This document shows, in pieces, positions 1-39,344 of a DNA stretch of 39,344 nucleotides. Under the pieces are notes generated by a model, which was not told where the DNA came from, ran no database searches, and was given only the letters and a program-made list of their open reading frames with translations. Positions within the stretch are counted from its first letter, which is position 1; every line of letters begins with the position of its first letter. The translations under genes were made by a program, and so were the position numbers. Source of the stretch: a virus; the UHGV virus genome UHGV-0031292. The stretch is one strand, 5' to 3'.

Positions 1-77
1 AATGAAGTGAACGGTATTTCCCGCGTGGTGTATGACATCAGCGGCAAGCCGCCAGCTACCATTGAGTGGGAATGATT
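1..77 (+). CDS. guaA: 3' end of host GMP synthase gene (last 25 codons, ...NEVNGISRVVYDISGKPPATIEWE, stop TGA at 75-77); rest of gene is upstream of the window
   Basis: In-frame translation from nt 1 gives a C-terminus I recognise as GuaA; the stop codon lies inside the att core repeat. Confidence 0.7.
61..77. repeat. attL core, 17-bp direct repeat ATTGAGTGGGAATGATT overlapping the guaA stop codon
   Basis: Exact 17-bp match with 39268-39284; flanking bases differ on both sides. Confidence 0.8.
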
Positions 78-122
78 AACAGCTAACTCATAGCAACTCA
101 TTCCTATTCAGATACTAATTTA

Positions 123-152
123 ACCCTCTGTTTTTACAGAGGGTTTTTGTTT
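123..152 (+). terminator. Rho-independent terminator hairpin (CCCTCTGT-TTTT-ACAGAGGG plus T-run) downstream of guaA, probably the phage-borne copy
   Basis: 8-bp perfect stem followed by TTTTTGTTTTT; near-identical hairpin at 39308-39338. Confidence 0.6.
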
Positions 153-267
153 TTATGTATTCATTTCTATTCACTCTACACCATATTTTTCGGCGGTACA
201 GGTGACGGTATTACCTTAAAGGTATACTCTCATACCGTTATGAAAATGGTTTCTATACGGGTGAATT

Positions 268-1518
268 GTGCTTACCGATACAAAATTAAAGAACCTCAAG
301 CCACAGGACAAACTGTACAAAGTTTCCGATCGTGACGGGCTGTATGTAGCTGTGCTTACGTCAGGTACGGTCTCGTTTCGCTATGACTACCGTATCAACG
401 GTCGCCGCGAAACACTGGTAATCGGGCAGTATGGGCGTGACGGTATCAGCCTGGCAGAAGCGCGAGAAGAACTGATTGCTGCAAAGAAGCTGCTTAAAGC
501 AGGCCAGTCACCGGCTGCGGCTAAACGTGACGGTATCAAAAAGATTCGTGGTGCCGAGACGTTTGCGGTACATACCGACAGTTATATGAAACACGTCATC
601 CTGGCTGAAAGTACCCGCGCAATGAAGCAGGCAGTGATCGACCGTGACATACTTCCGGTTCTTGGCAACAAAATGATGGCTGAAATTACCACATCGATGG
701 TTCGTGATTTGTGTGACCGGATTGTCGAACGCGGTGGCCGGGCAACAGCAGTACAGGCCAGGGAGATCATCAGCAGCGTATACCGTCACGCCAATGACCG
801 TGGTCATGGTTTGTTTAATCCTGCGGCTGACATTAAACCTTCGTCTATCGCCATATTTAAACCACGAGAGCGAACACTGACACCAGAAGAAATTGGCCTG
901 TTCTTCCGTACGCTGGATGCCATTGGTGCTATGGGCACTATGAAAATGGCTTTAAAGCTGGTGCTTATCACTATGGTTCGTAAAGGCGAATTCACCAATG
1001 CAACGTGGGATGAAATAGATTTTAAAAAATGGACATGGACAATTCCTTCAGACCGCATGAAGGGAAGCCGGGCGCACGTTATTTACCTGCCTAAACAGGC
1101 ACAGGATATATTGGTCGGGTTGCAGATGTGCGCTGGTGGAAGTGAATATCTGGTTCCTGGTCGTTACAATTTCCGGAAGCCATTATCTAATGCCGCGCTG
1201 AACTCTCTGATCGACAGAACGGTGAAAATAATAAATGAAGATGGTGAGCATATTCAGGACTTCACCGTACACGATATGCGCCGTACAGCCAGTACGTTGT
1301 TGCATGAGGCTGGTTATCCTTCAGACTGGATTGAAAAGGCTCTGGCACATGAGCAGAAAGGTGTGCGCGCCGTATATAACAAAGCGGAATACGCCAGACA
1401 GCGCGCCTACATGTTGCAGCAGTGGGCCGATATGATTGATTCCTGGATTAACGGGGAGCATACGGATCTGATTCCGTTCTCCCCGTCGAAGTTTGAGAAG
1501 TGGATGGCGGGGGAATAA
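268..1518 (+). CDS. int: Tyrosine site-specific integrase, P4-type (N-terminal DUF4102-like arm-binding region, C-terminal catalytic domain)
   Basis: 416-aa ORF with GTG start; N-terminus LTDTKLKNLKPQDKLYKVSDRDGLY and C-terminal HDMRRTASTLL...LAH...Y catalytic signature; adjacent to attL. Confidence 0.85.
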   Translation: MLTDTKLKNLKPQDKLYKVSDRDGLYVAVLTSGTVSFRYDYRINGRRETLVIGQYGRDGISLAEAREELIAAKKLLKAGQSPAAAKRDGIKKIRGAETFAVHTDSYMKHVILAESTRAMKQAVIDRDILPVLGNKMMAEITTSMVRDLCDRIVERGGRATAVQAREIISSVYRHANDRGHGLFNPAADIKPSSIAIFKPRERTLTPEEIGLFFRTLDAIGAMGTMKMALKLVLITMVRKGEFTNATWDEIDFKKWTWTIPSDRMKGSRAHVIYLPKQAQDILVGLQMCAGGSEYLVPGRYNFRKPLSNAALNSLIDRTVKIINEDGEHIQDFTVHDMRRTASTLLHEAGYPSDWIEKALAHEQKGVRAVYNKAEYARQRAYMLQQWADMIDSWINGEHTDLIPFSPSKFEKWMAGE

Positions 1519-1712
1519 CGTTTAATAGTTCTGCTGATTTTCTTCCATCTCTGCTTCTGCTGCCAGTGATTCAATTTTATCTGCGAATATTGCTGACAGT
1601 GTTGCAAATTCAGCATCAGTGACAGCGGGAACAGGAACAAACCTGATCCCGCTGTGTGCAAGCATGTTTGCAGTTTCAAGGCATTTCCTTAAATCTGCTG
1701 GTGATGCCCTGT

Positions 1713-2363
1713 TCATGCTGCACGCTCCCGCCCCTGGTTGTCTGTTGGTGACAGCGGAGCATTGCTGAATGAATTTGTTAATCCGCCAATATCCAACGCG
1801 TATCCTGGGTGTAGTTGCACGGCCGGGTCTTCGCACTGATTACCCCAAACATCGAAGCCATGAGACGACTGGCGGGCGAACAGTTCAATGCGAGAAACAT
1901 CGCCTAACAATTGCACAAGTTTTTCACGAACGATATCTGGTTTTCTTGAATGCTCAAGCCGCGGTGCGGTAAATGACTGAACGATCCCTGCATTAATGCG
2001 CGTAGGTAGTTTTCCCTTTACCGCAAACAGGCAATCTTCACTATTGGCGCGAGTCATGTGTCCCATACCCATAACCAGTTTATCTGGTTGTCGACTACCA
2101 CATTTTATCCACGTGAAGCCCTTCATGGTCATCAGACGGAATCCCCAGGCTTCAACAACTTTTAGTGCTTCGAGTGGTTGTGTTGGCACCCACCACATGG
2201 CCAACAGACAGTTTTCATCGGCCAAATCCCACACAGGAAGGCGGCAGATATCCAGCACACTCATAACCGGATATTTAAAACCGGCACCGCGATTACCATC
2301 TGCGGCTTTGTCCCGGTATACCCAGGGTGGATCCGCATAGATTAGCGTGTATTTCTTAGTCAT
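1713..2363 (-). CDS. MT-A70 family DNA N6-adenine methyltransferase (orphan, no partner endonuclease seen)
   Basis: 216-aa ORF with DPPW catalytic motif (LIYADPPWVY) and conserved WGFRL / GFDVWGN regions. Confidence 0.8.
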   Translation of the reverse strand: MTKKYTLIYADPPWVYRDKAADGNRGAGFKYPVMSVLDICRLPVWDLADENCLLAMWWVPTQPLEALKVVEAWGFRLMTMKGFTWIKCGSRQPDKLVMGMGHMTRANSEDCLFAVKGKLPTRINAGIVQSFTAPRLEHSRKPDIVREKLVQLLGDVSRIELFARQSSHGFDVWGNQCEDPAVQLHPGYALDIGGLTNSFSNAPLSPTDNQGRERAA

Positions 2364-2655
2364 AAACCACCCCGCAACATCCTATGCCGCTATAGTCGCC
2401 ACGGCGAAGGCCGTTACCTTTTGTGATACATTGGTCCCTGCGAACCGCGATCCTTGCACGCTCAACATCACCAGAAGCAACATCCATACACTGAAGCCAA
2501 AGGTGAGCGGCAATGCGGAACTGTCCTTTTTTCTCTCTTTCAATTGCGCGTTTTTCGAACTCTATCGCCGCAGGAGTAACGGCGACAATCTTTGACGGAC
2601 TGCGCATTGAAACCTTGTTCATGTGATATTTTTCAAGTCGGCTTAACTTTCTCAC
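2356..2655 (-). CDS. Hypothetical protein, translationally coupled to the methyltransferase gene
   Basis: ORF stop overlaps the methyltransferase start by 8 nt; no recognisable domain; true start may be an internal Met. Confidence 0.35.
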   Translation of the reverse strand: MRKLSRLEKYHMNKVSMRSPSKIVAVTPAAIEFEKRAIEREKKGQFRIAAHLWLQCMDVASGDVERARIAVRRDQCITKGNGLRRGDYSGIGCCGVVYD

Positions 2656-2764
2656 TTAATCCAACCCTCTCTGAAAATTAATGCCAGCAGATAAAGCCAT
2701 GCTGAAACAGAGGCCAGGAATAAGTACCATCCTGACCATTTGCTCCAGTGCTTTAGCAGCACAC

Positions 2765-3013
2765 TCATGCCGCGTTGCTCACAGGGCGATATACACGTTG
2801 CTGAACAGGAGGTTTTTTACCCTGGAACTCTGCCGGGCTTGCTGCCTGACGTTCATCAAGCCAACGCTCAACTTCATCACGGTTCCATGCGCAGCGTTTG
2901 TCAGTGATATACCAGCGTTTAGGAAATTCCCCTGCGCGCTCCATACGGTCGATAGTGCTCCATGACAGTGGCACCACCGCCAGGAGTTCCTTCTTACCTA
3001 ATGCACCTTTCAT
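2765..3013 (-). CDS. AlpA-family helix-turn-helix regulator / putative excisionase
   Basis: 82-aa ORF with AlpA-like motif (LLAVVPLSWSTIDRMERAGEFPKRWYITDKRCAWNRDEVERWL); GAGAGG ribosome-binding site before the ATG. Confidence 0.7.
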   Translation of the reverse strand: MKGALGKKELLAVVPLSWSTIDRMERAGEFPKRWYITDKRCAWNRDEVERWLDERQAASPAEFQGKKPPVQQRVYRPVSNAA

Positions 3014-3062
3014 AAATACCTCTCTTGGTTGCAGTGCGGCGCGCGTGGCGCCGCGGTGGTGG

Positions 3063-3944
3063 TTACATAGATGTTTCGTTTAATTCTTCCCGACGAGCGC
3101 TGTAAACGTCGGTGGCTTTTGCCAGCAGTTCGTCATCATCTGAAAGTTTTTGTGCAATGTATTTGTAAGCCTTATCCAGTTCGGAGACAGTGCTGTAATT
3201 CATCGCTGCGCTGGTAAAGGCCATCAGCATTTCTTCTGGATCACGGCTATCAGCTTTACGCGTTTGCTCATCAGGCTTTTTCACCGGTTTAGCGTTGATC
3301 AGACTGTTCATTCCCGCAGCAGTAGTCGTTTGCGGAGTAATGTCTCGCTCAACGCGCGGTGCCGTTTCCTGTAATTCGTCAGGGGTGTAAACACCGAGAA
3401 GTACATCAGGAGCGTGCAGGCGAGCCCATCGTTTCGTGCAAAGATAGGCAAGCTGCTGGCGCGGATCCTGTTCCCACAATGGAGAGTTACGCACTCCGGC
3501 TTGCGCCATACTGATGGTAAGCTCACGGGGTTCTGCTTCTCCTTTAAGAACCGCTGACACAGTTACCGTCAGATTCGGTGATTTATCTGTTTTGCCGTTA
3601 ACATTCGACCAGTCACCGCTCCAGCGATAATTCAGACGTGTCGCTAGCAGGCTGGAAGAGGATACGACCGCGTTTACCAACTGTGCTTCGTAGCCTAACG
3701 TTCCGTTTACCACATGCGTTTTTTGCGCCACGGCGAAAGGGTTCATTCCCCACTGTGCCGCCTGCATGGTCACCGCCAGACAATCGGCAGGTTTGCCTTC
3801 AAGATGTTTCGGTACAGTAGCTTTGCTTTGTGACATCAACTCCGCGAAACGCACCAGTTGATTCATGCCCTCCGGGCTGAAGATTGCCGCAGCAGTGCCT
3901 ACAGTTGCGCCTGGTTGTGATGTGATTGCGATATCATTGCTCAT
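3063..3944 (-). CDS. RecT-family single-strand annealing recombinase
   Basis: 293-aa ORF; conserved RecT-like core (QAAQWGMNPFAVAQKTHVVNGTLGYEAQLVNAV); start overlaps the upstream exonuclease stop. Confidence 0.75.
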   Translation of the reverse strand: MSNDIAITSQPGATVGTAAAIFSPEGMNQLVRFAELMSQSKATVPKHLEGKPADCLAVTMQAAQWGMNPFAVAQKTHVVNGTLGYEAQLVNAVVSSSSLLATRLNYRWSGDWSNVNGKTDKSPNLTVTVSAVLKGEAEPRELTISMAQAGVRNSPLWEQDPRQQLAYLCTKRWARLHAPDVLLGVYTPDELQETAPRVERDITPQTTTAAGMNSLINAKPVKKPDEQTRKADSRDPEEMLMAFTSAAMNYSTVSELDKAYKYIAQKLSDDDELLAKATDVYSARREELNETSM

Positions 3945-4762
3945 ACGTACATATCCTGTTTACGTGCCCAGTCAGGGCGTTTAATAATTTCTACACCGCC
4001 CCATTCATCATTGATGCGGCATTCGTGATAGGTATTCAGATCCCGGCGGAACAGAGCGTGCCCGGCATCGACATCCGGTGCATCCAGCTCGAACACGCGT
4101 ACCGGATACCGACCACAATCAATGCTTTCGCTCACGGCAAGAAAGAAAAAACCATGCGACTGACCAGTAACCCTCATTGCTCCTTCGCGGTACATTGCGT
4201 CCTGCACGTGGTAGCGGAATTCCTCGATGTGGCGTGCAAAACGGTCCATATCTGCAACCTTTTTCACGTCGACGATCACGTTGTGCTCGTTCAGCCATTT
4301 GTCTGGACGAATGCGGCACAACTCACCAGTCTCTTCATCGTTCCAGTACATTGATGCTTCGCAGTAACCAGGTGCTTCCAGCATCCAGCGTGCAGCCGGG
4401 TGAGCCATTGCGCTATCACGCATCAGCTCCAGTTTTCGCCACTGCTCGACATCAAGTACCGTAATACCCATATCCGCCACATCACGAAGAAATGCTTCTT
4501 CGTCAGCTTTACCTTGTTTTGTCCGACGATCGAATTTCGGTGAAACAATGAAGCGTTTGTCGAACTCTCCAGGCTCCAGAAGCAGACAGTGCAATGCGGT
4601 TCCCATATCCAGTGCAGACTTTTTCTCTTCGTCTTCTGGTGCTGCCTGAACCCATTTAAGAAGCGCCGGATTCTTGGCAACCATGTCCAGTTGCGACTTA
4701 CTCACGCCGTCACCGGCGTGGTAGTCTTCGTTGCTGATGTCGAAATAAATTCCCGGTTTCAT
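3941..4762 (-). CDS. PD-(D/E)XK exonuclease partner of RecT (RecE/YqaJ-like)
   Basis: 273-aa ORF immediately upstream of and coupled to RecT; D...D/E-x-K-like motif (RPDKW...IVDVKK). Confidence 0.65.
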   Translation of the reverse strand: MKPGIYFDISNEDYHAGDGVSKSQLDMVAKNPALLKWVQAAPEDEEKKSALDMGTALHCLLLEPGEFDKRFIVSPKFDRRTKQGKADEEAFLRDVADMGITVLDVEQWRKLELMRDSAMAHPAARWMLEAPGYCEASMYWNDEETGELCRIRPDKWLNEHNVIVDVKKVADMDRFARHIEEFRYHVQDAMYREGAMRVTGQSHGFFFLAVSESIDCGRYPVRVFELDAPDVDAGHALFRRDLNTYHECRINDEWGGVEIIKRPDWARKQDMYV

Positions 4763-5058
4763 GCCGCGTCCCTCTGTCCATCAAGCTGATCCGCCAGATC
4801 CCAGCGGGCGATAATTGCCATTGCCTCTCGCCGATAGGCATCCATCAGTTCTTCGAACTCAGGGCTGTCTTTAGCAGCCTCCAGTACTTCCTGACGAACG
4901 CCTTTGCCTGTTACAACGTCGAAAGTTGAGGACAGTTGATGAAGTCGGATGCTCTCAATCAGTTCAACTTGTCGGTCATATAGCTGTTCTGACAGGCGGT
5001 AGTCCTTGTCGAATGCCAGCATGATTTTTTGAAGATTTTTCTGCTGATTAACGTTCAT
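4759..5058 (-). CDS. Hypothetical early protein
   Basis: ORF in the leftward early operon; likely start MNVNQQ preceded by GGGAGGG and overlapping the upstream small ORF stop. Confidence 0.5.
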   Translation of the reverse strand: MNVNQQKNLQKIMLAFDKDYRLSEQLYDRQVELIESIRLHQLSSTFDVVTGKGVRQEVLEAAKDSPEFEELMDAYRREAMAIIARWDLADQLDGQRDAA

Positions 5059-5060
5059 TA

Positions 5061-5213
5061 TCAGCCCTCCCATATCTCGTTATCGTTGGCCACATCGCGA
5101 GCTTCTTTGCTGACGAAAGCCCACTTAATGCCTTCCTGTAAGGTGCGGAACTTCCAGCTCATGAATCCGCATGCAGTAACGCAGTACCAACCGTTGATGA
5201 TTTTCCACTGCAT
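5061..5213 (-). CDS. Small hypothetical protein (about 50 aa, MQWKIINGWYCVTACGF...), first gene of the leftward early operon
   Basis: Below the ORF-track size cutoff; read by eye; GAGGT upstream; stop overlaps the next gene start. Confidence 0.4.
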   Translation of the reverse strand: MQWKIINGWYCVTACGFMSWKFRTLQEGIKWAFVSKEARDVANDNEIWEG

Positions 5214-5232
5214 AACTTGTTACCTCGGTCTG

Positions 5233-5309
5233 TTACCGTTTAGGTAATAATTATGCGTATTTGGTTTGATGTCAATAGATATGAGTTAAAAAAATTACCC
5301 ATTAGGTAA
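5233..5309. promoter_or_regulatory. OL-like region: two exact copies of the TTACC-N5-GGTAA palindrome (5233-5247, 5295-5309) before the leftward early operon
   Basis: TTACCGTTTAGGTAA and TTACCCATTAGGTAA, 62 bp apart, between the repressor terminator and the first early-left gene. Confidence 0.65.
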
Positions 5310-5323
5310 TAGTATAGGCAATA

Positions 5324-5346
5324 AAAAAGCCACCAGAAGGCGGCTT
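5324..5346 (-). terminator. Rho-independent terminator downstream of the repressor gene (GCCGCC-TTCT-GGTGGC plus T6)
   Basis: Hairpin followed by TTTTTTATT on the minus strand, directly after the repressor stop. Confidence 0.55.
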
Positions 5347-5366
5347 ACTTGCTGAAAACTATAGTT

Positions 5367-5951
5367 TTATTGTTTGCTTTTTTCGTTCTGGTTGATGACA
5401 AATTCAATGTAACTTTCGATCTTTGCTTTCTCGGTTTCGGGTAACAATGCGTAGCGCGAGCGGTCATAGTTGATGGTCGCAGGGTCGTGCGGGTGAATCA
5501 GTAATTCATAGCCGTGACGCCCGAATGCGGATGCAACATTCTCCAGGGTGGAAATGGAAACGCTGACCTCATTGTTTAACAGGCGGCTGATTGTCACCTG
5601 GGCGACGCCGGATGCGCGGTGAAGTTTTCCCTGTGTTGAAAGGTCGCGGCTTTCGCTCATCCAGCGTTCCAGGTTGTGAGCCGCCAGTTGACCAATGTCG
5701 CTTGGTCCGACAGGCTGAAAACCTTCCTGAGAAAGCGAGCGATCGATATCAAGCCAGTTACGGGGTTTATTGGCGGCAGCTTCAATTTTTCGTGCAACCT
5801 GGTCGCCGATAACCTTCTTGCCAAGAGCCCAGCGGTTTACCAGATTTGCCTGAGTTCCAAGTTTTTCAGCCATCCGCGTCTGAACACCATTGAATTCACG
5901 GTCGATCAAGTCGTTGAGATTTTGCCTGCGGACGTCCTGGATACTTTTCAT
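5367..5951 (-). CDS. Prophage repressor (CI-like) with two tandem HTH_XRE domains and no recognisable S24 autocleavage domain
   Basis: 194-aa ORF divergent from cro; two HTH segments (QTRMAEKLGTQANLVNRWALGKK... and HRASGVAQVTISRLLNNEVSVSISTLENVA). Confidence 0.65.
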   Translation of the reverse strand: MKSIQDVRRQNLNDLIDREFNGVQTRMAEKLGTQANLVNRWALGKKVIGDQVARKIEAAANKPRNWLDIDRSLSQEGFQPVGPSDIGQLAAHNLERWMSESRDLSTQGKLHRASGVAQVTISRLLNNEVSVSISTLENVASAFGRHGYELLIHPHDPATINYDRSRYALLPETEKAKIESYIEFVINQNEKSKQ

Positions 5952-6006
5952 TTTCTGGAAAATCGCCTCATATCTGAATCAGAAGATGATTCAATTTAAA
6001 GCAATA

Positions 6007-6068
6007 TTACCCAACAGGTAAATGCACCTCATGGGTAACTATCCTTGATTTTTGTTACCTTATAGGTG
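6007..6068. promoter_or_regulatory. OR-like region: three tandem palindrome copies (6007-6021 exact; 6024-6038 and 6054-6068 variant) between repressor and cro
   Basis: TTACCCAACAGGTAA, GCACCTCATGGGTAA, TTACCTTATAGGTGA in the 154-bp divergent intergenic region. Confidence 0.7.
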
Positions 6069-6105
6069 AATATTTATTATCTGAAATAAATATCAGGCAA
6101 TAGCT

Positions 6106-6336
6106 ATGAGCGATAACGGACATTTCGATTTCAAAAAGCACTGGCTTGCACTTACTCCGGATGAGCGTGAAGCCTTCGCACAGGAAGCCGGAACGACGAG
6201 TCACTATATCCAGACTCACTTAACAGGTAAGCGCAAAATGCCAGGTAAAGTATTGATGAATGGGCTTTTTAAAGCCTGTAAAACAAGACAATGGCTGCGC
6301 TCAAAAGCAGAACTGGCATACTTCTTCTACTCATGA
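6106..6336 (+). CDS. Cro-like small DNA-binding regulator
   Basis: 76-aa ORF divergent from the repressor, just downstream of the OR-like sites; HTH-like segment EAGTTSHYIQTHLTGKR. Confidence 0.5.
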   Translation: MSDNGHFDFKKHWLALTPDEREAFAQEAGTTSHYIQTHLTGKRKMPGKVLMNGLFKACKTRQWLRSKAELAYFFYS

Positions 6337-6360
6337 TATCCATCCACAACCCTCTGTAGA

Positions 6361-6381
6361 CCGCCATCCGGCGGTCTTTTC
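6361..6381 (+). terminator. Intrinsic terminator after cro (CCGCC-ATCC-GGCGG plus TCTTTT)
   Basis: GC stem-loop followed by a short T-run 25 bp after the cro stop. Confidence 0.45.
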
Positions 6382-6391
6382 ATATCTATTC

Positions 6392-6406
6392 GTACCTCAA
6401 AGGTAA
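6392..6406. promoter_or_regulatory. Palindrome copy (variant GTACCTCAAAGGTAA) downstream of the cro terminator
   Basis: Matches xxACC-N5-GGTAA. Confidence 0.45.
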
Positions 6407-6486
6407 TAAAAAACCAAATCTGGTTGATCTTTTTTTTGTGTCAGCACAAAATAACCGTAATCCCAATACTAATAACAGGGCTTACC

Positions 6487-6687
6487 ATGGAAATCATTAC
6501 ACGTATTGATGCCGCAAAGCGCGGACTTAAACGCTACTACACCGGAAAACCATGTAAGCACGGACATGACAGTGAACGCTGGGTTTACAACGGACACTGT
6601 GTTGAGTGCACCATGGAATCAAACCGTCGCATCAGGGCAGAGATTAAGCAGATCATGATTAATTCCTCCCCACAACATTCAAGCTGA
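6487..6687 (+). CDS. Small hypothetical protein with a putative Cys/His zinc-binding motif
   Basis: Likely start MEIITRID; motif KPCKHGH...NGHCVEC. Confidence 0.45.
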   Translation: MEIITRIDAAKRGLKRYYTGKPCKHGHDSERWVYNGHCVECTMESNRRIRAEIKQIMINSSPQHSS

Positions 6688-6702
6688 TAGCGGAGATTAA
6701 TC

Positions 6703-7494
6703 ATGAGCAGACATGCAACAGATTGGGCCTGGGAGACAGATCCAGGTAGCTCGTCATTAAAGCTCATACTGCTCTCGATGGCTGACAGAGCCGATGAATA
6801 TAACCTCTGCTACCCCAGCATAGAACGCCTCGTTAAAGACACTTGCCTGAATAAAAAAACCGTGCAGGCCGGGCTTATATCGCTCATGAAAATGGGGCTT
6901 ATTTCAGATACCGGAGAGAGAAAGGGAGCGACGAAAAGAGTGCGGGTTTTCTCTCTTAATATAACCAAAAACGGGAACATTAAAGGCAACCGGGAAGGGG
7001 GTAATGAACCCGAAAACGGTAATGTTACCGAAAACGGGAATATACCCAAAAACGGGATGTTGAATGATCCCAAAAACGGGATCCAGAACCAGTCATATAA
7101 CCAGTCATTTAACCAAGAGAGGGAGAGCAGGACAAAAAGCGGGGATTCTGTGCCTCATGACCCCGGCGCAAACAACGCCGTGATGAATAACTTTGTTCCT
7201 CCTGGTGGGCCAGGGCAATTAGGCAAATTTGTCATGCATGAACAATGGCAGCCATCAGATGACTTTCTTCGGAAAAGCTCATTGCAGGGGATCTACCTGG
7301 ACAGTCTGCCAACGGCACAGGAGCTTGCAGAGTTCAGAATTTACTGGATGGCTGAGGGTAAGGCATACCATCAGGCACAGTGGGAGCAGAAGCTGGCAAG
7401 GCGGCTGCAGATTAGCAGACAGAAGCAATCAACATTACCTGATAACAACGTTCCGCACTGGAACAGCCCTGAAGCGTGGGAGGATTTCTTGTGA
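6703..7494 (+). CDS. Replication initiation protein (lambda O-like, N-terminal HTH, origin iterons inside the gene)
   Basis: 263-aa ORF with N-terminal HTH-like region; repeated KNGNI-type peptide from internal DNA iterons; followed by and coupled to a P-like gene. Confidence 0.65.
   Translation: MSRHATDWAWETDPGSSSLKLILLSMADRADEYNLCYPSIERLVKDTCLNKKTVQAGLISLMKMGLISDTGERKGATKRVRVFSLNITKNGNIKGNREGGNEPENGNVTENGNIPKNGMLNDPKNGIQNQSYNQSFNQERESRTKSGDSVPHDPGANNAVMNNFVPPGGPGQLGKFVMHEQWQPSDDFLRKSSLQGIYLDSLPTAQELAEFRIYWMAEGKAYHQAQWEQKLARRLQISRQKQSTLPDNNVPHWNSPEAWEDFL
6965..7082. repeat. Putative replication origin: five direct iterons of CC(A/G)AAAACGG(G/T)A inside the O-like gene
   Basis: Copies start near 6965, 7009, 7028, 7045, 7069; three consecutive at about 19-bp spacing. 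Confidence 0.55.
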
Positions 7495-8276
7495 ACAACG
7501 TTTTTACCGCGATACAAAACCGTGACGGAGAAGCCCTTTCTCGCATGTCAGGTTATGAGCATCAGTACGTCAACAATGACAATGTGGTGAACATGTCAGC
7601 AGAGAGGCTTGTTGATGCCCTTTTCAAACAGCTGAAACAACTGTTTCCGGCGGCAGTAGTAACCAACCTGAAGACTCCAGAGCAGGAAGTTGCTGCAAAA
7701 CAGCAGTGGATTGCTGCGTTTGCCGAAGGGGGGATCCGAACCCGTGAACAGGTTTCTGCTGGTATGCGCCACGCCCGCGCCAGTGAATCTCCGTTCTGGC
7801 CGTCGCCAGGGCAATTCATCAAGTGGTGTAAAGACAGCAAGATGGTTCTTGGCGTCACCATTGACGATGTGATGGCGGAGTTTCACCGGTACAGCAAGGA
7901 AAAAAGTTTATATCCTGGTGGTCCCGAAAGATTCCCGTGGCGACATCCGGTTATGTACTGGGTCGTATGTGATACCCGCCGTGCAATGTATCAGCGCCAG
8001 CTTAGCGAGATTGAGGTTGAGAAACACGCGCGCAGGCTGCTCGATGATTGGGCGAAAAAGGTAGCTTCCGGACAGCAGATACCCGATCCGGTGATCAGCA
8101 TACAGGCAAAGCCAGAACCCATGAGTACGCCTCCGGACACAGGGAGAGACGTTTACCATCCACCAGGGCGAAGTTTCGGGTGTATGCCTAACGCCGCCAC
8201 ATTGGGGGGAATAACACCGGCACAGTGGCTGATGGAGGAATACAGGCGGGGAAAGGCGGCAGGATTTATCAAGTAA
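7491..8276 (+). CDS. Replication protein P-like (helicase loader)
   Basis: Recognisable similarity to lambda P (GGIRTREQVSAGMRHARASESPFWPSPGQFIKWCKD); GTG start overlapping the O stop (GTGA), GGGAGGA upstream. Confidence 0.75.
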   Translation: MNNVFTAIQNRDGEALSRMSGYEHQYVNNDNVVNMSAERLVDALFKQLKQLFPAAVVTNLKTPEQEVAAKQQWIAAFAEGGIRTREQVSAGMRHARASESPFWPSPGQFIKWCKDSKMVLGVTIDDVMAEFHRYSKEKSLYPGGPERFPWRHPVMYWVVCDTRRAMYQRQLSEIEVEKHARRLLDDWAKKVASGQQIPDPVISIQAKPEPMSTPPDTGRDVYHPPGRSFGCMPNAATLGGITPAQWLMEEYRRGKAAGFIK

Positions 8277-8314
8277 TACCAGCGCGATAGCGCATTTTTT
8301 TACGCCTTGATAGT

Positions 8315-8390
8315 TACCTTCTGGGTAACAAAATATTCTAAACCATATTGATTTCGTGTCTTATGTGGTTTTTAATTACCTCAGGGGTAA
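8315..8390. promoter_or_regulatory. Two exact palindrome copies (8315-8329, 8376-8390) immediately upstream of the 8394 gene
   Basis: TTACCTTCTGGGTAA and TTACCTCAGGGGTAA; the second ends 4 bp before the ATG. Confidence 0.6.
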
Positions 8391-8393
8391 ATT

Positions 8394-8738
8394 ATGAGAA
8401 AACAGATACAGGCTCTTGGTCGACTCAAAACAGGCCAGATGAACAAAACAGAATCTGCGTATTGCCAGCACCTTGAGTTGCGTAAACGTGCAGGAGAAAT
8501 CGTCTGGTATCGATTTGAGGGTATCAAGCTGCGGTTAGCTGACAACACGTTCTATACGCCCGATTTTGCTGTGATGCTCGCCACCGGCGAGATGGAACTG
8601 CACGAAGTGAAAGGTTTCTGGACCGACGACGCCAGGGTGAAAACCAAAGTCGCCGCAGATCAGTATCCGTTCCGAATCATCGGGGTAACGGTTAAACCAA
8701 AGAAAGCAGGTGGTGGCTGGAACATCGAAGAGTTCTGA
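8394..8738 (+). CDS. Small PD-(D/E)XK-type nuclease-like protein (DUF1064-like)
   Basis: 114-aa ORF with motif TPDFAV...ELHEVKG. Confidence 0.5.
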   Translation: MRKQIQALGRLKTGQMNKTESAYCQHLELRKRAGEIVWYRFEGIKLRLADNTFYTPDFAVMLATGEMELHEVKGFWTDDARVKTKVAADQYPFRIIGVTVKPKKAGGGWNIEEF

Positions 8739-8799
8739 ATCGACGATCTTTTTAGTTATCAATGTAATCAATAAGTTATGTGGATAAGCGAGGGTAAAG

Positions 8800-9477
8800 A
8801 TGGAAAGTAATATCAAAGGGTTAGTTGCCGCCGGGCATGAGATGGCTTCGGAACTGAAAGCAGAATGTGGTGCCGTTGATATGCGCAGTGTGGCAAAGCT
8901 GATCAGCGATTTGGCAACGCAACTGGAAGTGCAACTGGTGCGTGCTAATGCGATGGCCGAAGACCAGCAGAAAGCGATTGAGTCAATTAAGCAGGCTGAT
9001 GCAGCTGTTAAGTTGGCACACGAGAAGTTTTCGGCGCTGGCGGCGGAGAATGCGGGGCTGAAGGCGGGACATTCATATTTCTCATATGGCTCTGAGCATA
9101 ATTTCGAATGGCACAAAACTGCTGAGGAAGCTATCGAATCGGCTGAGGCTGCAATCGACGACTATCGCGGTGATGCTTGCGATGGATGGAGCGAAGAGGT
9201 CGATAGTATTTGCTGGGGAATCATCATGCAATCGTCAACGAAGGTTGGCGAACGACCACGCAACGAGGATGACTGTTGTGATCCTGCGATCGATACGATT
9301 TGCGATTATGCGCTTCTGCCTAATATCGAAACCCCAGCCACCGACGCTTTCCTAGCTGAAGTTCGAGCGCAGGGTGTAGATATGGCAGCTTGCGCCCTTG
9401 ATAACGTAAACCAGTTCAATTACGCAAACATGCTCGATGATTTAGCGCAGAAGATTCGCAAAGGAGTGCAGTCATGA
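8800..9477 (+). CDS. Hypothetical early protein
   Basis: 225-aa ORF with GAGGG ribosome-binding site; no recognised domain. Confidence 0.5.
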   Translation: MESNIKGLVAAGHEMASELKAECGAVDMRSVAKLISDLATQLEVQLVRANAMAEDQQKAIESIKQADAAVKLAHEKFSALAAENAGLKAGHSYFSYGSEHNFEWHKTAEEAIESAEAAIDDYRGDACDGWSEEVDSICWGIIMQSSTKVGERPRNEDDCCDPAIDTICDYALLPNIETPATDAFLAEVRAQGVDMAACALDNVNQFNYANMLDDLAQKIRKGVQS

Positions 9478-9974
9478 GCAACATCGACAAACGCGCATTA
9501 CGTCATAGCGCAGAAAGCATAATCGGCATTCTGGAAAACATTGCCGGGTTCGAACCATCTGATATCGACGGCGACTCTGTAGAGCTCCGCTTTGAAACTG
9601 AGGACGGTTTCGATACTGGTTGTGACGTTAGCATTGTTGACCAGTGCCAGAAAACCGCTGATGTAGTTCGGGCGCTGCTGGATGAGCTGGAAAGAAACCA
9701 GCAATACATCAAACGCCGCGACCAGGAGAACGAGGATATTGCGCTTACGGTTGGGAGGCTGCGCGTTGAGCTTGAAGCAGAAAAACAGCGGGCAAAAGTT
9801 CTATTTATGGAAAATGCTCGGCTTAAGTCAGGCATAGCCGGTCTGATACACCTCGGTATTCGATATGCAGATGTTGAGGTCATGAAAATTGCTGGAGATG
9901 CCCAGCTTTCTACCCCATGCACTGACAGCATCATAAACAGCATTGCAACAGGCATTCGCATCAAAGGAGAGTGA
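9474..9974 (+). CDS. Hypothetical early protein (coiled-coil segment)
   Basis: 166-aa ORF overlapping the upstream stop (ATGA). Confidence 0.5.
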   Translation: MSNIDKRALRHSAESIIGILENIAGFEPSDIDGDSVELRFETEDGFDTGCDVSIVDQCQKTADVVRALLDELERNQQYIKRRDQENEDIALTVGRLRVELEAEKQRAKVLFMENARLKSGIAGLIHLGIRYADVEVMKIAGDAQLSTPCTDSIINSIATGIRIKGE

Positions 9975-9975
9975 T

Positions 9976-10491
9976 ATGGCGTTAACACACCACGAACTCT
10001 GTCAGATTGCGTACAAGTTCCTTAAGCGCAACGGGTTCAAGGTTTGCTTTCATGACCGCTTTGTTGCTGTAACCAGTACCGGAGAACAGCCAGATGCTAT
10101 GGGATTCAGAAATTCAGCATCATACCTGATAGAGGCGAAGTGTTCTCGTGCTGACTTGTTGGCAGATAGAAAAAAGCGTTTCCGTAAAAATCCCTCACTT
10201 GGCATGGGCGACTGGCGATTCTTTATTAGTGAGCCGGAAATTATTTCAGTTGAGGATTTACCTCCCGGCTGGGGATTACTTCACGTTGTTAACGGAAGAG
10301 TACGGAAAGTACATGGATGGCCCAGGGGTAATTGCTGTTGGGGTAATCCTGACGATAAGCCATTTACTGGGAATAAGCAGGTTGAATGCGATTACATGTT
10401 ATCTGCATTAAGGCGCATGGAGTTGAGAGGGCACCTTAATGAAATATATGACGGTGTGATTGTTAATAAGAAAGAAGGAAACGCGGCATGA
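9976..10491 (+). CDS. Hypothetical protein with PD-(D/E)XK-like motif
   Basis: Start MALTHH after AAAGGAGAG; motif PDAMGF...LIEAKCS. Confidence 0.5.
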   Translation: MALTHHELCQIAYKFLKRNGFKVCFHDRFVAVTSTGEQPDAMGFRNSASYLIEAKCSRADLLADRKKRFRKNPSLGMGDWRFFISEPEIISVEDLPPGWGLLHVVNGRVRKVHGWPRGNCCWGNPDDKPFTGNKQVECDYMLSALRRMELRGHLNEIYDGVIVNKKEGNAA

Positions 10492-11042
10492 TCACTATTA
10501 CCAAAGGGCGACTGCTGACAATCAAGCAGTGGCGCGAAATATACGGACCTGGTAGCAACGTTGTACTGCCAGCAGAAGAAGCGGAAGAACTGGCACGGAT
10601 TGCACTGGCATCGCTGGAAGCAGAGTCTGTAAGCCAAACTTACAACTTGCCAGAATTGATCGAAGGCATGGAAGTTTCCATTGATGTAAGCACTTGTGAT
10701 GCTGATTTAGGTAATCGCTATTTCGGCACCGTCACCGAGGCGTTAGAACTTGATACAGCCAAGAATGGTTACATCCTCCTGGTTCAGGACGCAGAGCCAA
10801 ACTTCGATGTAAATGGCAACTCTCCGAGTTGGATAAGCTGTAGTGATCAAATGCCTGAAAAGGGCCAGAACGTGCTTATTTCGGTGAATTTCGATAGCTC
10901 TCTGGTTGAACCGCTAATATGCTCCGCACGCTATACCGGAAGCACCTTTCGGCGCGGAGATGCAACGATTAAGCCGGGTAATGGTATTGAGCAAGCAACT
11001 CACTGGATGCCGCTACCAGAACCGCCGCAGGAGGTGAAGTGA
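10488..11042 (+). CDS. Hypothetical phage protein with C-terminal DUF551-like domain
   Basis: 184-aa ORF; C-terminal WISCSDQMPE...ATHWMPLPEPP. Confidence 0.5.
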   Translation: MITITKGRLLTIKQWREIYGPGSNVVLPAEEAEELARIALASLEAESVSQTYNLPELIEGMEVSIDVSTCDADLGNRYFGTVTEALELDTAKNGYILLVQDAEPNFDVNGNSPSWISCSDQMPEKGQNVLISVNFDSSLVEPLICSARYTGSTFRRGDATIKPGNGIEQATHWMPLPEPPQEVK

Positions 11043-11404
11043 TGGACTATTCACAGTTAAGTGATTTTGAAATTAACGTGGCGGTATTCGAAGCCATTCA
11101 TAGCGGATCACCGGATTACAAAGAAGGTGAGAATGGCGATATGGTGTTTGTCTCATTTGAGGGAGACATTGTAAACGGAGACGCAGTTGAAGTAGAAGTT
11201 GAGCGCGGATCCTTTAACCCATGCGCAAACCCAGCAGACGCATGGCCGATTATTGCTGATAACGGAGTTAACATTCTCTGGGACTGGAACGAAAGCGGTT
11301 TGCACGGTGCTTCTGCCAACCCTATTTGGGAGCATGAGCATGAAAATGTTCTCCGAGCCGCCATGATTGTATTTCTCATGATGCAGGAAAATCAGAATGG
11401 CTAA
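11042..11404 (+). CDS. Hypothetical protein
   Basis: ATG after GGAGGTGAAGTG; acidic 120-aa product. Confidence 0.45.
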   Translation: MDYSQLSDFEINVAVFEAIHSGSPDYKEGENGDMVFVSFEGDIVNGDAVEVEVERGSFNPCANPADAWPIIADNGVNILWDWNESGLHGASANPIWEHEHENVLRAAMIVFLMMQENQNG

Positions 11405-11735
11405 ATCAGCAGCAGAGCGCAAAGCTGCTCAGAGAGCCAGACAAGCTGCATCTGGTGTGCGTAAGCTGGAAATTGTGCTTGATGCTCAGGAAATTGAAAT
11501 GCTTGAGCGTAACTGTGCCGCGCGTCGCCCCGGGCGTGCGCCTTACGAATTTGGTGAGTATATAGCGTTACTGATCCGCCAGGATGATGCACGCGTGCGC
11601 GGGCGTATAAAATCGATCAGCAGAAAATGTTGCGGTAAGTGCGGCGAGAGAGTTCCAGTTAATTCATGCCCGTGTAATGGTGACTCGCAATGCTGGGTGA
11701 CTAAAGGCTGGCATGAAACGAAATTAATAGTGTGA
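11397..11735 (+). CDS. Small basic protein with C-terminal Cys-rich zinc-ribbon-like motif; candidate late-gene regulator (speculative)
   Basis: 112-aa ORF, last early-right gene before terminator and packaging genes; motif CCGKCGERVPVNSCPCNG. Confidence 0.4.
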   Translation: MAKSAAERKAAQRARQAASGVRKLEIVLDAQEIEMLERNCAARRPGRAPYEFGEYIALLIRQDDARVRGRIKSISRKCCGKCGERVPVNSCPCNGDSQCWVTKGWHETKLIV

Positions 11736-11743
11736 CATGTCAC
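11732..11743. promoter_or_regulatory. 12-bp perfect palindrome GTGACATGTCAC overlapping the stop codon of the 11397 gene (copy 1 of 2)
   Basis: Identical 12-mer at 31923-31934. Confidence 0.4.
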
Positions 11744-11784
11744 GAGTAGATTATGCATGATGAATTTGATGGGTTTTGAATACT

Positions 11785-11810
11785 GCCGCCAACTATGGCG
11801 GCTTTATTTT
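11785..11810 (+). terminator. Intrinsic terminator between early-right and packaging genes (GCCGCC-AACTAT-GGCGGC plus TTTATTTT)
   Basis: Perfect 6-bp GC stem and T-rich tail; lies inside the N-terminal extension of the track ORF 11776-12450. Confidence 0.55.
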
Positions 11811-11853
11811 GCATGGTACTATTACCACAACGGTAACTATTACCACGGTGGTT

Positions 11854-12450
11854 ATGATGCCTGCTGAACCTAAAACCTATAAACGCAAATCAACGCAATT
11901 TAAGCCACTAACAGCAATGCAGGAGGCTTATTGCCAGTCATACATCAAAACGCCTGAAAACCAGACTCAGGCAGCGATTAACGCAGGATTCTCCCCAAAT
12001 ACAGCGGCAGTTAAAGCCAGTGTCATGATGCGCGATGAACGCATTCAAAAACGGATTGCCGAGTTGATGGAGGAGCGCAACAAACGAATGCGCGTCAGTG
12101 CTGATTACGTTCTCATGCGCCTGGTGGAGATCGACCAGATGGACGTGATCGACATCCTCAACGACGATGGGAGCCTTAAACCAATCCGTGAGTGGCCGAA
12201 AATCTGGCGCACTACGCTTAGTGGCTTTGATCTGTCATCGACCATCATGAACATGAACGAGGATTCGATAGAGACAATCCTCAAAAAAATTAAATGGCCT
12301 GACAAGGTGAAGAACCTTGAGCTGATTGGTAAGCATGTTGATGTCAACGCGTTCAAAGAACGTCTGGATGTTAATGTGAATGTGACAATTGCTGATCGCA
12401 TAGCAGCAGCCAGGAAGCGACTCAAAGAACGTCAGGATGGTAATCAGTGA
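11854..12450 (+). CDS. Terminase small subunit
   Basis: Directly upstream of and overlapping the large terminase; start moved to MMPAEPK because the longer ORF includes a terminator hairpin. Confidence 0.6.
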   Translation: MMPAEPKTYKRKSTQFKPLTAMQEAYCQSYIKTPENQTQAAINAGFSPNTAAVKASVMMRDERIQKRIAELMEERNKRMRVSADYVLMRLVEIDQMDVIDILNDDGSLKPIREWPKIWRTTLSGFDLSSTIMNMNEDSIETILKKIKWPDKVKNLELIGKHVDVNAFKERLDVNVNVTIADRIAAARKRLKERQDGNQ

Positions 12451-13922
12451 CAGATACAGCGTTATCTCCTGAAGAGCAGTTGATCGAGGATATTGCAGGG
12501 TTCACTCACGATCCGCTTGGCTATGCCCTCTATGCGTTCCCGTGGGGGGAAGAGGGGACTGAACTGGCACATGCCACCGGCCCACGTCAGTGGCAGGCTG
12601 ATGCGTTCCGAGAGATACGTGATCACCTGCAGAATCCAGAGACGCGCTATCAGCCGCTTATGCTGGCACGCGCTTCTGGTCACGGTATTGGTAAATCCGC
12701 ATTCATCTCAATGCTGATCAACTGGGGCATGTCCACTTGCGAGGATTGTAAGGTCGTGGTGACCGCCAACACCGACAACCAGCTACGAACGAAGACCTGG
12801 CCGGAAATTATCAAGTGGTCGAACCTTGCTATCACGAAAGACTGGTTTACCTGTACCGCTACCGCGATGTACAGCAATGATCCTGGACACGACAAGCGGT
12901 GGCGAGCTGACGCAATACCCTGGTCTGAGCACAACACTGAGGCATTCGCCGGACTACACAACGAGCGCAAACGCATCATCGTGGTATTCGATGAAGCGTC
13001 GAACATTGCGGATCTGGTGTGGGAAGTTGCCGAGGGTGCGCTAACGGACGAAGACACTGAGATTATCTGGGTGGCGTTCGGAAACCCGACGCGTAATACC
13101 GGACGTTTCCGCGAATGTTTCCGCAAATATAAACACCGCTGGAAAACTGCGCAGATTGACAGCCGGACGGTGGAAGGCACCAACAAACAGCAGTTGCAGA
13201 AATGGGTTGATGACTACGGGGAAGACAGCGACTTCGTTAAAATCCGTGTGCGCGGCATATTCCCTGATGCATCTGAATTGCAGTTTATCCCTACCGGTCT
13301 TACTGACGAGGCAATGAAACGGGTGGTAACTGCTGCGCAGGTGGCACATGCTCCGGTGATAATCGGCGTTGACCCTGCATACTCCGGTGTTGATGACGCG
13401 GTGATATACCTGCGGCAGGGGCTGCACAGTAAGGTGCTGTGGACCGGCAACAAGACCACTGACGATCTGATTATGGCAAAGCGTATCGCTGACTTTGAAG
13501 ACCAGTATCAGGCTGACGCGGTGTTCATCGACTTCGGTTACGGTACCGGGCTGAAGTCAATCGGTGACGGTTGGGGGCGCACATGGCAACTTGTTCCGTT
13601 CGGTGGCGCGTCTACTGACCCGCAGATGCTCAACAAGCGTGGGGAGATGTTCAACTCATGCAAGACATGGCTGAGGCTGGGCGGCATGCTGGATGACCAG
13701 GAAACAGCGGACGACCTGTCGGCGGCAGAGTACAAAGTTCGAGTGGACGGTAAAATCGTTATCGAACCGAAGGAAGATATCAAGGAGCGGCTTGGGCGTT
13801 CGCCGGGTAAAGGCGATGCGCTACTGCTGACGTTTGCTTTCCCGGTGTCAAAGCGCCTGCGACTTCCCGGGCAGCAGAACCAGCAAGGCAAGGCGCTTAC
13901 CGAGTACGATCCATATGCTTAG
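12447..13922 (+). CDS. Terminase large subunit (ATPase/nuclease)
   Basis: 491-aa ORF with P-loop-like SGHGIGKS and DEAS (Walker B-like) motifs; GTG start overlapping upstream stop. Confidence 0.8.
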   Translation: MTDTALSPEEQLIEDIAGFTHDPLGYALYAFPWGEEGTELAHATGPRQWQADAFREIRDHLQNPETRYQPLMLARASGHGIGKSAFISMLINWGMSTCEDCKVVVTANTDNQLRTKTWPEIIKWSNLAITKDWFTCTATAMYSNDPGHDKRWRADAIPWSEHNTEAFAGLHNERKRIIVVFDEASNIADLVWEVAEGALTDEDTEIIWVAFGNPTRNTGRFRECFRKYKHRWKTAQIDSRTVEGTNKQQLQKWVDDYGEDSDFVKIRVRGIFPDASELQFIPTGLTDEAMKRVVTAAQVAHAPVIIGVDPAYSGVDDAVIYLRQGLHSKVLWTGNKTTDDLIMAKRIADFEDQYQADAVFIDFGYGTGLKSIGDGWGRTWQLVPFGGASTDPQMLNKRGEMFNSCKTWLRLGGMLDDQETADDLSAAEYKVRVDGKIVIEPKEDIKERLGRSPGKGDALLLTFAFPVSKRLRLPGQQNQQGKALTEYDPYA

Positions 13923-14737
13923 TCTTTATTTTTATCCTCGAAACCTGATAATCCAGATAGAACACCAAAGTTATTAAAAACGTTTGGCTTACCAGATTTT
14001 AATCCGGATAAGTTGTGTTGCTCCAAAAAGTTGCTAATTGTTTGGCCGTTGCCAAGTGCAAGGCTTTTTATTTGAGATTTTTCAGGGTATTTGAGTTTGT
14101 ATTCGTCGAAATCATTTTGGAGGGTCTTATATGCCTCATTCATTCTTCCAAGAGTTTCCGATATCTCTTTTAATGAATGATTTAGAGCTGCTAACTGAGC
14201 ACTGGCGGATCTCAATTCGTCATCTTTAGCTTTCAACTCGGCAGTCAATTCCCCCATACTATTCTTTGATCGAATAATCTCTTCTTTCATCTCTTGGATG
14301 TCTTTTTCCGCGCCAGTCTTAACTTTGTCGTATGTAACATCTTTTTTAGCCAATAACCTCTGCAGTCTTGTTTCACGCTGGATTTTTCTTGCCTTCAGGT
14401 GATTTTCGATTGAGTCATTATTATCAAGAGGCTTTGCTTGCCATACGTTAATGATATTGTTTACCCATGGTAATAGGCAGCAGATAGCAATTACAGATAA
14501 GCATGGATAAAACATAACAGTTTTCCATGTGCTGTTATCTGAGATATATGAAATTTTATCTATTATGTTTGATTTGCTAAAAAATAGATAAAGAATTGAT
14601 TTCCAGTTGAAGGCGCACCAGGACATAACAAAAGCACCAAGCACAGGGTTTTTGGCTCTATTCACGGCAGTATTGGCAGTAGATAAAAACAGCTCTTTAA
14701 ACGATTCAAACATGCTAATTACCTTGAAGTTTTTCAT
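13919..14737 (-). CDS. AT-rich moron: membrane protein (2 predicted TM helices) with long C-terminal coiled coil; candidate superinfection-exclusion or abortive-infection factor
   Basis: Opposite strand to flanking late genes; low GC; hydrophobic N-terminus; heptad-rich C-terminus; start taken as MKNFKV (internal ATG). Confidence 0.55.
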   Translation of the reverse strand: MKNFKVISMFESFKELFLSTANTAVNRAKNPVLGAFVMSWCAFNWKSILYLFFSKSNIIDKISYISDNSTWKTVMFYPCLSVIAICCLLPWVNNIINVWQAKPLDNNDSIENHLKARKIQRETRLQRLLAKKDVTYDKVKTGAEKDIQEMKEEIIRSKNSMGELTAELKAKDDELRSASAQLAALNHSLKEISETLGRMNEAYKTLQNDFDEYKLKYPEKSQIKSLALGNGQTISNFLEQHNLSGLKSGKPNVFNNFGVLSGLSGFEDKNKD

Positions 14738-14741
14738 GATT

Positions 14742-14756
14742 ATACCTTTAAGGTAA
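14742..14756. promoter_or_regulatory. Palindrome copy (variant ATACCTTTAAGGTAA) a few bp upstream of the moron start, overlapping a TATAAT on the minus strand
   Basis: Matches xxACC-N5-GGTAA; minus strand reads ...TTACCTTAAAGGTATAATCATG. Confidence 0.45.
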
Positions 14757-14772
14757 TTTGCGGTCATCAAGC

Positions 14773-14798
14773 AAAAAAATGCCCGGACGAACCGGGCG
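14773..14798 (-). terminator. Intrinsic terminator on minus strand (GCCCGG-TTCGT-CCGGGC plus T7) between tRNA and moron
   Basis: Perfect 6-bp GC stem followed by TTTTTTT on the minus strand. Confidence 0.6.
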
Positions 14799-14959
14799 AA
14801 CTGGAAGCAATGAGTTATGCCTTCCGTGGCTGTACGGGTTTACAGCATGAAGTCATCGCAATGGCGTCCTGCTGTAAAAAGGGCGGTGATAGTCCTTCAA
14901 GGGAAACCATCACCGCCAAGCACCTGGAACTTCTGGCATCACGGTCCTTAGGCGTGATT

Positions 14960-15036
14960 CTGGCGTGGCATGCAGGATTCGAACCTGCGACCAACCGCTT
15001 AGAAGGCGGTTGCTCTGTCCGACTGAGCTAATGCCA
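14960..15036 (-). tRNA. tRNA-Arg, anticodon UCU (decodes AGA)
   Basis: Minus-strand 77-nt sequence GTGGCATTAGCTCAGTCGGACAGAGCAACCGCCTTCTAAGCGGTTGGTCGCAGGTTCGAATCCTGCATGCCACGCCA folds as a cloverleaf (7-bp acceptor stem, CTTCTAA anticodon loop, GGTTCGAATCC T-arm, encoded CCA). Confidence 0.85.
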
Positions 15037-15359
15037 CAACGCTGAGAGCACTTAGCCTGTTAAGGCGCCACACTTTGTCGCGGCTCCATAAATGCTCTCA
15101 TCGTTGTACCCTCGTCTCTTCCGAGGCGTCACACCGAATCGCCGGGATGGTGAATCCCCGTGCGCGGAATAAAACCGCTCGACTTGCACATTCCGGCTAC
15201 CTGGTTCGTTTGCTCGAGCAAGGGAGGGTGCCCCTTAAACGTATCCAGACCGCTATCGGCGCATGTGCCATACGCCGTACTGCTCAAAATAAAAGCTCAC
15301 TCCTCCTGTTCAATTTAACGACAAGCCAGTCAGGTTAATAACCGGAATGAACTCTTTGC

Positions 15360-15374
15360 TTACCTGAAAGGTAA
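15360..15374. promoter_or_regulatory. Exact palindrome copy TTACCTGAAAGGTAA upstream of the portal operon; start of a conserved promoter-like module
   Basis: Identical 15-mer at 34324-34338; CATATGTGGTT follows about 45 bp downstream. Confidence 0.6.
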
Positions 15375-15464
15375 TAATTCGTGCGTTAAATGTCAACTAT
15401 CTACGATAAATAAATCATATGTGGTTAAATTGGTAATAATTTAATTGCGTACGGAGTCATTGAT

Positions 15465-15671
15465 ATGTGCATGGGTAGCTCACCATCAGTGCCTGCAACA
15501 CCAGAAGTTCAGGCAGCACCACAGGAGCAGGATGCCGCCGTTGTTGATGCCCGCGACGAAGAAACACGTCGCCGTCGCGCTGCTGCTGGTCGTAGTTCTA
15601 CGCTGCTTACCGGTTCTCAGGGCGACACATCAACCGCTAATACCAGCGGTAAAACGCTGCTTGGTCAGTAA
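15465..15671 (+). CDS. Small hypothetical protein preceding the portal gene
   Basis: 68-aa ORF with GGAG ribosome-binding site; low-complexity Ala/Arg-rich product. Confidence 0.4.
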   Translation: MCMGSSPSVPATPEVQAAPQEQDAAVVDARDEETRRRRAAAGRSSTLLTGSQGDTSTANTSGKTLLGQ

Positions 15672-15685
15672 CCGGAGTCATTGAA

Positions 15686-17365
15686 ATGGCGGAAACAACT
15701 AAAGAGCGATTGAACAAACAGTTCGCACAACTTGAAAGCGAGCGTCAATCGTTCGAGCCGCACTGGCGCGAGTTGAGTGATTACATCAACCCGCGTGGTT
15801 CCCGCTTTCTGACTTCTGAGGTCAACCGTAACGATCGACGCAATACACGCATTATTGATTCGACCGGGACTATGGCGGCGCGCACTCTCGCCAGCGGCAT
15901 GATGTCAGGCATCACAAGCCCCGCGCGTCCGTGGTTTCGCCTGGCTACGCCAGATCCTGAAATGATGGATTATGGCCCTGTTAAGTTGTGGCTTGAGGCG
16001 GTGCAGAACCGCATGAACGATATGTTCAATAAGTCGAATCTCTATCAGTCGCTGCCGCAGTTATACGGAAGCCTCGGCACATACAGCACTGGTGCAATGG
16101 CGGTGCTGGAGGATGACGAGGACATTATTCGCACAATGCCATTCCCGATAGGCAGTTACTACCTGGCTAACTCACCTCGTGGCAGTGTGGACACCTGTTT
16201 TCGCAAGTTCTCTATGACTGTTCGTCAGCTTGTTCAGGAGTTCGGGCTAAATAACGTCAGCGAATCCGTAAAAAGCATGTGGGAAAGCGGCACCTACGAG
16301 AAGTGGATCGAAGTGATGCATTCGGTTTACCCGAACATTGACCGCGATACATCGAAGCTGGATAGCAAGAACAAGCCATTCAAATCGGTTTATTACGAGG
16401 TTGGTGGCGATAACGACAAGTTGTTGCGTGAGTCCGGATTCGATGAGTTTCCAATTATGGCTCCGCGCTGGGAAGTTAATGGCGAAGATGTTTATGGATC
16501 ATCATGCCCGGGTATGCTGGCGCTTGGACCTGTTAAGGCATTGCAGCTTCTCCAGAAGCGCAAGTCGCAGTTGATTGATAAAGCCACCAATCCGCCGATG
16601 GTTGCTCCGACTTCCCTCAAGAATCAGCGTGCCTCCCTTCTTCCTGGCGACATCACGTATATCGATCAGATTACTGGTCAGGATGGCTTCAGGCCTGCTT
16701 ATCTGGTTAACCCCAGTACAGCAGATTTGGTGGCAGACATTCAGGACACTCGTCAAATCATTAACAGCGCCTACTTCGTCGATCTGTTCATGATGTTGCA
16801 GAACATCAATACCCGCTCAATGCCTGTTGAAGCGGTGATCGAAATGAAAGAAGAAAAGCTTCTGATGTTGGGGCCGGTTCTGGAGCGTCTGAACGACGAA
16901 TGTCTTAATCCTCTCATTGACCGCGCTTTCTCGATGATGGTGCGTAAAAACATGCTGCCGCCACCGCCTGACGCGATGGAAGGCATGCCCCTGAAGGTCG
17001 AATACATTTCCGTCATGGCTCAGGCGCAGAAGTCTATCGGCCTGTCCAGTCTGGCGTCCACGGTTAACTTCATTGGTCAACTTGCGCAAGCGAAACCAGA
17101 AGCTCTCGACAAACTCAACGTTGATCAGGCGATCGATGCATTCGCTGATATGTCCGGAGTGTCTCCAACCGTCATTGTTCCGCAGGAACAGGTTGAGCAG
17201 GCTCGCCAACAACGGGCACAGCAGCAACAGCAGCAACAAATGATGGCGATGGGGATGGCGGCGGCACAGGGTGCCAAGACGCTAAGCGAAGCTAAAACTT
17301 CGGATCCGAGTGTTTTGTCAGCTATGGCGAATGCAGTTAGTGGTCAGGGTGGGCAATCACAATGA
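15686..17365 (+). CDS. Portal (head-to-tail connector) protein, podovirus type
   Basis: 559-aa ORF after terminase and before scaffold/capsid; CCGGAG ribosome-binding site. Confidence 0.8.
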   Translation: MAETTKERLNKQFAQLESERQSFEPHWRELSDYINPRGSRFLTSEVNRNDRRNTRIIDSTGTMAARTLASGMMSGITSPARPWFRLATPDPEMMDYGPVKLWLEAVQNRMNDMFNKSNLYQSLPQLYGSLGTYSTGAMAVLEDDEDIIRTMPFPIGSYYLANSPRGSVDTCFRKFSMTVRQLVQEFGLNNVSESVKSMWESGTYEKWIEVMHSVYPNIDRDTSKLDSKNKPFKSVYYEVGGDNDKLLRESGFDEFPIMAPRWEVNGEDVYGSSCPGMLALGPVKALQLLQKRKSQLIDKATNPPMVAPTSLKNQRASLLPGDITYIDQITGQDGFRPAYLVNPSTADLVADIQDTRQIINSAYFVDLFMMLQNINTRSMPVEAVIEMKEEKLLMLGPVLERLNDECLNPLIDRAFSMMVRKNMLPPPPDAMEGMPLKVEYISVMAQAQKSIGLSSLASTVNFIGQLAQAKPEALDKLNVDQAIDAFADMSGVSPTVIVPQEQVEQARQQRAQQQQQQQMMAMGMAAAQGAKTLSEAKTSDPSVLSAMANAVSGQGGQSQ

Positions 17366-17658
17366 CAGATTACGAAGACGATCAACTGAAAGAAGAAAAC
17401 GCCCGTAAGCAACGTGACATGGCACAGCGTGAAATTGATGACATTCGCTTTGTCATGAGCAGTGAACAGGGGCGTCGCGTTGTCTGGTCGGTGCTGGAGA
17501 AAGGCCGTGTGTTTTCCGCTATCTCACCGATGGACGCTATGGCAATGGCATTTAATGAGGGGCAACGCAATCTGGCGCTGGAACTGTTTCAGCGCGTTAT
17601 GGCGCATTGCCCTGAACAGTATTTGAAGATGGCCAAAGAGGCCAGTGAACAGGAGTGA
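17362..17658 (+). CDS. Hypothetical head-associated protein
   Basis: 98-aa ORF overlapping the portal stop (ATGA). Confidence 0.5.
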   Translation: MTDYEDDQLKEENARKQRDMAQREIDDIRFVMSSEQGRRVVWSVLEKGRVFSAISPMDAMAMAFNEGQRNLALELFQRVMAHCPEQYLKMAKEASEQE

Positions 17659-17660
17659 TC

Positions 17661-18347
17661 ATGAATTTATTTGAGCGTTTGCTGTATAGCCGTCTTTGCA
17701 ATGAGCAACCAGTCGATGGTGGAGCAGCTCCGGCTGCGTCAGCGCCTGCAGGTGATAACCCTGCTCCAGTTGGTGATCCATCACAACAGGAAGGTGATAA
17801 GCCACAACCTGTTGCTGATGGCGATAAACCTGCTGATGACAAAAAGCCTGAAAACGATAAGCAGGATGAAAAAAAGGACGGCGATAAACCAGAGGGTGCG
17901 CCTGAGAAGTACGAGTTTCAGGCTGCCGAAGGCGTAGAGCTGGATACAGAAGCGTTGAAGGAATTCGAGCCGGTGGCGCGAGAACTTAACCTGACCAACG
18001 AGCAAGCGCAAAAGCTGGTTGATGCTTATCCGAAGATTCTGGCAGGTGTTCAGCAGCGCCAGGCAGAAGCCTGGCAGAAAACAACCGAGCAGTGGGCTGC
18101 GGATGTAAAAGCTGACAAAGAAATCGGTGGCGACAAGTTGATTTCTAACCTTAGCGCCGCACAGCGTGCGCTTGACCAGTTCGGGACACCTGAACTCAAA
18201 GAATATCTGAACACCACCGGGCTGGGTAATCACCCTGATCTGGTCAAAACGTTCGTGAAAATCGGAAAGGCGATGTCTGAAGATGGCATGGTCACCGGTG
18301 GTAATGAAGGCCAGCGTAGTGCGGCCGAAGTGCTCTATGGCAAATAA
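17661..18347 (+). CDS. Scaffolding protein (putative)
   Basis: Acidic, Ala/Pro/Lys-rich, low-complexity protein just upstream of the major capsid gene; start MNLFERL after AGGAG. Confidence 0.55.
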   Translation: MNLFERLLYSRLCNEQPVDGGAAPAASAPAGDNPAPVGDPSQQEGDKPQPVADGDKPADDKKPENDKQDEKKDGDKPEGAPEKYEFQAAEGVELDTEALKEFEPVARELNLTNEQAQKLVDAYPKILAGVQQRQAEAWQKTTEQWAADVKADKEIGGDKLISNLSAAQRALDQFGTPELKEYLNTTGLGNHPDLVKTFVKIGKAMSEDGMVTGGNEGQRSAAEVLYGK

Positions 18348-18361
18348 GAGAGGAAATGACA

Positions 18362-19348
18362 ATGGCTGTTAAAGGCTTAACTGCGCTAACGCTGGCTGAC
18401 TGGGGTAAGCGCGTCGATCCAAACGGGAAAGTCGATAAGATTATCGAGCTTCTCGGTCAAACTAACCCGATCCTTCAGGATATGCCTTTTGTCGAAGGGA
18501 ACCTTCCTACCGGACACCGAACCACCATTCGTTCTGGTTTACCTTCAGCTACCTGGCGTTTGCTGAACTATGGCGTACAGCCAAGCAAATCAACCACAGT
18601 GCAGGTAACCGATTCCGTTGGCATGCTGGAAACCTATGCTGAAGTCGATAAATCACTGGCTGATCTGAACGGCAATACCGCTGAATTCCGCCTGTCTGAA
18701 GACCGCGCATTTATTGAAGCGATGAATCAGCAGATGGCGCAGACGCTGTTTTATGGTGATTCCAGCGTTAACCCTCAGCAGTTTATGGGACTGTCCTCCC
18801 GCTATTCCAGCCTGTCTGCGGGTAATGCTCAGAACATCATTGATGCTGGTGGCACGGGTACAGATAACACCTCAATCTGGTTAGTGGTGTGGGGCGAAAA
18901 CACCGTGCATGGCATCTTCCCGAAAGGGAAGAAGGCTGGCATCCAGATGGAAGATAAAGGCCAGGTGACACTGGAAGATGCGAATGGCGGCAAGTACGAA
19001 GGCTACCGTACCCATTACAAATGGGACAACGGACTTGCTCTGCGTGACTGGCGTTATGTTGTTCGCATTGCAAATATCGATGTCAGCAATCTTTCAGAAC
19101 CTTCCTCTGCCGCAAATATTGCGAAGTTGATGGTTAAAGCACTGCATCGCATTCCAAACCGTGGCATGGGCCGCCCGGTGTTCTACATGAACCGCACTGT
19201 AGGCCAGGCTCTTGATCTGCAGTCTCTGGAGAAAACATCTCTGGCGATTAGCGTAAAAGAGACTGAAGGCGAGTGGTGGACGTCATTCCGTGGTGTACCA
19301 ATCCGTGAAACTGATGCGCTTCTGGAAACAGAAGCCCGCGTGGTGTAA
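18362..19348 (+). CDS. Major capsid protein
   Basis: About 330-aa ORF after the scaffold with a strong ribosome-binding site (AGAGAGG); position typical of the major head protein. Confidence 0.75.
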   Translation: MAVKGLTALTLADWGKRVDPNGKVDKIIELLGQTNPILQDMPFVEGNLPTGHRTTIRSGLPSATWRLLNYGVQPSKSTTVQVTDSVGMLETYAEVDKSLADLNGNTAEFRLSEDRAFIEAMNQQMAQTLFYGDSSVNPQQFMGLSSRYSSLSAGNAQNIIDAGGTGTDNTSIWLVVWGENTVHGIFPKGKKAGIQMEDKGQVTLEDANGGKYEGYRTHYKWDNGLALRDWRYVVRIANIDVSNLSEPSSAANIAKLMVKALHRIPNRGMGRPVFYMNRTVGQALDLQSLEKTSLAISVKETEGEWWTSFRGVPIRETDALLETEARVV

Positions 19349-19399
19349 CGCCTGTTATTAACCTGTGGGTCGTAACAGACCCACTAATGGAGAAAGAAG

Positions 19400-19837
19400 A
19401 TGATCACCGACAAACTGTTGATGTTCTCCGAAGCACAGGCGGTTACGAATACCGCGGCTTCTACTGACGTAATCGATCTCGGTCCAATTGACGGAAAACG
19501 TCGTGATATCGGCGTTGGTTACCCGCTTGAGTTTTGGGCGCTGGTTAACACAGCCGCCGCGGCAAGCGGTGATGCAACTGTAAACATCCAGTTGCAGACG
19601 AGTGAGAATAACAGCTCATGGACCACTATTTATGATAGTGGCGCACTGGCAAAGACCGCCATGACAGCAGGTAAACGAGTTGTTTCTGCAAAGGTGCCTG
19701 CCGGTGTTCAGCGATATCTGCGTGTTAACTACTCCGTCGCAACTGGCCCACTAACGGCTGGCGAATTCACTGCTGGTATCAGTCTTGATGTTGATGCCAA
19801 TACGCCGTATCCGATCCGCTCAAAAGTAACTGGTTAA
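19400..19837 (+). CDS. Capsid-associated (decoration/stapling-like) protein, putative
   Basis: 145-aa ORF immediately after the capsid gene; GGAGAAAG ribosome-binding site. Confidence 0.45.
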   Translation: MITDKLLMFSEAQAVTNTAASTDVIDLGPIDGKRRDIGVGYPLEFWALVNTAAAASGDATVNIQLQTSENNSSWTTIYDSGALAKTAMTAGKRVVSAKVPAGVQRYLRVNYSVATGPLTAGEFTAGISLDVDANTPYPIRSKVTG

Positions 19838-19847
19838 GGTGATATCG

Positions 19848-20183
19848 ATGTCAGGTGAGAAACCAAGATACCGCGTTCTGCGCCTCTCTCATATCCATAA
19901 CACTCTGTGGCCGGAGGGGGCAGAAATCGAATACGAAGGTGAGCCTGGTAGCGCACTGGAACCTGTTAACGATGCAGCCAGACAGGCAAAAGCAAAGGTA
20001 GCAGGAAAGGTGTCAATGGCAGCAACCAGCACCAAAATCATCAACGATGTGTCAGATGATGGTGAGCTGGATAAGCTCCGTGAAGAGTACGAATTGCTCT
20101 TTAACGAGAAGCCACACCATAACGCCAAAGCCGAAACGCTCCGCGAGAAGATCGCAGATAAGCGTAAAGAACTGGGCGTGTAA
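19848..20183 (+). CDS. Hypothetical virion-module protein
   Basis: Start MSGEKPRY after AAGGTGA; followed by terminator. Confidence 0.45.
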   Translation: MSGEKPRYRVLRLSHIHNTLWPEGAEIEYEGEPGSALEPVNDAARQAKAKVAGKVSMAATSTKIINDVSDDGELDKLREEYELLFNEKPHHNAKAETLREKIADKRKELGV

Positions 20184-20200
20184 GCCTCGCGGATCAGACA

Positions 20201-20222
20201 AGGGGCTTCGGCCCCTTTATTG
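20201..20222 (+). terminator. Intrinsic terminator (AGGGGC-TTCG-GCCCCT plus TTATT) inside the structural gene cluster
   Basis: Perfect 6-bp stem with tetraloop, T-rich tail. Confidence 0.5.
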
Positions 20223-20233
20223 CAGGAGTGTAT

Positions 20234-20557
20234 ATGGAACTCGTAAACCTCAAAACCGGCACTGACAGCTACCAGGATGAGAGCGGAGAAACCAGAACTC
20301 GCGATGAATACCCGTGGGGGCTGTGCATCACTCTTAATAACGACACATTGAATAAGCTGAAGGCGCAACCTAAGGGCGTCGGAACGGAAGTGATGATAAC
20401 TGCAAAGGCTGTTATTCGAGGCCTGTCTGCCAGAGAAACTAACGATGGCGTTAATCGCAGCGCCGATCTGCAGATCACTGATATGGCGATCGCTCCTGTT
20501 TCCGGGGATGTAGAAAAATCAGCGGCTGAAACTCTGTACGGTAACGGAGGTGAGTGA
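20234..20557 (+). CDS. Hypothetical virion-module protein
   Basis: Start MELVNLK after AGGAG; 108 aa. Confidence 0.45.
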   Translation: MELVNLKTGTDSYQDESGETRTRDEYPWGLCITLNNDTLNKLKAQPKGVGTEVMITAKAVIRGLSARETNDGVNRSADLQITDMAIAPVSGDVEKSAAETLYGNGGE

Positions 20558-21162
20558 TGGCCTCTGTAGTAGAGATCTGTAATCGTGCGCTGTCCAATAT
20601 TGGCAACAGCCGCAGCATTAACAGCCTGACGGAAGCCAGCAAGGAAGCGGGGGAATGTTCGCTGCACTTTGAGGCCTGCCGTGATGCTGTGCTTTCTGAT
20701 TTTGACTGGAACTTTGCTACCAAACGCGTGGCGCTTGCAGATACGAGCAATCCACCGCCTGACTGGGAATATGCGTACCAGTACCCGTCCGATTGTCTGC
20801 GCATTACTGAAATTATGCTTCCTGGTGTACGCAATCCAACAGCAGCAATGCGCGTTCAGTACGAAGTTGGTGCAGACACCGACGGAACAGGAAAGTTGAT
20901 CTACACAGACCAGCCGCAGGCATGGCTCAAGTATGTCTCTCGCGTTTCAGATGTGAACATGTTTGATGCCATTTTTATGGAGGCGTTGGCCTGGCGTCTT
21001 GCGGCAGCCATTAACATGGCGCTGACTGGGAATGCGGATCTCGGTACATTTGCTCTCAATATGTACAATCGCGTGATTCTTAGTGCTGGCTCGCATAGCC
21101 AGAATGAATCACAGGAACCACAGCCACCGGTTGACGAGTTTACCATTGCGAGGTTGTCCTGA
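20557..21162 (+). CDS. Tail tubular protein A-like (putative adaptor)
   Basis: About 200-aa ORF directly upstream of an 823-aa tail protein, matching T7-like gp11/gp12 order and size. Confidence 0.45.
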   Translation: MASVVEICNRALSNIGNSRSINSLTEASKEAGECSLHFEACRDAVLSDFDWNFATKRVALADTSNPPPDWEYAYQYPSDCLRITEIMLPGVRNPTAAMRVQYEVGADTDGTGKLIYTDQPQAWLKYVSRVSDVNMFDAIFMEALAWRLAAAINMALTGNADLGTFALNMYNRVILSAGSHSQNESQEPQPPVDEFTIARLS

Positions 21163-23633
21163 TGGCTATCAGTTGGATCCAGCCCAGCTTTGCCGGTGGT
21201 GAGATTGGACCGTCGTTGTACGGTCGTATCGACATGGCGAAGTACCAGGTGGCATTGCGCAAGTGCGATAACTTTATCGTGCGGCAGTATGGCGGCGTTG
21301 AGAATCGACCTGGTACGCGTTTTGTCGGTGCCGCCAAATACCCAAATCGGAAATGCCGCCTGATCCCGTTCCAGTTCTCGACTGTTCAGACCTATGCTCT
21401 GGAGTTCGGACACCAGTACATGCGCGTTATCAAAGATGGTGCGTTGGTGCTGAACAGCAGCAATGTTATTTATGAAATTGCCACGCCATATACTGAAGCC
21501 GATCTATTCCGAATTAAATTCACGCAAAGCGCAGACGTTCTTACGCTGGTTCATCCGGCATACCCGCCGAAAGAGTTGCGCCGCTATGCGCATGACAACT
21601 GGCAACTGGTTGATGTGGTAACGAAGAACGGGCCATTTGAAGATATCAATATTGACGAGTCAGTGACGGTTTATGCCAGCGCCAGCACCGGGACAATTAC
21701 GTTAACGGCAAGCGCCTCTATTTTTGGCGCGGAGCAGGTAGGCAAATTGTTCTATCTGGAACAGCCAGCAGTGGATTCAGTACCGGTATGGGAAACCAGT
21801 AAGAGTACGTCGATTGGCGATATTCGCCGTGCAGACAGTAACTACTATCGCGCCGTTACAGCAGGCAAAACAGGCACTTTGCGCCCTTCGCATACAGAAG
21901 GCACATCATGGGATGGCTGGGGCGGCTCCGGTGATGATGATACTGGCATTGAGTGGGAGTATCTGCACAGTGGTTTTGGCATTGCCCGTATAACTGCTGT
22001 AAATGGCACTACTGCAACTGCTGAGGTGATTTCCTATATCCCTTCGCAGGTCGTTGGCGAGGATAATGCCAGCTATAAATGGGCTAAATATGCCTGGAAC
22101 AGTGTTAATGGTTATCCTGGCACTGTTGTTTATTATCAACAGCGTCTTTACTTCGCCGCATCGACTGCGTTCCCTCAGACTATCTGGGCCAGCCGTACTG
22201 GGGATTATAAGGATTTTGGCAAAAGCAATCCTACGCAGGATGACGACAGAATTATCTACACCTATGCCGGGCGTCAGGTTAATGAGATCCGTCACCTGAT
22301 TGATGTTGGTTCGCTGGTGGCACTGACTTCCGGAGGTGAGTACGTCATCACCGGCGACCAGAACAAAGTGTTAACCCCATCATCATTTGCATTCAGCTCT
22401 CAGGGATCAAATGGCTCGAGCAATGTCCCACCAATTGCCGTGGCGAATATTGCTCTGTTCGTCCAGGAGAAAGGCAGTGTTGTCCGTGATCTGGCCTACT
22501 CATTCGATGTTGACGGCTATCAGGGGAACGACCTGACCATCCTTGCCAATCATCTTTTTCAGAAGCACAGCATTGTTGACTGGTGCTTCTCTATTGTCCC
22601 TTACTCCAGCGCCTTCTGCATTCGTGATGACGGTAAATTACTGGTGATGACCTATTTGCGTGATCAGCAGGTTTTTGCATGGGCACCACAATCCAGTACC
22701 GGAAAATATGAAAGCACATGCAGTATCAGCGAAAAAAATGAAGATGCGGTGTATTTCGTCGTTAACCGAACCGTTAACGGGCAAACAGTGAGATACATCG
22801 AGCGACTGTCCAGCCGTTTATTTACCAGCGATGAAGATGCTTTCTTTGTTGATTCTGGCCTTAGCTATGATGGAAGAAATACGTCTGACAGAACGATGAC
22901 CATCACTGGTGGTTCTGGAGAATGGGATTACCGCGCGGAATATACAATCAGTATTTCTGGTGGTGCGTACTTCACCAGTAGTGATGTCGGTGCGCAACTA
23001 CAGTTCCCTTATATCGGAACTGATCCTGGTACTGGCGATGAAGTGTCAAAAGAATTACGTTGCGACATTATTTCTATAACCAGCAACACCGCTGTAGTGG
23101 TTCGTGCTAACAGGAACGTCCCGCCATCCCTCATGAATGTGGCCACCACGAACTGGCAGATGGCGCGCCGGACATTTGGAGGCCTGTCTCATCTTGAAGG
23201 CCAGACCGTAAACATTCTCTCTGATGCGAACGTGGAACCACAGAAAGTGGTTTCCGGAGGTGCCGTCACGCTGGAATCACCGGGGGCTGTTGTGCACATC
23301 GGCCTGCCAATAACTGCTGAATTCGAAACACTGGATATCAACATTAACGGACAGGAAACGCTGCTGGACAAAAAACAGGTGATCCCGTCCGTTACTCTGG
23401 TTGTGAATGCCAGTCGCGGCATCTGGGCGACTACGCCCGGCGGTAAATGGTACGAATATCCACAGCGTGAATTCGAGTTCTACGATGATCCTGTTGATGA
23501 CGCTACCGGAAAAGTAGAAGTGAAACTGGACAGTAACTGGGGCAAAAACGGACGTGTAAGAATCCGTCAGCTTGACCCGTTGCCGCTGTCTGTTCTTGCC
23601 GTTATTCCTCGCCTTACTGTTGGGGGGTTCTGA
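21162..23633 (+). CDS. Tail tubular protein B-like / major tail (nozzle) protein
   Basis: 823-aa ORF, translationally coupled upstream and downstream. Confidence 0.55.
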   Translation: MAISWIQPSFAGGEIGPSLYGRIDMAKYQVALRKCDNFIVRQYGGVENRPGTRFVGAAKYPNRKCRLIPFQFSTVQTYALEFGHQYMRVIKDGALVLNSSNVIYEIATPYTEADLFRIKFTQSADVLTLVHPAYPPKELRRYAHDNWQLVDVVTKNGPFEDINIDESVTVYASASTGTITLTASASIFGAEQVGKLFYLEQPAVDSVPVWETSKSTSIGDIRRADSNYYRAVTAGKTGTLRPSHTEGTSWDGWGGSGDDDTGIEWEYLHSGFGIARITAVNGTTATAEVISYIPSQVVGEDNASYKWAKYAWNSVNGYPGTVVYYQQRLYFAASTAFPQTIWASRTGDYKDFGKSNPTQDDDRIIYTYAGRQVNEIRHLIDVGSLVALTSGGEYVITGDQNKVLTPSSFAFSSQGSNGSSNVPPIAVANIALFVQEKGSVVRDLAYSFDVDGYQGNDLTILANHLFQKHSIVDWCFSIVPYSSAFCIRDDGKLLVMTYLRDQQVFAWAPQSSTGKYESTCSISEKNEDAVYFVVNRTVNGQTVRYIERLSSRLFTSDEDAFFVDSGLSYDGRNTSDRTMTITGGSGEWDYRAEYTISISGGAYFTSSDVGAQLQFPYIGTDPGTGDEVSKELRCDIISITSNTAVVVRANRNVPPSLMNVATTNWQMARRTFGGLSHLEGQTVNILSDANVEPQKVVSGGAVTLESPGAVVHIGLPITAEFETLDININGQETLLDKKQVIPSVTLVVNASRGIWATTPGGKWYEYPQREFEFYDDPVDDATGKVEVKLDSNWGKNGRVRIRQLDPLPLSVLAVIPRLTVGGF

Positions 23634-24097
23634 TGATCGATGTTCGAATTATTCCCGCTACCGAAGAGCATCTTCAGATGATTTTGCCGGATGTTCGTCA
23701 GGCTGATATTGACGAACTGTATGCGGTATCGCTGATGACTACCGAAGATGCGCTGCGTGTTGGTCTTCGCACTGCGACTATGGCCTGGTCAGGATTTGCG
23801 AACGGAGAACTGGTAACCATGTTTGGCGTATCTCCGGCGTCAATGATCGGTGGCAATGGTACGCCCTGGCTGGTAGGAACCAGCCGTATTGAAAAATATC
23901 AGAAGACATTTCTTCGCCACTGCCGCCCTGTATTGCAGAAGATGCTGGCAGTTTATCCGCGCCTGGAAAACTACGTCGACGAGCGAAACCATGTTGCCAA
24001 AGCATGGCTGCACTGGCTTGGATTCAGGCTTGAAGAAGCCGCGCCTTATGGTGCTCTTGGTCTTAATTTCCACAGATTTCACATGGAGAGAAAATAA
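23633..24097 (+). CDS. Internal virion protein (putative)
   Basis: 154-aa ORF coupled between tail and internal-protein genes. Confidence 0.4.
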   Translation: MIDVRIIPATEEHLQMILPDVRQADIDELYAVSLMTTEDALRVGLRTATMAWSGFANGELVTMFGVSPASMIGGNGTPWLVGTSRIEKYQKTFLRHCRPVLQKMLAVYPRLENYVDERNHVAKAWLHWLGFRLEEAAPYGALGLNFHRFHMERK

Positions 24098-24642
24098 TGT
24101 GCGATCCGGTTATTGCTGGTGGCGCAATGCTCGCCATGAGTGGCATTCAGGCATACACCCAGTACCAACAGGGAAAGTATGCCTCGAAGGTTGCAGAAGC
24201 GAACGCAGATATAGCCACTGCTCAGGCAAATGATGCAATAAACAGAGGTAACGCTGAAGCTGAGCAACGGCGCAGAGAGACCCGACAGCGGCTTGGTACA
24301 CAGGCGGCGACAATGGGGGCTACCGGCGCTGATTTATCTACAGGTAACGCGCTGGATATATTTGGCGACACTGCCCAGTTTGGCGCTCTTGATTCGCTAA
24401 CGACGGTGAATAACGCGCAACGCGAGGCTTACGGTTATCAGGTTCAGGCTGCTAACTATAAAGCAGAAGCCAGTTCAGCCCGTAAACAGGGGAATGTGGG
24501 AGCAGCAACAACATTGCTCACTGCGCCTCTGAAGGCATACGGTGCGTACCAGATGTTTGGTGGGACGTGGAGTCCGTTTACTCAAAGCACTCCTGCGCCA
24601 ATCGGGGCAGCAGCAGGAACCAGATTACCCGGAGGATTATAA
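24097..24642 (+). CDS. Internal virion protein (Ala/Gln-rich, putative ejection protein)
   Basis: 181-aa ORF; low-complexity composition typical of podovirus internal core proteins. Confidence 0.45.
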   Translation: MCDPVIAGGAMLAMSGIQAYTQYQQGKYASKVAEANADIATAQANDAINRGNAEAEQRRRETRQRLGTQAATMGATGADLSTGNALDIFGDTAQFGALDSLTTVNNAQREAYGYQVQAANYKAEASSARKQGNVGAATTLLTAPLKAYGAYQMFGGTWSPFTQSTPAPIGAAAGTRLPGGL

Positions 24643-27155
24643 TGCCAGTCGTACCAACAGTATCCGGACGTCAGGTTGAGAGCCGTGGAGTTCAGTCAGC
24701 AGGCTTGCAGACGTTTTCTCAGCCAGGTATTGGTGATGCTTTTGTTCGGGCAGGGGCAGAGGCAATTGATGTTTTTGGTCAGGCAAAGCAGCGTGCCAAT
24801 ATCGCTCTGGCTCAGGAGGCATCTCTTAACCTCAGTCAGATAAGCAGCGATCTGCTGAATAACCCTGAAACAGGTTTGCTTAACCTGAAAGGGAAAAATG
24901 CTATTGGAAAAGGTCAGGAGTATACGCAGCAGTTTGATGCCCAGGTCGAGCAACTGGCTATGTCGCTGCCGGATGAACAGGCTCGTAATGCTTTCATGCA
25001 GCAGGCGCAGCAGCAGCGCATTCAGTTCACTACACAGGCCGGGCGGCACGAGATAGGGCAAATAAATGCATACGAAGAAGGCCAGTTTCAGGCTACGCTG
25101 CTGAACAATGGTAAAAATGCCGCAGCATTGTATGGCGACAACGCCGCATACGTATTGGCTAATAAGCAAACTTTCCAGCAAATTGAGGATTACGGCATTG
25201 CGCATGGCTGGAGCGACGAGCAAATCCAGGCCAAGAAAGTCGAGTTTAAAGAGAAGGTTGCTGATGCTGCATTGTCACAGTGGTCGGCAAACAATGCGAC
25301 CGCATTCATCCAAAGTAATGGCGAATTAAGTGATACTGCTTCTGGAGCTCGCCGTTCTGTAGCAGATAGTGGCTCTTCCGAGCGTGTCCGTGGCATACGC
25401 AACAATAACCCCGGAAATCTCGAATACAGCAAAACTAATCCGTGGGTAGGCCAGACCGGTGATGATGGTCGATTTGCTAAATTCGAAACACCTGAACACG
25501 GGATTCGTGCATTAGGGCGGAACCTGATGTCGTATCAGAGGCAGGGTATTGATACCGTCAGCGAGATAATTAATCGCTGGGCACCGCCTACTGATAAAAA
25601 TGACACTATGTCGTATATCAAAGCAGTGTGCGAACAACTTGGCGTTTCTGCTGATGAGCCTCTCGATGCATCTAATCCTGATACCCTGAAGGCGCTTTGT
25701 GCAGCCATTATCCATCATGAGAACGGTAGCCAGCCATACAGTGATCAGCAGTTAACTGCTGGTGTCAGTGCAGCACTTGGTTTATCAACAATTCCAACCA
25801 ACACCAAACGCTATACCGGTAATGCAGCATTCGATGCGGCATCTCCTGAGGCGCAGGCAAGTTTTATGCGACAGGCGGATCAACTGCGTCGGCAGCAGCA
25901 GGCTGAATATAAAACGATGATTGACAGCCAGGTTCGCGATGCGACGGCTGCGTATATGCGTGGCGTTGAATTTCCTAACCCACCTGGTGAGGCTGATTTT
26001 ATTGCAGCTTATGGCGTCAGAGAAGGAAACCTGCGATATACCGAGTTCAGAAATACGCAGATCGCCGGACAGTATATAGGCTCTTTCCGCAACATGCCGA
26101 CAAGCAGCATTACAGCATATGTTGAGCAATTACGCCCGGATACTGGTGAGACAGGGGAGGGGTATGCGGCACGCGCAGCTCTTTATGACAACGTTGTTTC
26201 GGCTGCAAATCAGGTGATAAAGCAGCGGCAATCGGATCCTGTGCAGTTCTCTCTTGCCGCCGGACAGGCAAAGCCTATCGACATGAGCAATAAGGATAAC
26301 TTTGGACAGAGCGTTGCCTTGCGTGCCGCTCAGGTCAGTGACCTTGCTAAGTCATATGGCACGCCACTGACGTTCTTTTCCAAAGACGAGGCCAATCAGA
26401 TCGGTGTTTTCTTTCGTGATGCGCCAGTTTCCCAACAGGCAGCATATCTCGATACCATCAGGCAGAGCACTGGTGGTGGGCAGGTGTATATGTCAGCACT
26501 ACAGCAGATCAGTGCCAACGCTCCATCTGCTGCCGTTGCCGGGATACTGATGGATAAGCCTGGTGGTATTTTGGCAGAAAAAAACTGGTTTAATCCTGAT
26601 GTTTCCGTGTCTCCTGAAACCGCAGCGCAGACAATTCTGGCTGGTGCGGCGGCTCGTAAGGGTACTGATGACGCGAAAGGTATTCCGATGCCTAAAGATG
26701 CTGATCTTCGCCTTGAGTTTTCTGACATGGTGAAGGATGCATTTGCTGGTGATGCTCAGGGGGCATCAATGGCATACGAGATCGCAAAGGACTATTACGC
26801 TGGTGTGATGGCGAAAAAAGGCGTGGTGTCAGGCGAAATTGACAATGATATCTGGAAACAGGCTGTTAACGTAGCTACAGGTGGCGTGCATGACTATAAC
26901 GGAATGGGGAATGTTCTTTTGCCGTGGGGAATGTCTGCAGAGCAATTCGATAAGCAGGTTAATCAGGTTTGGAATGAACAAGTTGTTGGCACAGGGATAA
27001 AAACACCGCCTGGTCAGTATGGTTTGCAAAGTTACGGCGATAGTCAGTACCTGGTGAAACTTGGTACTGGTTATCTGCTGAAAGATGATGGTTCTCCCGT
27101 TGTTCTTGATCTGACTCAGAAGCGTCAGAGATTCTCCGGAGATATTCCGCAATGA
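24642..27155 (+). CDS. Large internal virion/ejection protein with putative cell-wall-binding or hydrolase-like domain
   Basis: Start MPVVPTV after GGAGGA (the track's 24567 start is an upstream extension); conserved segment IRNNNPGNLEYSKTNPWVGQ...RFAKFETPEHGIRALGRNL. Confidence 0.55.
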   Translation: MPVVPTVSGRQVESRGVQSAGLQTFSQPGIGDAFVRAGAEAIDVFGQAKQRANIALAQEASLNLSQISSDLLNNPETGLLNLKGKNAIGKGQEYTQQFDAQVEQLAMSLPDEQARNAFMQQAQQQRIQFTTQAGRHEIGQINAYEEGQFQATLLNNGKNAAALYGDNAAYVLANKQTFQQIEDYGIAHGWSDEQIQAKKVEFKEKVADAALSQWSANNATAFIQSNGELSDTASGARRSVADSGSSERVRGIRNNNPGNLEYSKTNPWVGQTGDDGRFAKFETPEHGIRALGRNLMSYQRQGIDTVSEIINRWAPPTDKNDTMSYIKAVCEQLGVSADEPLDASNPDTLKALCAAIIHHENGSQPYSDQQLTAGVSAALGLSTIPTNTKRYTGNAAFDAASPEAQASFMRQADQLRRQQQAEYKTMIDSQVRDATAAYMRGVEFPNPPGEADFIAAYGVREGNLRYTEFRNTQIAGQYIGSFRNMPTSSITAYVEQLRPDTGETGEGYAARAALYDNVVSAANQVIKQRQSDPVQFSLAAGQAKPIDMSNKDNFGQSVALRAAQVSDLAKSYGTPLTFFSKDEANQIGVFFRDAPVSQQAAYLDTIRQSTGGGQVYMSALQQISANAPSAAVAGILMDKPGGILAEKNWFNPDVSVSPETAAQTILAGAAARKGTDDAKGIPMPKDADLRLEFSDMVKDAFAGDAQGASMAYEIAKDYYAGVMAKKGVVSGEIDNDIWKQAVNVATGGVHDYNGMGNVLLPWGMSAEQFDKQVNQVWNEQVVGTGIKTPPGQYGLQSYGDSQYLVKLGTGYLLKDDGSPVVLDLTQKRQRFSGDIPQ

Positions 27156-28954
27156 GTTACTTTGGCCTTAATCCAGTAAACCAGAATCAGCAGCTTGACG
27201 AAGCAGCATCAAATCCAGCGGGCTTTAACAGCGATGTTGGTTTTTTCGACAATGCTGTAGGAGCGGCATTGTCTGGTTTGTACTCCGGGCTGGTGGCAAA
27301 GCCAGATCAGTTGCTATGGGCAGGGATGGATAAAATCGTATCCCCGATTGCTCAGTTTGTTAACGAAAACACCTCGCTCAATGACACTTCAGTTTCATAC
27401 ATTGCCGAGCAGAGAAAACTAGCAGAGCAGCAGGTTAAGCGGCTGACGCCTGATGCGGCGACAACCGGAACCGCCGGGCAGGTTCTTTATGGGTTGTTCG
27501 ATATGGGCGGGCAGGCTGTTGTCGGTACAACGCTCGGTGGTCCGGTCGGAGGTGCAGCGGCGGTAACTTCGCTACAGGGTTTTTCTGAGTTTGAACGGCT
27601 GACAGCACAGGGTGTTGATTTCAGGGCGGCGCAGGAAGCGGGATTAGTGCAGGGTATTACTGCTGGTGCCGGAACACTGATCCCTATGAGCCTCGGGTTA
27701 CGTGCTGGTGGTGCGCTGGCGGAAGGTGTGGCGGCTCAGCTTGCGCGGACGGGTGAAAGTTCAGTGCGACGCGCCGCAGCAACAGCAGTACGTGCAACGC
27801 CAGATATTGCCTATGCCGCAGGTACAAATATTGCGTTCGGTATGGCACAGCGTGGGCTTACTGCAAAAACGCTTCGTGATGGTGGCTATAGCGAAATGGC
27901 TAACCAGTATGATGTGTTGGATCGACAGGCAATTGCTATTGATGCTGTTCTTGGGGTGGCGTTTGGTGGTGTCGGCAGATTTATTAACTCTCGCGGCGAG
28001 TCTACAAGCGCACCAAATTTTTCACCAGTTGATGTTGATGCTGCACTGGCGGCGAATGCCGCTCATCATGCTGAAATTGATATTGCGCCCGGCGTGCCGA
28101 TCAACGTGCTTTCGCGCAATTCTCACATTCAGGCTCTGCGAAAAGCTATGTCTGATGTTAGCCAGGGGAGGCATGTAGACGTTGCCAGCATTGTTGAGTC
28201 TGCATCTTTCAGTGAAATTCCTGGGCGCAAGAGTCTGCTGTCTCAGGCAGTTAATGAGGCTCTGTCATCTGTAGATGATGGAGTAACGGCGCGCGCTATA
28301 GAAAATCGGTTGCTTGAAGAACACGCCGCGCAGCTTTTGCCGCGTGGCGATAGACAGGTTTACCAGTCTGAAATAGCTAATAGCCAACGAATTATTGAAA
28401 ATCTCACTGAACAGCGCGCACAAATTCTTGCAGAAGAGCCAACCGGTAGCGGTAAAGCTTTGTCTCGTGCTCGATCAGATAAACAGGTCAGACTTCGCGA
28501 TATTGACCAACGAATCCGGCAGGCACAAGAACGCCTGGAATTTTCCCGTAACGCGTTGGCGCCGCATGAGCCTGGCGGTCAGTTTTTTGAAGCTCGAGCA
28601 GAACTGGCACGACGACAGCAGGCAGAAAGTGAACTTAATGCTCAGGCTGTTTCATTCTATAAAACAGCAGAGGTCAGGACGCCAGACGAAGTAGCTCCTT
28701 TTGAGCCCGGTAAGATATTGCAACAGACAGAACAAAAAATGATGGCAGATCCGGCAGGAGATATTGATCTGCGTATAGCTGAAGACTCGCTGCTTGAATC
28801 TCCGGACATGATAATCACCGTGCTGGATGATGATGGTAATCCACAATCGCGCAGTGCGCGTGAAGTACTGGATGAAGCGAACAGGGAAAGTGAGCAGGCA
28901 ATACAGGATTCCAGCCTGTTTGATGTTGCTGTGGCGTGTTTCTTGAGAGGTTAA
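27152..28954 (+). CDS. Internal virion/ejection protein
   Basis: 600-aa Ala/Gly-rich ORF coupled to neighbours. Confidence 0.5.
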   Translation: MSYFGLNPVNQNQQLDEAASNPAGFNSDVGFFDNAVGAALSGLYSGLVAKPDQLLWAGMDKIVSPIAQFVNENTSLNDTSVSYIAEQRKLAEQQVKRLTPDAATTGTAGQVLYGLFDMGGQAVVGTTLGGPVGGAAAVTSLQGFSEFERLTAQGVDFRAAQEAGLVQGITAGAGTLIPMSLGLRAGGALAEGVAAQLARTGESSVRRAAATAVRATPDIAYAAGTNIAFGMAQRGLTAKTLRDGGYSEMANQYDVLDRQAIAIDAVLGVAFGGVGRFINSRGESTSAPNFSPVDVDAALAANAAHHAEIDIAPGVPINVLSRNSHIQALRKAMSDVSQGRHVDVASIVESASFSEIPGRKSLLSQAVNEALSSVDDGVTARAIENRLLEEHAAQLLPRGDRQVYQSEIANSQRIIENLTEQRAQILAEEPTGSGKALSRARSDKQVRLRDIDQRIRQAQERLEFSRNALAPHEPGGQFFEARAELARRQQAESELNAQAVSFYKTAEVRTPDEVAPFEPGKILQQTEQKMMADPAGDIDLRIAEDSLLESPDMIITVLDDDGNPQSRSAREVLDEANRESEQAIQDSSLFDVAVACFLRG

Positions 28955-28959
28955 ATTAA

Positions 28960-31434
28960 ATGAGACAGGAATGTATACAAGCGGTCCAGCAGGCGGCGCA
29001 GCGCACGTTAACGGCGCGAGAAATACAGAACATTGAAGACCGCATTTATCGAAATATGCGCTCCATTGCTCGTGATGACCCGATGTCGTGGCGACAACTT
29101 TCCGAATCAGAACGGTTGTATCGTGCAGCACAATTGGCATCTGAAGAATTACAGCGAGAAGCGGCATTAAAGAAACGTCGTGTGGCTCTCACTATAGCCG
29201 CACGTCAGAGATTGGATAAATTTATCAATAGCTATCAAGGGGCTGATGGGAAACTTGGCGCTCTTAACCGTACTATTGCTTTTAATGCAGACGGTAAATC
29301 GAATTTCCTCTCTGTTGAATCCAGAACAAAAGCCACTCGTGATTATGCATTGAGTCAATTGCAGGAGGCATTTGAAGCAGTTGATCCTCGCTTTTTTGGC
29401 CTGTTTGAAGATGAAGCGGGCGTACGTGACCTGGTATATGAAATGCGGGGGCAAAATACTGGCAATGCTAAAGCAAGAAAAGGTGCTAAAGCGTGGAGAG
29501 AAGTTACAGAGCTGCTGCGCCGCCGGTTTAATGATGCTGGTGGGGACATTGGCTATCTCGAAAACTGGGGGATCCCTCAACATCATTCTATGGAAAAGGT
29601 TGGGGCGGTATCAAAGGATAAGTGGGTTAGCGATGTTATAGGTAAGCTGGATCGCAAATATTATACCCGAGCCGATGGACAACTGATGAACGATGCCGAG
29701 TTGTCTGCATTTCTTGGAGAGGCTTATAACACGATCGCTACTGGTGGGCTGAATAAGCTTACTGATACCGGAATGCGAATTTCCGGCGCACGTGCTAACC
29801 GTGGTAATGCATCACGACAGATACATTTCAAAGATGCAGATTCCTATCTCCAATATCAACAACTTTATGGCGATCGCTCTCTATGGGAAATCATGGTCGG
29901 TCACCTGGAAGGTATCAGTAAAGATATTGCTCTGGTGGAAACATATGGTCCAAACCCCGATCATGTTTTCCGCTCCCTTCTTGATCAGGTTAAGGCAGAA
30001 ACGGCAACAGCTAACCCGAGTAAAACCGGTAAAGTCGAGCGGCTGGCGAACAACACAGAGAATCTGTACAACTTTATTTCCGGAAAGACACAGCCTGTAG
30101 CGAATCCGCACATCGCGCGATGGTCTGACAATATCCGCAACTGGCTGGTTGCCAGCAGGCTCGGATCCGCGTTGCTGTCATCGTTCTCTGATCTTGGAAC
30201 CATGTATCTGTCTGCGAAGGTTACCAACCTTCCAATGAACCAGTTATTCCGCAACCAGCTTGAAGCTATGGACCCAACGAACCGTACAGAACTTGCGCGG
30301 GCGCGCCGCGCTGGTCTGGCGATGGAATCTCTACTTGGCAGCGTTAACCGCTGGGCGATGGATAATATGGGGCCGTCAGTGTCTCGTTGGGCGGCAACGG
30401 CGGTAATGCGTGCCAGTGGGCTTACAGCATGGTCAGATGCGCACAAGCGCGCCTATGGCGTAACCATGATGGGAAGCCTGGGAGAAGTAGTGTCACGGAC
30501 ACCAGACCTTCGTAGCCTTGATGACTCTGATTTTCGTATCCTGAAAAGCAAAGGGATTACTGACACAGACTGGAGCGTATGGAAGTTGGCGCAACAGGAG
30601 GACTGGGGGAACGGTAATAATATGATGCTGACGCCGGAAAGCATTATGCGTATCCCTGATTCAGCAGTTAAACATCTTGGTGAGCCTGAACGCGTGAAAT
30701 TTGAGGCAATGCGTAAACTGCTCGGTGCCGTAACTGAAGAAGTTGATATGGCTGTTATTACACCGGGAGCACGTGAGCAACTGATAACCGGTTCTGGTAT
30801 TCAGCGTGGAACATGGAAAGGTGAATTAACGAGAAGTGTTTTCCTGTTTAAATCGTTCCCTATCTCGGTTGTTATGCGTCACTGGTCACGCGCTATGGGT
30901 ATGCCGTCTGCTGGTGGGCGTGCGGCATATATTGCGACGTTTATTGCCAGTACGACCATTCTTGGCGCTTTGTCGCAGCAACTTAACGACCTTGCGTCTG
31001 GTCGTAATCCTCGAGAGATGACAGGAGAAGATGCCGCAAAATTCTGGCTTGGTGCTCTACTGAAAGGTGGTGGTCTTGGCCTGTACGGTGACTTTTTATT
31101 GTCAGATCACACTAGGTACGGAAGCGGCGCGCTGGCGTCGATGCTTGGCCCGGTAGCTGGTCTGGTTGATGACGTAGTGAAGATTGCTCAGGGCATACCG
31201 TTAAATGCTGTGGAAGGGAAGAGTGAGCAGACTGGTGGTGATCTGGTGAAGCTGGGGAAAGGTTTGATGCCTGGTGCGAATCTCTGGTACTTGAAGGCGG
31301 CTCTCGATCACATGATCTTTAACCAGATGCAGGAGTATTTTTCACCAGGCTATTTGCGTAAAATGGAGCAACGTTCGAAGAAAGAGTTTAACCAGACATA
31401 CTGGTGGCGACCTCAGGATGTCACTCCGCAATAA
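28960..31434 (+). CDS. Large internal virion/ejection protein (gp16-like position)
   Basis: 824-aa ORF, last of the coupled virion protein series. Confidence 0.5.
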   Translation: MRQECIQAVQQAAQRTLTAREIQNIEDRIYRNMRSIARDDPMSWRQLSESERLYRAAQLASEELQREAALKKRRVALTIAARQRLDKFINSYQGADGKLGALNRTIAFNADGKSNFLSVESRTKATRDYALSQLQEAFEAVDPRFFGLFEDEAGVRDLVYEMRGQNTGNAKARKGAKAWREVTELLRRRFNDAGGDIGYLENWGIPQHHSMEKVGAVSKDKWVSDVIGKLDRKYYTRADGQLMNDAELSAFLGEAYNTIATGGLNKLTDTGMRISGARANRGNASRQIHFKDADSYLQYQQLYGDRSLWEIMVGHLEGISKDIALVETYGPNPDHVFRSLLDQVKAETATANPSKTGKVERLANNTENLYNFISGKTQPVANPHIARWSDNIRNWLVASRLGSALLSSFSDLGTMYLSAKVTNLPMNQLFRNQLEAMDPTNRTELARARRAGLAMESLLGSVNRWAMDNMGPSVSRWAATAVMRASGLTAWSDAHKRAYGVTMMGSLGEVVSRTPDLRSLDDSDFRILKSKGITDTDWSVWKLAQQEDWGNGNNMMLTPESIMRIPDSAVKHLGEPERVKFEAMRKLLGAVTEEVDMAVITPGAREQLITGSGIQRGTWKGELTRSVFLFKSFPISVVMRHWSRAMGMPSAGGRAAYIATFIASTTILGALSQQLNDLASGRNPREMTGEDAAKFWLGALLKGGGLGLYGDFLLSDHTRYGSGALASMLGPVAGLVDDVVKIAQGIPLNAVEGKSEQTGGDLVKLGKGLMPGANLWYLKAALDHMIFNQMQEYFSPGYLRKMEQRSKKEFNQTYWWRPQDVTPQ

Positions 31435-31443
31435 GGAAGTGTT

Positions 31444-31617
31444 GTGTTTTTAATTATTTTGAGTGTAATAATTTCTGGTGGATTGTTATTTATTGACCAC
31501 TACAAATATTTTCTTAACCCTCAGACTCAAGCTATTTGCTGGTTCATCTTTGTTGTGCAGGGAGTAGTTCTTGTTGCAAGCCTTATTGAGGGGAGGCCTC
31601 TTATTTTTACTGGGTAA
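31444..31617 (+). CDS. Small hydrophobic protein (about 57 aa, 2 predicted TM helices), GTG start
   Basis: Read by eye (VFLIILSVIISGGLLFIDHYKYFLNPQTQAICWFIFVVQGVVLVASLIEGRPLIFTG); AAGGAAG ribosome-binding site; not in ORF track. Confidence 0.3.
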   Translation: MFLIILSVIISGGLLFIDHYKYFLNPQTQAICWFIFVVQGVVLVASLIEGRPLIFTG

Positions 31618-31629
31618 ATAGGTGACTAC

Positions 31630-31926
31630 ATGCAAGCTATAGGATTCATTGTTTATATCGTCGTTGGTCTTTTTCAGTTGGCAGCAATTATGGCTGGGCT
31701 TGAATCATGGTGGGGATTGCACTGGATAATTGCAGCCCCCATCGCTTTCATCGTGAGCTATATTCCATTTGTTGGAGCGATTGTTGGTATGGTTGGCGCT
31801 GTGGATGTATGGCGGTGGGAGTGGTGGCAGGCTGGCCTTCTATTCTTTGGTGGGATAATCTTTGCTATTGTCTGCGGTGGAATGTCATCATTTTTCGAAT
31901 GGCTATCATTCAGAAAAGAGACGTGA
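31630..31926 (+). CDS. Small integral membrane protein (3 predicted TM helices), accessory
   Basis: 98-aa highly hydrophobic ORF; stop codon inside the GTGACATGTCAC palindrome and followed by a terminator. Confidence 0.5.
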   Translation: MQAIGFIVYIVVGLFQLAAIMAGLESWWGLHWIIAAPIAFIVSYIPFVGAIVGMVGAVDVWRWEWWQAGLLFFGGIIFAIVCGGMSSFFEWLSFRKET

Positions 31927-31934
31927 CATGTCAC
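31923..31934. promoter_or_regulatory. 12-bp perfect palindrome GTGACATGTCAC (copy 2 of 2), overlapping the stop codon of the 31630 gene
   Basis: Identical to 11732-11743. Confidence 0.4.
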
Positions 31935-31959
31935 AGGCCGCTTTCGCGGCCTTGTTTTT
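31935..31959 (+). terminator. Intrinsic terminator (GGCCGC-TTTC-GCGGCC plus TTGTTTTT)
   Basis: Perfect 6-bp GC stem followed by T-run. Confidence 0.6.
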
Positions 31960-32119
31960 AACGAATGCCACCGCCGCCCGGGCGGGAATCCGCAGAACGC
32001 CCACCGCAGCGGGAGCCGTCAGCGGCAGTATCGCTGTCGTGCTGACAACGGCCGGCAAAGGCCTGAGTTGAAGCTACCAGAGACAACAAAACGAACAGTG
32101 CAGCAAATGCTTTTTTCAT
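31958..32119 (-). CDS. Small secreted peptide, putative (Sec signal MKKAFAALFVLLSLVASTQAFA, then about 30-aa Gly/Arg/Cys-containing mature part)
   Basis: Canonical signal peptide with AxA site; weak ribosome-binding site; overlaps an antisense ORF, so uncertain. Confidence 0.3.
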   Translation of the reverse strand: MKKAFAALFVLLSLVASTQAFAGRCQHDSDTAADGSRCGGRSADSRPGGGGIR

Positions 32120-32214
32120 TGTGAAAAATTTCCATCTATAAGCCACCTCAATGTGGCGTCAATGAGTGTAGCACTGACTTTTGTTTCGTCCACAAAAAAG
32201 CCCGCAGCGCGGGC

Positions 32215-32739
32215 TTACCAAAACTTGTACCACGGGGATTTATCCTTCAATGGACAATCCTTCCATCGTGTGGCCAACCATTCATATTCTTTAAAATATG
32301 TGTTTATGTTTTCTTTTTCTCTAATGGCTTGTATAAGAGGTAGCGCAATCTGATAGTTATTTACAACGGAGCTGTAAAATACTTCCTTAATCATGGTCTC
32401 ATCATAAGTTTTCCGCTTCACGCTCACAGCCATGCGTTCGTAGAAACCTAGACAGTAAATTATTTCTCTCTTCTCTGTCTTTTCTTCATCCGTAAGATCA
32501 GCCTGCCCATTGCTTGGATACATATAAGAGCGGAATGATTTGTTCGATTCGTGAATGCGGCGCATAGTAGATAGGCCTTTCTTATAATCTACATCAAACC
32601 TGCTTTCACCAAGGAATACTGAAGTGTGTACTTTTCTCGCTGTATTTACATTATAAATAATAGTAGCGATAGCTATGAACAAGCCAAGCGAAACCGCGAC
32701 TGCACTTACGATTTGAGCCACAGCCATGGCAAATTGCAT
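32215..32739 (-). CDS. Membrane-anchored protein of unknown function (N-terminal TM helix plus about 140-aa soluble domain), AT-rich accessory gene
   Basis: 179-aa ORF (GTG at 32754 or ATG MQFAMAV); single N-terminal hydrophobic helix; low GC. Confidence 0.5.
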   Translation of the reverse strand: MQFAMAVAQIVSAVAVSLGLFIAIATIIYNVNTARKVHTSVFLGESRFDVDYKKGLSTMRRIHESNKSFRSYMYPSNGQADLTDEEKTEKREIIYCLGFYERMAVSVKRKTYDETMIKEVFYSSVVNNYQIALPLIQAIREKENINTYFKEYEWLATRWKDCPLKDKSPWYKFW

Positions 32740-32772
32740 TTCTTCACTTAACACAAACTGTCTCCAGACATG

Positions 32773-32795
32773 AAAACGGGGCCTAATGGCCCCGT
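32773..32795 (-). terminator. Intrinsic terminator on minus strand (CGGGGCC-ATTA-GGCCCCG plus TTTT) between antirepressor and membrane-protein gene
   Basis: 7-bp GC stem followed by UUUU on the minus strand. Confidence 0.5.
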
Positions 32796-32963
32796 CATTA
32801 AACTATCCGAATGTTAAACGCCTTCGTACTCGTCAAATTTTCTCATGTGGGCTCCTCCTGTATCGGTGCCTAATCGCTATGGATCACCCGTGAGGTAATA
32901 GTAAGCTATTCACCTGCAATCTGTACAGAATTATTTAAAGGCACATCCCTGTGCCGCCGCCCG

Positions 32964-33689
32964 TCAGAAGAACCCTGCTTTGTCGTTGATGTACTCCGCG
33001 TGCGTCTGGATATCACGCAGGCATTTGCTCACACCGACGATGTAGCAGAACATGGTGGTCAGCTCCGCCGCCGCGCCCGATACGTCGTGCCCGTCGTCCT
33101 GTAACTGGTTCAGCAGATTCATCAGCAGTGAGTTCTCCGTCAGGCCGAGAACACCAGACGGAGAATGAATCAGACTGCGGTAGCCGGGCTTCAGTGGGGC
33201 GCTGTAGGTTTTGTTCTCTATCTTCATTGCCTGCATCACTGCTGATGCTGTGGCGTTGGCTACCTGGTCGGCAACCATCTTTATGCGTTCTTCCTGCGGG
33301 AGCGAGTTTTTAATGTAACTTCCGGTGCGGCGGATCTGAGGAAGAACCTCACCTGTAACCCATTTACGAAAGCGGTAGGGGATAGTGCCTGGTGTCACTG
33401 CGTCGCGGCAGCGGAGGATCAGTGTGTAGAGGCCTGACTCGGAGATGATGTTGATCTCTTTTACTCGGCTGTCAAAAATCGCACGATGTTCATGCCCTAT
33501 GTTGAACATAGACCTTTCATCATCATCCAGTTTTTCAAGTGCTTGGGTGACGTTTTGGATACGCAGCGCACTACAAACGTCTTGGGCTACAAACCATGGT
33601 TGGCCATCGATAATGATGGAACGGATAGGGTTAACAGATTCAAATTTGAAGATGGCAGTTTGAGCATTAGCCATGGTGGTTATCTCCAC
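32964..33689 (-). CDS. Bro-N (KilA-N-like) domain antirepressor
   Basis: 241-aa ORF with N-terminal Bro-N-like segment (FESVNPIRSIIIDGQPWFVAQDVCSALRIQN); C-terminal region paralogous to the 33990 gene. Confidence 0.7.
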   Translation of the reverse strand: MEITTMANAQTAIFKFESVNPIRSIIIDGQPWFVAQDVCSALRIQNVTQALEKLDDDERSMFNIGHEHRAIFDSRVKEINIISESGLYTLILRCRDAVTPGTIPYRFRKWVTGEVLPQIRRTGSYIKNSLPQEERIKMVADQVANATASAVMQAMKIENKTYSAPLKPGYRSLIHSPSGVLGLTENSLLMNLLNQLQDDGHDVSGAAAELTTMFCYIVGVSKCLRDIQTHAEYINDKAGFF

Positions 33690-33692
33690 TTA

Positions 33693-33706
33693 GTGATTTT
33701 AATCAC
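33693..33706. promoter_or_regulatory. 14-bp perfect palindrome GTGATTTTAATCAC immediately upstream of the antirepressor start
   Basis: Starts 4 bp upstream of the ATG. Confidence 0.4.
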
Positions 33707-33827
33707 CACCGCAACGCCAATTACTGGTGGTGAACTGGACAAGGTTGGCGTACCGGCCTAAGTGGTACCGGCGTCCTTTCGGACCCCTGCCCAGCCCACC
33801 ATAATTCGGATATAGCTGTGCTTAACG

Positions 33828-33852
33828 CATAAAAAAACCACGTCTGGCGTGG
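33828..33852 (-). terminator. Intrinsic terminator on minus strand (CCACG-CCAGA-CGTGG plus T7) between the two antirepressor-like genes
   Basis: Plus strand reads AAAAAAACCACGTCTGGCGTGG. Confidence 0.55.
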
Positions 33853-33943
33853 TATGCGCCACTTAGTAACTCGGGACGCCAATCCCGGCACTGGATTTTG
33901 CCAGTGCCCGATTACTATGGCACAAGAGGAGTGCGATGTAAAT

Positions 33944-33958
33944 TTACCGCAAAGGTAA
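33944..33958. promoter_or_regulatory. Exact palindrome copy TTACCGCAAAGGTAA in the antirepressor leader
   Basis: Perfect TTACC-N5-GGTAA. Confidence 0.5.
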
Positions 33959-33989
33959 ATATAAGCACTCCAGTTGGTAATTGTAAACC

Positions 33990-34247
33990 TTATCTGGTTT
34001 GTTTTCGTAATTGTTCGACACAATAGTCGAGATGTGTTTGCAGATCCTGCATAGTCATCTGTGAGCTGGTGACGTAGTTAATCAGTGCAGTCAGTTCGGC
34101 AAGTGGGCCATCGACATTAAATCCATCCTTATCGAGATCCCGGAGTAATTTCATCAAGTGCGATCCCTCCACCAGTGACCTGACGCCTCCCGGCGTGTGA
34201 ATCCTTTCGGTAAATCCGTCTTCCAGTGGATAGTGATACCGCTGCAT
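33990..34247 (-). CDS. Small antirepressor-like protein (about 85 aa), paralogous to the C-terminal domain of the Bro-N antirepressor; putatively LexA-controlled
   Basis: First ATG (MQRYHY) preceded by GGAG; shared motif H(T/S)PxGV..L.E.S.LM.LL..L..DG..V.G...ELT.....V...........LQTH..Y with 32964-33689; LexA box about 22 bp upstream. Confidence 0.55.
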   Translation of the reverse strand: MQRYHYPLEDGFTERIHTPGGVRSLVEGSHLMKLLRDLDKDGFNVDGPLAELTALINYVTSSQMTMQDLQTHLDYCVEQLRKQTR

Positions 34248-34268
34248 CTTATCTTCTCCATGCAATAA

Positions 34269-34284
34269 CTGTATAAATATACAG
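34269..34284. promoter_or_regulatory. LexA (SOS) box CTGTATAAATATACAG (20-mer AACTGTATAAATATACAGTA)
   Basis: Near-perfect match to the CTGT-N8-ACAG consensus, about 22 bp upstream of the antirepressor-like gene start. Confidence 0.7.
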
Positions 34285-34323
34285 TATCAAATAATTTGTT
34301 TGCTATCCAGCACGTTTTGCAAA

Positions 34324-34338
34324 TTACCTGAAAGGTAA
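34324..34338. promoter_or_regulatory. Exact palindrome copy TTACCTGAAAGGTAA upstream of the tailspike; start of a promoter-like module
   Basis: Identical to 15360-15374; CCATATATGGTT follows at 34367-34380. Confidence 0.6.
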
Positions 34339-34442
34339 TATCTGTTCGTATTTATGGGTTGCTTATCCATATATGGTTTTTTAGGTAATAAAATAACCGG
34401 ATATGCGGCGCAACGGGTGCTGCGACTATCTGGAGATTTAAC

Positions 34443-36890
34443 ATGACGGTATCAACCGAAGTTGACCACAACGAATACACCGGTAACGGTGTTACAACGG
34501 CATTCCCTTATACCTTCAGGATTTTCCAGAAATCTGATTTAGTAGTGCAGGTTGTTGACCTGAACGAGAACATCACAGAGCTGATTCTTGATACTGATTA
34601 CATAGTCACTGGTGCTGGAGGGTATAACGGCGGCAATGTAATTCTGTCGAAGGCGTTGGCTAACGGTTATCAGATTTCTATATCAAGAGAGCTACCGGTT
34701 ACGCAGGATACCGATCTGCGCAACCAGGGTAAGTTCTTCGCTGAGGTGCATGAAGACGCATTCGATAAACTGACGATGCTGATACAGCAGGTTAGAAGTT
34801 GGTTTAGGTTGGCTCTGCGTAAACCATCATTTATTGCTAATTATTATGATGCCTTGAACAATTATATTCGCAATCTTCGTGACCCGTCACGGCCTCAAGA
34901 TGCAGCCACAAAAAATTATGTTGATAACTTATCAGTAACGAATTCAAACAGGGCTATACGAGTACCTGAACCATTTATATCATCGCTTCCTGATATTGAT
35001 GGTAGAAAAAACAAATCATTAAGCTTTGATAACGCAGGGGAACCATTGCTTTTAGATCCTGCTCAAAGCGGATTATGGGGTTATGTTCTGATTGATTCGT
35101 TTCAACTTGGAGCGAATATAACGACTAGATTCCAGGCACTACACTGGTCTTTACCTGATGGTAATGGTGAGTATTATCGTTGGGATGGAGAACTCCCAAA
35201 AATAGTTATGCCCGGTTCAACGCCAGATAGTTCTGGGGGCATTGGTCCTGGGGCTTGGTTGAGCGTTGGTGATGCTACACTACGATCCATGCTTTCATCA
35301 TGGAAAGGTTATTCATTTATAGATAATGGGAATCTTTCTTTATACAAAAAGAAAGGCTTGTTCGGTGACGCAGGGGAAGTTGAAACCTCATATGATGTTG
35401 TACAGCATTCTGATGGTTTCTGGTATAAATACACCGGAAGTCTGCCTTTTACTTATGGGGCAGCACCTGATTCCTTATGGGTAAATGTTGGTAATCTTAC
35501 CGGTTTTCCTGAGAATTCCCCGGAAAACTTTGGAGCTATTCCAGGGGTTGAAACATCTGATTGCCTACCCGCAATTAAATTGGCTATTTTAACTGGAACT
35601 CTACGACTAACCCCTGGAGAGACATATTATGTTTCTGATGAGGTTATCATCCCGTCTAACCTTATAATGTTTACAAACTCTGCAACAATTAAAGCGATGC
35701 CATCAGTAACATGGACGGGTAAAGCTGTCGTTAGGGCTAGCAAAAAGCCAGTAGGAACATCCCCGGACCTTTCATTGCCTGAACAACAAGTTCGTGGAAT
35801 TAGGCACATTGGTACATTAAATATTGATGCTAACAATGTTGCGCCTTACGGTTTTTATGGTTTTGGTGTAGTTGCAGAATCTGTCACAGACATTATATAT
35901 GCTTATAATGCCACAGAACTTGGAATTGTACTTCTTGGGAGTTGGTATCATAAAGTAAATCAATATATGGCAATTGATTGTGCAAGAGGTGTCTCTTTGG
36001 CGCATGGTTTCTCCGGTGAAACCGGAGATGTAAACGTTAATGGTGTTGAATTTGGTGTCGTCGCTGCGTATAACACATCAAAATCTTTGTCCTATGGGTA
36101 TGATCCGTATTCATCATCTTTAACCCCACAGCTCATAGGTGCCGGTGTCACTCTCGGGCAAGGATTGGCATCAAGAATAGGAACATTAATAGCTGAAACC
36201 ACAGCAGGCGCTGGTTTAGCTACTGTTAACGCTGTTAGTTGGTCTGTTGGTTCTATGTACTTTGAAAAATGCAGTGAAGCGCTTGAAGATAGTGCAGAGC
36301 CTGATATTGCGATATTATCAACTACAGGAAATGTCGAGGACCACGTATTTGACGTCGGTAATATCCATTTTGGCATAGGGACTGGTATACTGCAAAGAGC
36401 AACGGCAAGTGAGTTTCTCAACATCCAATCCATATACCGTATAGACAATAAAAAAACATGGCATAGTTCCTCAAAGGCGTCTTCAAGTTTTGTAAATTTC
36501 GTAAACTATTACGTTCTCAACCCTTATGATTACGTTAAACCGGTTCAACTGACTAATGACGTAGGCAAGGATGTTATAAGTTCATCGGCAATGCTTAACT
36601 TTAAGGATTTTTCAAATACGCCAAATATCCCATTTTTTTATACTGGCGGTGATCTTGATATTAATATAAGCATATCAGATGGTTCGATTATTGGGCTTGG
36701 TATTCAGGTTCAGTCTGAAGATGGAATTGAATATATAACATGCACATCATCACCGTTTTCAGCAAAGCTAACAAAAAGGAGAAATGCTTATTCTGTTTAT
36801 TGGGTATCAATGGGAACTCCAGTTCAAGAAGCTACTGGCATGGGGGCGATTATAATAACAAAACAAAAAACTTCTCAATGGCTTCGTTAG
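34443..36890 (+). CDS. Tailspike protein (conserved N-terminal virion-attachment region, AT-rich variable C-terminal receptor-binding domain)
   Basis: 815-aa ORF at the end of the virion module; composition shifts to AT-rich from about 34.8 kb. Confidence 0.7.
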   Translation: MTVSTEVDHNEYTGNGVTTAFPYTFRIFQKSDLVVQVVDLNENITELILDTDYIVTGAGGYNGGNVILSKALANGYQISISRELPVTQDTDLRNQGKFFAEVHEDAFDKLTMLIQQVRSWFRLALRKPSFIANYYDALNNYIRNLRDPSRPQDAATKNYVDNLSVTNSNRAIRVPEPFISSLPDIDGRKNKSLSFDNAGEPLLLDPAQSGLWGYVLIDSFQLGANITTRFQALHWSLPDGNGEYYRWDGELPKIVMPGSTPDSSGGIGPGAWLSVGDATLRSMLSSWKGYSFIDNGNLSLYKKKGLFGDAGEVETSYDVVQHSDGFWYKYTGSLPFTYGAAPDSLWVNVGNLTGFPENSPENFGAIPGVETSDCLPAIKLAILTGTLRLTPGETYYVSDEVIIPSNLIMFTNSATIKAMPSVTWTGKAVVRASKKPVGTSPDLSLPEQQVRGIRHIGTLNIDANNVAPYGFYGFGVVAESVTDIIYAYNATELGIVLLGSWYHKVNQYMAIDCARGVSLAHGFSGETGDVNVNGVEFGVVAAYNTSKSLSYGYDPYSSSLTPQLIGAGVTLGQGLASRIGTLIAETTAGAGLATVNAVSWSVGSMYFEKCSEALEDSAEPDIAILSTTGNVEDHVFDVGNIHFGIGTGILQRATASEFLNIQSIYRIDNKKTWHSSSKASSSFVNFVNYYVLNPYDYVKPVQLTNDVGKDVISSSAMLNFKDFSNTPNIPFFYTGGDLDINISISDGSIIGLGIQVQSEDGIEYITCTSSPFSAKLTKRRNAYSVYWVSMGTPVQEATGMGAIIITKQKTSQWLR

Positions 36891-36893
36891 ATA

Positions 36894-37085
36894 ATGGCTT
36901 TATATAATGAAGCTATAATTATTTACGTTATAAGACATGATGTTTTGCATGGTAACCAATATTGGTTGTCTGGAGATGTATGGGGGCTAGTCTACAATAT
37001 AATCAGTCCTGATAATGCAAATTACAGTTACATGTATAAAAGGCCTAGCGGTAAAATAACATTATTCAACACATTTACACCATAA
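36894..37085 (+). CDS. Small AT-rich hypothetical ORF after the tailspike (doubtful)
   Basis: 63-aa ORF, no clear ribosome-binding site; followed by terminator. Confidence 0.2.
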   Translation: MALYNEAIIIYVIRHDVLHGNQYWLSGDVWGLVYNIISPDNANYSYMYKRPSGKITLFNTFTP

Positions 37086-37090
37086 AGTAC

Positions 37091-37128
37091 AAAGCGCCAT
37101 CTATATTATTGTAGATGGTGCTTTTAAT
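37091..37128 (+). terminator. Intrinsic terminator after the tailspike region (GCGCCATCTA...TAGATGGTGC plus T-run)
   Basis: Inverted repeat followed by TTTTAATTTT. Confidence 0.5.
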
Positions 37129-37241
37129 TTTATCTGTTTTTTTCGATATCAATTATTATATTTCAATTAAATAAATTACATAGCACATAAGTAACTTATA
37201 GCTTATAAAAATACGTTAGTTTTTAGAATGATAAGATTTAT

Positions 37242-37256
37242 CACCTTTAGGGTAAT
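37242..37256. promoter_or_regulatory. Palindrome copy (variant TCACCTTTAGGGTAA) upstream of the lysis cassette; promoter-like module with CCATATATGGTTT at 37288-37300
   Basis: Matches xxACC-N5-GGTAA; downstream element as in the portal and tailspike copies. Confidence 0.5.
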
Positions 37257-37359
37257 TTATGTATTGTCATGGTTAGGTAGTTAGATCCATATATGGTTTA
37301 TTGTGTATGATGAACTCACCAACTAAGGGGGTGTTAATGCACAGTAAACGGTGGTTGAT

Positions 37360-37764
37360 ATGTCAGCTCATCTAACCAGTGAGTCTTTAAATCAGTGGCT
37401 TAGCATGGGTTCTCTGGCTGCGGTCATTGCCGGGGTTCCTCCAGAGGTCGCTCTTGGTGCTTTATCCGGCGCGGTAATATTTATTACCTCTGCCGTTGAG
37501 TATCCAATACGCCGTCGAGTTCTCCTGTCGATGCTCAGCTTTCTCTGCGGGCTACTCTTCTACAAACCGACTGCATCAATTCTTATCGGCGTAGCCAGCC
37601 TGATCCCAACTATCACGCAGGACTCATTCGAGAAAGGGATCGTCTTTTCTGCTGGCGCGTTCGTGTCGGCAATCGTCGCAGTACGTATTGGAATCTGGCT
37701 CTATCACCGCTCAGATAATCCACGCGATTTAATCCCGGGGAGAAAAGACGATGACAACTCATGA
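37360..37764 (+). CDS. Holin (multi-pass membrane protein)
   Basis: Start MSAHLTSE; about 134 aa with several hydrophobic helices and charged C-terminus; first gene of lysis cassette. Confidence 0.6.
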   Translation: MSAHLTSESLNQWLSMGSLAAVIAGVPPEVALGALSGAVIFITSAVEYPIRRRVLLSMLSFLCGLLFYKPTASILIGVASLIPTITQDSFEKGIVFSAGAFVSAIVAVRIGIWLYHRSDNPRDLIPGRKDDDNS

Positions 37765-38059
37765 GCTGCTTTTACTTATTGCCAATGCAGTTATTTGTAC
37801 TGGCATAGCAATTCGCGTTGTCACATTCCGGCGTAACGGCTCTCAACATCGAAGATGGGGAGGGTGGCTTGCTTATTTCCTTATTGTTGCTGCGGCCAGT
37901 ATTCCTGTTCGTGTCGTCTATGCAATCTGGTTACGCACGCCAATGGCTGTGGATTTATCTGAGGTCATTATCAACGCTGTCATGCTTGCCGCTGTTATTA
38001 AAACACGCGGTAATGTTGTTCAGATTTTCAAAATATCGAGGTCTAAACATGGAGATTAA
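37751..38059 (+). CDS. Second small membrane protein of the lysis cassette (holin or antiholin-like)
   Basis: 102-aa ORF, 2-3 hydrophobic helices, overlaps neighbours. Confidence 0.5.
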
Positions 38060-38678
38060 ACAATTCCAGCGAGCTGCTGGTATCAGCGAGTCGCTTGCCG
38101 CACGCTGGTTCTTGCATATAACTTCTGCGATGAAAGAGTTTGGTATCAGCAACACCGAAAATCAGGCAATGTTTATTGCCCAGGTCGGGCATGAGTCTGG
38201 TGGCTTCACCCGGTTGCAGGAGAATTTCAACTACAGCGTTACCGGACTGGCGAGCTTTGTCAGGACTGGACGCCTCACCCAGGGACAGGCTAATGCACTG
38301 GGGCGCCGTGCTGGTGAACCACCATTGCCACTCGAGCGCCAGCGCGCGATCGCAAATCTGGTGTACAGCAAACGCATGGGTAACAATGCTCCTGGTGATG
38401 GCTGGAATTACCGTGGGCGCGGGCTTATCCAGATTACCGGTTTGAATAACTATCGTGACTGCGGAAACGGCTTGAAAGTGGACCTGCTGGAGAATCCTGA
38501 ACTGCTGGCGCAGGATGAATATGCGGCTCGTAGTGCGGCGTGGTTTTTTGCCAGCAAAGGCTGCATGAAGTATACCGGCGATATTGCACGTGTAACTCTG
38601 ATTATCAATGGTGGCAGTAACGGCATAGACGACCGGCGTGCGCGGTACATCACAGCAAGTAAGGTACTGGCGGTATGA
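38049..38678 (+). CDS. Endolysin, glycoside hydrolase family 19-like (chitinase-type lysozyme)
   Basis: Start MEIKQFQ after GAGG; conserved [12 protein letters not shown] and GRGLIQITG motifs. Confidence 0.8.
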
Positions 38679-39157
38679 TCTGGGCATTCGTAAAAGAATA
38701 CTGGAAACAGTTGATTATCATGGCGGTGCTTGCTGTTCTGGTCATATCAGGAGTTGTTGCCTGGAATGTACACGGCAGCCGTCAGTACGACACCGGGTAT
38801 GCGCAGGCGGAAGAAGACCGCAAAGCCGAAGAAGAAAAAGTTCGTCAGTACTACGAACAGGAGAAAGTGACTAATGAACGTGAAGCGCAGCAGAGGATCG
38901 ACCAGGCGCACAATGATGCTCTTGATGCTGCTGCTCGCGCTGGCAGGTTGCAGCAACAGCTCGTTGCCATCCGTGAGCAGCTCAGGCAGTATAACGCCAT
39001 TGTCGGCGCTGGGACGTCAGCCGCAGACACCGGAATTTTGCTTGCCGACGTGCTCAGCAAATCTCTCGAGAGAAACAGACAACTGGCAGAGTATGCTGAC
39101 CGGGCAGCCGAAGCCGGAAGAGTCTGCGAAAAACAGTACGACACCCTGACCAGATAG
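38675..39157 (+). CDS. i-spanin (Rz-like): N-terminal TM anchor plus coiled-coil periplasmic domain
   Basis: 160-aa ORF overlapping the endolysin stop; N-terminal hydrophobic helix then charged coiled-coil sequence. Confidence 0.7.
38874..39149 (+). CDS. o-spanin (Rz1-like) lipoprotein embedded in the +1 frame of the i-spanin gene
   Basis: Signal peptide with lipobox (LLLALAGCS), Pro/Ser-rich mature part, entirely within 38675-39157. Confidence 0.6.
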   Translation: MNVKRSRGSTRRTMMLLMLLLALAGCSNSSLPSVSSSGSITPLSALGRQPQTPEFCLPTCSANLSRETDNWQSMLTGQPKPEESAKNSTTP

Positions 39158-39267
39158 CATGGCATTTTTCATGGTACTGATTTTCTGTGACGGTATATAA
39201 AACGGTATGATGAAAATCATGTTGCAGAAAGTTGTTATCAGTCAATTGGTTATGCATGCCGTAAATA

Positions 39268-39284
39268 ATTGAGTGGGAATGATT
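39268..39284. repeat. attR core, 17-bp direct repeat ATTGAGTGGGAATGATT
   Basis: Exact copy of 61-77 at the far end of the prophage, followed by a terminator hairpin. Confidence 0.8.
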
Positions 39285-39307
39285 TGACCCTGCACTATGA
39301 ATGAACA

Positions 39308-39338
39308 AAACCCTCTGTTACTACAGAGGGTTTTTTAT
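39308..39338 (+). terminator. Rho-independent terminator hairpin (CCCTCTGT-TACT-ACAGAGGG plus T-run), probably the original guaA terminator
   Basis: Same stem as 123-152 with a different loop, followed by TTTTTT. Confidence 0.6.
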
Positions 39339-39344
39339 CTTCAA

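Follow-up and report, generated by a model that had tools for sequence, protein, structure and literature searches.

A conserved ten-codon ORF lies between an antirepressor gene and a terminator-like hairpin upstream of a DUF4760 gene in a phiV10/epsilon15-type phage

Introduction

What can an ORF of ten codons contribute when it carries its own strong Shine-Dalgarno (SD) sequence and is followed at once by a terminator-like hairpin and by the gene of a membrane-anchored protein? This question is raised by the minus strand of UHGV-0031292, a stretch of 39,344 nt that was analysed as a whole and is hereafter called the window. The window is a phiV10/epsilon15-type (Uetakevirus) Escherichia coli podophage or prophage. 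The first-pass annotation had likened the arrangement to a leader-peptide attenuator, or alternatively a micro-protein, that could gate expression of the downstream gene, which encodes a DUF4760 protein. Nothing on DUF4760, its regulation, the mini-ORF or the peptide motif was found in the literature searched, the ZX5 paper does not treat this region, and PADLOC returned no match. PGAP calls the DUF4760 gene and skips the mini-ORF, which is unannotated in every RefSeq E. coli record examined, ORFs of 8-11 codons being missed by the gene finders behind most of these records.

Results

Anatomy of the locus

Direct reading of the minus strand bore out the elements of the first-pass annotation, namely an SD sequence, an ORF encoding MRKFDEYEGV, a hairpin and a gene of 179 codons (Table 1). 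The mini-ORF runs from ATG (32846-32844) through AGA AAA TTT GAC GAG TAC GAA GGC GTT to TAA (32816-32814), with a gap of 5 nt (CCCAC) between the SD AGGAGGAG and the ATG. The hairpin, earlier placed at 32773-32795, proved correct within 1 nt (32796-32773). Its GC-rich stem of 9 bp is formed by GACGGGGCC (32796-32788) and GGCCCCGUU (32783-32775) around the loop AUUA, with a dG of -17.9 kcal/mol. The tail is UUUUCAUG, in which the U-run is just 4 long, and to this short T-tail we attribute the absence of the hairpin from the list of the consensus terminator scan. The DUF4760 gene starts with GTG at 32754 and is preceded by GGAGA (32765-32761).

Table 1 Features of the mini-ORF locus, its surroundings and the second mini-ORF in the window
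Feature	Position	Strand	Basis or remark
isrK	33907-33831	-	Rfam, 67 bits
C4 antisense RNA	33806-33723	-	Rfam, 66 bits
BRO-N antirepressor (ant) gene	33689-32964	-	upstream of the cassette, same strand
Promoter-like elements: -10 TACTAT (32903-32898), TTGCAG (32919-32914), alternative -35 TGTACA (32927-32922)	32898-32927	-	predicted only
Palindrome ATTACC-TCACG-GGTGAT, predicted prophage-repressor operator	32883-32899	-	at the cassette promoter, overlaps the start region
Shine-Dalgarno AGGAGGAG	32852-32859	-	sequence; GGAGG core 7 nt from ATG
Mini-ORF, 10 codons + TAA, MRKFDEYEGV	32814-32846	-	sequence; kept in 58/59 DUF4760 loci
Spacer from mini-ORF stop to terminator stem, 17 nt	32797-32813	-	sequence
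Intrinsic-terminator-like hairpin GACGGGGCC-AUUA-GGCCCCGUU, short U-tract UUUUCAUG	32773-32796	-	folding
DUF4760 gene, 179 aa, N-terminal transmembrane helix + helical domain	32215-32754	-	Pfam PF15956, E 8e-31
Strong terminator closing the cassette	32198-32216	-	terminator scan; homology with other-cargo relatives resumes here
Second mini-ORF MHDEFDGF-stop, 8 codons + TGA	11753-11779	+	sequence
Intrinsic terminator 5 nt after the second mini-ORF	11785-11802	+	folding, z -2.62

Phage setting, cargo slot and predicted control elements

Upstream of the cassette, isrK, the C4 targets a1/b1 (44 bits, slightly under the Rfam gathering threshold), C4 itself and the BRO-N antirepressor gene make up a P1-type immI module. 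Such an antisense control module of the P1/P7 type (33723-33920, minus strand) here sits in a podophage, directly upstream of the BRO-N gene. Homology with relatives extends from the ant stop through the promoter-like element to GGGTGA/TCC (32884/32883), breaks there and resumes at the downstream terminator. The mini-ORF, the hairpin and DUF4760 are therefore the cargo of a moron slot. The interval between ant and the terminator (32198-32884) is exchangeable; in the same slot, TL-2011b (L005) carries a YafO-family toxin and a small ORF, and IAI39-type prophages (L006-L008) carry a 211-aa PHROG-1349 protein.

Among 5,426 complete E. coli genomes, 41 carry the full cassette. Another 11 E. coli genomes (IAI39, ETEC4090, EC0026B and others) keep the segment 32883-32801 nearly unchanged and have, in place of the terminator and DUF4760, an AT-rich hairpin without T-tract and an unrelated 211-aa gene (PHROG 1349), the junction of the replacement, GATAGTT/TAATGACGGGG, falling between mini-ORF and terminator. 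On this comparison of sequences, the mini-ORF is a module separable from the terminator and DUF4760.

The promoter-like elements at 32898-32927 were not listed by the consensus scan. In the window, only 10 nt lie between TTGCAG and TACTAT owing to a 7-nt deletion common to 11 other copies, and the alternative -35 TGTACA stands 18 nt from the -10. Relatives show TTGCAr, 16-18 nt and TAnnAT upstream of the leader, with hexamers and spacing kept and the spacer sequence diverged, and the same TTGCAr/TAnnAT pattern is still found in L010, whose upstream context is wholly different. The promoter spacer (32904-32921; compared with L002-L009, L024, L034 and L040) contains a G-tract of strain-variable length, which leaves 16-18 nt between TTGCAG and TACTAT; the 7-nt deletion in the window and the 11 other copies removes this tract. 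Changes in the length of the G-tract, or its deletion, may represent on/off variation of the cassette promoter.

The palindrome ATTACC-N5-GGTAAT, with up to 2 mismatches, occurs in 19 copies in the window against 1.13 expected. The copies mostly head transcription units (positions 210, 5232, 5294, 6006, 6391, 8313, 8375, 11821, 11839, 14741, 15359, 32883, 33943, 34323, 37240 and others). The epsilon15 record annotates the same palindrome as a 'repressor' protein_bind, and it is also present upstream of 19 of the 35 distinct DUF4760 leaders described below, including leaders from other genera. Because a copy lies at the start region of the cassette and the element bears this annotation in epsilon15, the cassette is probably under prophage-repressor control.

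Conservation and selection on the peptide

A first pattern scan (32 viral loci) was biased towards the ORF, and the loci were therefore re-collected through DUF4760 protein homology alone, blind to the mini-ORF. As a result, 59 loci with 35 distinct leaders and 42-99% DUF4760 identity were obtained from Escherichia, Klebsiella, Enterobacter, Kluyvera, Atlantibacter, Buttiauxella, Xenorhabdus, Dryocola and Entomohabitans as well as from IMG/VR prophages; a DUF4760 profile search stayed within the same Enterobacterales clade. All loci except one (58/59) have a strong SD, an ORF of 10-11 codons and a hairpin or terminator abutting the RBS of the gene. The ORF ends in [FY]-D-E-[FY]-[DE]-G-[FVLC], examples of the peptides being MRKFDEYEGV, MKKFDEYEGV, MKKFDEFEGF, MKKLFDEFDGF, MKKWFDEFDGF, MTKAYDEFDGF, MKRMDEFEGC and MRYSDEYEGL, and strong SDs (AGGAGG, GGGGGTT, AAGGAGGT) occupy the equivalent site in all homologous leaders. 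In the sole exception, L091, the mini-ORF is missing and the upstream region is replaced.

The substitutions in these ORFs are of the coding type. When the last 7 sense codons are compared across 29 distinct ORFs, codon positions 1, 2 and 3 show 6, 12 and 65 minority bases, a concentration in the third position which indicates that the peptide sequence is selected. Asp-6, Glu-5 and Gly-2 are invariant and are encoded by GAT 18/GAC 11, GAA 10/GAG 19 and GGT 10/GGC 19, respectively. Pairwise synonymous and non-synonymous differences stand at 917:592 in frame, compared with 82:1596 and 231:1319 when the other frames are read. The ORFs of the window and L079 (85% DUF4760 identity) differ by four synonymous changes and one R-to-K change, and the 5'UTR and spacer have diverged throughout. 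Conservation in related prophages, which the first-pass annotation had named as a check, was thus borne out, with both the arrangement and a coding mode of substitution retained. These alignments show that the mini-ORF is under purifying selection at the amino-acid level and that the ORF-terminator-DUF4760 architecture is conserved to about 42% DUF4760 identity, and the combination of SD, mini-ORF and hairpin exceeds chance.

The terminator and the search for attenuator structures

The hairpin is present in all but one of the 35 distinct leaders, is GC-rich and is usually followed by 5-7 U. Its stem varies in a compensatory manner (ACGGGGCC/GGCCCCGU, GCGGGGCU/AGCCCCGC, GCGGAGCC/GGCUCCGC, GAGGCGGAGA/UCUCCGCCUU and AUAGGGC/GCCCUAU). 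Stop and stem are 7-47 nt apart among the DUF4760 leaders, most often 16-19 nt, and a spacing of 16-19 nt recurs across clades with unrelated spacer sequences. The spacer of L053 is 47 nt long, and in L051 the stop is lost and the ORF continues for 4 more codons. In a MAFFT alignment of the leaders the hairpin is out of register between clades; RNAalifold consequently recovered 3 pairs of the terminator stem and no more, and per-sequence hairpins were used instead.

No antiterminator was found in the window: in folds of the predicted 121-nt transcript the terminator forms independently, and the 95 nt upstream of it are no more structured than shuffles (z -0.05). Neither a conserved alternative pairing across the leader family nor a regulatory codon run in the listed peptides was detected, and Rfam covariance models gave no match over 32770-32900 at E<=1. 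A ribosome at a stop codon protects roughly 10 nt downstream; with a gap of 17 nt between stop and stem, a terminating ribosome would therefore not extend to the stem. Two roles of the spacer were considered and rejected. Masking of the DUF4760 RBS, hinted at by single-sequence folds, gave a mean duplex energy of -2.2 kcal/mol family-wide versus -2.7 kcal/mol in shuffles, and an anti-SD function towards the mini-ORF was confined to the FDEFDGF clade (31% of leaders at p<=0.05), to which the window does not belong.

A second copy in the same phage

On the plus strand, a late 112-aa Cys-rich 'transcriptional regulator' gene (11397-11735) and GTGACATGTCAC (11732-11743) are followed by MHDEFDGF-stop; beyond the terminator of this second mini-ORF lie two operator palindromes and then the terminase genes. 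The Salmonella relatives PAT1, epsilon15 and SPN1S have 22 unrelated nt in place of the ORF, which is therefore a lineage-specific insertion. As their shared motif shows, the phage carries two mini-ORFs of one family, both followed closely by a terminator.

In every Uetakevirus relative examined, the palindrome GTGACATGTCAC comes after the stop of the regulator gene, and it also stands between M[KN]DEFDGF-stop orphans and their terminators in L139, L140, L172, L178, L185, L191, L279, L298 and L309. In Uetakevirus relatives from Enterobacter and Klebsiella (L400, L401, L405 and L407), the MHDEFDGF-stop junction features a promoter with a LexA-like box, TACTGT-N8-ACAGTA, and the gene after this box is UmuD-like by annotation in L407.

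A wider family of mini-ORFs

In IMG/VR, DEFDGF-stop occurs in more than 120 stretches against about 5 expected by chance (our own estimate), and DUF4760 leaders account for only about a third of these stretches. DEFEGF-stop variants fall into the same context groups, and the DEYEGV-stop type of the window was found only alongside DUF4760. A scan of metagenomes added further copies together with a visible random background. Phage ORFs of 8-21 codons ending in D-E-[FY]-[DE]-G-[FVLC]-stop are thereby shown, on motif and context, to form a wider family that includes the mini-ORF studied here.

The contexts are diverse. In Proteus-type lambdoid phages, Q and a terminator are followed by an SD and M[YLFH]DEF[DE]GF-stop; next comes either a 52-aa ORF that overlaps this mini-ORF or a hairpin with a convergent gene for a small membrane protein, and then the lysis genes. 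Other copies are last cistrons whose start overlaps (ATGA/GTGA) the stop of an Sf6 gp66/N4 gp49-family or metallophosphatase gene and behind which stand GTGACATGTCAC, a terminator or both, ahead of a convergent gene (L139, L172, L174, L178). T4-like Karamvirus phages of Enterobacter carry a 21-codon ORF, MFSLRKFDAEDVDFFDEFDGF-stop, between a-gt.2 and gene 47; in PG7 it is annotated as the hypothetical protein gp053, the only annotated member among the phage records examined. Cargo of a P2-like hotspot (L133) comprises MKKKRMNDEFDGF-stop, a hairpin and a 174-aa gene. The gene that overlaps the start of this ORF (1104-1475 of L133) encodes a 123-aa ClpX-type C4 zinc-finger protein (PF06689, E 3e-18). 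In many orphan copies the stop lies just 2-7 nt from a hairpin, and co-directional genes beyond such hairpins include a holin (L266), gene 47 (PG7) and the 174-aa gene (L133). No common theme emerged among the neighbours of orphan copies, which are the N4 gp49/Sf6 gp66 family, metallophosphatase, the ClpX-type zinc finger, Ead/Ea22, holin and DUF4282.

Members of the MYDEF[DE]GF group differ synonymously when read in the mini-ORF frame and non-synonymously in that of the overlapping gene. Some members repeat the motif in tandem (DEFEWCDEFDGF, DEFEGFDEFDGF). Tandem-motif mini-ORFs (MKDEFEWCDEFDGF, MLDEFEGFDEFDGF and MLDEFEWSDEFDGF, each followed by a stop) were seen in L131, L158, L161, L166, L175, L201 and L184, and L184 has two successive mini-ORFs, MILDEFDGF-stop and then MPCVLDEFEGFDEHPDF-stop. 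The motif was also considered as the C-terminal tail of recognisable proteins in the manner of SSB; the longer ORFs were unrelated (a Dit tail protein and unknowns) and near the number expected by chance, and this candidate was dropped.

Discussion

The comparative data bear on several explanations of the mini-ORF. That it is a relic or a chance ORF, either the truncated 5' remnant of a gene since lost or an SD and an ATG that meet by coincidence in the 3' UTR of the ant operon, has a practically negligible probability: a position at a mosaic junction would fit such an origin, as would a terminator that merely ends the c4-ant operon, but the ORF has a coding signature and is conserved over 42-99% DUF4760 identity, and no longer version exists among the 32 viral loci, all of which match the 5' part of the ORF and encode exactly 10 codons, so that a remnant of a longer gene was rejected. 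It is very unlikely that the conserved element is an RNA, either an sRNA or a cis-acting motif, in which the ORF is incidental. The sRNA-like terminator end of the predicted transcript of about 120 nt and the complementarity between spacer and mini-ORF SD in one clade agree with an RNA element, yet the substitutions are mostly in third positions, the peptide is kept amid unalignable flanking RNA, Rfam yields no match at E<=1 and the SD:spacer pairing is missing from the clade of the window. A classical amino-acid-type attenuator of the trp, his or pheA style, in which the position of the ribosome selects antiterminator or terminator, is highly improbable as well. It shares with the locus the superficial anatomy of short ORF, terminator and gene; however, there is no regulatory codon run, amino acids rather than codons are conserved (Gly uses GGT, GGC, GGA and GGG across the family), the tests for pairing were negative family-wide, the downstream gene is not biosynthetic, and the lack of an antiterminator (z -0.05) together with the 17-nt gap between stop and stem leaves this mechanism unsupported. 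Of the leader-peptide attenuator proposed in the first-pass annotation, the conserved succession of short ORF, terminator and gene therefore stands, and the switching part is not supported; moreover, the same peptide motif also occurs where no co-directional gene lies downstream to be gated. The selection on amino acids supports the view that the ORF is translated and of consequence, and the comparative data fit the micro-protein offered as the other option better than an attenuator.

Our preferred reading, held at somewhat less than even confidence, is that the mini-ORF is a genuine translated micro-gene whose peptide is itself the product and that the hairpin is a leaky terminator keeping DUF4760 low. 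In a moron cassette of two genes, inserted behind the antirepressor gene, the mini-ORF would be the cistron next to the promoter, in the order promoter with repressor operator, SD, 10-codon ORF, 17-nt spacer, terminator with weak U-tract, SD, DUF4760 and strong terminator. Most transcripts would stop at the hairpin and yield an RNA of about 120 nt encoding the peptide alone, and a minority would read through into DUF4760, so that far more peptide than membrane protein would be made. Function would lie in the peptide itself, acting as a partner or ligand of DUF4760 or on a target of its own, and not in the act of translation. This micro-gene is favoured because of the terminal-cistron copies, the tandem motifs, the persistence without DUF4760 and the lack of anything here on which a parked ribosome could act. 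In its support, the architecture recurs in 58/59 loci and 35 distinct leaders gathered through the DUF4760 protein only, the coding signature is pronounced (6/12/65; 917:592 in frame), the ORF is kept relative to L079 as 5'UTR and spacer diverge, and differences in the MYDEF[DE]GF group are synonymous in the mini-ORF frame only. The motif is also found outside leaders, as last cistron, in gp053 of T4-like PG7 and after Q; the tandem forms suit a binding epitope, not an arrest signal next to the stop; the mini-ORF module is intact in 11 E. coli genomes with terminator and DUF4760 replaced; no antiterminator alternative was found; and mccA is a documented precedent for layout and dimensions (PMC4231749). 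On the other side, free peptides of 8-11 residues are expected to be short-lived, and a spacing of 16-19 nt across unrelated spacers hints at a positional, cis-acting constraint. To our knowledge, and leaving aside MccA, an enzyme substrate, enterobacteria offer no example of a free cytoplasmic peptide of 8-11 residues with a demonstrated function. The gap of 2-7 nt between stop and hairpin in many orphans is as expected if a ribosome at the stop codon occludes the hairpin, and one DUF4760 locus (L091) lacks the mini-ORF. Conservation is, in addition, concentrated in the residues adjacent to the stop, and such conservation is a hallmark of termination-arrest peptides too.

A possible reading of appreciable weight is that of a cis-acting nascent peptide, whose C-terminal residues slow or arrest release so that the parked ribosome modulates the hairpin, downstream translation or mRNA stability; downstream expression would then depend on the state of translation, that is, on attenuation in the broad sense as with TnaC or drug-sensing leader ORFs. 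The tiny ORF with its strong SD, the focus of conservation on the last 6-7 residues, the invariable position upstream of a hairpin (with the stop of the second copy 5 nt from the stem) and the modal spacing of 16-19 nt in DUF4760 leaders are consistent with it, as are the many orphans at 2-7 nt with co-directional genes beyond, where a ribosome that stays on the stop codon would cover the 5' arm. Ribosome binding to mccA likewise controls the downstream terminator (PMC4231749). Against a stalled ribosome, the stem here lies 17 nt past the stop, beyond a terminating ribosome, and alternative pairing is neither present nor conserved; terminal cistrons facing convergent genes (L139, L172, L174) have nothing to gate, the internal duplicates of the motif are left unexplained, and the stop is lost in L051 (4 codons further) and the spacer extended to 47 nt in L053. 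The micro-gene and the stalling peptide need not be mutually exclusive, by analogy with mccA, in which a peptide product goes together with control of termination by ribosome binding.

A further and rather unlikely extension of the micro-gene is that peptides ending in D-E-[FY]-[DE]-G-[FVLC]-COOH constitute a new group of trans-acting phage micro-peptides of 8-21 residues, which would serve as a labile antidote or ligand of DUF4760 and, as orphans, would stand alone. DUF4760 would in that case be a membrane-anchored, EP-domain-like effector over which the intercistronic terminator provides an excess of peptide, and the T4-like, lambdoid, P2-like and 11753-11779 orphans could be, for example, counter-defence mimics, altogether a peptide analogue of type III toxin-antitoxin (TA) systems and of phage-encoded pseudo-antitoxins.

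Arrangements of this kind are already known; what appears to be new is the family of conserved peptides, together with its spread over several types of phage. The mini-ORF bears one of the clearest signatures of purifying selection possible at such a length, and its family recurs in unrelated types of Enterobacterales phages, virulent and temperate. A peptide acting in trans would rank with the smallest gene products known to have a function and would offer a way into the role of DUF4760, a widespread prophage membrane protein. A cis-acting peptide would represent a new portable termination-stall module that phages place before terminators, including the one at the early/late boundary.

Comparison with known systems sets these readings in context. 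Like trpL, hisL and pheL, the locus has a short ORF followed by an intrinsic terminator; unlike them, it lacks regulatory codon runs and an antiterminator and conserves the peptide, not the codon content. With stop-codon arrest peptides (TnaC type) and drug-sensing leader ORFs (ErmCL, CatA86L) it shares a short upstream ORF, conservation of amino acids adjacent to the stop and a downstream RNA element. Conservation near the putative arrest site extends over the last 6-7 residues with synonymous variation, and an RNA element within reach of a stalled ribosome is found at the second copy (5 nt) and not here (17 nt). The mini-ORF has no sequence similarity to these peptides, no Rho site or SD-masking helix was identified here, and the motif is also found as a terminal cistron.

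Phages carry antidote mimics of type III TA loci. In ToxIN, CptIN and TenpIN, the order is antitoxin, terminator and toxin, and the terminator sets the ratio of the two products (PMC3401426). The cassette resembles them in the succession of promoter, small product, terminator and larger protein and in its carriage on a mobile element. It differs in that no tandem repeats were detected in 32700-33000 (TRF), the small product is selected as a peptide and not as an RNA, and DUF4760 is not a ToxN/AbiQ endoribonuclease.

In the microcin C operon, mccA-terminator-mccBCDE, a first cistron of 7 codons with a 29-nt 5'UTR gives a short transcript of 105-107 nt, the transcript ratio across the mccA-terminator-mccB junction is 20:1, and upstream RNA weakens the terminator until a ribosome binds to mccA (Zukher et al. 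2014, PMC4231749). The mini-ORF and DUF4760 have no sequence relation to MccA or MccB, no upstream structure interfering with the terminator is predicted here, and the downstream gene encodes a single membrane-anchored helical protein, not an adenylating enzyme. Since DUF4760 is no modifying enzyme of the MccB kind, the cassette would at most work like the mccA family without being a member of it. The likeness lies in a tiny first cistron with its own SD (7 codons in mccA versus 10 here), a short 5'UTR (29 versus a predicted 43 nt or so), an intercistronic intrinsic terminator roughly 20 nt past the stop that makes the downstream genes reachable only by read-through, and a short transcript of 105-107 nt in mccA and, as predicted, about 120 nt here.

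Follow-up and report, generated by a model that had tools for sequence, protein, structure and literature searches.

In the immI region of phages P1 and P7 (c4-icd-ant; Rfam families RF01695 and RF03163), a promoter, the a1/b1 hairpins, a terminator-like hairpin, C4, a2 and b2 follow one another on one strand, with the antirepressor gene downstream and a repressor operator (Oc4 in P1) upstream of the promoter. The C4 RNA carries b' in a loop and a' as a single strand, and b2 lies on the Shine-Dalgarno (SD) sequence of the first regulated gene. The P1 C4 precursor is reportedly converted to a stable RNA of ~77 nt, the 5' end of which is cut by RNase P, as Hartmann et al. are said to have described in 1995. 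In the immI region of phage P22, antirepressor synthesis is limited by a small RNA, sar, the transcript of the opposite strand over the ribosome-binding site of ant. [quoted passage not shown] IsrK binds Hfq and activates antirepressor translation in trans, raising anrP translation ~140-fold when supplied in trans, and the authors explained their data by alternative cis structures rather than by a processed repressor RNA (PMC4825925). They also remarked on the parallel with the CI RNA of satellite phage P4, a processed, co-transcribed small RNA with complementary copies up- and downstream (seqB with seqA and seqC); by description the P4 system stands apart, since it acts through premature transcription termination of replication genes and not through occlusion of an antirepressor SD (PMC4825925). 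In the APSE phages of Hamiltonella, C4 and isrK matches occur together next to a Bro-N gene, and a' and b' match the region upstream of that gene (PMC7313666); the report is annotation only and concerns another host and phage lineage.

We analyzed a viral DNA stretch of 39,344 nucleotides (UHGV-0031292), referred to below as the window, in which a spacer of ~300 bp separates a Bro-N antirepressor gene (ant) from a small upstream gene. Covariance models identify this spacer as two predicted phage small RNAs of known kind in tandem on the minus strand, an IsrK-like target mimic followed by a C4-like antisense RNA, and this assignment to two Rfam families supersedes its description as a generic structured leader. 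Both matches exceed their gathering scores and are full length, adjacent to each other and directly 5' of ant; the involvement of a small regulatory RNA, proposed in the original prediction, is upheld. We regard the feature as genuine and most likely functional, though not as novel, since both RNAs are already catalogued, and it belongs to a known kind of phage immunity switch. The elements of the locus are as follows, in the direction of minus-strand transcription.

34269..34284, no strand: LexA box CTGTATAAATATACAG within the small upstream gene's promoter region, outside the leader; one of three CTGT-N8-ACAG matches in the window
33990..34247, minus: small gene of 85 aa, paralogue of the Ant C-terminal domain (43% identity to Ant residues 157-228, E = 2e-19; phrog_450)
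33944..33958, no strand: operator-like palindrome TTACCGCAAAGGTAA (TTACC-N5-GGTAA), 1 nt upstream of the IsrK -35 hexamer, centred at about -44
33914..33942, minus: predicted sigma-70-like promoter; -35 TTTACA at 33942..33937, 17-nt spacer, TG-extended -10 CATAGT at 33919..33914, predicted start ~33907
33831..33907, minus: IsrK-like small RNA (RF01394; c4-a1b1 element plus terminator), consisting of hairpin 1, hairpin 2, a single strand and an intrinsic terminator
33876..33882, minus: a1 site UUGGCGU, hairpin 2 loop of the IsrK-like RNA; complement of a'
33859..33866, minus: b1 site CUAAGUGG, in the single strand that separates hairpin 2 from the terminator; complement of b'
33831..33853, minus: intrinsic terminator ACCACG-CCAGA-CGUGGU plus U7, with the stem at 33853..33837 and the end at 33831
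33723..33806, minus: C4-type antisense RNA (RF01695); predicted mature form 33800..33726 (75 nt) by analogy with the annotated P1 C4
33758..33765, minus: b' CCACUUAG, hairpin 2 loop of the C4-type RNA
33745..33751, minus: a' ACGCCAA, single strand between hairpin 2 and the closing stem
33714..33720, minus: a2 target UUGGCGU
33703..33710, minus: conserved box GGUGGUGA; it has complements both in the closing stem of C4 (3' arm, 33733..33726) and in the ACCACC just before the AUG
33686..33693, minus: b2 target CUAAGUGG, overlapping the ant SD GGAG (33687..33684) by 2 nt
32964..33674, minus: ant, the regulated gene, encoding a Bro-N antirepressor of 236 aa (Bro-N E = 9.5e-20; phrog_130 anti-repressor Ant E = 4.8e-56; identical start in the RefSeq CDS)

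The upstream element matches the isrK model with 67.2 bits against a gathering score of 50 (E = 4e-14; model positions 1-77). The c4-a1b1 model (RF03163) matches at 33920..33868 with 44.3 bits, just under its gathering score of 46.7, with both the a1 and b1 sites present; homologous elements of the P1 group and Gifsy-1 pass that score (48-56 bits), and the isrK model also matches the a1/b1 leader of P1 (35 bits). The Rfam entries isrK and c4-a1b1 cover overlapping parts of one element. Hairpin 1 of the IsrK-like RNA has a perfect 7-bp stem (GCACUGG/CCAGUGC, 33907..33888); it is the hairpin that had earlier been listed as a second, imperfect one, of which only the imperfection has to be dropped. 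The minus-strand terminator seen in the same survey corresponds to the 3' end of the RNA. A terminator-like hairpin (-7.4 to -12.2 kcal/mol) followed by U5-U7 is found in 16/16 IsrK homologues. Since this terminator is only modestly stable, partial read-through is expected. Read-through, which the original prediction had suggested as a layer of control, is almost certainly required for expression of the downstream parts: with a promoter-like site of invariant hexamers at its start and a terminator-like hairpin plus U7 at its end, the IsrK element is one from which we infer read-through into ant.

Both promoter hexamers are invariant in 63/63 aligned leaders, and the site is equivalent to P1c4 of P1 (-10 TATAGT, 6 nt before hairpin 1; P1 GenBank annotation). 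No other promoter-like site was found before ant. A second promoter between the terminator and C4 was considered and rejected, as the spacer there measures only 24 nt and no site was detected.

The downstream element matches the C4 model over its full length (model positions 1-87) with 66.0 bits against a gathering score of 45 (E = 1.7e-12). It folds into a long closing stem around a tetraloop hairpin and a second hairpin with a large loop that holds b', leaving a' single-stranded (minimum free energy -43.6 kcal/mol), and the same architecture was obtained in the minimum free energy folds of 16/16 homologues. The direct repeats reported for this region, GTACCGGC at 33750-33757 and 33765-33772, proved to be the two arms of C4 hairpin 2. 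The 8-bp inverted repeat TCACCACC/GGTGGTGA at 33703-33710 and 33726-33733 was likewise recovered. At its ends, C4 has a conserved AAUUAU|GG junction and a CCACC 3' end. Compensatory changes were found in 10/22 pairs of C4 and 7/13 pairs of IsrK. Structure prediction, which had been proposed as a check, gave folding z-scores of -2.9 for IsrK, -5.0 for C4 and -5.6 for the 253-nt leader; the hairpin at the ant translation-initiation region scored -3.6. All elements of the original prediction exist, at slightly shifted coordinates and above chance expectation.

In the window, a1 equals a2 and b1 equals b2 in sequence, and the pairing is perfect: b' with b1 and b2 over 8 nt, a' with a1 and a2 over 7 nt. 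The 62 distinct leaders of close relatives represent six combinations, in all of which a1 and a2 are identical and reverse-complementary to a', and b2 is reverse-complementary to b'. We extended the comparison to 16 diverse phages, including P1, P7, D6, SJ46, Gifsy-1, Stx phages, phiV10 and Tyrion as well as Klebsiella, Hafnia, Yersinia and Salmonella phages. They display 6 a-types and 14 b-types, matched at all three sites without exception. Given the variable spacer lengths, the intermolecular sites were scored by a matrix of cognate versus non-cognate duplex energies and not by counting pairs in MAFFT alignments. The mean duplex energy was -19.5 kcal/mol for cognate versus -10.0 kcal/mol for non-cognate a1+b1, and -20.3 versus -11.8 kcal/mol for a2+b2. 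The notion that b1 is systematically weaker than b2 was discarded as a general rule; it holds in the P1 group (~2.8 kcal/mol) and some others through G.U wobbles.

The evidence supports the leader as a non-coding region for RNA-level control of the antirepressor. Open reading frames do cross the spacer (100 aa from a TTG, 33721..34023, minus; 34 aa, 33758..33862, minus; and 34-91 aa on the plus strand). We rejected them as genes because the region matches RNA models, its co-variation keeps base pairs rather than codons, and RefSeq has no CDS there. For ant itself, the ATG at 33674, with its SD GGAG upstream at 33687..33684, was preferred to the GTG at 33689 on the basis of SD spacing, homologues and the RefSeq CDS. 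No icd-like small ORF between C4 and ant ends at or overlaps the ant start in the window, and an AUG at 33802 reaches UAG after 14 codons. An ORF of the orf45/icd type is present between C4 and the regulated gene in Stx phage VT2-Sakai and Gifsy-1.

The window shares with P1 immI the order of the elements on one strand, the loop position of b', the single-stranded a', the placement of b2, the downstream antirepressor and an operator-like site upstream of the promoter. It differs in that there is no icd-like ORF and b2 overlaps the ant SD directly; the antirepressor belongs to the Bro-N type; the target sequences are UUGGCGU/CUAAGUGG instead of UUGACAG/GUUAGUG; isrK, and not c4-a1b1, is the family to which the upstream element scores; and the genome is that of an epsilon15/phiV10-like podovirus (Uetakevirus), not a plasmid prophage. 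With Gifsy-1 it shares an IsrK RNA that has a promoter of its own, predicted here, and a terminator that would be leaky here as well, a C4-shaped RNA directly after IsrK (in Gifsy-1, STnc1160 within orf45) followed by the antirepressor gene, and the complementarity of a1 and a'. Unlike Gifsy-1, the window has no orf45 frame coupled to ant, and the b specificity and genomic position differ.

We consider it probable that the spacer is an RNA immunity module of the P1 immI type that acts from the minus strand on the Bro-N antirepressor. IsrK and C4 most likely gate antirepressor translation jointly, as in P1 and Gifsy-1; for C4 processing, translational repression and the role of IsrK as a decoy, this reading draws on homology. 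Transcription from the conserved sigma-70-like promoter would start at ~33907, and most transcripts would probably end at the intrinsic terminator 33853..33831, yielding a 77-nt IsrK-like RNA that displays the target copies a1 and b1. Read-through transcripts would carry the C4-type RNA (33806..33723), which by analogy with P1 may be excised as a stable RNA of ~75 nt. Its b' (CCACUUAG) and a' (ACGCCAA) would then pair, within the same transcript or on a sister one, with b2 (CUAAGUGG) and a2 (UUGGCGU), blocking translation of the antirepressor and so protecting the prophage repressor. IsrK, bearing the same a and b sequences, would compete for C4, and the block could be relieved. Repressor and SOS signals probably enter the module through the operator-like palindrome next to the -35 hexamer and through the LexA-controlled gene upstream. 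The small ORF that transmits repression in the studied systems (icd in P1, orf45 in Gifsy-1) is missing from the window, which counts against the model; C4 would here act by directly occluding the ant SD. The decoy model would need C4 to be much more stable than IsrK, because all transcripts carry a1b1 and only those that read through carry C4. If the pairing model is true, changing b' from CCACUUAG to CCAGUUAG would derepress ant.

An explanation in the manner of the Gifsy-1 authors dispenses with a trans-acting C4: a1 would pair with a' in cis and hold the read-through mRNA inactive, free IsrK would displace this pairing and give ribosomes access to the mRNA, and the C4 shape would be a part of the mRNA or a processing by-product. 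The model was argued from mutational and structure-probing data on Gifsy-1 (PMC4825925), and the GGUGGUGA box, which can pair with the C4 3' arm or with the pre-AUG ACCACC, fits alternative cis structures. It leaves unexplained, however, why a2/b2 co-vary with a'/b' in every phage examined and why b2 is placed on the SD or start codon. In addition, the P1 annotation describes the homologous RNA as a repressor of 77 nt that is processed and acts on a2/b2, and the window has no orf45-like ORF for translational coupling, so that we regard this explanation as improbable for the window. That IsrK is mainly a trans-acting, Hfq-dependent RNA for host genes, with C4 as an incidental neighbor, appears less probable again. 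Rfam labels isrK as an Hfq-binding RNA, and a terminator hairpin with a U-tail is typical of Hfq-dependent small RNAs, yet in all phages compared the changes in a1/b1 follow those in the neighboring C4, which would be unexpected for a conserved host mRNA target. IsrK could have a host role in addition to the C4 circuit.

Control at the level of DNA had also been suggested, through a 14-bp palindrome, GTGATTTTAATCAC, as a dedicated operator abutting the ant start codon. The palindrome is present at 33693-33706; it does not abut the start codon, lying ~20 nt upstream of ATG 33674 in the RNA spacer between a2 and b2. As an inverted repeat ~20 bp upstream of the start codon it might be thought to bind a small dedicated repressor of ant like Arc or Mnt of P22, but the window contains a single copy, its 3' half is replaced in 31/63 aligned relatives that retain the flanking RNA sites, and it lies ~200 nt downstream of the only predicted promoters. 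As the small upstream protein has no family in Pfam either, we hold such an operator to be very unlikely. The site at 33944-33958, which had been taken for a second copy of the same palindrome, is indeed palindromic but has a different motif, TTACCGCAAAGGTAA. The predicted operator-like element of the spacer is this TTACC-N5-GGTAA, which is a genome-wide site and not a dedicated one: there are 16 copies in the window at ≤1 mismatch versus 0.64 expected. A 194-aa HTH protein encoded at 5367-5951 on the minus strand is a candidate for binding these sites. Of the suggested dedicated operator, a repressor operator-like site therefore stands, though neither its dedication nor the 14-bp palindrome as the site does.

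The last alternative, a P22 sar-like cis-antisense RNA on the plus strand across the ant ribosome-binding site, had been named in the original prediction and is not borne out. All that speaks for it is a general analogy, the frequent control of antirepressor genes by antisense RNA, and we consider it extremely improbable. The plus strand of 33600-34000 has no promoter-like site and a single, weak terminator-like match, Rfam gave no sar match at E ≤ 1, and the conserved structures and co-variation are on the minus strand. Unlike sar, the RNA proposed here is co-transcribed from the same strand and would pair with sites downstream of itself. The immI-type module remains our preferred reading; by controlling synthesis of the antirepressor, it would decide between a silent and an induced prophage.

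We also compared the published Gifsy-1 data with this module. The Gifsy-1 "orf45" region matches the C4 model with 69 bits and is a C4 homologue with unrecognized P1-type a2/b2 sites next to the anrP SD. In the numbering of this analysis, which was checked against the published AUG107 and AUG119 (C4 positions 5 and 17), the mutations G28A and G31A fall in a1, and C162U and C159U in a'. This homology suggests a simpler, shared model for two literatures without mutual citation. The cis mutation G28A raised basal anrP translation from 4 to 93 units (PMC4825925), which a pure decoy would not predict.

A broader reading is possible, and we put it forward tentatively, judging it somewhat doubtful as a whole. 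IsrK and c4-a1b1 would be one thing, a co-transcribed mimic of the C4 target; the activation of anrP by IsrK in Gifsy-1 and the repression of ant by C4 in P1 would be halves of one three-RNA circuit; the circuit would here be wired to the SOS response; and the matching of the three sites, which gives at least 6 a-types and 14 b-types, would specify many mutually non-interfering immunity types among enterobacterial prophages. The three-site co-variation also offers a ready natural set of orthogonal RNA-RNA specificities. With regard to the SOS wiring, the upstream LexA-controlled gene would lack a terminator of its own, and no minus-strand terminator-like site was found between its stop (33990) and IsrK (33907). 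SOS transcripts ending at the IsrK terminator would then add decoy RNA, which would free translation of the large antirepressor once the small paralogue has been made.

The operator-like palindrome keeps its position in almost every relative, as it does in phiV10, Tyrion, a Klebsiella phage and EC.W1-9. The LexA box likewise occupies an unchanged position in phage Tyrion and 45 related loci. The small gene is absent upstream of ant in 27/79 IMG/VR relatives, where similarity to the window starts at the operator. In the one RefSeq example inspected, no RNA is annotated in the gap of ~315 bp; it seems that automated annotation passes over what is most likely a functional immunity element. We found the leader in 457/5,426 complete E. 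coli genomes. The ant locus of the window adjoins a tailspike gene and the LexA-controlled paralogue, and its Gifsy-1 counterpart lies downstream of antQ.

The window is essentially the whole genome of an epsilon15/phiV10-like (Uetakevirus) E. coli phage. The leader, a spacer of about 300 bp at 33690-33990, shares 99.1% identity with Escherichia phage HEMP4 and about 80% with phiV10, and is flanked by two genes, both on the minus strand. An Rfam scan of the complete window, with gathering thresholds applied, gave three matches. One is a tRNA-Arg (anticodon UCU; 14961-15037, minus strand), a gene that the Salmonella prophage Gifsy-1 likewise has. The other two, isrK and C4 antisense RNA, lie inside the leader on the minus strand, both full length and separated by a gap of 24 nt. 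A second, more permissive scan added c4-a1b1, which overlaps isrK.

Features of the leader and its flanks
34247..33990, minus strand: small gene, 85 aa, with a consensus LexA box (34269-34284) ahead of it
33942..33937 and 33919..33914, minus strand: predicted sigma-70-like promoter, -35 TTTACA and TG-extended -10 CATAGT
33920..33868, minus strand: c4-a1b1 (RF03163, "a1, b1 targets of C4 antisense RNA"), 44.3 bits, gathering score 46.7
33907..33831, minus strand: isrK (RF01394), 67.2 bits, gathering score 50
33882..33876, minus strand: a1 UUGGCGU, loop of IsrK hairpin 2
33866..33859, minus strand: b1 CUAAGUGG, target copy in IsrK
33806..33723, minus strand: C4 antisense RNA (RF01695), 66.0 bits, gathering score 45
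33765..33758, minus strand: b' CCACUUAG, loop of C4 hairpin 2
33751..33745, minus strand: a' ACGCCAA, single-stranded in C4
33720..33714, minus strand: a2 UUGGCGU, target copy
33710..33703, minus strand: conserved box GGUGGUGA, between a2 and b2
33693..33686, minus strand: b2 CUAAGUGG, two bases shared with the ant Shine-Dalgarno sequence
33674..32964, minus strand: ant, Bro-N antirepressor, 236 aa (Pfam Bro-N, E 9.5e-20; PHROG "anti-repressor Ant", E 4.8e-56)

In the family tests, C4 and IsrK agreed with their families in model score and site complementarity, and C4 also in its fold; the coupled ORF is absent, and c4-a1b1 fell just under its threshold. The predicted transcription start coincides with the 5' end of the isrK match, and both promoter hexamers are invariant in 63 aligned leaders. 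Folding z-scores of -2.9 for IsrK, -5.0 for C4 and -5.6 for the whole 253-nt leader support real structure. All elements listed in the original prediction exist in the sequence, and several can now be named: its strong terminator is that of IsrK, its second hairpin is IsrK hairpin 1, the direct repeat GTACCGGC forms both arms of C4 hairpin 2, and TCACCACC makes up the 3' side of the stem that closes C4. The 14-bp palindrome said to abut the ant start codon lies about 20 nt 5' of ATG 33674, and the one at 33944-33958 is a different motif. GTG 33689 was rejected as the ant start in favor of ATG 33674, which follows GGAG at 33687..33684 and is also the start in the homologues and the RefSeq CDS. 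By the membership tests for P22 sar, to which the leader had been likened, it does not belong with that RNA.

The same set of a/b sites is present in P1 immI. The P1 GenBank annotation gives the order C1 operator Oc4, promoters P2c4 and P1c4, a1 and b1, the 77-nt C4 RNA, a2 and b2 ("repression of icd ant translation"), icd and ant, and in P1 the C4 RNA is processed and represses icd/ant translation in trans (PMC8546580; also the GenBank annotation). The P1 sites, UUGACAG and GUUAGUG, are unlike those of the window, but complementarity is nonetheless kept at all three positions. On P1, Rfam reports C4 at 68.8 bits and c4-a1b1 at 51 bits, and isrK at 35 bits, spanning the a1/b1 leader and the next hairpin-plus-U-run; IsrK therefore corresponds to the a1/b1 leader plus its terminator.

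To compare the sites across phages, we used a close set of 79 IMG/VR loci with Ant relatives of 74-100% identity, which gave 62 distinct leaders, and a diverse set of 15 further phage loci (16 diverse phages compared). The isrK and C4 tandem was found 5' of an antirepressor-type gene in phiV10, Tyrion, the Stx phages VT2-Sakai and Stx2a_1447, Salmonella phages 118970_sal3 and SW-37, Klebsiella, Hafnia and Yersinia phages, EC.W1-9, P1, P7, D6, SJ46, and Gifsy-1, the IsrK type locus. In the P1 group (P1, P7, D6 and SJ46) and SW-37, isrK scored below its gathering score (35-48 bits); c4-a1b1 passes instead in the P1 group. The 62 close leaders carry six site combinations, in all of which a1 and a2 equal the reverse complement of a', b2 is the reverse complement of b', and b1 is either b2 or a G.U-wobble variant of it. 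Among the 16 diverse phages, with 6 a-types and 14 b-types, the three-way match always holds. Mean duplex energies were -19.5 (cognate) versus -10.0 kcal/mol (non-cognate) for a1+b1, and -20.3 versus -11.8 kcal/mol for a2+b2. With a and b energies summed, nearly every C4 favors its own targets, the ties being essentially Tyrion/EC.W1-9, which have identical specificity, plus one more at a2+b2. Compensatory changes occur in 10 of 22 pairs of the C4 stems and 7 of 13 of the IsrK stems; in all 16 homologues the C4 fold is alike and IsrK ends in a hairpin of modest stability (-7.4 to -12.2 kcal/mol) with U5-U7 after it. These comparisons strongly support both an interaction among the three RNA segments and selection acting on them, and, judged by its sequence, the element in the window is intact and no relic. 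In Yersinia phage vB_YpM_41 (727-814, minus strand, and downstream), b2, UCAUCAUGA, covers the start codon and not the Shine-Dalgarno sequence; a C4 target can therefore occupy either part of the translation-initiation region.

The published Gifsy-1 "orf45" (NC_010392, 34131-34214, minus strand) is a full-length C4 antisense RNA match of 69 bits. The retrieved parts of the Gifsy-1 study (PMC4825925) report partial polymerase read-through at the IsrK terminator, processing of an RNA of about 80 nt, STnc1160, out of the read-through transcript, and an increase of about 140-fold in translation of the antirepressor gene anrP with IsrK in trans; its authors considered inactivation of STnc1160 by IsrK, with P4 CI RNA as an analogy. 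In the numbering given there, AUG107 and AUG119 fall at positions 5 and 17 of C4, G114 and C175 pair in its closing stem (positions 12 and 73), and G28/G31 with C162/C159 are a1 with a', so those experiments directly test the a1:a' contact. At 34040-34126, 3' of C4, Gifsy-1 has P1-type a2 UUGGCGU and b2 AUCACCG, the latter adjoining the anrP Shine-Dalgarno sequence GGAGG; the same parts of that study do not discuss these sites.

Family membership, region anatomy and site co-variation were established in this analysis. In the window, terminator read-through would supply C4, which would bind a2/b2 and occlude the ant Shine-Dalgarno sequence, while IsrK, with identical sites, would compete for C4. 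P1 (icd) and Gifsy-1 (orf45) have a coupled ORF, whereas no icd/orf45-like ORF was found in the window, and repression there would thus act directly on ant. The stoichiometry of a decoy model requires C4 to outlive IsrK. In the Gifsy-1 cis mutant G28A, basal translation is described as having gone up, not down, an outcome that pure decoy action would not lead one to expect. The box GGUGGUGA, which can pair either with C4, on the 3' side of its closing stem, or with the ACCACC that immediately precedes the AUG, may be an additional cis switch; it lies at the same position, without sequence variation, in the compared loci L001, L082-L084 and L088-L094 (Gifsy-1 is L088). Taken from sequence, the leader almost certainly functions as a real, conserved immunity switch.

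The palindrome at 33944-33958, right next to the -35 hexamer in the promoter of IsrK, is one of 16 TTACC-N5-GGTAA sites in the window at no more than one mismatch, versus 0.64 expected.

TTACC-N5-GGTAA sites (15 bp each, at most one mismatch), by position
Sites 1-8: 211, 5233, 5295, 6007, 6055, 6392, 8314, 8376
Sites 9-16: 11822, 11840, 14742, 15360, 32884, 33944, 34324, 37241

A gene for a 194-aa HTH repressor-like protein (5367-5951, minus strand) has pairs of sites on both sides, placed as left and right operators would be, and further copies sit ahead of several early and late genes. Nearly all relatives keep a site at the position of 33944-33958, as do phiV10, Tyrion, a Klebsiella phage and EC.W1-9. 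As a whole the sites resemble a set of operators scattered over the genome, recalling those of C1 in P1, and the site at the IsrK promoter parallels the C1 operator 5' of c4 in P1.

The 85-aa protein (phrog_450, to which PHROG assigns no function) shares 43% identity with the final 72 residues of Ant, indicating that the two genes are paralogous in this C-terminal domain; the LexA-box gene product is probably an SOS-induced mini-antirepressor. This gene is a cassette. Of the 79 IMG/VR relatives, 27 lack it 5' of ant and have another gene, on the opposite strand, in its place; in these, similarity to the window starts exactly at the operator-like palindrome. The autonomous unit thus comprises operator, promoter, IsrK, C4, a2/b2 and ant. 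In loci with the small gene, nothing resembling a terminator was found between it and IsrK, and we speculate that SOS transcription through it could add a1b1-bearing RNA.

C4 and c4-a1b1 were already catalogued in 2010 (PMC2864571), and adjacent matches to IsrK and C4 have been reported close to a Bro-N gene in APSE phages (PMC7313666). In the searchable literature we found no statement that equates IsrK, c4-a1b1 and the P1 leader, or that places P1-type a2/b2 sites beside the anrP Shine-Dalgarno sequence of Gifsy-1. In the one RefSeq record inspected, E. coli SBF22 (NZ_CP067235, 1226-1540), no RNA feature is annotated in the IsrK/C4 gap. The leader is present in 457 of 5,426 complete E. coli genomes.

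Follow-up and report, generated by a model that had tools for sequence, protein, structure and literature searches.

How does a temperate phage whose repressor has no recognisable autocleavage domain leave the lysogenic state, and what does it do with two antirepressor-like genes side by side? The question is raised by the region around positions 33990-34284 of the window, by which we mean the whole stretch of 39,344 nucleotides that was analysed. Here a LexA box precedes a small gene, and the gene for a second antirepressor, which carries a Bro-N domain, lies beyond it. An earlier, sequence-only reading had proposed that a LexA-derepressed antirepressor inactivates a non-autocleaving repressor. 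Orthology to the Rep/Ant system of Salmonella phage SPC32H supports that circuit; judging from the sequence, we put at about 0.85 the probability that the window represents a Uetakevirus (epsilon15/phiV10-like) prophage integrated in E. coli, with an induction switch of the SPC32H type.

Ant, Rep and the LexA box

The small gene, ant (33990..34247, minus strand), runs from an ATG at 34247 to a stop at 33990, is preceded by a ribosome-binding site, GGAG, at 34259-34256, and encodes an 85-aa protein. This product is 88.2% identical to that of 'ant' in KC911856 (Salmonella phage SPC32H), matches chain E of PDB entry 5D50, 'Anti-repressor protein', over residues 2-84 (E 9.9e-47) and falls in PHROG 450; we take it to be the SPC32H Ant ortholog, a small antirepressor. 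No Pfam family was found for the Ant domain, the sole match being a spurious, sub-threshold one to DUF724.

The LexA (SOS) box, AACTGTATAAATATACAGTA, occupies 34267..34286. It matches the 20-nt consensus TACTGTATATATATACAGTA at 18 of 20 positions, with two mismatches, as expected of the near-consensus site reported earlier, and its end lies 19 nt from the ant ATG rather than the approximately 22 bp then given. No other site in the window comes within three mismatches of the consensus, and shuffled sequences are expected to yield 0.00 (0 of 100 shuffles). CTGT-N8-ACAG occurs three times in the window, with an AT-rich core at 34267-34286 only. The box can be aligned column for column with that of SPC32H, and the box, its distance to the ATG, the ribosome-binding site and the place of the gene beside the tailspike gene are kept in SPC32H, epsilon15, phiV10 and Tyrion. 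Inspection by eye revealed no convincing sigma-70 promoter over the box, and a consensus scan revealed none.

If the palindrome were an AT-rich inverted repeat that arose by chance, or were bound by a phage protein instead, ant would not be under SOS control here. The Klebsiella phages, in which one half-site is degenerate, with ATGT in place of CTGT, are in keeping with this. Nevertheless, we regard it as very improbable, given the failure of all 100 shuffles to produce such a site and given that CTGT and ACAG are invariant among the Escherichia, Salmonella and Enterobacter relatives while the flanking bases vary. Furthermore, the records of SPC32H and its lytic variant SPC32N are one base apart in the box, SPC32N having A in place of C in the ACAG half-site.

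The repressor gene, rep (5367..5951, minus strand), encodes a 194-aa protein of the SPC32H Rep type. Rep aligns over its full length (residues 1-190) with chain A of 5D50, 'Repressor' (E 3.5e-42), and its C-terminal half aligns with the structure of the Rep C-terminal domain, 5D4Z; it is 42.7% identical to 'rep' of KC911856 and 99.5% identical to the repressor of phage vB_EcoP_ZX5. In Pfam, residues 106-147 match HTH_3 over the cutoff and residues 21-61 match the YdaS_toxin model with 20.9 bits, under the 30-bit cutoff; only HTH families were found, with no Peptidase_S24 match at E up to 0.1. These matches uphold the description of the repressor as two HTH domains without an autocleavage domain. 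Autocleavable repressors of the lambda CI/LexA type have a C-terminal S24 peptidase domain, and because none was detected in Rep, it is probably not cleavable through RecA; SPC32H Rep, too, is reportedly not cleaved. That Rep is inactivated by RecA-stimulated cleavage through a non-S24 mechanism, leaving Ant dispensable, is the least credible alternative, since the sequence offers nothing in its favour, the Peptidase_S24 match is absent, Rep aligns along its whole length with the 5D50 Rep and its N- and C-terminal HTH-type domains, and reviews state (PMC7380047) that repressor cleavage is not the induction route in Salmonella phages of this kind.

The LexA–Ant–Rep switch would then work as follows. 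In a lysogen, host LexA bound at 34267-34286 would keep ant off while Rep shuts the lytic promoters; upon DNA damage, LexA self-cleavage would allow production of Ant, which would bind Rep and split the DNA-binding Rep tetramer, resulting in prophage induction. This sequence of events follows that of SPC32H, in which a LexA-controlled antirepressor inhibits the repressor (Kim and Ryu 2013, as cited in PMC7380047). There, according to the summary in PMC9638917, the DNA-binding form of Rep is a tetramer, which is broken when an Ant tetramer takes two Rep dimers (Kim et al. 2016). The core of this reading is supported because Ant and Rep both match chains of one co-crystal, 5D50. That Ant binds the Rep of the window is predicted by extrapolation, since Rep is 43% and Ant 88% identical to the SPC32H counterparts. 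The module is present in at least 183 of 5426 complete E. coli genomes.

The late-region location of ant had been considered unusual. It is the normal one: in SPC32H and epsilon15, too, genes for an ejection protein and a small membrane protein come first, followed by ant and the tailspike gene, and epsilon15 gp19 is an Ant ortholog at the same spot, divergent from the tailspike gene. We likewise rejected a replacement of O-antigen conversion genes by the module: epsilon15, SPC32H and phiV10 have those genes across the tailspike gene from ant. A defence-island reading was dropped, PADLOC having found no defence-system match for Ant, the Bro-N protein or the neighbouring DUF4760 protein.

The RNA cassette and the Bro-N gene

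The second antirepressor gene (32964..33674, minus strand) encodes a protein of 236 aa with an N-terminal Bro-N domain (PF02498, residues 17-112; 71.5 bits against a cutoff of 25.6, E 9.5e-20) and a C-terminal Ant-like domain (residues about 153-234). The protein matches PHROG 130, 'anti-repressor Ant' (E 5e-56), and its C-terminus matches both 5D50 chain E (residues 155-231, E 2e-13) and PHROG 450 (E 6e-36). The small gene product is, as had been claimed, paralogous to this domain, the two being 43% identical over 72 aa (E 2e-15), and the Ant domain common to them has 19 invariant columns. The start assigned earlier, a GTG at 33689, should probably be abandoned for the ATG at 33674, which is preceded by GGAG at 33687-33684; RefSeq also starts the gene at the equivalent ATG in a 99.3%-identical E. 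coli prophage.

An RNA module of the P1 immI type, which the sequence-only reading had missed, separates ant from the Bro-N gene. The extra cassette 3' of ant would thus comprise a promoter, an isrK-type RNA, a C4-type antisense RNA and the Bro-N antirepressor, all on the minus strand. A consensus scan found a promoter-like site, TTTACA-17-CATAGT with a TG extension (33914..33942), both hexamers of which are conserved in a five-phage alignment; its predicted start, ∼33907, is position 1 of the isrK model. The isrK-type RNA (33831..33907; RF01394 in Rfam, 67.2 bits against a gathering score of 50) contains the C4 targets a1 (33882-33876, UUGGCGU) and b1 (33866-33859, CUAAGUGG) and ends with a terminator hairpin (33853-33837) and a U7 run. 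An overlapping match to the c4-a1b1 model, RF03163, scores 44.3 bits, slightly below its gathering score of 46.7.

The C4-type RNA (33723..33806) covers the full model, 1-87, of RF01695, with 66.0 bits against a gathering score of 45. Folding placed b' (33765-33758, CCACUUAG) in a loop and left a' (33751-33745, ACGCCAA) single-stranded; the 266-nt region as a whole folds with z = -5.1. In the leader of the Bro-N gene (33684..33720), a2 (33720-33714) and b2 (33693-33686) are perfectly complementary to a' and b' over 7 and 8 nt, respectively, and b2 overlaps the ribosome-binding site. C4-target pairing was assessed by a loop-restricted search for contiguous pairing; RNAduplex energies for the whole sequences of C4 and its targets did not distinguish cognate from non-cognate pairs because stem sequences dominate them. 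Across four specificity types, phiV10, Tyrion and a Klebsiella phage included, b', b1 and b2 covary three ways, as do a', a1 and a2 in Tyrion. Among eight related phages scanned, all five with a Bro-N gene have the isrK and C4 RNAs, and none of the three without it does. The cassette is carried by the window phage and by E. coli, Enterobacter and Klebsiella relatives.

By pairing with a2 and b2, C4 would cover the ribosome-binding site, and the second antirepressor would therefore stay untranslated, as in P1 immI and Gifsy-1 isrK-anrP. The isrK-type RNA would provide both a1/b1 sites and a leaky terminator. Since no terminator was predicted between ant and the isrK element, transcripts from the ant promoter probably run into it. 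The Bro-N gene is thus not simply one member of a LexA-controlled unit with ant: the promoter-like site, the isrK-type terminator and C4 stand between them.

The cassette promoter may in addition be controlled by Rep. Palindromes of the TTACC-N5-GGTAA type number 16 in the window, against 0.64 expected. One, (A)TTACC-N5-GGTAA(T) at 34324..34338, lies between ant and the tailspike gene and has half-sites invariant in seven phages; the depositor of epsilon15 annotated its equivalent as 'protein_bind repressor, lysogeny'. Another, at 33944..33958, lies beside the -35 of the isrK/C4/Bro-N promoter, with half-sites invariant in five phages and a variable 5-nt spacer. Two more (6007-6021 and 6055-6069; 6007..6069) lie in the divergent rep/cro-like control region, next to a plus-strand ORF (6106-6336) that matches PHROG 35, 'transcriptional repressor'. 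From this distribution and the epsilon15 annotation, the palindromes are candidate Rep operators, and, if so, Rep would also act on the cassette promoter.

Possible division of labour between the two antirepressors

The Bro-N protein is 81% identical to ORF4 of ZX5, with a single difference over the final 170 residues of the alignment; towards the N-terminus, the Bro-N part is mosaic between the two. Overexpression of ZX5 ORF4 decreased the prophage titre about 1000-fold and lowered lysogeny, moving the phage towards lysis (PMC9782041).

What, then, does the second antirepressor add to the LexA–Ant–Rep switch? The Bro-N cassette might be an anti-immunity or cross-talk device acting outside SOS induction. 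Expressed on infection, before C4 builds up, its product would inactivate the Rep of a related resident prophage, in the manner of P1 or P22 Ant, or would act on the repressors of others. Such a function is possible, although we lean against it. The cassette has the architecture of P1 immI; the depositors of phiV10 named the gene 'putative anti-immunity protein'; the b'/b specificity types vary between phages, as in P1/P7 heteroimmunity; and the mosaic N-terminal part is of a piece with this. Nevertheless, an anti-immunity role is compatible with the SOS switch, since one protein could do both. Furthermore, every record of the phage collection with the Ant domain also had a member of this Rep family, which disfavours unrelated repressors as targets.

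A second proposal, which we advance tentatively and would expect to fail rather than hold, is that in the Uetakevirus phages of E. coli, Enterobacter and Klebsiella the tandem antirepressors share one Rep-binding domain, respond to different inputs and form a feed-forward commitment device. On this view, small Ant would respond to LexA (SOS), and the Bro-N/Ant-C protein to the C4/IsrK antisense-RNA switch. SOS-made Ant would take Rep off the cassette promoter, with its Rep-operator-like palindrome; transcripts from the ant promoter would supply a1/b1 decoys that soak up C4; and the second antirepressor would then be translated, locking in induction. We know of no description of such coupling between a LexA-controlled Ant and a C4-gated Bro-N protein. 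The ZX5 paper (PMC9782041) mentions neither LexA, nor the small Ant, nor the RNAs. SOS-controlled and RNA-controlled antirepressors in tandem would allow one prophage to bring two inputs, for induction or for anti-immunity, to bear on one repressor. The tandem of antirepressors with a shared effector domain is the point at which experiment could be repaid.

It is unlikely that, where both are present, small Ant is an accessory, for instance a modulator acting in mixed oligomers held together by the shared domain, with the Bro-N/Ant-C protein as principal inducer. Mixed oligomers are conceivable, because the whole Ant domain with its 19 invariant columns is shared and Ant is reported, in the summary given by PMC9638917, to act as a tetramer; ZX5 ORF4, moreover, lowered lysogeny when overexpressed alone (PMC9782041). 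Against this, SPC32H, epsilon15 and BUCT711 carry small Ant only; the difference between SPC32H and SPC32N falls in the LexA box of the small gene; and this box stands in front of the small gene rather than the Bro-N one. In addition, phiV10 works as a temperate phage despite having its Bro-N gene split into two pieces.

Relation to known switches

The Rep/Ant/LexA circuit is not new, being already published for SPC32H, the closest precedent and a member of the same genus, Uetakevirus (Kim and Ryu 2013, J Virol 87:11775; Kim et al. 2016, PNAS 113:E2480; PDB 5D50, 5D4Z). The window shares with SPC32H the Ant ortholog, a full-length Rep homolog, the distance from LexA box to ant ATG, the ribosome-binding site and a position divergent from the tailspike gene. 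It differs in its Rep, only 43% identical, and in what follows ant: the isrK/C4/Bro-N cassette in the window, a terminator and a convergent gene for a small membrane protein in SPC32H. As the genetics and structure have been worked out in SPC32H, the switch provides no new principle.

SPC32H Ant is said to be structurally distinct from Tum and GfoA/GfhA. The parallel drawn earlier with coliphage 186 and the Gifsy prophages stands as regards logic, a LexA-repressed antirepressor acting on a non-cleavable repressor (Tum; GfoA/GfhA, Lemire et al. 2011, PMC3121763); as nearest relatives, these phages give way to SPC32H. Ant thus appears to work like Tum, GfoA and GfhA but to be no member of that group, the comparison being one of logic.

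The immI operon of P1/P7, as Citron and Schuster are said to have described it in 1990, consists of C4 antisense RNA, icd and ant. The cassette shares with it the C4 fold, the pairing of a' and b' with a1/b1 upstream and a2/b2 downstream, the position of b2 over the ribosome-binding site of the next ORF, the transcription of regulator and target in one direction, the antirepressor gene downstream, the covarying loops that set specificity and the candidate repressor operator at the promoter. In contrast to immI, no ORF, icd-like or other, separates C4 from the Bro-N start in the window, and the ribosome-binding site that C4 targets is that of the antirepressor gene itself; the encoded protein combines Bro-N and SPC32H-Ant domains; and the phage is a small podovirus with a repressor of another family.

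The isrK-orf45-anrP locus of Gifsy-1 likewise contains an RNA of the isrK family whose terminator is rho-independent, with an antirepressor gene beyond it in the same orientation. There the isrK terminator is read through and a processed C4-like RNA, STnc1160, follows; the translation of the antirepressor-like gene is RNA-controlled, the short RNA trans-activating it, and AnrP induces the prophage (Hershko-Shalev et al. 2016, PMC4825925). In the window, the orf45 frame is not kept: the ORF overlapping C4 has 14 codons, and its frame is not conserved between phages. Neither is there a link to AntQ, and the cassette adjoins a paralogous antirepressor under LexA control; the likeness drawn here is one of locus layout.

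Phage vB_EcoP_ZX5 has a nearly identical Rep, the related ORF4 and the same isrK and C4 RNAs, and its overexpression experiments support the roles of repressor (ORF21) and antirepressor (ORF4) (PMC9782041). Its annotation differs from ours in that the small Ant is 'hypothetical' and the C4 region is an 'ash family protein' CDS. The present assignments are therefore of value for annotation: the small Ant is still a 'hypothetical protein' in RefSeq and most phage records, and the C4 and isrK RNAs are either unannotated or mislabelled as that CDS.

The LexA-controlled antirepressor and its repressor

The small gene ant (85 codons, minus strand) runs from an ATG at 34247 to a stop at 33990, behind a GGAG at 34259–34256. 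Its product matches chain E of PDB 5D50, ‘Anti-repressor protein’, over its whole length (E 9.9e-47), and is 88.2% identical to that of the gene annotated ‘ant’ in GenBank KC911856, the record of the Salmonella Uetakevirus SPC32H; 5D50 is the Rep–Ant complex of this phage. The product of rep (5367–5951, minus strand) matches ‘Repressor’, chain A of 5D50, over residues 1–190 (E 3.5e-42), its C-terminal half matches PDB 5D4Z, and it is 42.7% identical to KC911856 ‘rep’. With respect to SPC32H, the antirepressor is conserved far more than its presumed target (88% versus 43% identity). A sequence-only reading had proposed rep as a repressor gene without an autocleavage domain, and this was borne out; Pfam returned HTH-type matches only, with no S24 peptidase domain in Rep.

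The LexA box of that reading, AACTGTATAAATATACAGTA, is present at 34267–34286, where it matches the LexA consensus at 18/20 positions. It is the sole site with three or fewer mismatches in the 39 kb, and 100 shuffles gave 0 such sites; the other two CTGT-N8-ACAG matches in the window have GC-rich cores. The ant ATG follows 19 nt downstream of the end of the box, and when the upstream regions of the window, SPC32H, phiV10 and epsilon15 were aligned, the LexA box, the ribosome-binding site GGAGAAGA and the ATG shared columns. TGT-N8-ACAGT was still invariant after Tyrion and two Klebsiella phages were added, ATGT replacing CTGT in one half-site of the Klebsiella phages. The records of SPC32H and of its lytic variant, SPC32N, show a single C-to-A difference in this stretch, inside the ACAG half-site. 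This difference fits the report of Kim and Ryu (2013), in which a single LexA-site mutation reportedly leads to constitutive Ant and a lytic phage.

Published work describes a LexA-controlled antirepressor that inhibits its repressor via protein–protein contact (PMC7380047), and a Rep tetramer that binds palindromic DNA and is broken when an Ant tetramer binds two Rep dimers (PMC9638917); SPC32H Ant also appears in a 2025 preprint as an example of a known mechanism of antirepression. By orthology with this pair, LexA would keep ant off in the lysogen, and DNA damage would take LexA away, so that Ant would disassemble the non-cleavable Rep and the prophage would be induced. We put the probability of this course of events at about 0.85. 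The proposal of a LexA-derepressed antirepressor acting on an uncleavable repressor is supported by the orthology and by the conserved LexA box; since Ant, Rep and the box all correspond to the SPC32H system, it is correct yet already known, the circuit having been published and structurally solved in the same genus. The nearest precedent is SPC32H rather than the Gifsy prophages or 186 Tum, which had been invoked.

Nor is the late-region position unusual, as had been thought; ant normally neighbours the tailspike gene. The orthologues of SPC32H and epsilon15 (gp19) occupy exactly the same position, with a large ejection-protein gene and a small membrane-protein gene on one side and the tailspike on the other, transcription leading away from the tailspike. 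The O-antigen conversion genes of epsilon15 lie on the tailspike’s other side, downstream, as does oac in SPC32H and phiV10. Unlike phiV10 and SPC32H (oac) or epsilon15 (polymerase genes), the window has neither an O-antigen acetylase gene nor a conversion gene after the tailspike, and 36890–37350 holds very small ORFs only.

A second antirepressor with the Ant domain

With the circuit already known, what is novel is an unremarked tandem of LexA-gated and C4/IsrK-gated antirepressors with one common effector domain. The adjacent Bro-N antirepressor gene was correctly recognized, but its start most likely lies further in, at ATG 33674 behind a GGAG at 33687–33684 (32964–33674, minus strand; 236 residues); RefSeq gives the same start in an E. 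coli prophage of 99.3% identity. The Bro-N domain occupies residues 17–112, and the C-terminal domain (155–231) aligns to residues 3–79 of 5D50 chain E (E 2e-13). The suggested paralogy of Ant to this C-terminus holds, at 43% identity over 72 residues (E 2e-15). The Bro-N proteins of Tyrion and the Klebsiella phage share the domain, with 19 invariant columns in common with the short Ants. Because the Ant domain occurs only in those records of the phage collection that also have an SPC32H-type Rep, this Rep is suggested as its target.

In ZX5, whose Rep is 99.5% identical to that of the window, ORF4 is 81% identical to the Bro-N protein, with a single difference in the last 170 aligned residues. 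Overexpression of ZX5 Rep abolished free phage, and overexpression of ORF4 dropped the prophage titre from ∼10^9 to 10^6; the paper is silent on LexA, the small Ant and the RNAs (PMC9782041). Against ZX5 (L010, 1078–1773), the initial ∼75 residues of the Bro-N domain are mosaic, with low identity and an indel, the remainder being near-identical, which points to a recombination breakpoint within the Bro-N gene. In the phiV10 record (L002, 3571–4250) two CDS, p23 and p22, stand in place of a single Bro-N gene, and matches to the Ant-like domain likewise fall into two parts; this is probably an inactive, frameshifted copy, and the split shows the second antirepressor not to be essential. Both RNAs of phiV10, isrK and C4, are nevertheless intact. 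In a Klebsiella phage (L006; 2495–2755 and 3499–3759), the short Ant motif DGHDVSGAAAEL is the version of the Bro-N C-terminus, with at most one change, and differs from that of other short Ants, which hints that the two paralogues have recombined in that phage.

The isrK/C4 module and candidate Rep operators

RNA elements lie in the 315 bp that separate ant from the Bro-N gene, and the region folds far more stably than its shuffles (z = −5.1). Rfam places an isrK element at 33831–33907 (67.2 bits) and a C4 antisense RNA at 33723–33806 (66.0 bits), both on the minus strand and above the gathering score; a permissive scan added a c4-a1b1 target motif at 33868–33920 (44.3 bits, slightly below the threshold of 46.7). 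In C4, b' (CCACUUAG, 33765–33758) forms the loop of the second hairpin and a' (ACGCCAA, 33751–33745) lies in the single strand that follows. Each is exactly complementary to two targets, a1 (33882–33876) and b1 (33866–33859) within the isrK-type RNA and a2 (33720–33714) and b2 (33693–33686) in the Bro-N gene leader, where b2 overlaps the GGAG ribosome-binding site. The same layout of a/b target pairs is found in the immI operon of P1/P7.

The pairing covaries at three places at once (b', b1 and b2). The b target is CUAAGUGG in the window, CUAAAAGG in phiV10 and TL-2011b, CUACAAAGG in Tyrion and CUAAACGG / CUAAGCGG in the Klebsiella phage, and every type has its matching loop; in Tyrion a is altered too (UUGGUCU with AGACCAA). 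Cognate combinations give 7–9 contiguous base pairs and non-cognate ones mostly 4–5, some reaching 7–9 because G·U pairs relate the b sites of the window to the Klebsiella ones and the a sites are common to all but Tyrion. Pairing by C4 at the Bro-N ribosome-binding site would, as predicted from these complementarities, keep the second antirepressor translationally silent.

Among eight related phages scanned, isrK and C4 were found in the five Bro-N carriers (phiV10, TL-2011b, ZX5, Tyrion and Klebsiella ST11-OXA245phi3.2) and were absent from the three that have no Bro-N gene (SPC32H, epsilon15 and BUCT711). Judged from sequence, the promoter, the a1/b1 RNA with its terminator, C4 and the antirepressor are one cassette. 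Gifsy-1 has the same pair of isrK and downstream RNA families; in that prophage, AnrP, an antirepressor-like protein that acts as an inducer, is regulated at translation by short IsrK together with a processed RNA from downstream (PMC4825925). P1 (icd) and Gifsy-1 (orf45) have a small ORF between RNA and antirepressor, whereas the window lacks a conserved one; the ORF overlapping C4 has 14 codons in the window and its frame shifts among phages. An ‘ash family protein’ CDS in ZX5 (L010, 1779–1892) overlaps the C4 match and probably represents an RNA gene mistaken for a protein-coding one; its frame spans 14 codons in the window. The RefSeq record (L011) annotates no ncRNA in the C4/isrK region and calls Ant a ‘hypothetical protein’.

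The palindrome TTACC-N5-GGTAA occurs at 16 sites in the window with at most one mismatch (0.64 expected): 211, 5233, 5295, 6007, 6055, 6392, 8314, 8376, 11822, 11840, 14742, 15360, 32884, 33944, 34324 and 37241. Sites 6007 and 6055 lie within the divergent rep/cro-like region, 34324 lies ∼40 bp upstream of the LexA box, and 33944 adjoins the −35 hexamer of TTTACA-17-CATAGT (33942–33914), a promoter-like site whose predicted start is position 1 of the isrK model. Sites 33944 and 34324 are in the spacers on the two sides of ant. Across five to seven phages the spacer within the palindrome varies but the half-sites do not, and the epsilon15 record labels equivalent sites ‘repressor, lysogeny’. 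These are candidate Rep operators, scattered along the genome much as the dispersed C1 operators of P1; if so, Rep would control the cassette promoter too. The interval from the end of ant to the isrK element contains no terminator, so transcripts made under SOS probably run on into that element. The cassette may serve as an amplifier of SOS induction or as an anti-immunity device on superinfection.

Prophage ends, distribution and accessory genes

The 17-nt attachment core ATTGAGTGGGAATGATT, shared by ZX5, phiV10 and epsilon15 (PMC9782041), phages whose insertion site is the 3' end of guaA, is present at 61–77 and again at 39268–39284. With the core at both ends, the window is a complete integrated prophage bounded by attL and attR. 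Among phage records, its nearest matches are Uetakevirus phages of E. coli: HEMP4 is 97.9% identical across the region of interest, and ZX5, TL-2011b and phiV10 are 91–94% identical. Of 5426 complete E. coli genomes, 534 contain some of the 1.3-kb stretch and 183 at least 80% of it. Short Ant homologues are common in Escherichia, Salmonella, Citrobacter, Klebsiella and Yersinia, and UniRef already names some of them ‘Anti-repressor protein’.

Downstream of the Bro-N gene, beyond a terminator-like hairpin and the one-mismatch palindrome copy at 32884, lies a gene for a DUF4760 protein (32215–32754, minus strand; 179 residues; Pfam E 8e-31; PHROG 2284, unknown function). The protein has no match in PADLOC, and the gene could be an accessory one that the prophage expresses. 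The prophage also carries a tRNA-Arg gene (anticodon TCT) at 14961–15037 on the minus strand (ARAGORN; Rfam 73 bits).

What the first reader, a model, noticed from the sequence alone, without database searches (positions are those of the whole stretch)
34443..36890. Mosaic tailspike with AT-rich receptor-binding module
The first 120-150 codons have core-genome-like composition, then the gene becomes markedly AT-rich through its end and the following small ORF and terminator (to about 37130). This pattern indicates a horizontally exchanged receptor-binding/depolymerase domain and hence the host-range determinant of this prophage.
Basis: partly seen in the sequence, partly recalled or inferred. 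Interest (0 to 1): 0.5.

Follow-up and report, generated by a model that had tools for sequence, protein, structure and literature searches.

The report
Mosaic prophage tailspike, swapped receptor-binding module
The tailspike gene of this epsilon15/phiV10-like E. coli prophage joins a common particle-attachment end to a rare, AT-rich sugar-cutting beta-helix module shared with unrelated phages and probably aimed at the O21 surface antigen; this is a clear but ordinary case of a well-known phage swapping mechanism.

Summary
ORF 34443-36890 (815 aa) is intact. Its third-codon-position GC falls from 0.52 to 0.28 at codon ~125 (permutation p<1/2000). That is 3.7 SD below the other 40 ORFs in the window.

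The composition break is a real recombination joint:
- Codons 1-121 are 98.9% identical to other E. coli Uetakevirus prophages. This anchor occurs in 500 of 5,426 complete E. coli genomes.
- Codons 138-434 are 99.3% identical to a Salmonella prophage tailspike.
- Codons 436-815 plus 68 bp are ~99% identical to a P22-like prophage tailspike in E. coli T43.

The module occurs in only 2 of 5,426 genomes, and both carry the O21 O-antigen cluster (chance ~4e-5). O21 specificity is therefore predicted but untested.

The downstream 63-aa ORF is most likely a relic of a Kuttervirus tailspike 3' end. A strong terminator follows it.

This is a new member of a well-known kind, of modest interest.

The parts
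34443..34807 (+). Tailspike codons 1-121: N-terminal particle-binding (anchor) segment with prophage-like composition (GC3 0.51).
   Evidence: Only 4 mismatches to the UMNK88 prophage over 34443-34807. 77-87% nt identity to epsilon15 and phiV10 tailspike 5' ends. PDB sequence match of aa 1-128 to the Dpo31 tailspike N-terminus, E 4e-24. Present in 500 of 5,426 E. coli genomes, fused to varied C-termini.
34808..34854 (+). Left recombination junction zone (codons 122-137). The GC3 change point falls here.
   Evidence: Dense mismatches to UMNK88 and A357 begin at 34808, and dense mismatches to Salmonella L009 end at 34854. GC3 change point at codon 125, support 112-130.
34855..35743 (+). Codons 138-434: shaft/neck with the conserved DAATKNYVD motif, the Tail_spike_N domain, a small domain and the first coils of the beta-helix. 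This segment is shared almost identically with a Salmonella enterica prophage tailspike.
   Evidence: 6 mismatches in 889 nt against L009, dS 0.024, whereas codons 1-120 have dS 1.1 and codons 436-815 are saturated.
35154..35273 (+). Pfam PF18668 Tail_spike_N (TSP1/gp66 N-terminal domain), aa 238-277. A conserved block shared with Kuttervirus and other virulent-phage tailspikes.
   Evidence: Pfam E 3e-16. PDB sequence hits to CBA120 TSP1, TSP3 and TSP4 and others at aa 207-293. 73.7% nt identity to the ST-W77 tailspike at 35175-35287. UP17 homology starts at 35170 and DEC9B-type homology ends at 35189.
35748..36890 (+). Codons 436-815: distal beta-helix plus C-terminal beta-sandwich domain, the specificity-determining part. 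Shared almost identically with a P22-like prophage tailspike in E. coli T43.
36891..36958 (+). 3' flank that travels with the module. It includes the first 21 codons of the small ORF.
   Evidence: 97.5% identity to the sequence just downstream of the T43 tailspike stop. Homology ends at 36958.
36894..37085 (+). 63-aa ORF in the same frame as the tailspike. Residues 17-62 are a relic of the last 49 codons of a Kuttervirus 'haemolysin-type calcium-binding' tailspike gene and keep its stop position.
   Evidence: phrog_34776 positions 984-1012 of 1013, E 5e-9. tblastn gives 55% aa identity, E 7e-8, to 27 Ackermannviridae records. 85.9% nt identity over 36995-37079 to ST-W77. No Pfam or PADLOC hit. 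Not annotated in CE0021a. The ORF is not conserved in T43.
37091..37124 (+). Intrinsic terminator hairpin closing the tailspike transcription unit.
   Evidence: 15-bp stem followed by a T-rich tail. dG -25 kcal/mol, z -7.5, 0 of 200 shuffles as stable.
37125..37238 (.). Very AT-rich spacer (about 0.28 GC) unique to this tailspike cassette. It occupies the slot where relatives carry O-antigen-modification genes.
   Evidence: Homology with other Uetakevirus prophages and phiV10 resumes only at 37215-37287. phiV10 has oac here and DEC9B has gtrA plus a glycosyltransferase fragment. No ORF of 40 aa or more on either strand.

Best explanation
ORF 34443-36890 is the single tailspike (receptor-binding protein) of an integrated epsilon15/phiV10-like podovirus (genus Uetakevirus).

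It is a recombinant made of at least three segments:
- A genus-conserved N-terminal anchor (codons 1-121) that fixes the trimer to the tail.
- A neck and proximal beta-helix segment (codons ~138-434).
- A distal beta-helix plus C-terminal domain (codons ~436-815).

The last two segments form an AT-rich receptor-binding cassette. It circulates by homologous and illegitimate recombination among temperate podoviruses (Uetakevirus, P22-like) and virulent myo-, sipho- and T7-like phages.

By analogy with solved beta-helix tailspikes, the trimer would bind the host O-antigen along the helix and cleave it, carrying the virion down to the outer membrane. The target is most likely E. coli O21 O-antigen.

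The cassette was installed by replacing an earlier receptor-binding end. A 49-codon relic of that end, of Kuttervirus tailspike type, with its stop codon and a terminator, survives downstream.

Shown here: the composition break, the junctions, near-identical segments in other phage lineages, purifying selection, the predicted beta-helix fold, and co-occurrence with O21. Inferred: trimerisation, enzymatic cleavage, O21 specificity, and the order and direction of transfers.
For: Genome context: Bro-N gene, small ORF, tailspike, two holins, GH19 endolysin and Rz/Rz1, colinear with phiV10 and with E. coli prophages.

Composition: GC3 falls from 0.52 to 0.28 at codon 125, p<1/2000; z = -3.7 against the other ORFs.

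Junctions and patchwork dS values:
- UMNK88: 98.9% identity up to 34807.
- Salmonella L009: dS 0.024 for codons 138-434, against 1.1 for codons 1-120 and saturation for codons 436-815.
- T43 P22-like tailspike: dS 0.023 for codons 436-815, against 1.7 for codons 389-435.
- dN/dS is 0.06-0.2 throughout.

Distribution:
- The anchor is in 500 of 5,426 E. coli genomes and the module in 2 of 5,426.
- Module homologues carry five different N-terminal contexts. These are 815-aa Uetakevirus type, 650-aa PF09008 P22 type, 688-aa Phapecoctavirus UP17, 661-aa on ~44-kb siphovirus contigs and 666-aa PF03906 T7-like type.

O21 link:
- Both module-bearing genomes carry wzx and wzy annotated as 'O21 family'.
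- They carry the module in different prophage genera at different loci (yfgI and argW).
- O21 wzy is in only 35 of 5,426 genomes, so the hypergeometric chance is about 4e-5.

Composition of likely donors: the module's GC3 (~0.30) matches Phapecoctavirus UP17 flanking genes (0.24-0.32) and a Kuttervirus tailspike (0.31). Phapecoctavirus genome GC is 39.1% (PMC7862966).

Prior knowledge: RBD exchange among these same genera is documented (PMC10408124).
Against: - No enzymatic or binding data exist for this module or any close homologue. All are annotated 'hypothetical' or 'tail spike'.
- No Pfam catalytic family matches aa 300-815. The beta-helix fold alone does not distinguish hydrolase, lyase, or binding only.
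- The O21 inference rests on two genomes that share several identical housekeeping protein accessions near the rfb locus, such as wzzB and ugd. They may therefore be related strains. The host of the window itself is unknown.
- Only a monomer was modelled. Foldseek TM-scores are low (0.2-0.36) because of multi-domain geometry.
- The direction and order of the transfers cannot be determined.
Confidence: 0.85

Rival explanations
1. The AT-richness is not a sign of exchange. It reflects amino-acid composition, codon-usage selection or local mutation bias within a vertically inherited gene.
For: Total GC drops only from 0.458 to 0.402. Other Uetakevirus tailspikes also show lower GC3 after about codon 120, so the pattern could be a property of the gene class.
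Against: The shift is at synonymous sites: GC3 0.52 to 0.28, while GC1 and GC2 do not fall. It coincides within a few codons with an abrupt identity break to the closest relatives. The AT-rich part has copies with dS about 0.02 in a P22-like prophage and a Salmonella prophage whose other segments are saturated.
Confidence: 0.03
2. The module is a real exchanged receptor-binding domain, but it does not target or cleave O21 O-antigen. It might recognise another surface glycan (capsule, colanic acid, ECA or a different O type), or bind without catalysis.
For: No catalytic family or residues were identified. Pas et al. report RBP subtypes found across several serogroups (PMC10408124). Only two genomes support O21 and they may be related. 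Phapecoctaviruses carry other glycan-degrading proteins nearby, for example a 'colanic acid-degrading protein' in UP17.
Against: 2 of 2 module-bearing genomes are O21 against a 0.65% background. The module is carried there by two different prophage genera. Homologues with 70% identity in the distal helix occur in Salmonella, and E. coli O21 has a closely related Salmonella counterpart, O38 (Li et al. 2011, cited in PMC7685785). Uetakevirus and Lederbergvirus tailspikes characterised so far are O-antigen specific (PMC10408124).
Confidence: 0.25
3. The 63-aa ORF (36894-37085) is a functional gene, for example a tailspike chaperone, a small lysis or immunity factor, or a C-terminal extension added by read-through of the in-frame TAG. 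On this reading it is not a relic.
For: It is an intact ORF in the same frame as the tailspike and begins 4 nt after its stop. It is called as a gene on several metagenomic contigs. It is conserved at 99% in CE0021a.
Against: Its only similarity is to the extreme C-terminus of a 1013-aa Kuttervirus tailspike, in that gene's frame and ending at that gene's stop. There is no Shine-Dalgarno-like sequence upstream. PGAP does not annotate it in CE0021a. In T43 the homologous sequence diverges after codon 21 into a different short ORF. The Salmonella relative lacks it entirely, with a 167-bp intergenic region. GC3 is 0.28 with no codon-position structure (0.34/0.33/0.28).
Confidence: 0.1

Closest known systems
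Tailspikes of Uetakevirus phages epsilon15 (gp20) and phiV10 (gp25)
   Same: Same genomic slot, upstream of the holin/endolysin/Rz cassette and downstream of the Bro-N gene and a small ORF. The N-terminal particle-binding domain is homologous: 77-87% nt identity over the first ~160 codons. The overall plan of anchor, flexible neck and beta-helix body matches that described for gp20 (bioRxiv 10.64898/2026.07.31.742079).
   Different: There is no detectable similarity beyond about codon 161. This protein is 815 aa, against 1070 for epsilon15 and 875 for phiV10. It lacks the epsilon15 petal/esterase domain. No O-antigen-modifying gene follows it, whereas phiV10 has oac.
P22-like (Lederbergvirus-type) prophage tailspike of E. 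coli T43 (WP_343365146.1)
   Same: Codons 436-815 plus 68 bp of 3' flank are about 99% identical at the nucleotide level (dS 0.023). Both hosts of the closest copies carry the O21 gene cluster.
   Different: The N-terminus is the P22 head-binding domain (PF09008) instead of the Uetakevirus anchor. The prophage sits at argW rather than at yfgI. Sequence upstream of codon ~436 is diverged (dS 1.7) or unrelated.
Tail spike of Phapecoctavirus vB_EcoM_UP17 (CAA7332709.1) and Dompiswa phage TSP7_1
   Same: 77% aa identity over aa 213-815, with the same C-terminal end (...QWLR). 92% nt identity over 35591-36652. Composition is similar (GC3 about 0.3).
   Different: A virulent ~150-kb myovirus with a different 87-aa N-terminus. 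The last 78 codons are strongly diverged (pS 0.75). Its receptor is uncharacterised in the papers found.
Kuttervirus CBA120 TSP1-4 and other solved beta-helix depolymerase tailspikes (Sf6, HK620, phi29 gp12)
   Different: Sequence identity in the helix is only 8-17%. No catalytic residues can be transferred. Those proteins belong to branched multi-tailspike complexes or to other anchors.
Modular RBP exchange framework of Pas et al. 2023 (PMC10408124)
   Same: An anchor + RBD architecture with horizontal transfer of RBDs across Uetake-, Lederberg-, Kutter-, Kaguna- and Kayfunaviruses. A prophage RBD predicts the host O serogroup.
   Different: That study lists no O21 subtype. It states that its conserved flanking DNA motifs are absent from Uetake- and Lederbergvirus prophages. 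Here a Uetakevirus tailspike carries the Kuttervirus-like PF18668 block exactly at one junction and a Kuttervirus tailspike 3' relic downstream. Whether these are the same motifs was not tested.

Membership tests
Uetakevirus (epsilon15/phiV10-like) tailspike | N-terminal particle-binding domain homologous to epsilon15 gp20 / phiV10 gp25 | tested here: met
   Megablast gives 87% identity to phiV10 and 77.7% to epsilon15 over the 5' end. PHROG tail families match aa 1-285 at E down to 1e-150.
Uetakevirus (epsilon15/phiV10-like) tailspike | Conserved genome position: after the Bro-N gene and a small ORF, before the two holins, GH19 endolysin and Rz/Rz1, in a ~39-kb integrase-bearing prophage | tested here: met
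   Pfam and PHROG assignments of neighbours. Colinearity with phiV10 and E. coli prophages.
Uetakevirus (epsilon15/phiV10-like) tailspike | Homotrimer that binds and cleaves host O-antigen | not testable with these tools
   Only a monomer model was made. No biochemical data exist.
Right-handed parallel beta-helix (pectin-lyase-like) phage depolymerase | Beta-helix fold of the central domain | tested here: met
Right-handed parallel beta-helix (pectin-lyase-like) phage depolymerase | Identifiable catalytic acidic residues in a substrate groove | tested here: inconclusive
   Invariant acidic residues among 24 homologues are E400, E479, E526 and D668 in protein numbering. Their spatial arrangement could not be examined, and no Pfam catalytic family matches.
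PF18668 Tail_spike_N (TSP1/gp66 N-terminal domain) | Match above the Pfam gathering score | tested here: met
   59.7 bits against a cut-off of 25, E 3e-16, aa 238-277. Only profile positions 31-70 of 70 are matched.
O21-specific RBP subtype (proposed, not an established family) | Module restricted to hosts with the O21 O-antigen gene cluster | tested here: met
   2 of 2 module-bearing complete genomes carry O21 wzx and wzy, against 35 of 5,426 overall. The sample is small and the window's own host is unknown.
O21-specific RBP subtype (proposed, not an established family) | Binding or cleavage of O21 polysaccharide | not testable with these tools
   Requires purified protein and LPS.
Functional small gene downstream of the tailspike (chaperone, immunity or O-antigen modification) | Family match, or conservation as an ORF among relatives | tested here: not met
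   No Pfam or PADLOC hit. The only similarity is to a tailspike C-terminus. The ORF is not conserved in T43 or the Salmonella relative.

The most novel reading that the evidence does not exclude
The C-terminal cassette may define a previously undescribed receptor-binding-domain subtype specific for E. coli O21, with diverged Salmonella versions possibly aimed at the related O38 antigen. It is shared by at least five phage lineages, both temperate and virulent.

Two features suggest that temperate Uetakeviruses draw on the same recombination handles as virulent phages:
- The Kuttervirus-type Tail_spike_N block sits exactly at one junction.
- A Kuttervirus tailspike 3' relic lies downstream.

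This would differ from the report that such motifs are absent from prophages (PMC10408124).
Probability: 0.5. Interest if true: 0.4.

Novelty: new member of a known kind. Interest (0 to 1): 0.3.

Why it matters
Tailspike receptor-binding modules set phage host range at serogroup resolution. They are used for phage and tailocin retargeting, serotyping reagents and prophage-based serogroup prediction.

This locus gives a cleanly resolved three-parent mosaic with base-pair-level junctions. It also gives a candidate O21-specific module, a serogroup for which no tailspike subtype appeared in the survey consulted. Finally, it shows direct sequence evidence (dS about 0.02) of very recent module sharing between E. 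coli and Salmonella prophages, and between Uetakevirus and P22-like prophages.

The mechanism itself, modular RBD exchange, is well established, so the value is incremental.

Tried and rejected
- Pfam on the whole protein found only PF18668. No catalytic family matched aa 300-815.
- Sequence search of solved structures matched only the N-terminal anchor and the Tail_spike_N region, not the helix.
- I tried to locate catalytic residues in 3D, but model coordinates are not exposed to scripts.
- Literature on UP17, TSP7_1 and strain CE0021a gave no receptor or serotype data.
- I searched 36880-37245 for relics of O-antigen-modification genes or other elements. Only the Kuttervirus tailspike relic and the T43 flank were found.
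- PADLOC on the small ORF and two low-GC ORFs gave nothing meaningful.
- I considered that the in-frame small ORF means the tailspike is truncated by a nonsense mutation. I rejected this because UP17, T43 and the Salmonella homologues all end at the same ...QWLR stop.
- I first took the homology end at 34924 (codon 161, from BLAST extents) as the junction. Fine-scale mismatch maps moved it to 34808 (codon 122) for the closest relatives.
Full report
**1. What is there**

The window is a complete integrated podovirus of the epsilon15/phiV10 type (genus Uetakevirus).
- A tyrosine integrase lies at 268-1518 and a portal at 15686-17365.
- At the right end come a Bro-N antirepressor-like gene (32964-33689, minus strand), a small ORF, the 815-aa ORF 34443-36890, two holins, a GH19 endolysin and Rz/Rz1.
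- The same order is found in phiV10 and in E. coli prophages.
- In E. coli CE0021a, the only complete genome with the whole region at 98% identity, the prophage abuts yfgI/yfgH.

**2. The observation**

- Total GC drops modestly, from 0.458 to 0.402. The change is concentrated at third codon positions, from 0.52 to 0.28.
- A Bernoulli change-point model puts the break at codon 125 (support 112-130). The likelihood-ratio statistic is 27, and none of 2000 permutations reached it.
- Against the other 40 ORFs of the window (GC3 0.499 +/- 0.059), the N-terminal part is typical (z = +0.2). The remainder is the most extreme coding sequence in the window (z = -3.7).
- The low-GC run extends from the gene through to about 37650. 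The lowest 1-kb windows of the whole 39 kb lie at 36.2-37.5 kb.

**3. The break is a recombination joint, and there are several**

Position-by-position comparison gave the following:
- Against the closest Uetakevirus prophages (UMNK88, A357) there are 4 mismatches in 34443-34807. Dense mismatches follow from 34808 (codon 122).
- Against a Salmonella enterica Uetakevirus-like prophage (P0022, locus L009), mismatches are dense up to 34854. There are then 6 mismatches in 889 nt (34855-35743), and they become dense again from 35744.
- Against the tailspike of a P22-like prophage in E. coli T43, mismatches are dense up to about 35747. The sequences are then about 99% identical to 36958, which is 68 bp past the stop codon.

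Synonymous divergence makes the patchwork explicit:

| Comparison | Segment | dS |
|---|---|---|
| Salmonella L009 | codons 1-120 | 1.1 |
| Salmonella L009 | codons 138-434 | 0.024 |
| Salmonella L009 | codons 436-815 | saturated |
| T43 | codons 389-435 | 1.7 |
| T43 | codons 436-815 | 0.023 |

- dN/dS is 0.06-0.2 everywhere, so the gene is under purifying selection and is not decaying.
- Even the near-identical CE0021a copy differs by a 300-bp patch (35700-36000) holding 50 of its 75 mismatches. This indicates conversion between module alleles.
- On the right, homology with other Uetakevirus genomes resumes at 37215-37287, just upstream of the holin gene.

**4. Distribution**

- The anchor (codons 1-121) is found in 500 of 5,426 complete E. 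coli genomes. It is fused to C-termini annotated as beta-helix proteins, SGNH hydrolases, endosialidases and others.
- The region 34926-36890 is found in 2 of those genomes.
- A protein search with aa 295-815 found the module behind five kinds of N-terminus:
  - 815-aa Uetakevirus type, in E. coli and Salmonella.
  - 650-aa with the P22 head-binding domain PF09008.
  - 688-aa in Phapecoctavirus UP17.
  - 661-aa proteins on ~44-kb contigs. Their gene content (tail tube, tape-measure chaperones, DNA polymerase A) is that of a siphovirus.
  - 666-aa T7-type proteins with PF03906, at 41% identity, for example phage TM1.
- UP17 is 77% identical over aa 213-815 and ends with the same residues. The stop codon at 36888-36890 is therefore native.
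- The module's GC3 (~0.30) equals that of neighbouring UP17 genes (0.24-0.32) and of a Kuttervirus tailspike (0.31). Phapecoctavirus genomes have 39.1% GC (PMC7862966).
- The composition therefore fits a gene pool maintained largely in AT-rich virulent phages. This is an inference, and the direction of transfer is not established.

**5. Fold**

An AlphaFold2 model of aa 200-815 was built with a 24-sequence alignment. Mean pLDDT is 81.9, and it exceeds 90 through the central 300 residues.
- Foldseek against the PDB returns only phage tailspikes and depolymerases at the top: CBA120 TSP4, TSP3 and TSP1, K2-2 TSP, Sf6 and HK620.
- The body is thus a right-handed parallel beta-helix followed by a small beta-rich C-terminal domain.
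- Upstream lie the PF18668 Tail_spike_N block (aa 238-277) and the anchor. The first 128 residues of the anchor match the Dpo31 tailspike N-terminus.
- Invariant acidic residues among homologues are E400, E479, E526 and D668. I could not place them in space, so hydrolase, lyase and pure binding remain open.

**6. Likely receptor**

The two complete genomes with the module carry it in different prophage genera at different loci: a Uetakevirus at yfgI in CE0021a, and a P22-like phage at argW in T43.
- I located their O-antigen clusters next to the his operon. Both have wzx and wzy annotated 'O21 family', with an identical Wzy accession.
- O21 wzy occurs in 35 of 5,426 genomes, one of them named O21:H9. 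Two of two by chance is about 4e-5.
- The strains share some identical proteins at this locus and may be related, but the phages are independent.
- E. coli O21 has a closely related Salmonella counterpart, O38 (Li et al. 2011, as cited in PMC7685785). This would fit the Salmonella homologues, whose distal helix is about 70% identical. That link is untested.
- The survey of E. coli tailspike subtypes by Pas et al. lists no O21 subtype.

**7. The small ORF**

ORF 36894-37085 (63 aa) starts 4 nt after the tailspike stop, in the same frame.
- Its first 21 codons belong to the flank shared with T43. After that point T43 diverges into a different short ORF.
- Residues 17-62 match, in frame, the last 49 residues of a 1013-aa Kuttervirus tailspike ('haemolysin-type calcium binding') and end at the same stop position. 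Support: phrog E 5e-9; tblastn 55% aa; 86% nt over 85 bp.
- It has no ribosome-binding site and no codon-position GC structure.
- PGAP does not annotate it in CE0021a, and it is absent from the Salmonella relative.
- I read it as the stump of an earlier receptor-binding end, left when the present cassette recombined in upstream of it, in this lineage or in a donor. Probability of a functional gene: about 0.1.

**8. Comparison with what is known**

Modular tailspikes with exchanged receptor-binding domains are textbook for P22, Sf6 and HK620. They have been mapped across Uetake-, Lederberg-, Kutter-, Kaguna- and Kayfunaviruses (PMC10408124). The epsilon15 tailspike has the same plan of anchor, flexible neck and beta-helix (bioRxiv 10.64898/2026.07.31.742079). 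This gene is a new, uncharacterised member of that kind.

Two details are mildly unexpected:
- The Kuttervirus-like PF18668 block sits exactly where DEC9B-type homology ends (35189) and UP17 and ST-W77 homology begins (35170-35175).
- A Kuttervirus tailspike relic lies downstream.

Pas et al. state that their conserved flanking motifs are absent from Uetake- and Lederbergvirus prophages. I did not verify that these are the same motifs.

**9. Verdict**

The finding is ordinary in kind, but it is unusually well resolved and yields a testable O21 prediction. Novelty: new member of a known kind. Interest: 0.3.

Noticed in passing
window 36891-37350: There is no O-antigen-modifying gene between the tailspike and the holin. 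phiV10 carries oac here, and the DEC9B prophage carries gtrA plus a glycosyltransferase fragment. This prophage therefore probably does not seroconvert its host through this slot.
   Followed up: partly
window 35700-36000 vs L001 (CE0021a): 50 of the 75 mismatches between the window and its closest complete-genome relative cluster in 300 bp inside the beta-helix (aa ~444-510). In this patch CE0021a is closer to the Salmonella allele (88%) than to the window (80%), which indicates a gene-conversion patch.
   Followed up: partly
window 13919-14770 (-) and 14961-15037 (-): A 283-aa ORF with the lowest GC among long ORFs outside the tailspike (0.362). It has no Pfam match and only weak coiled-coil/SMC-like PADLOC hits (E 2.5e-5 and weaker). 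It lies next to a tRNA-Arg(TCT) gene. It looks like a moron of unknown function.
   Followed up: partly
window 32215-32754 (-): A DUF4760 protein (179 aa, GC 0.393) lies between the tail genes and the Bro-N gene. CE0021a, UMNK88 and DEC9B carry different genes in this slot (a 251-aa hypothetical, small hypotheticals, a YafO toxin), so it is a variable moron site.
   Followed up: no
window 33990-34265 (-) and 32964-33689 (-): The 91-aa ORF just upstream of the tailspike shares a domain (phrog_450 / phrog_15539) with the C-terminal third of the Bro-N antirepressor-like protein. This amounts to a partial duplication of that module.
   Followed up: no
window 36888-36896: The tailspike TAG stop is followed in the same frame by one codon and then the ATG of the 63-aa relic ORF. 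Read-through would add about 65 residues. There is no evidence that this happens, and homologues end at the same stop.
   Followed up: partly
window 37351-39157: The lysis cassette has two holin-family genes (PF16931, PF05449), a GH19 endolysin and Rz (DUF2514). An embedded Rz1 lipoprotein ORF at 38874-39149 carries a LAGC lipobox. Region 37215-37798 is 96.7% identical to the Salmonella prophage, although the tailspike anchors of the two differ by dS 1.1.
   Followed up: no
L009 (Salmonella enterica GCA_032301745.1) 6449-6615: The Salmonella relative replaces the window's 460-bp AT-rich relic and spacer with a 167-bp intergenic region. That region starts with a different GC-rich terminator (CCCCGCTTCGGCGGGG), nearly the same hairpin as downstream of the UP17 tail spike.
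   Followed up: no
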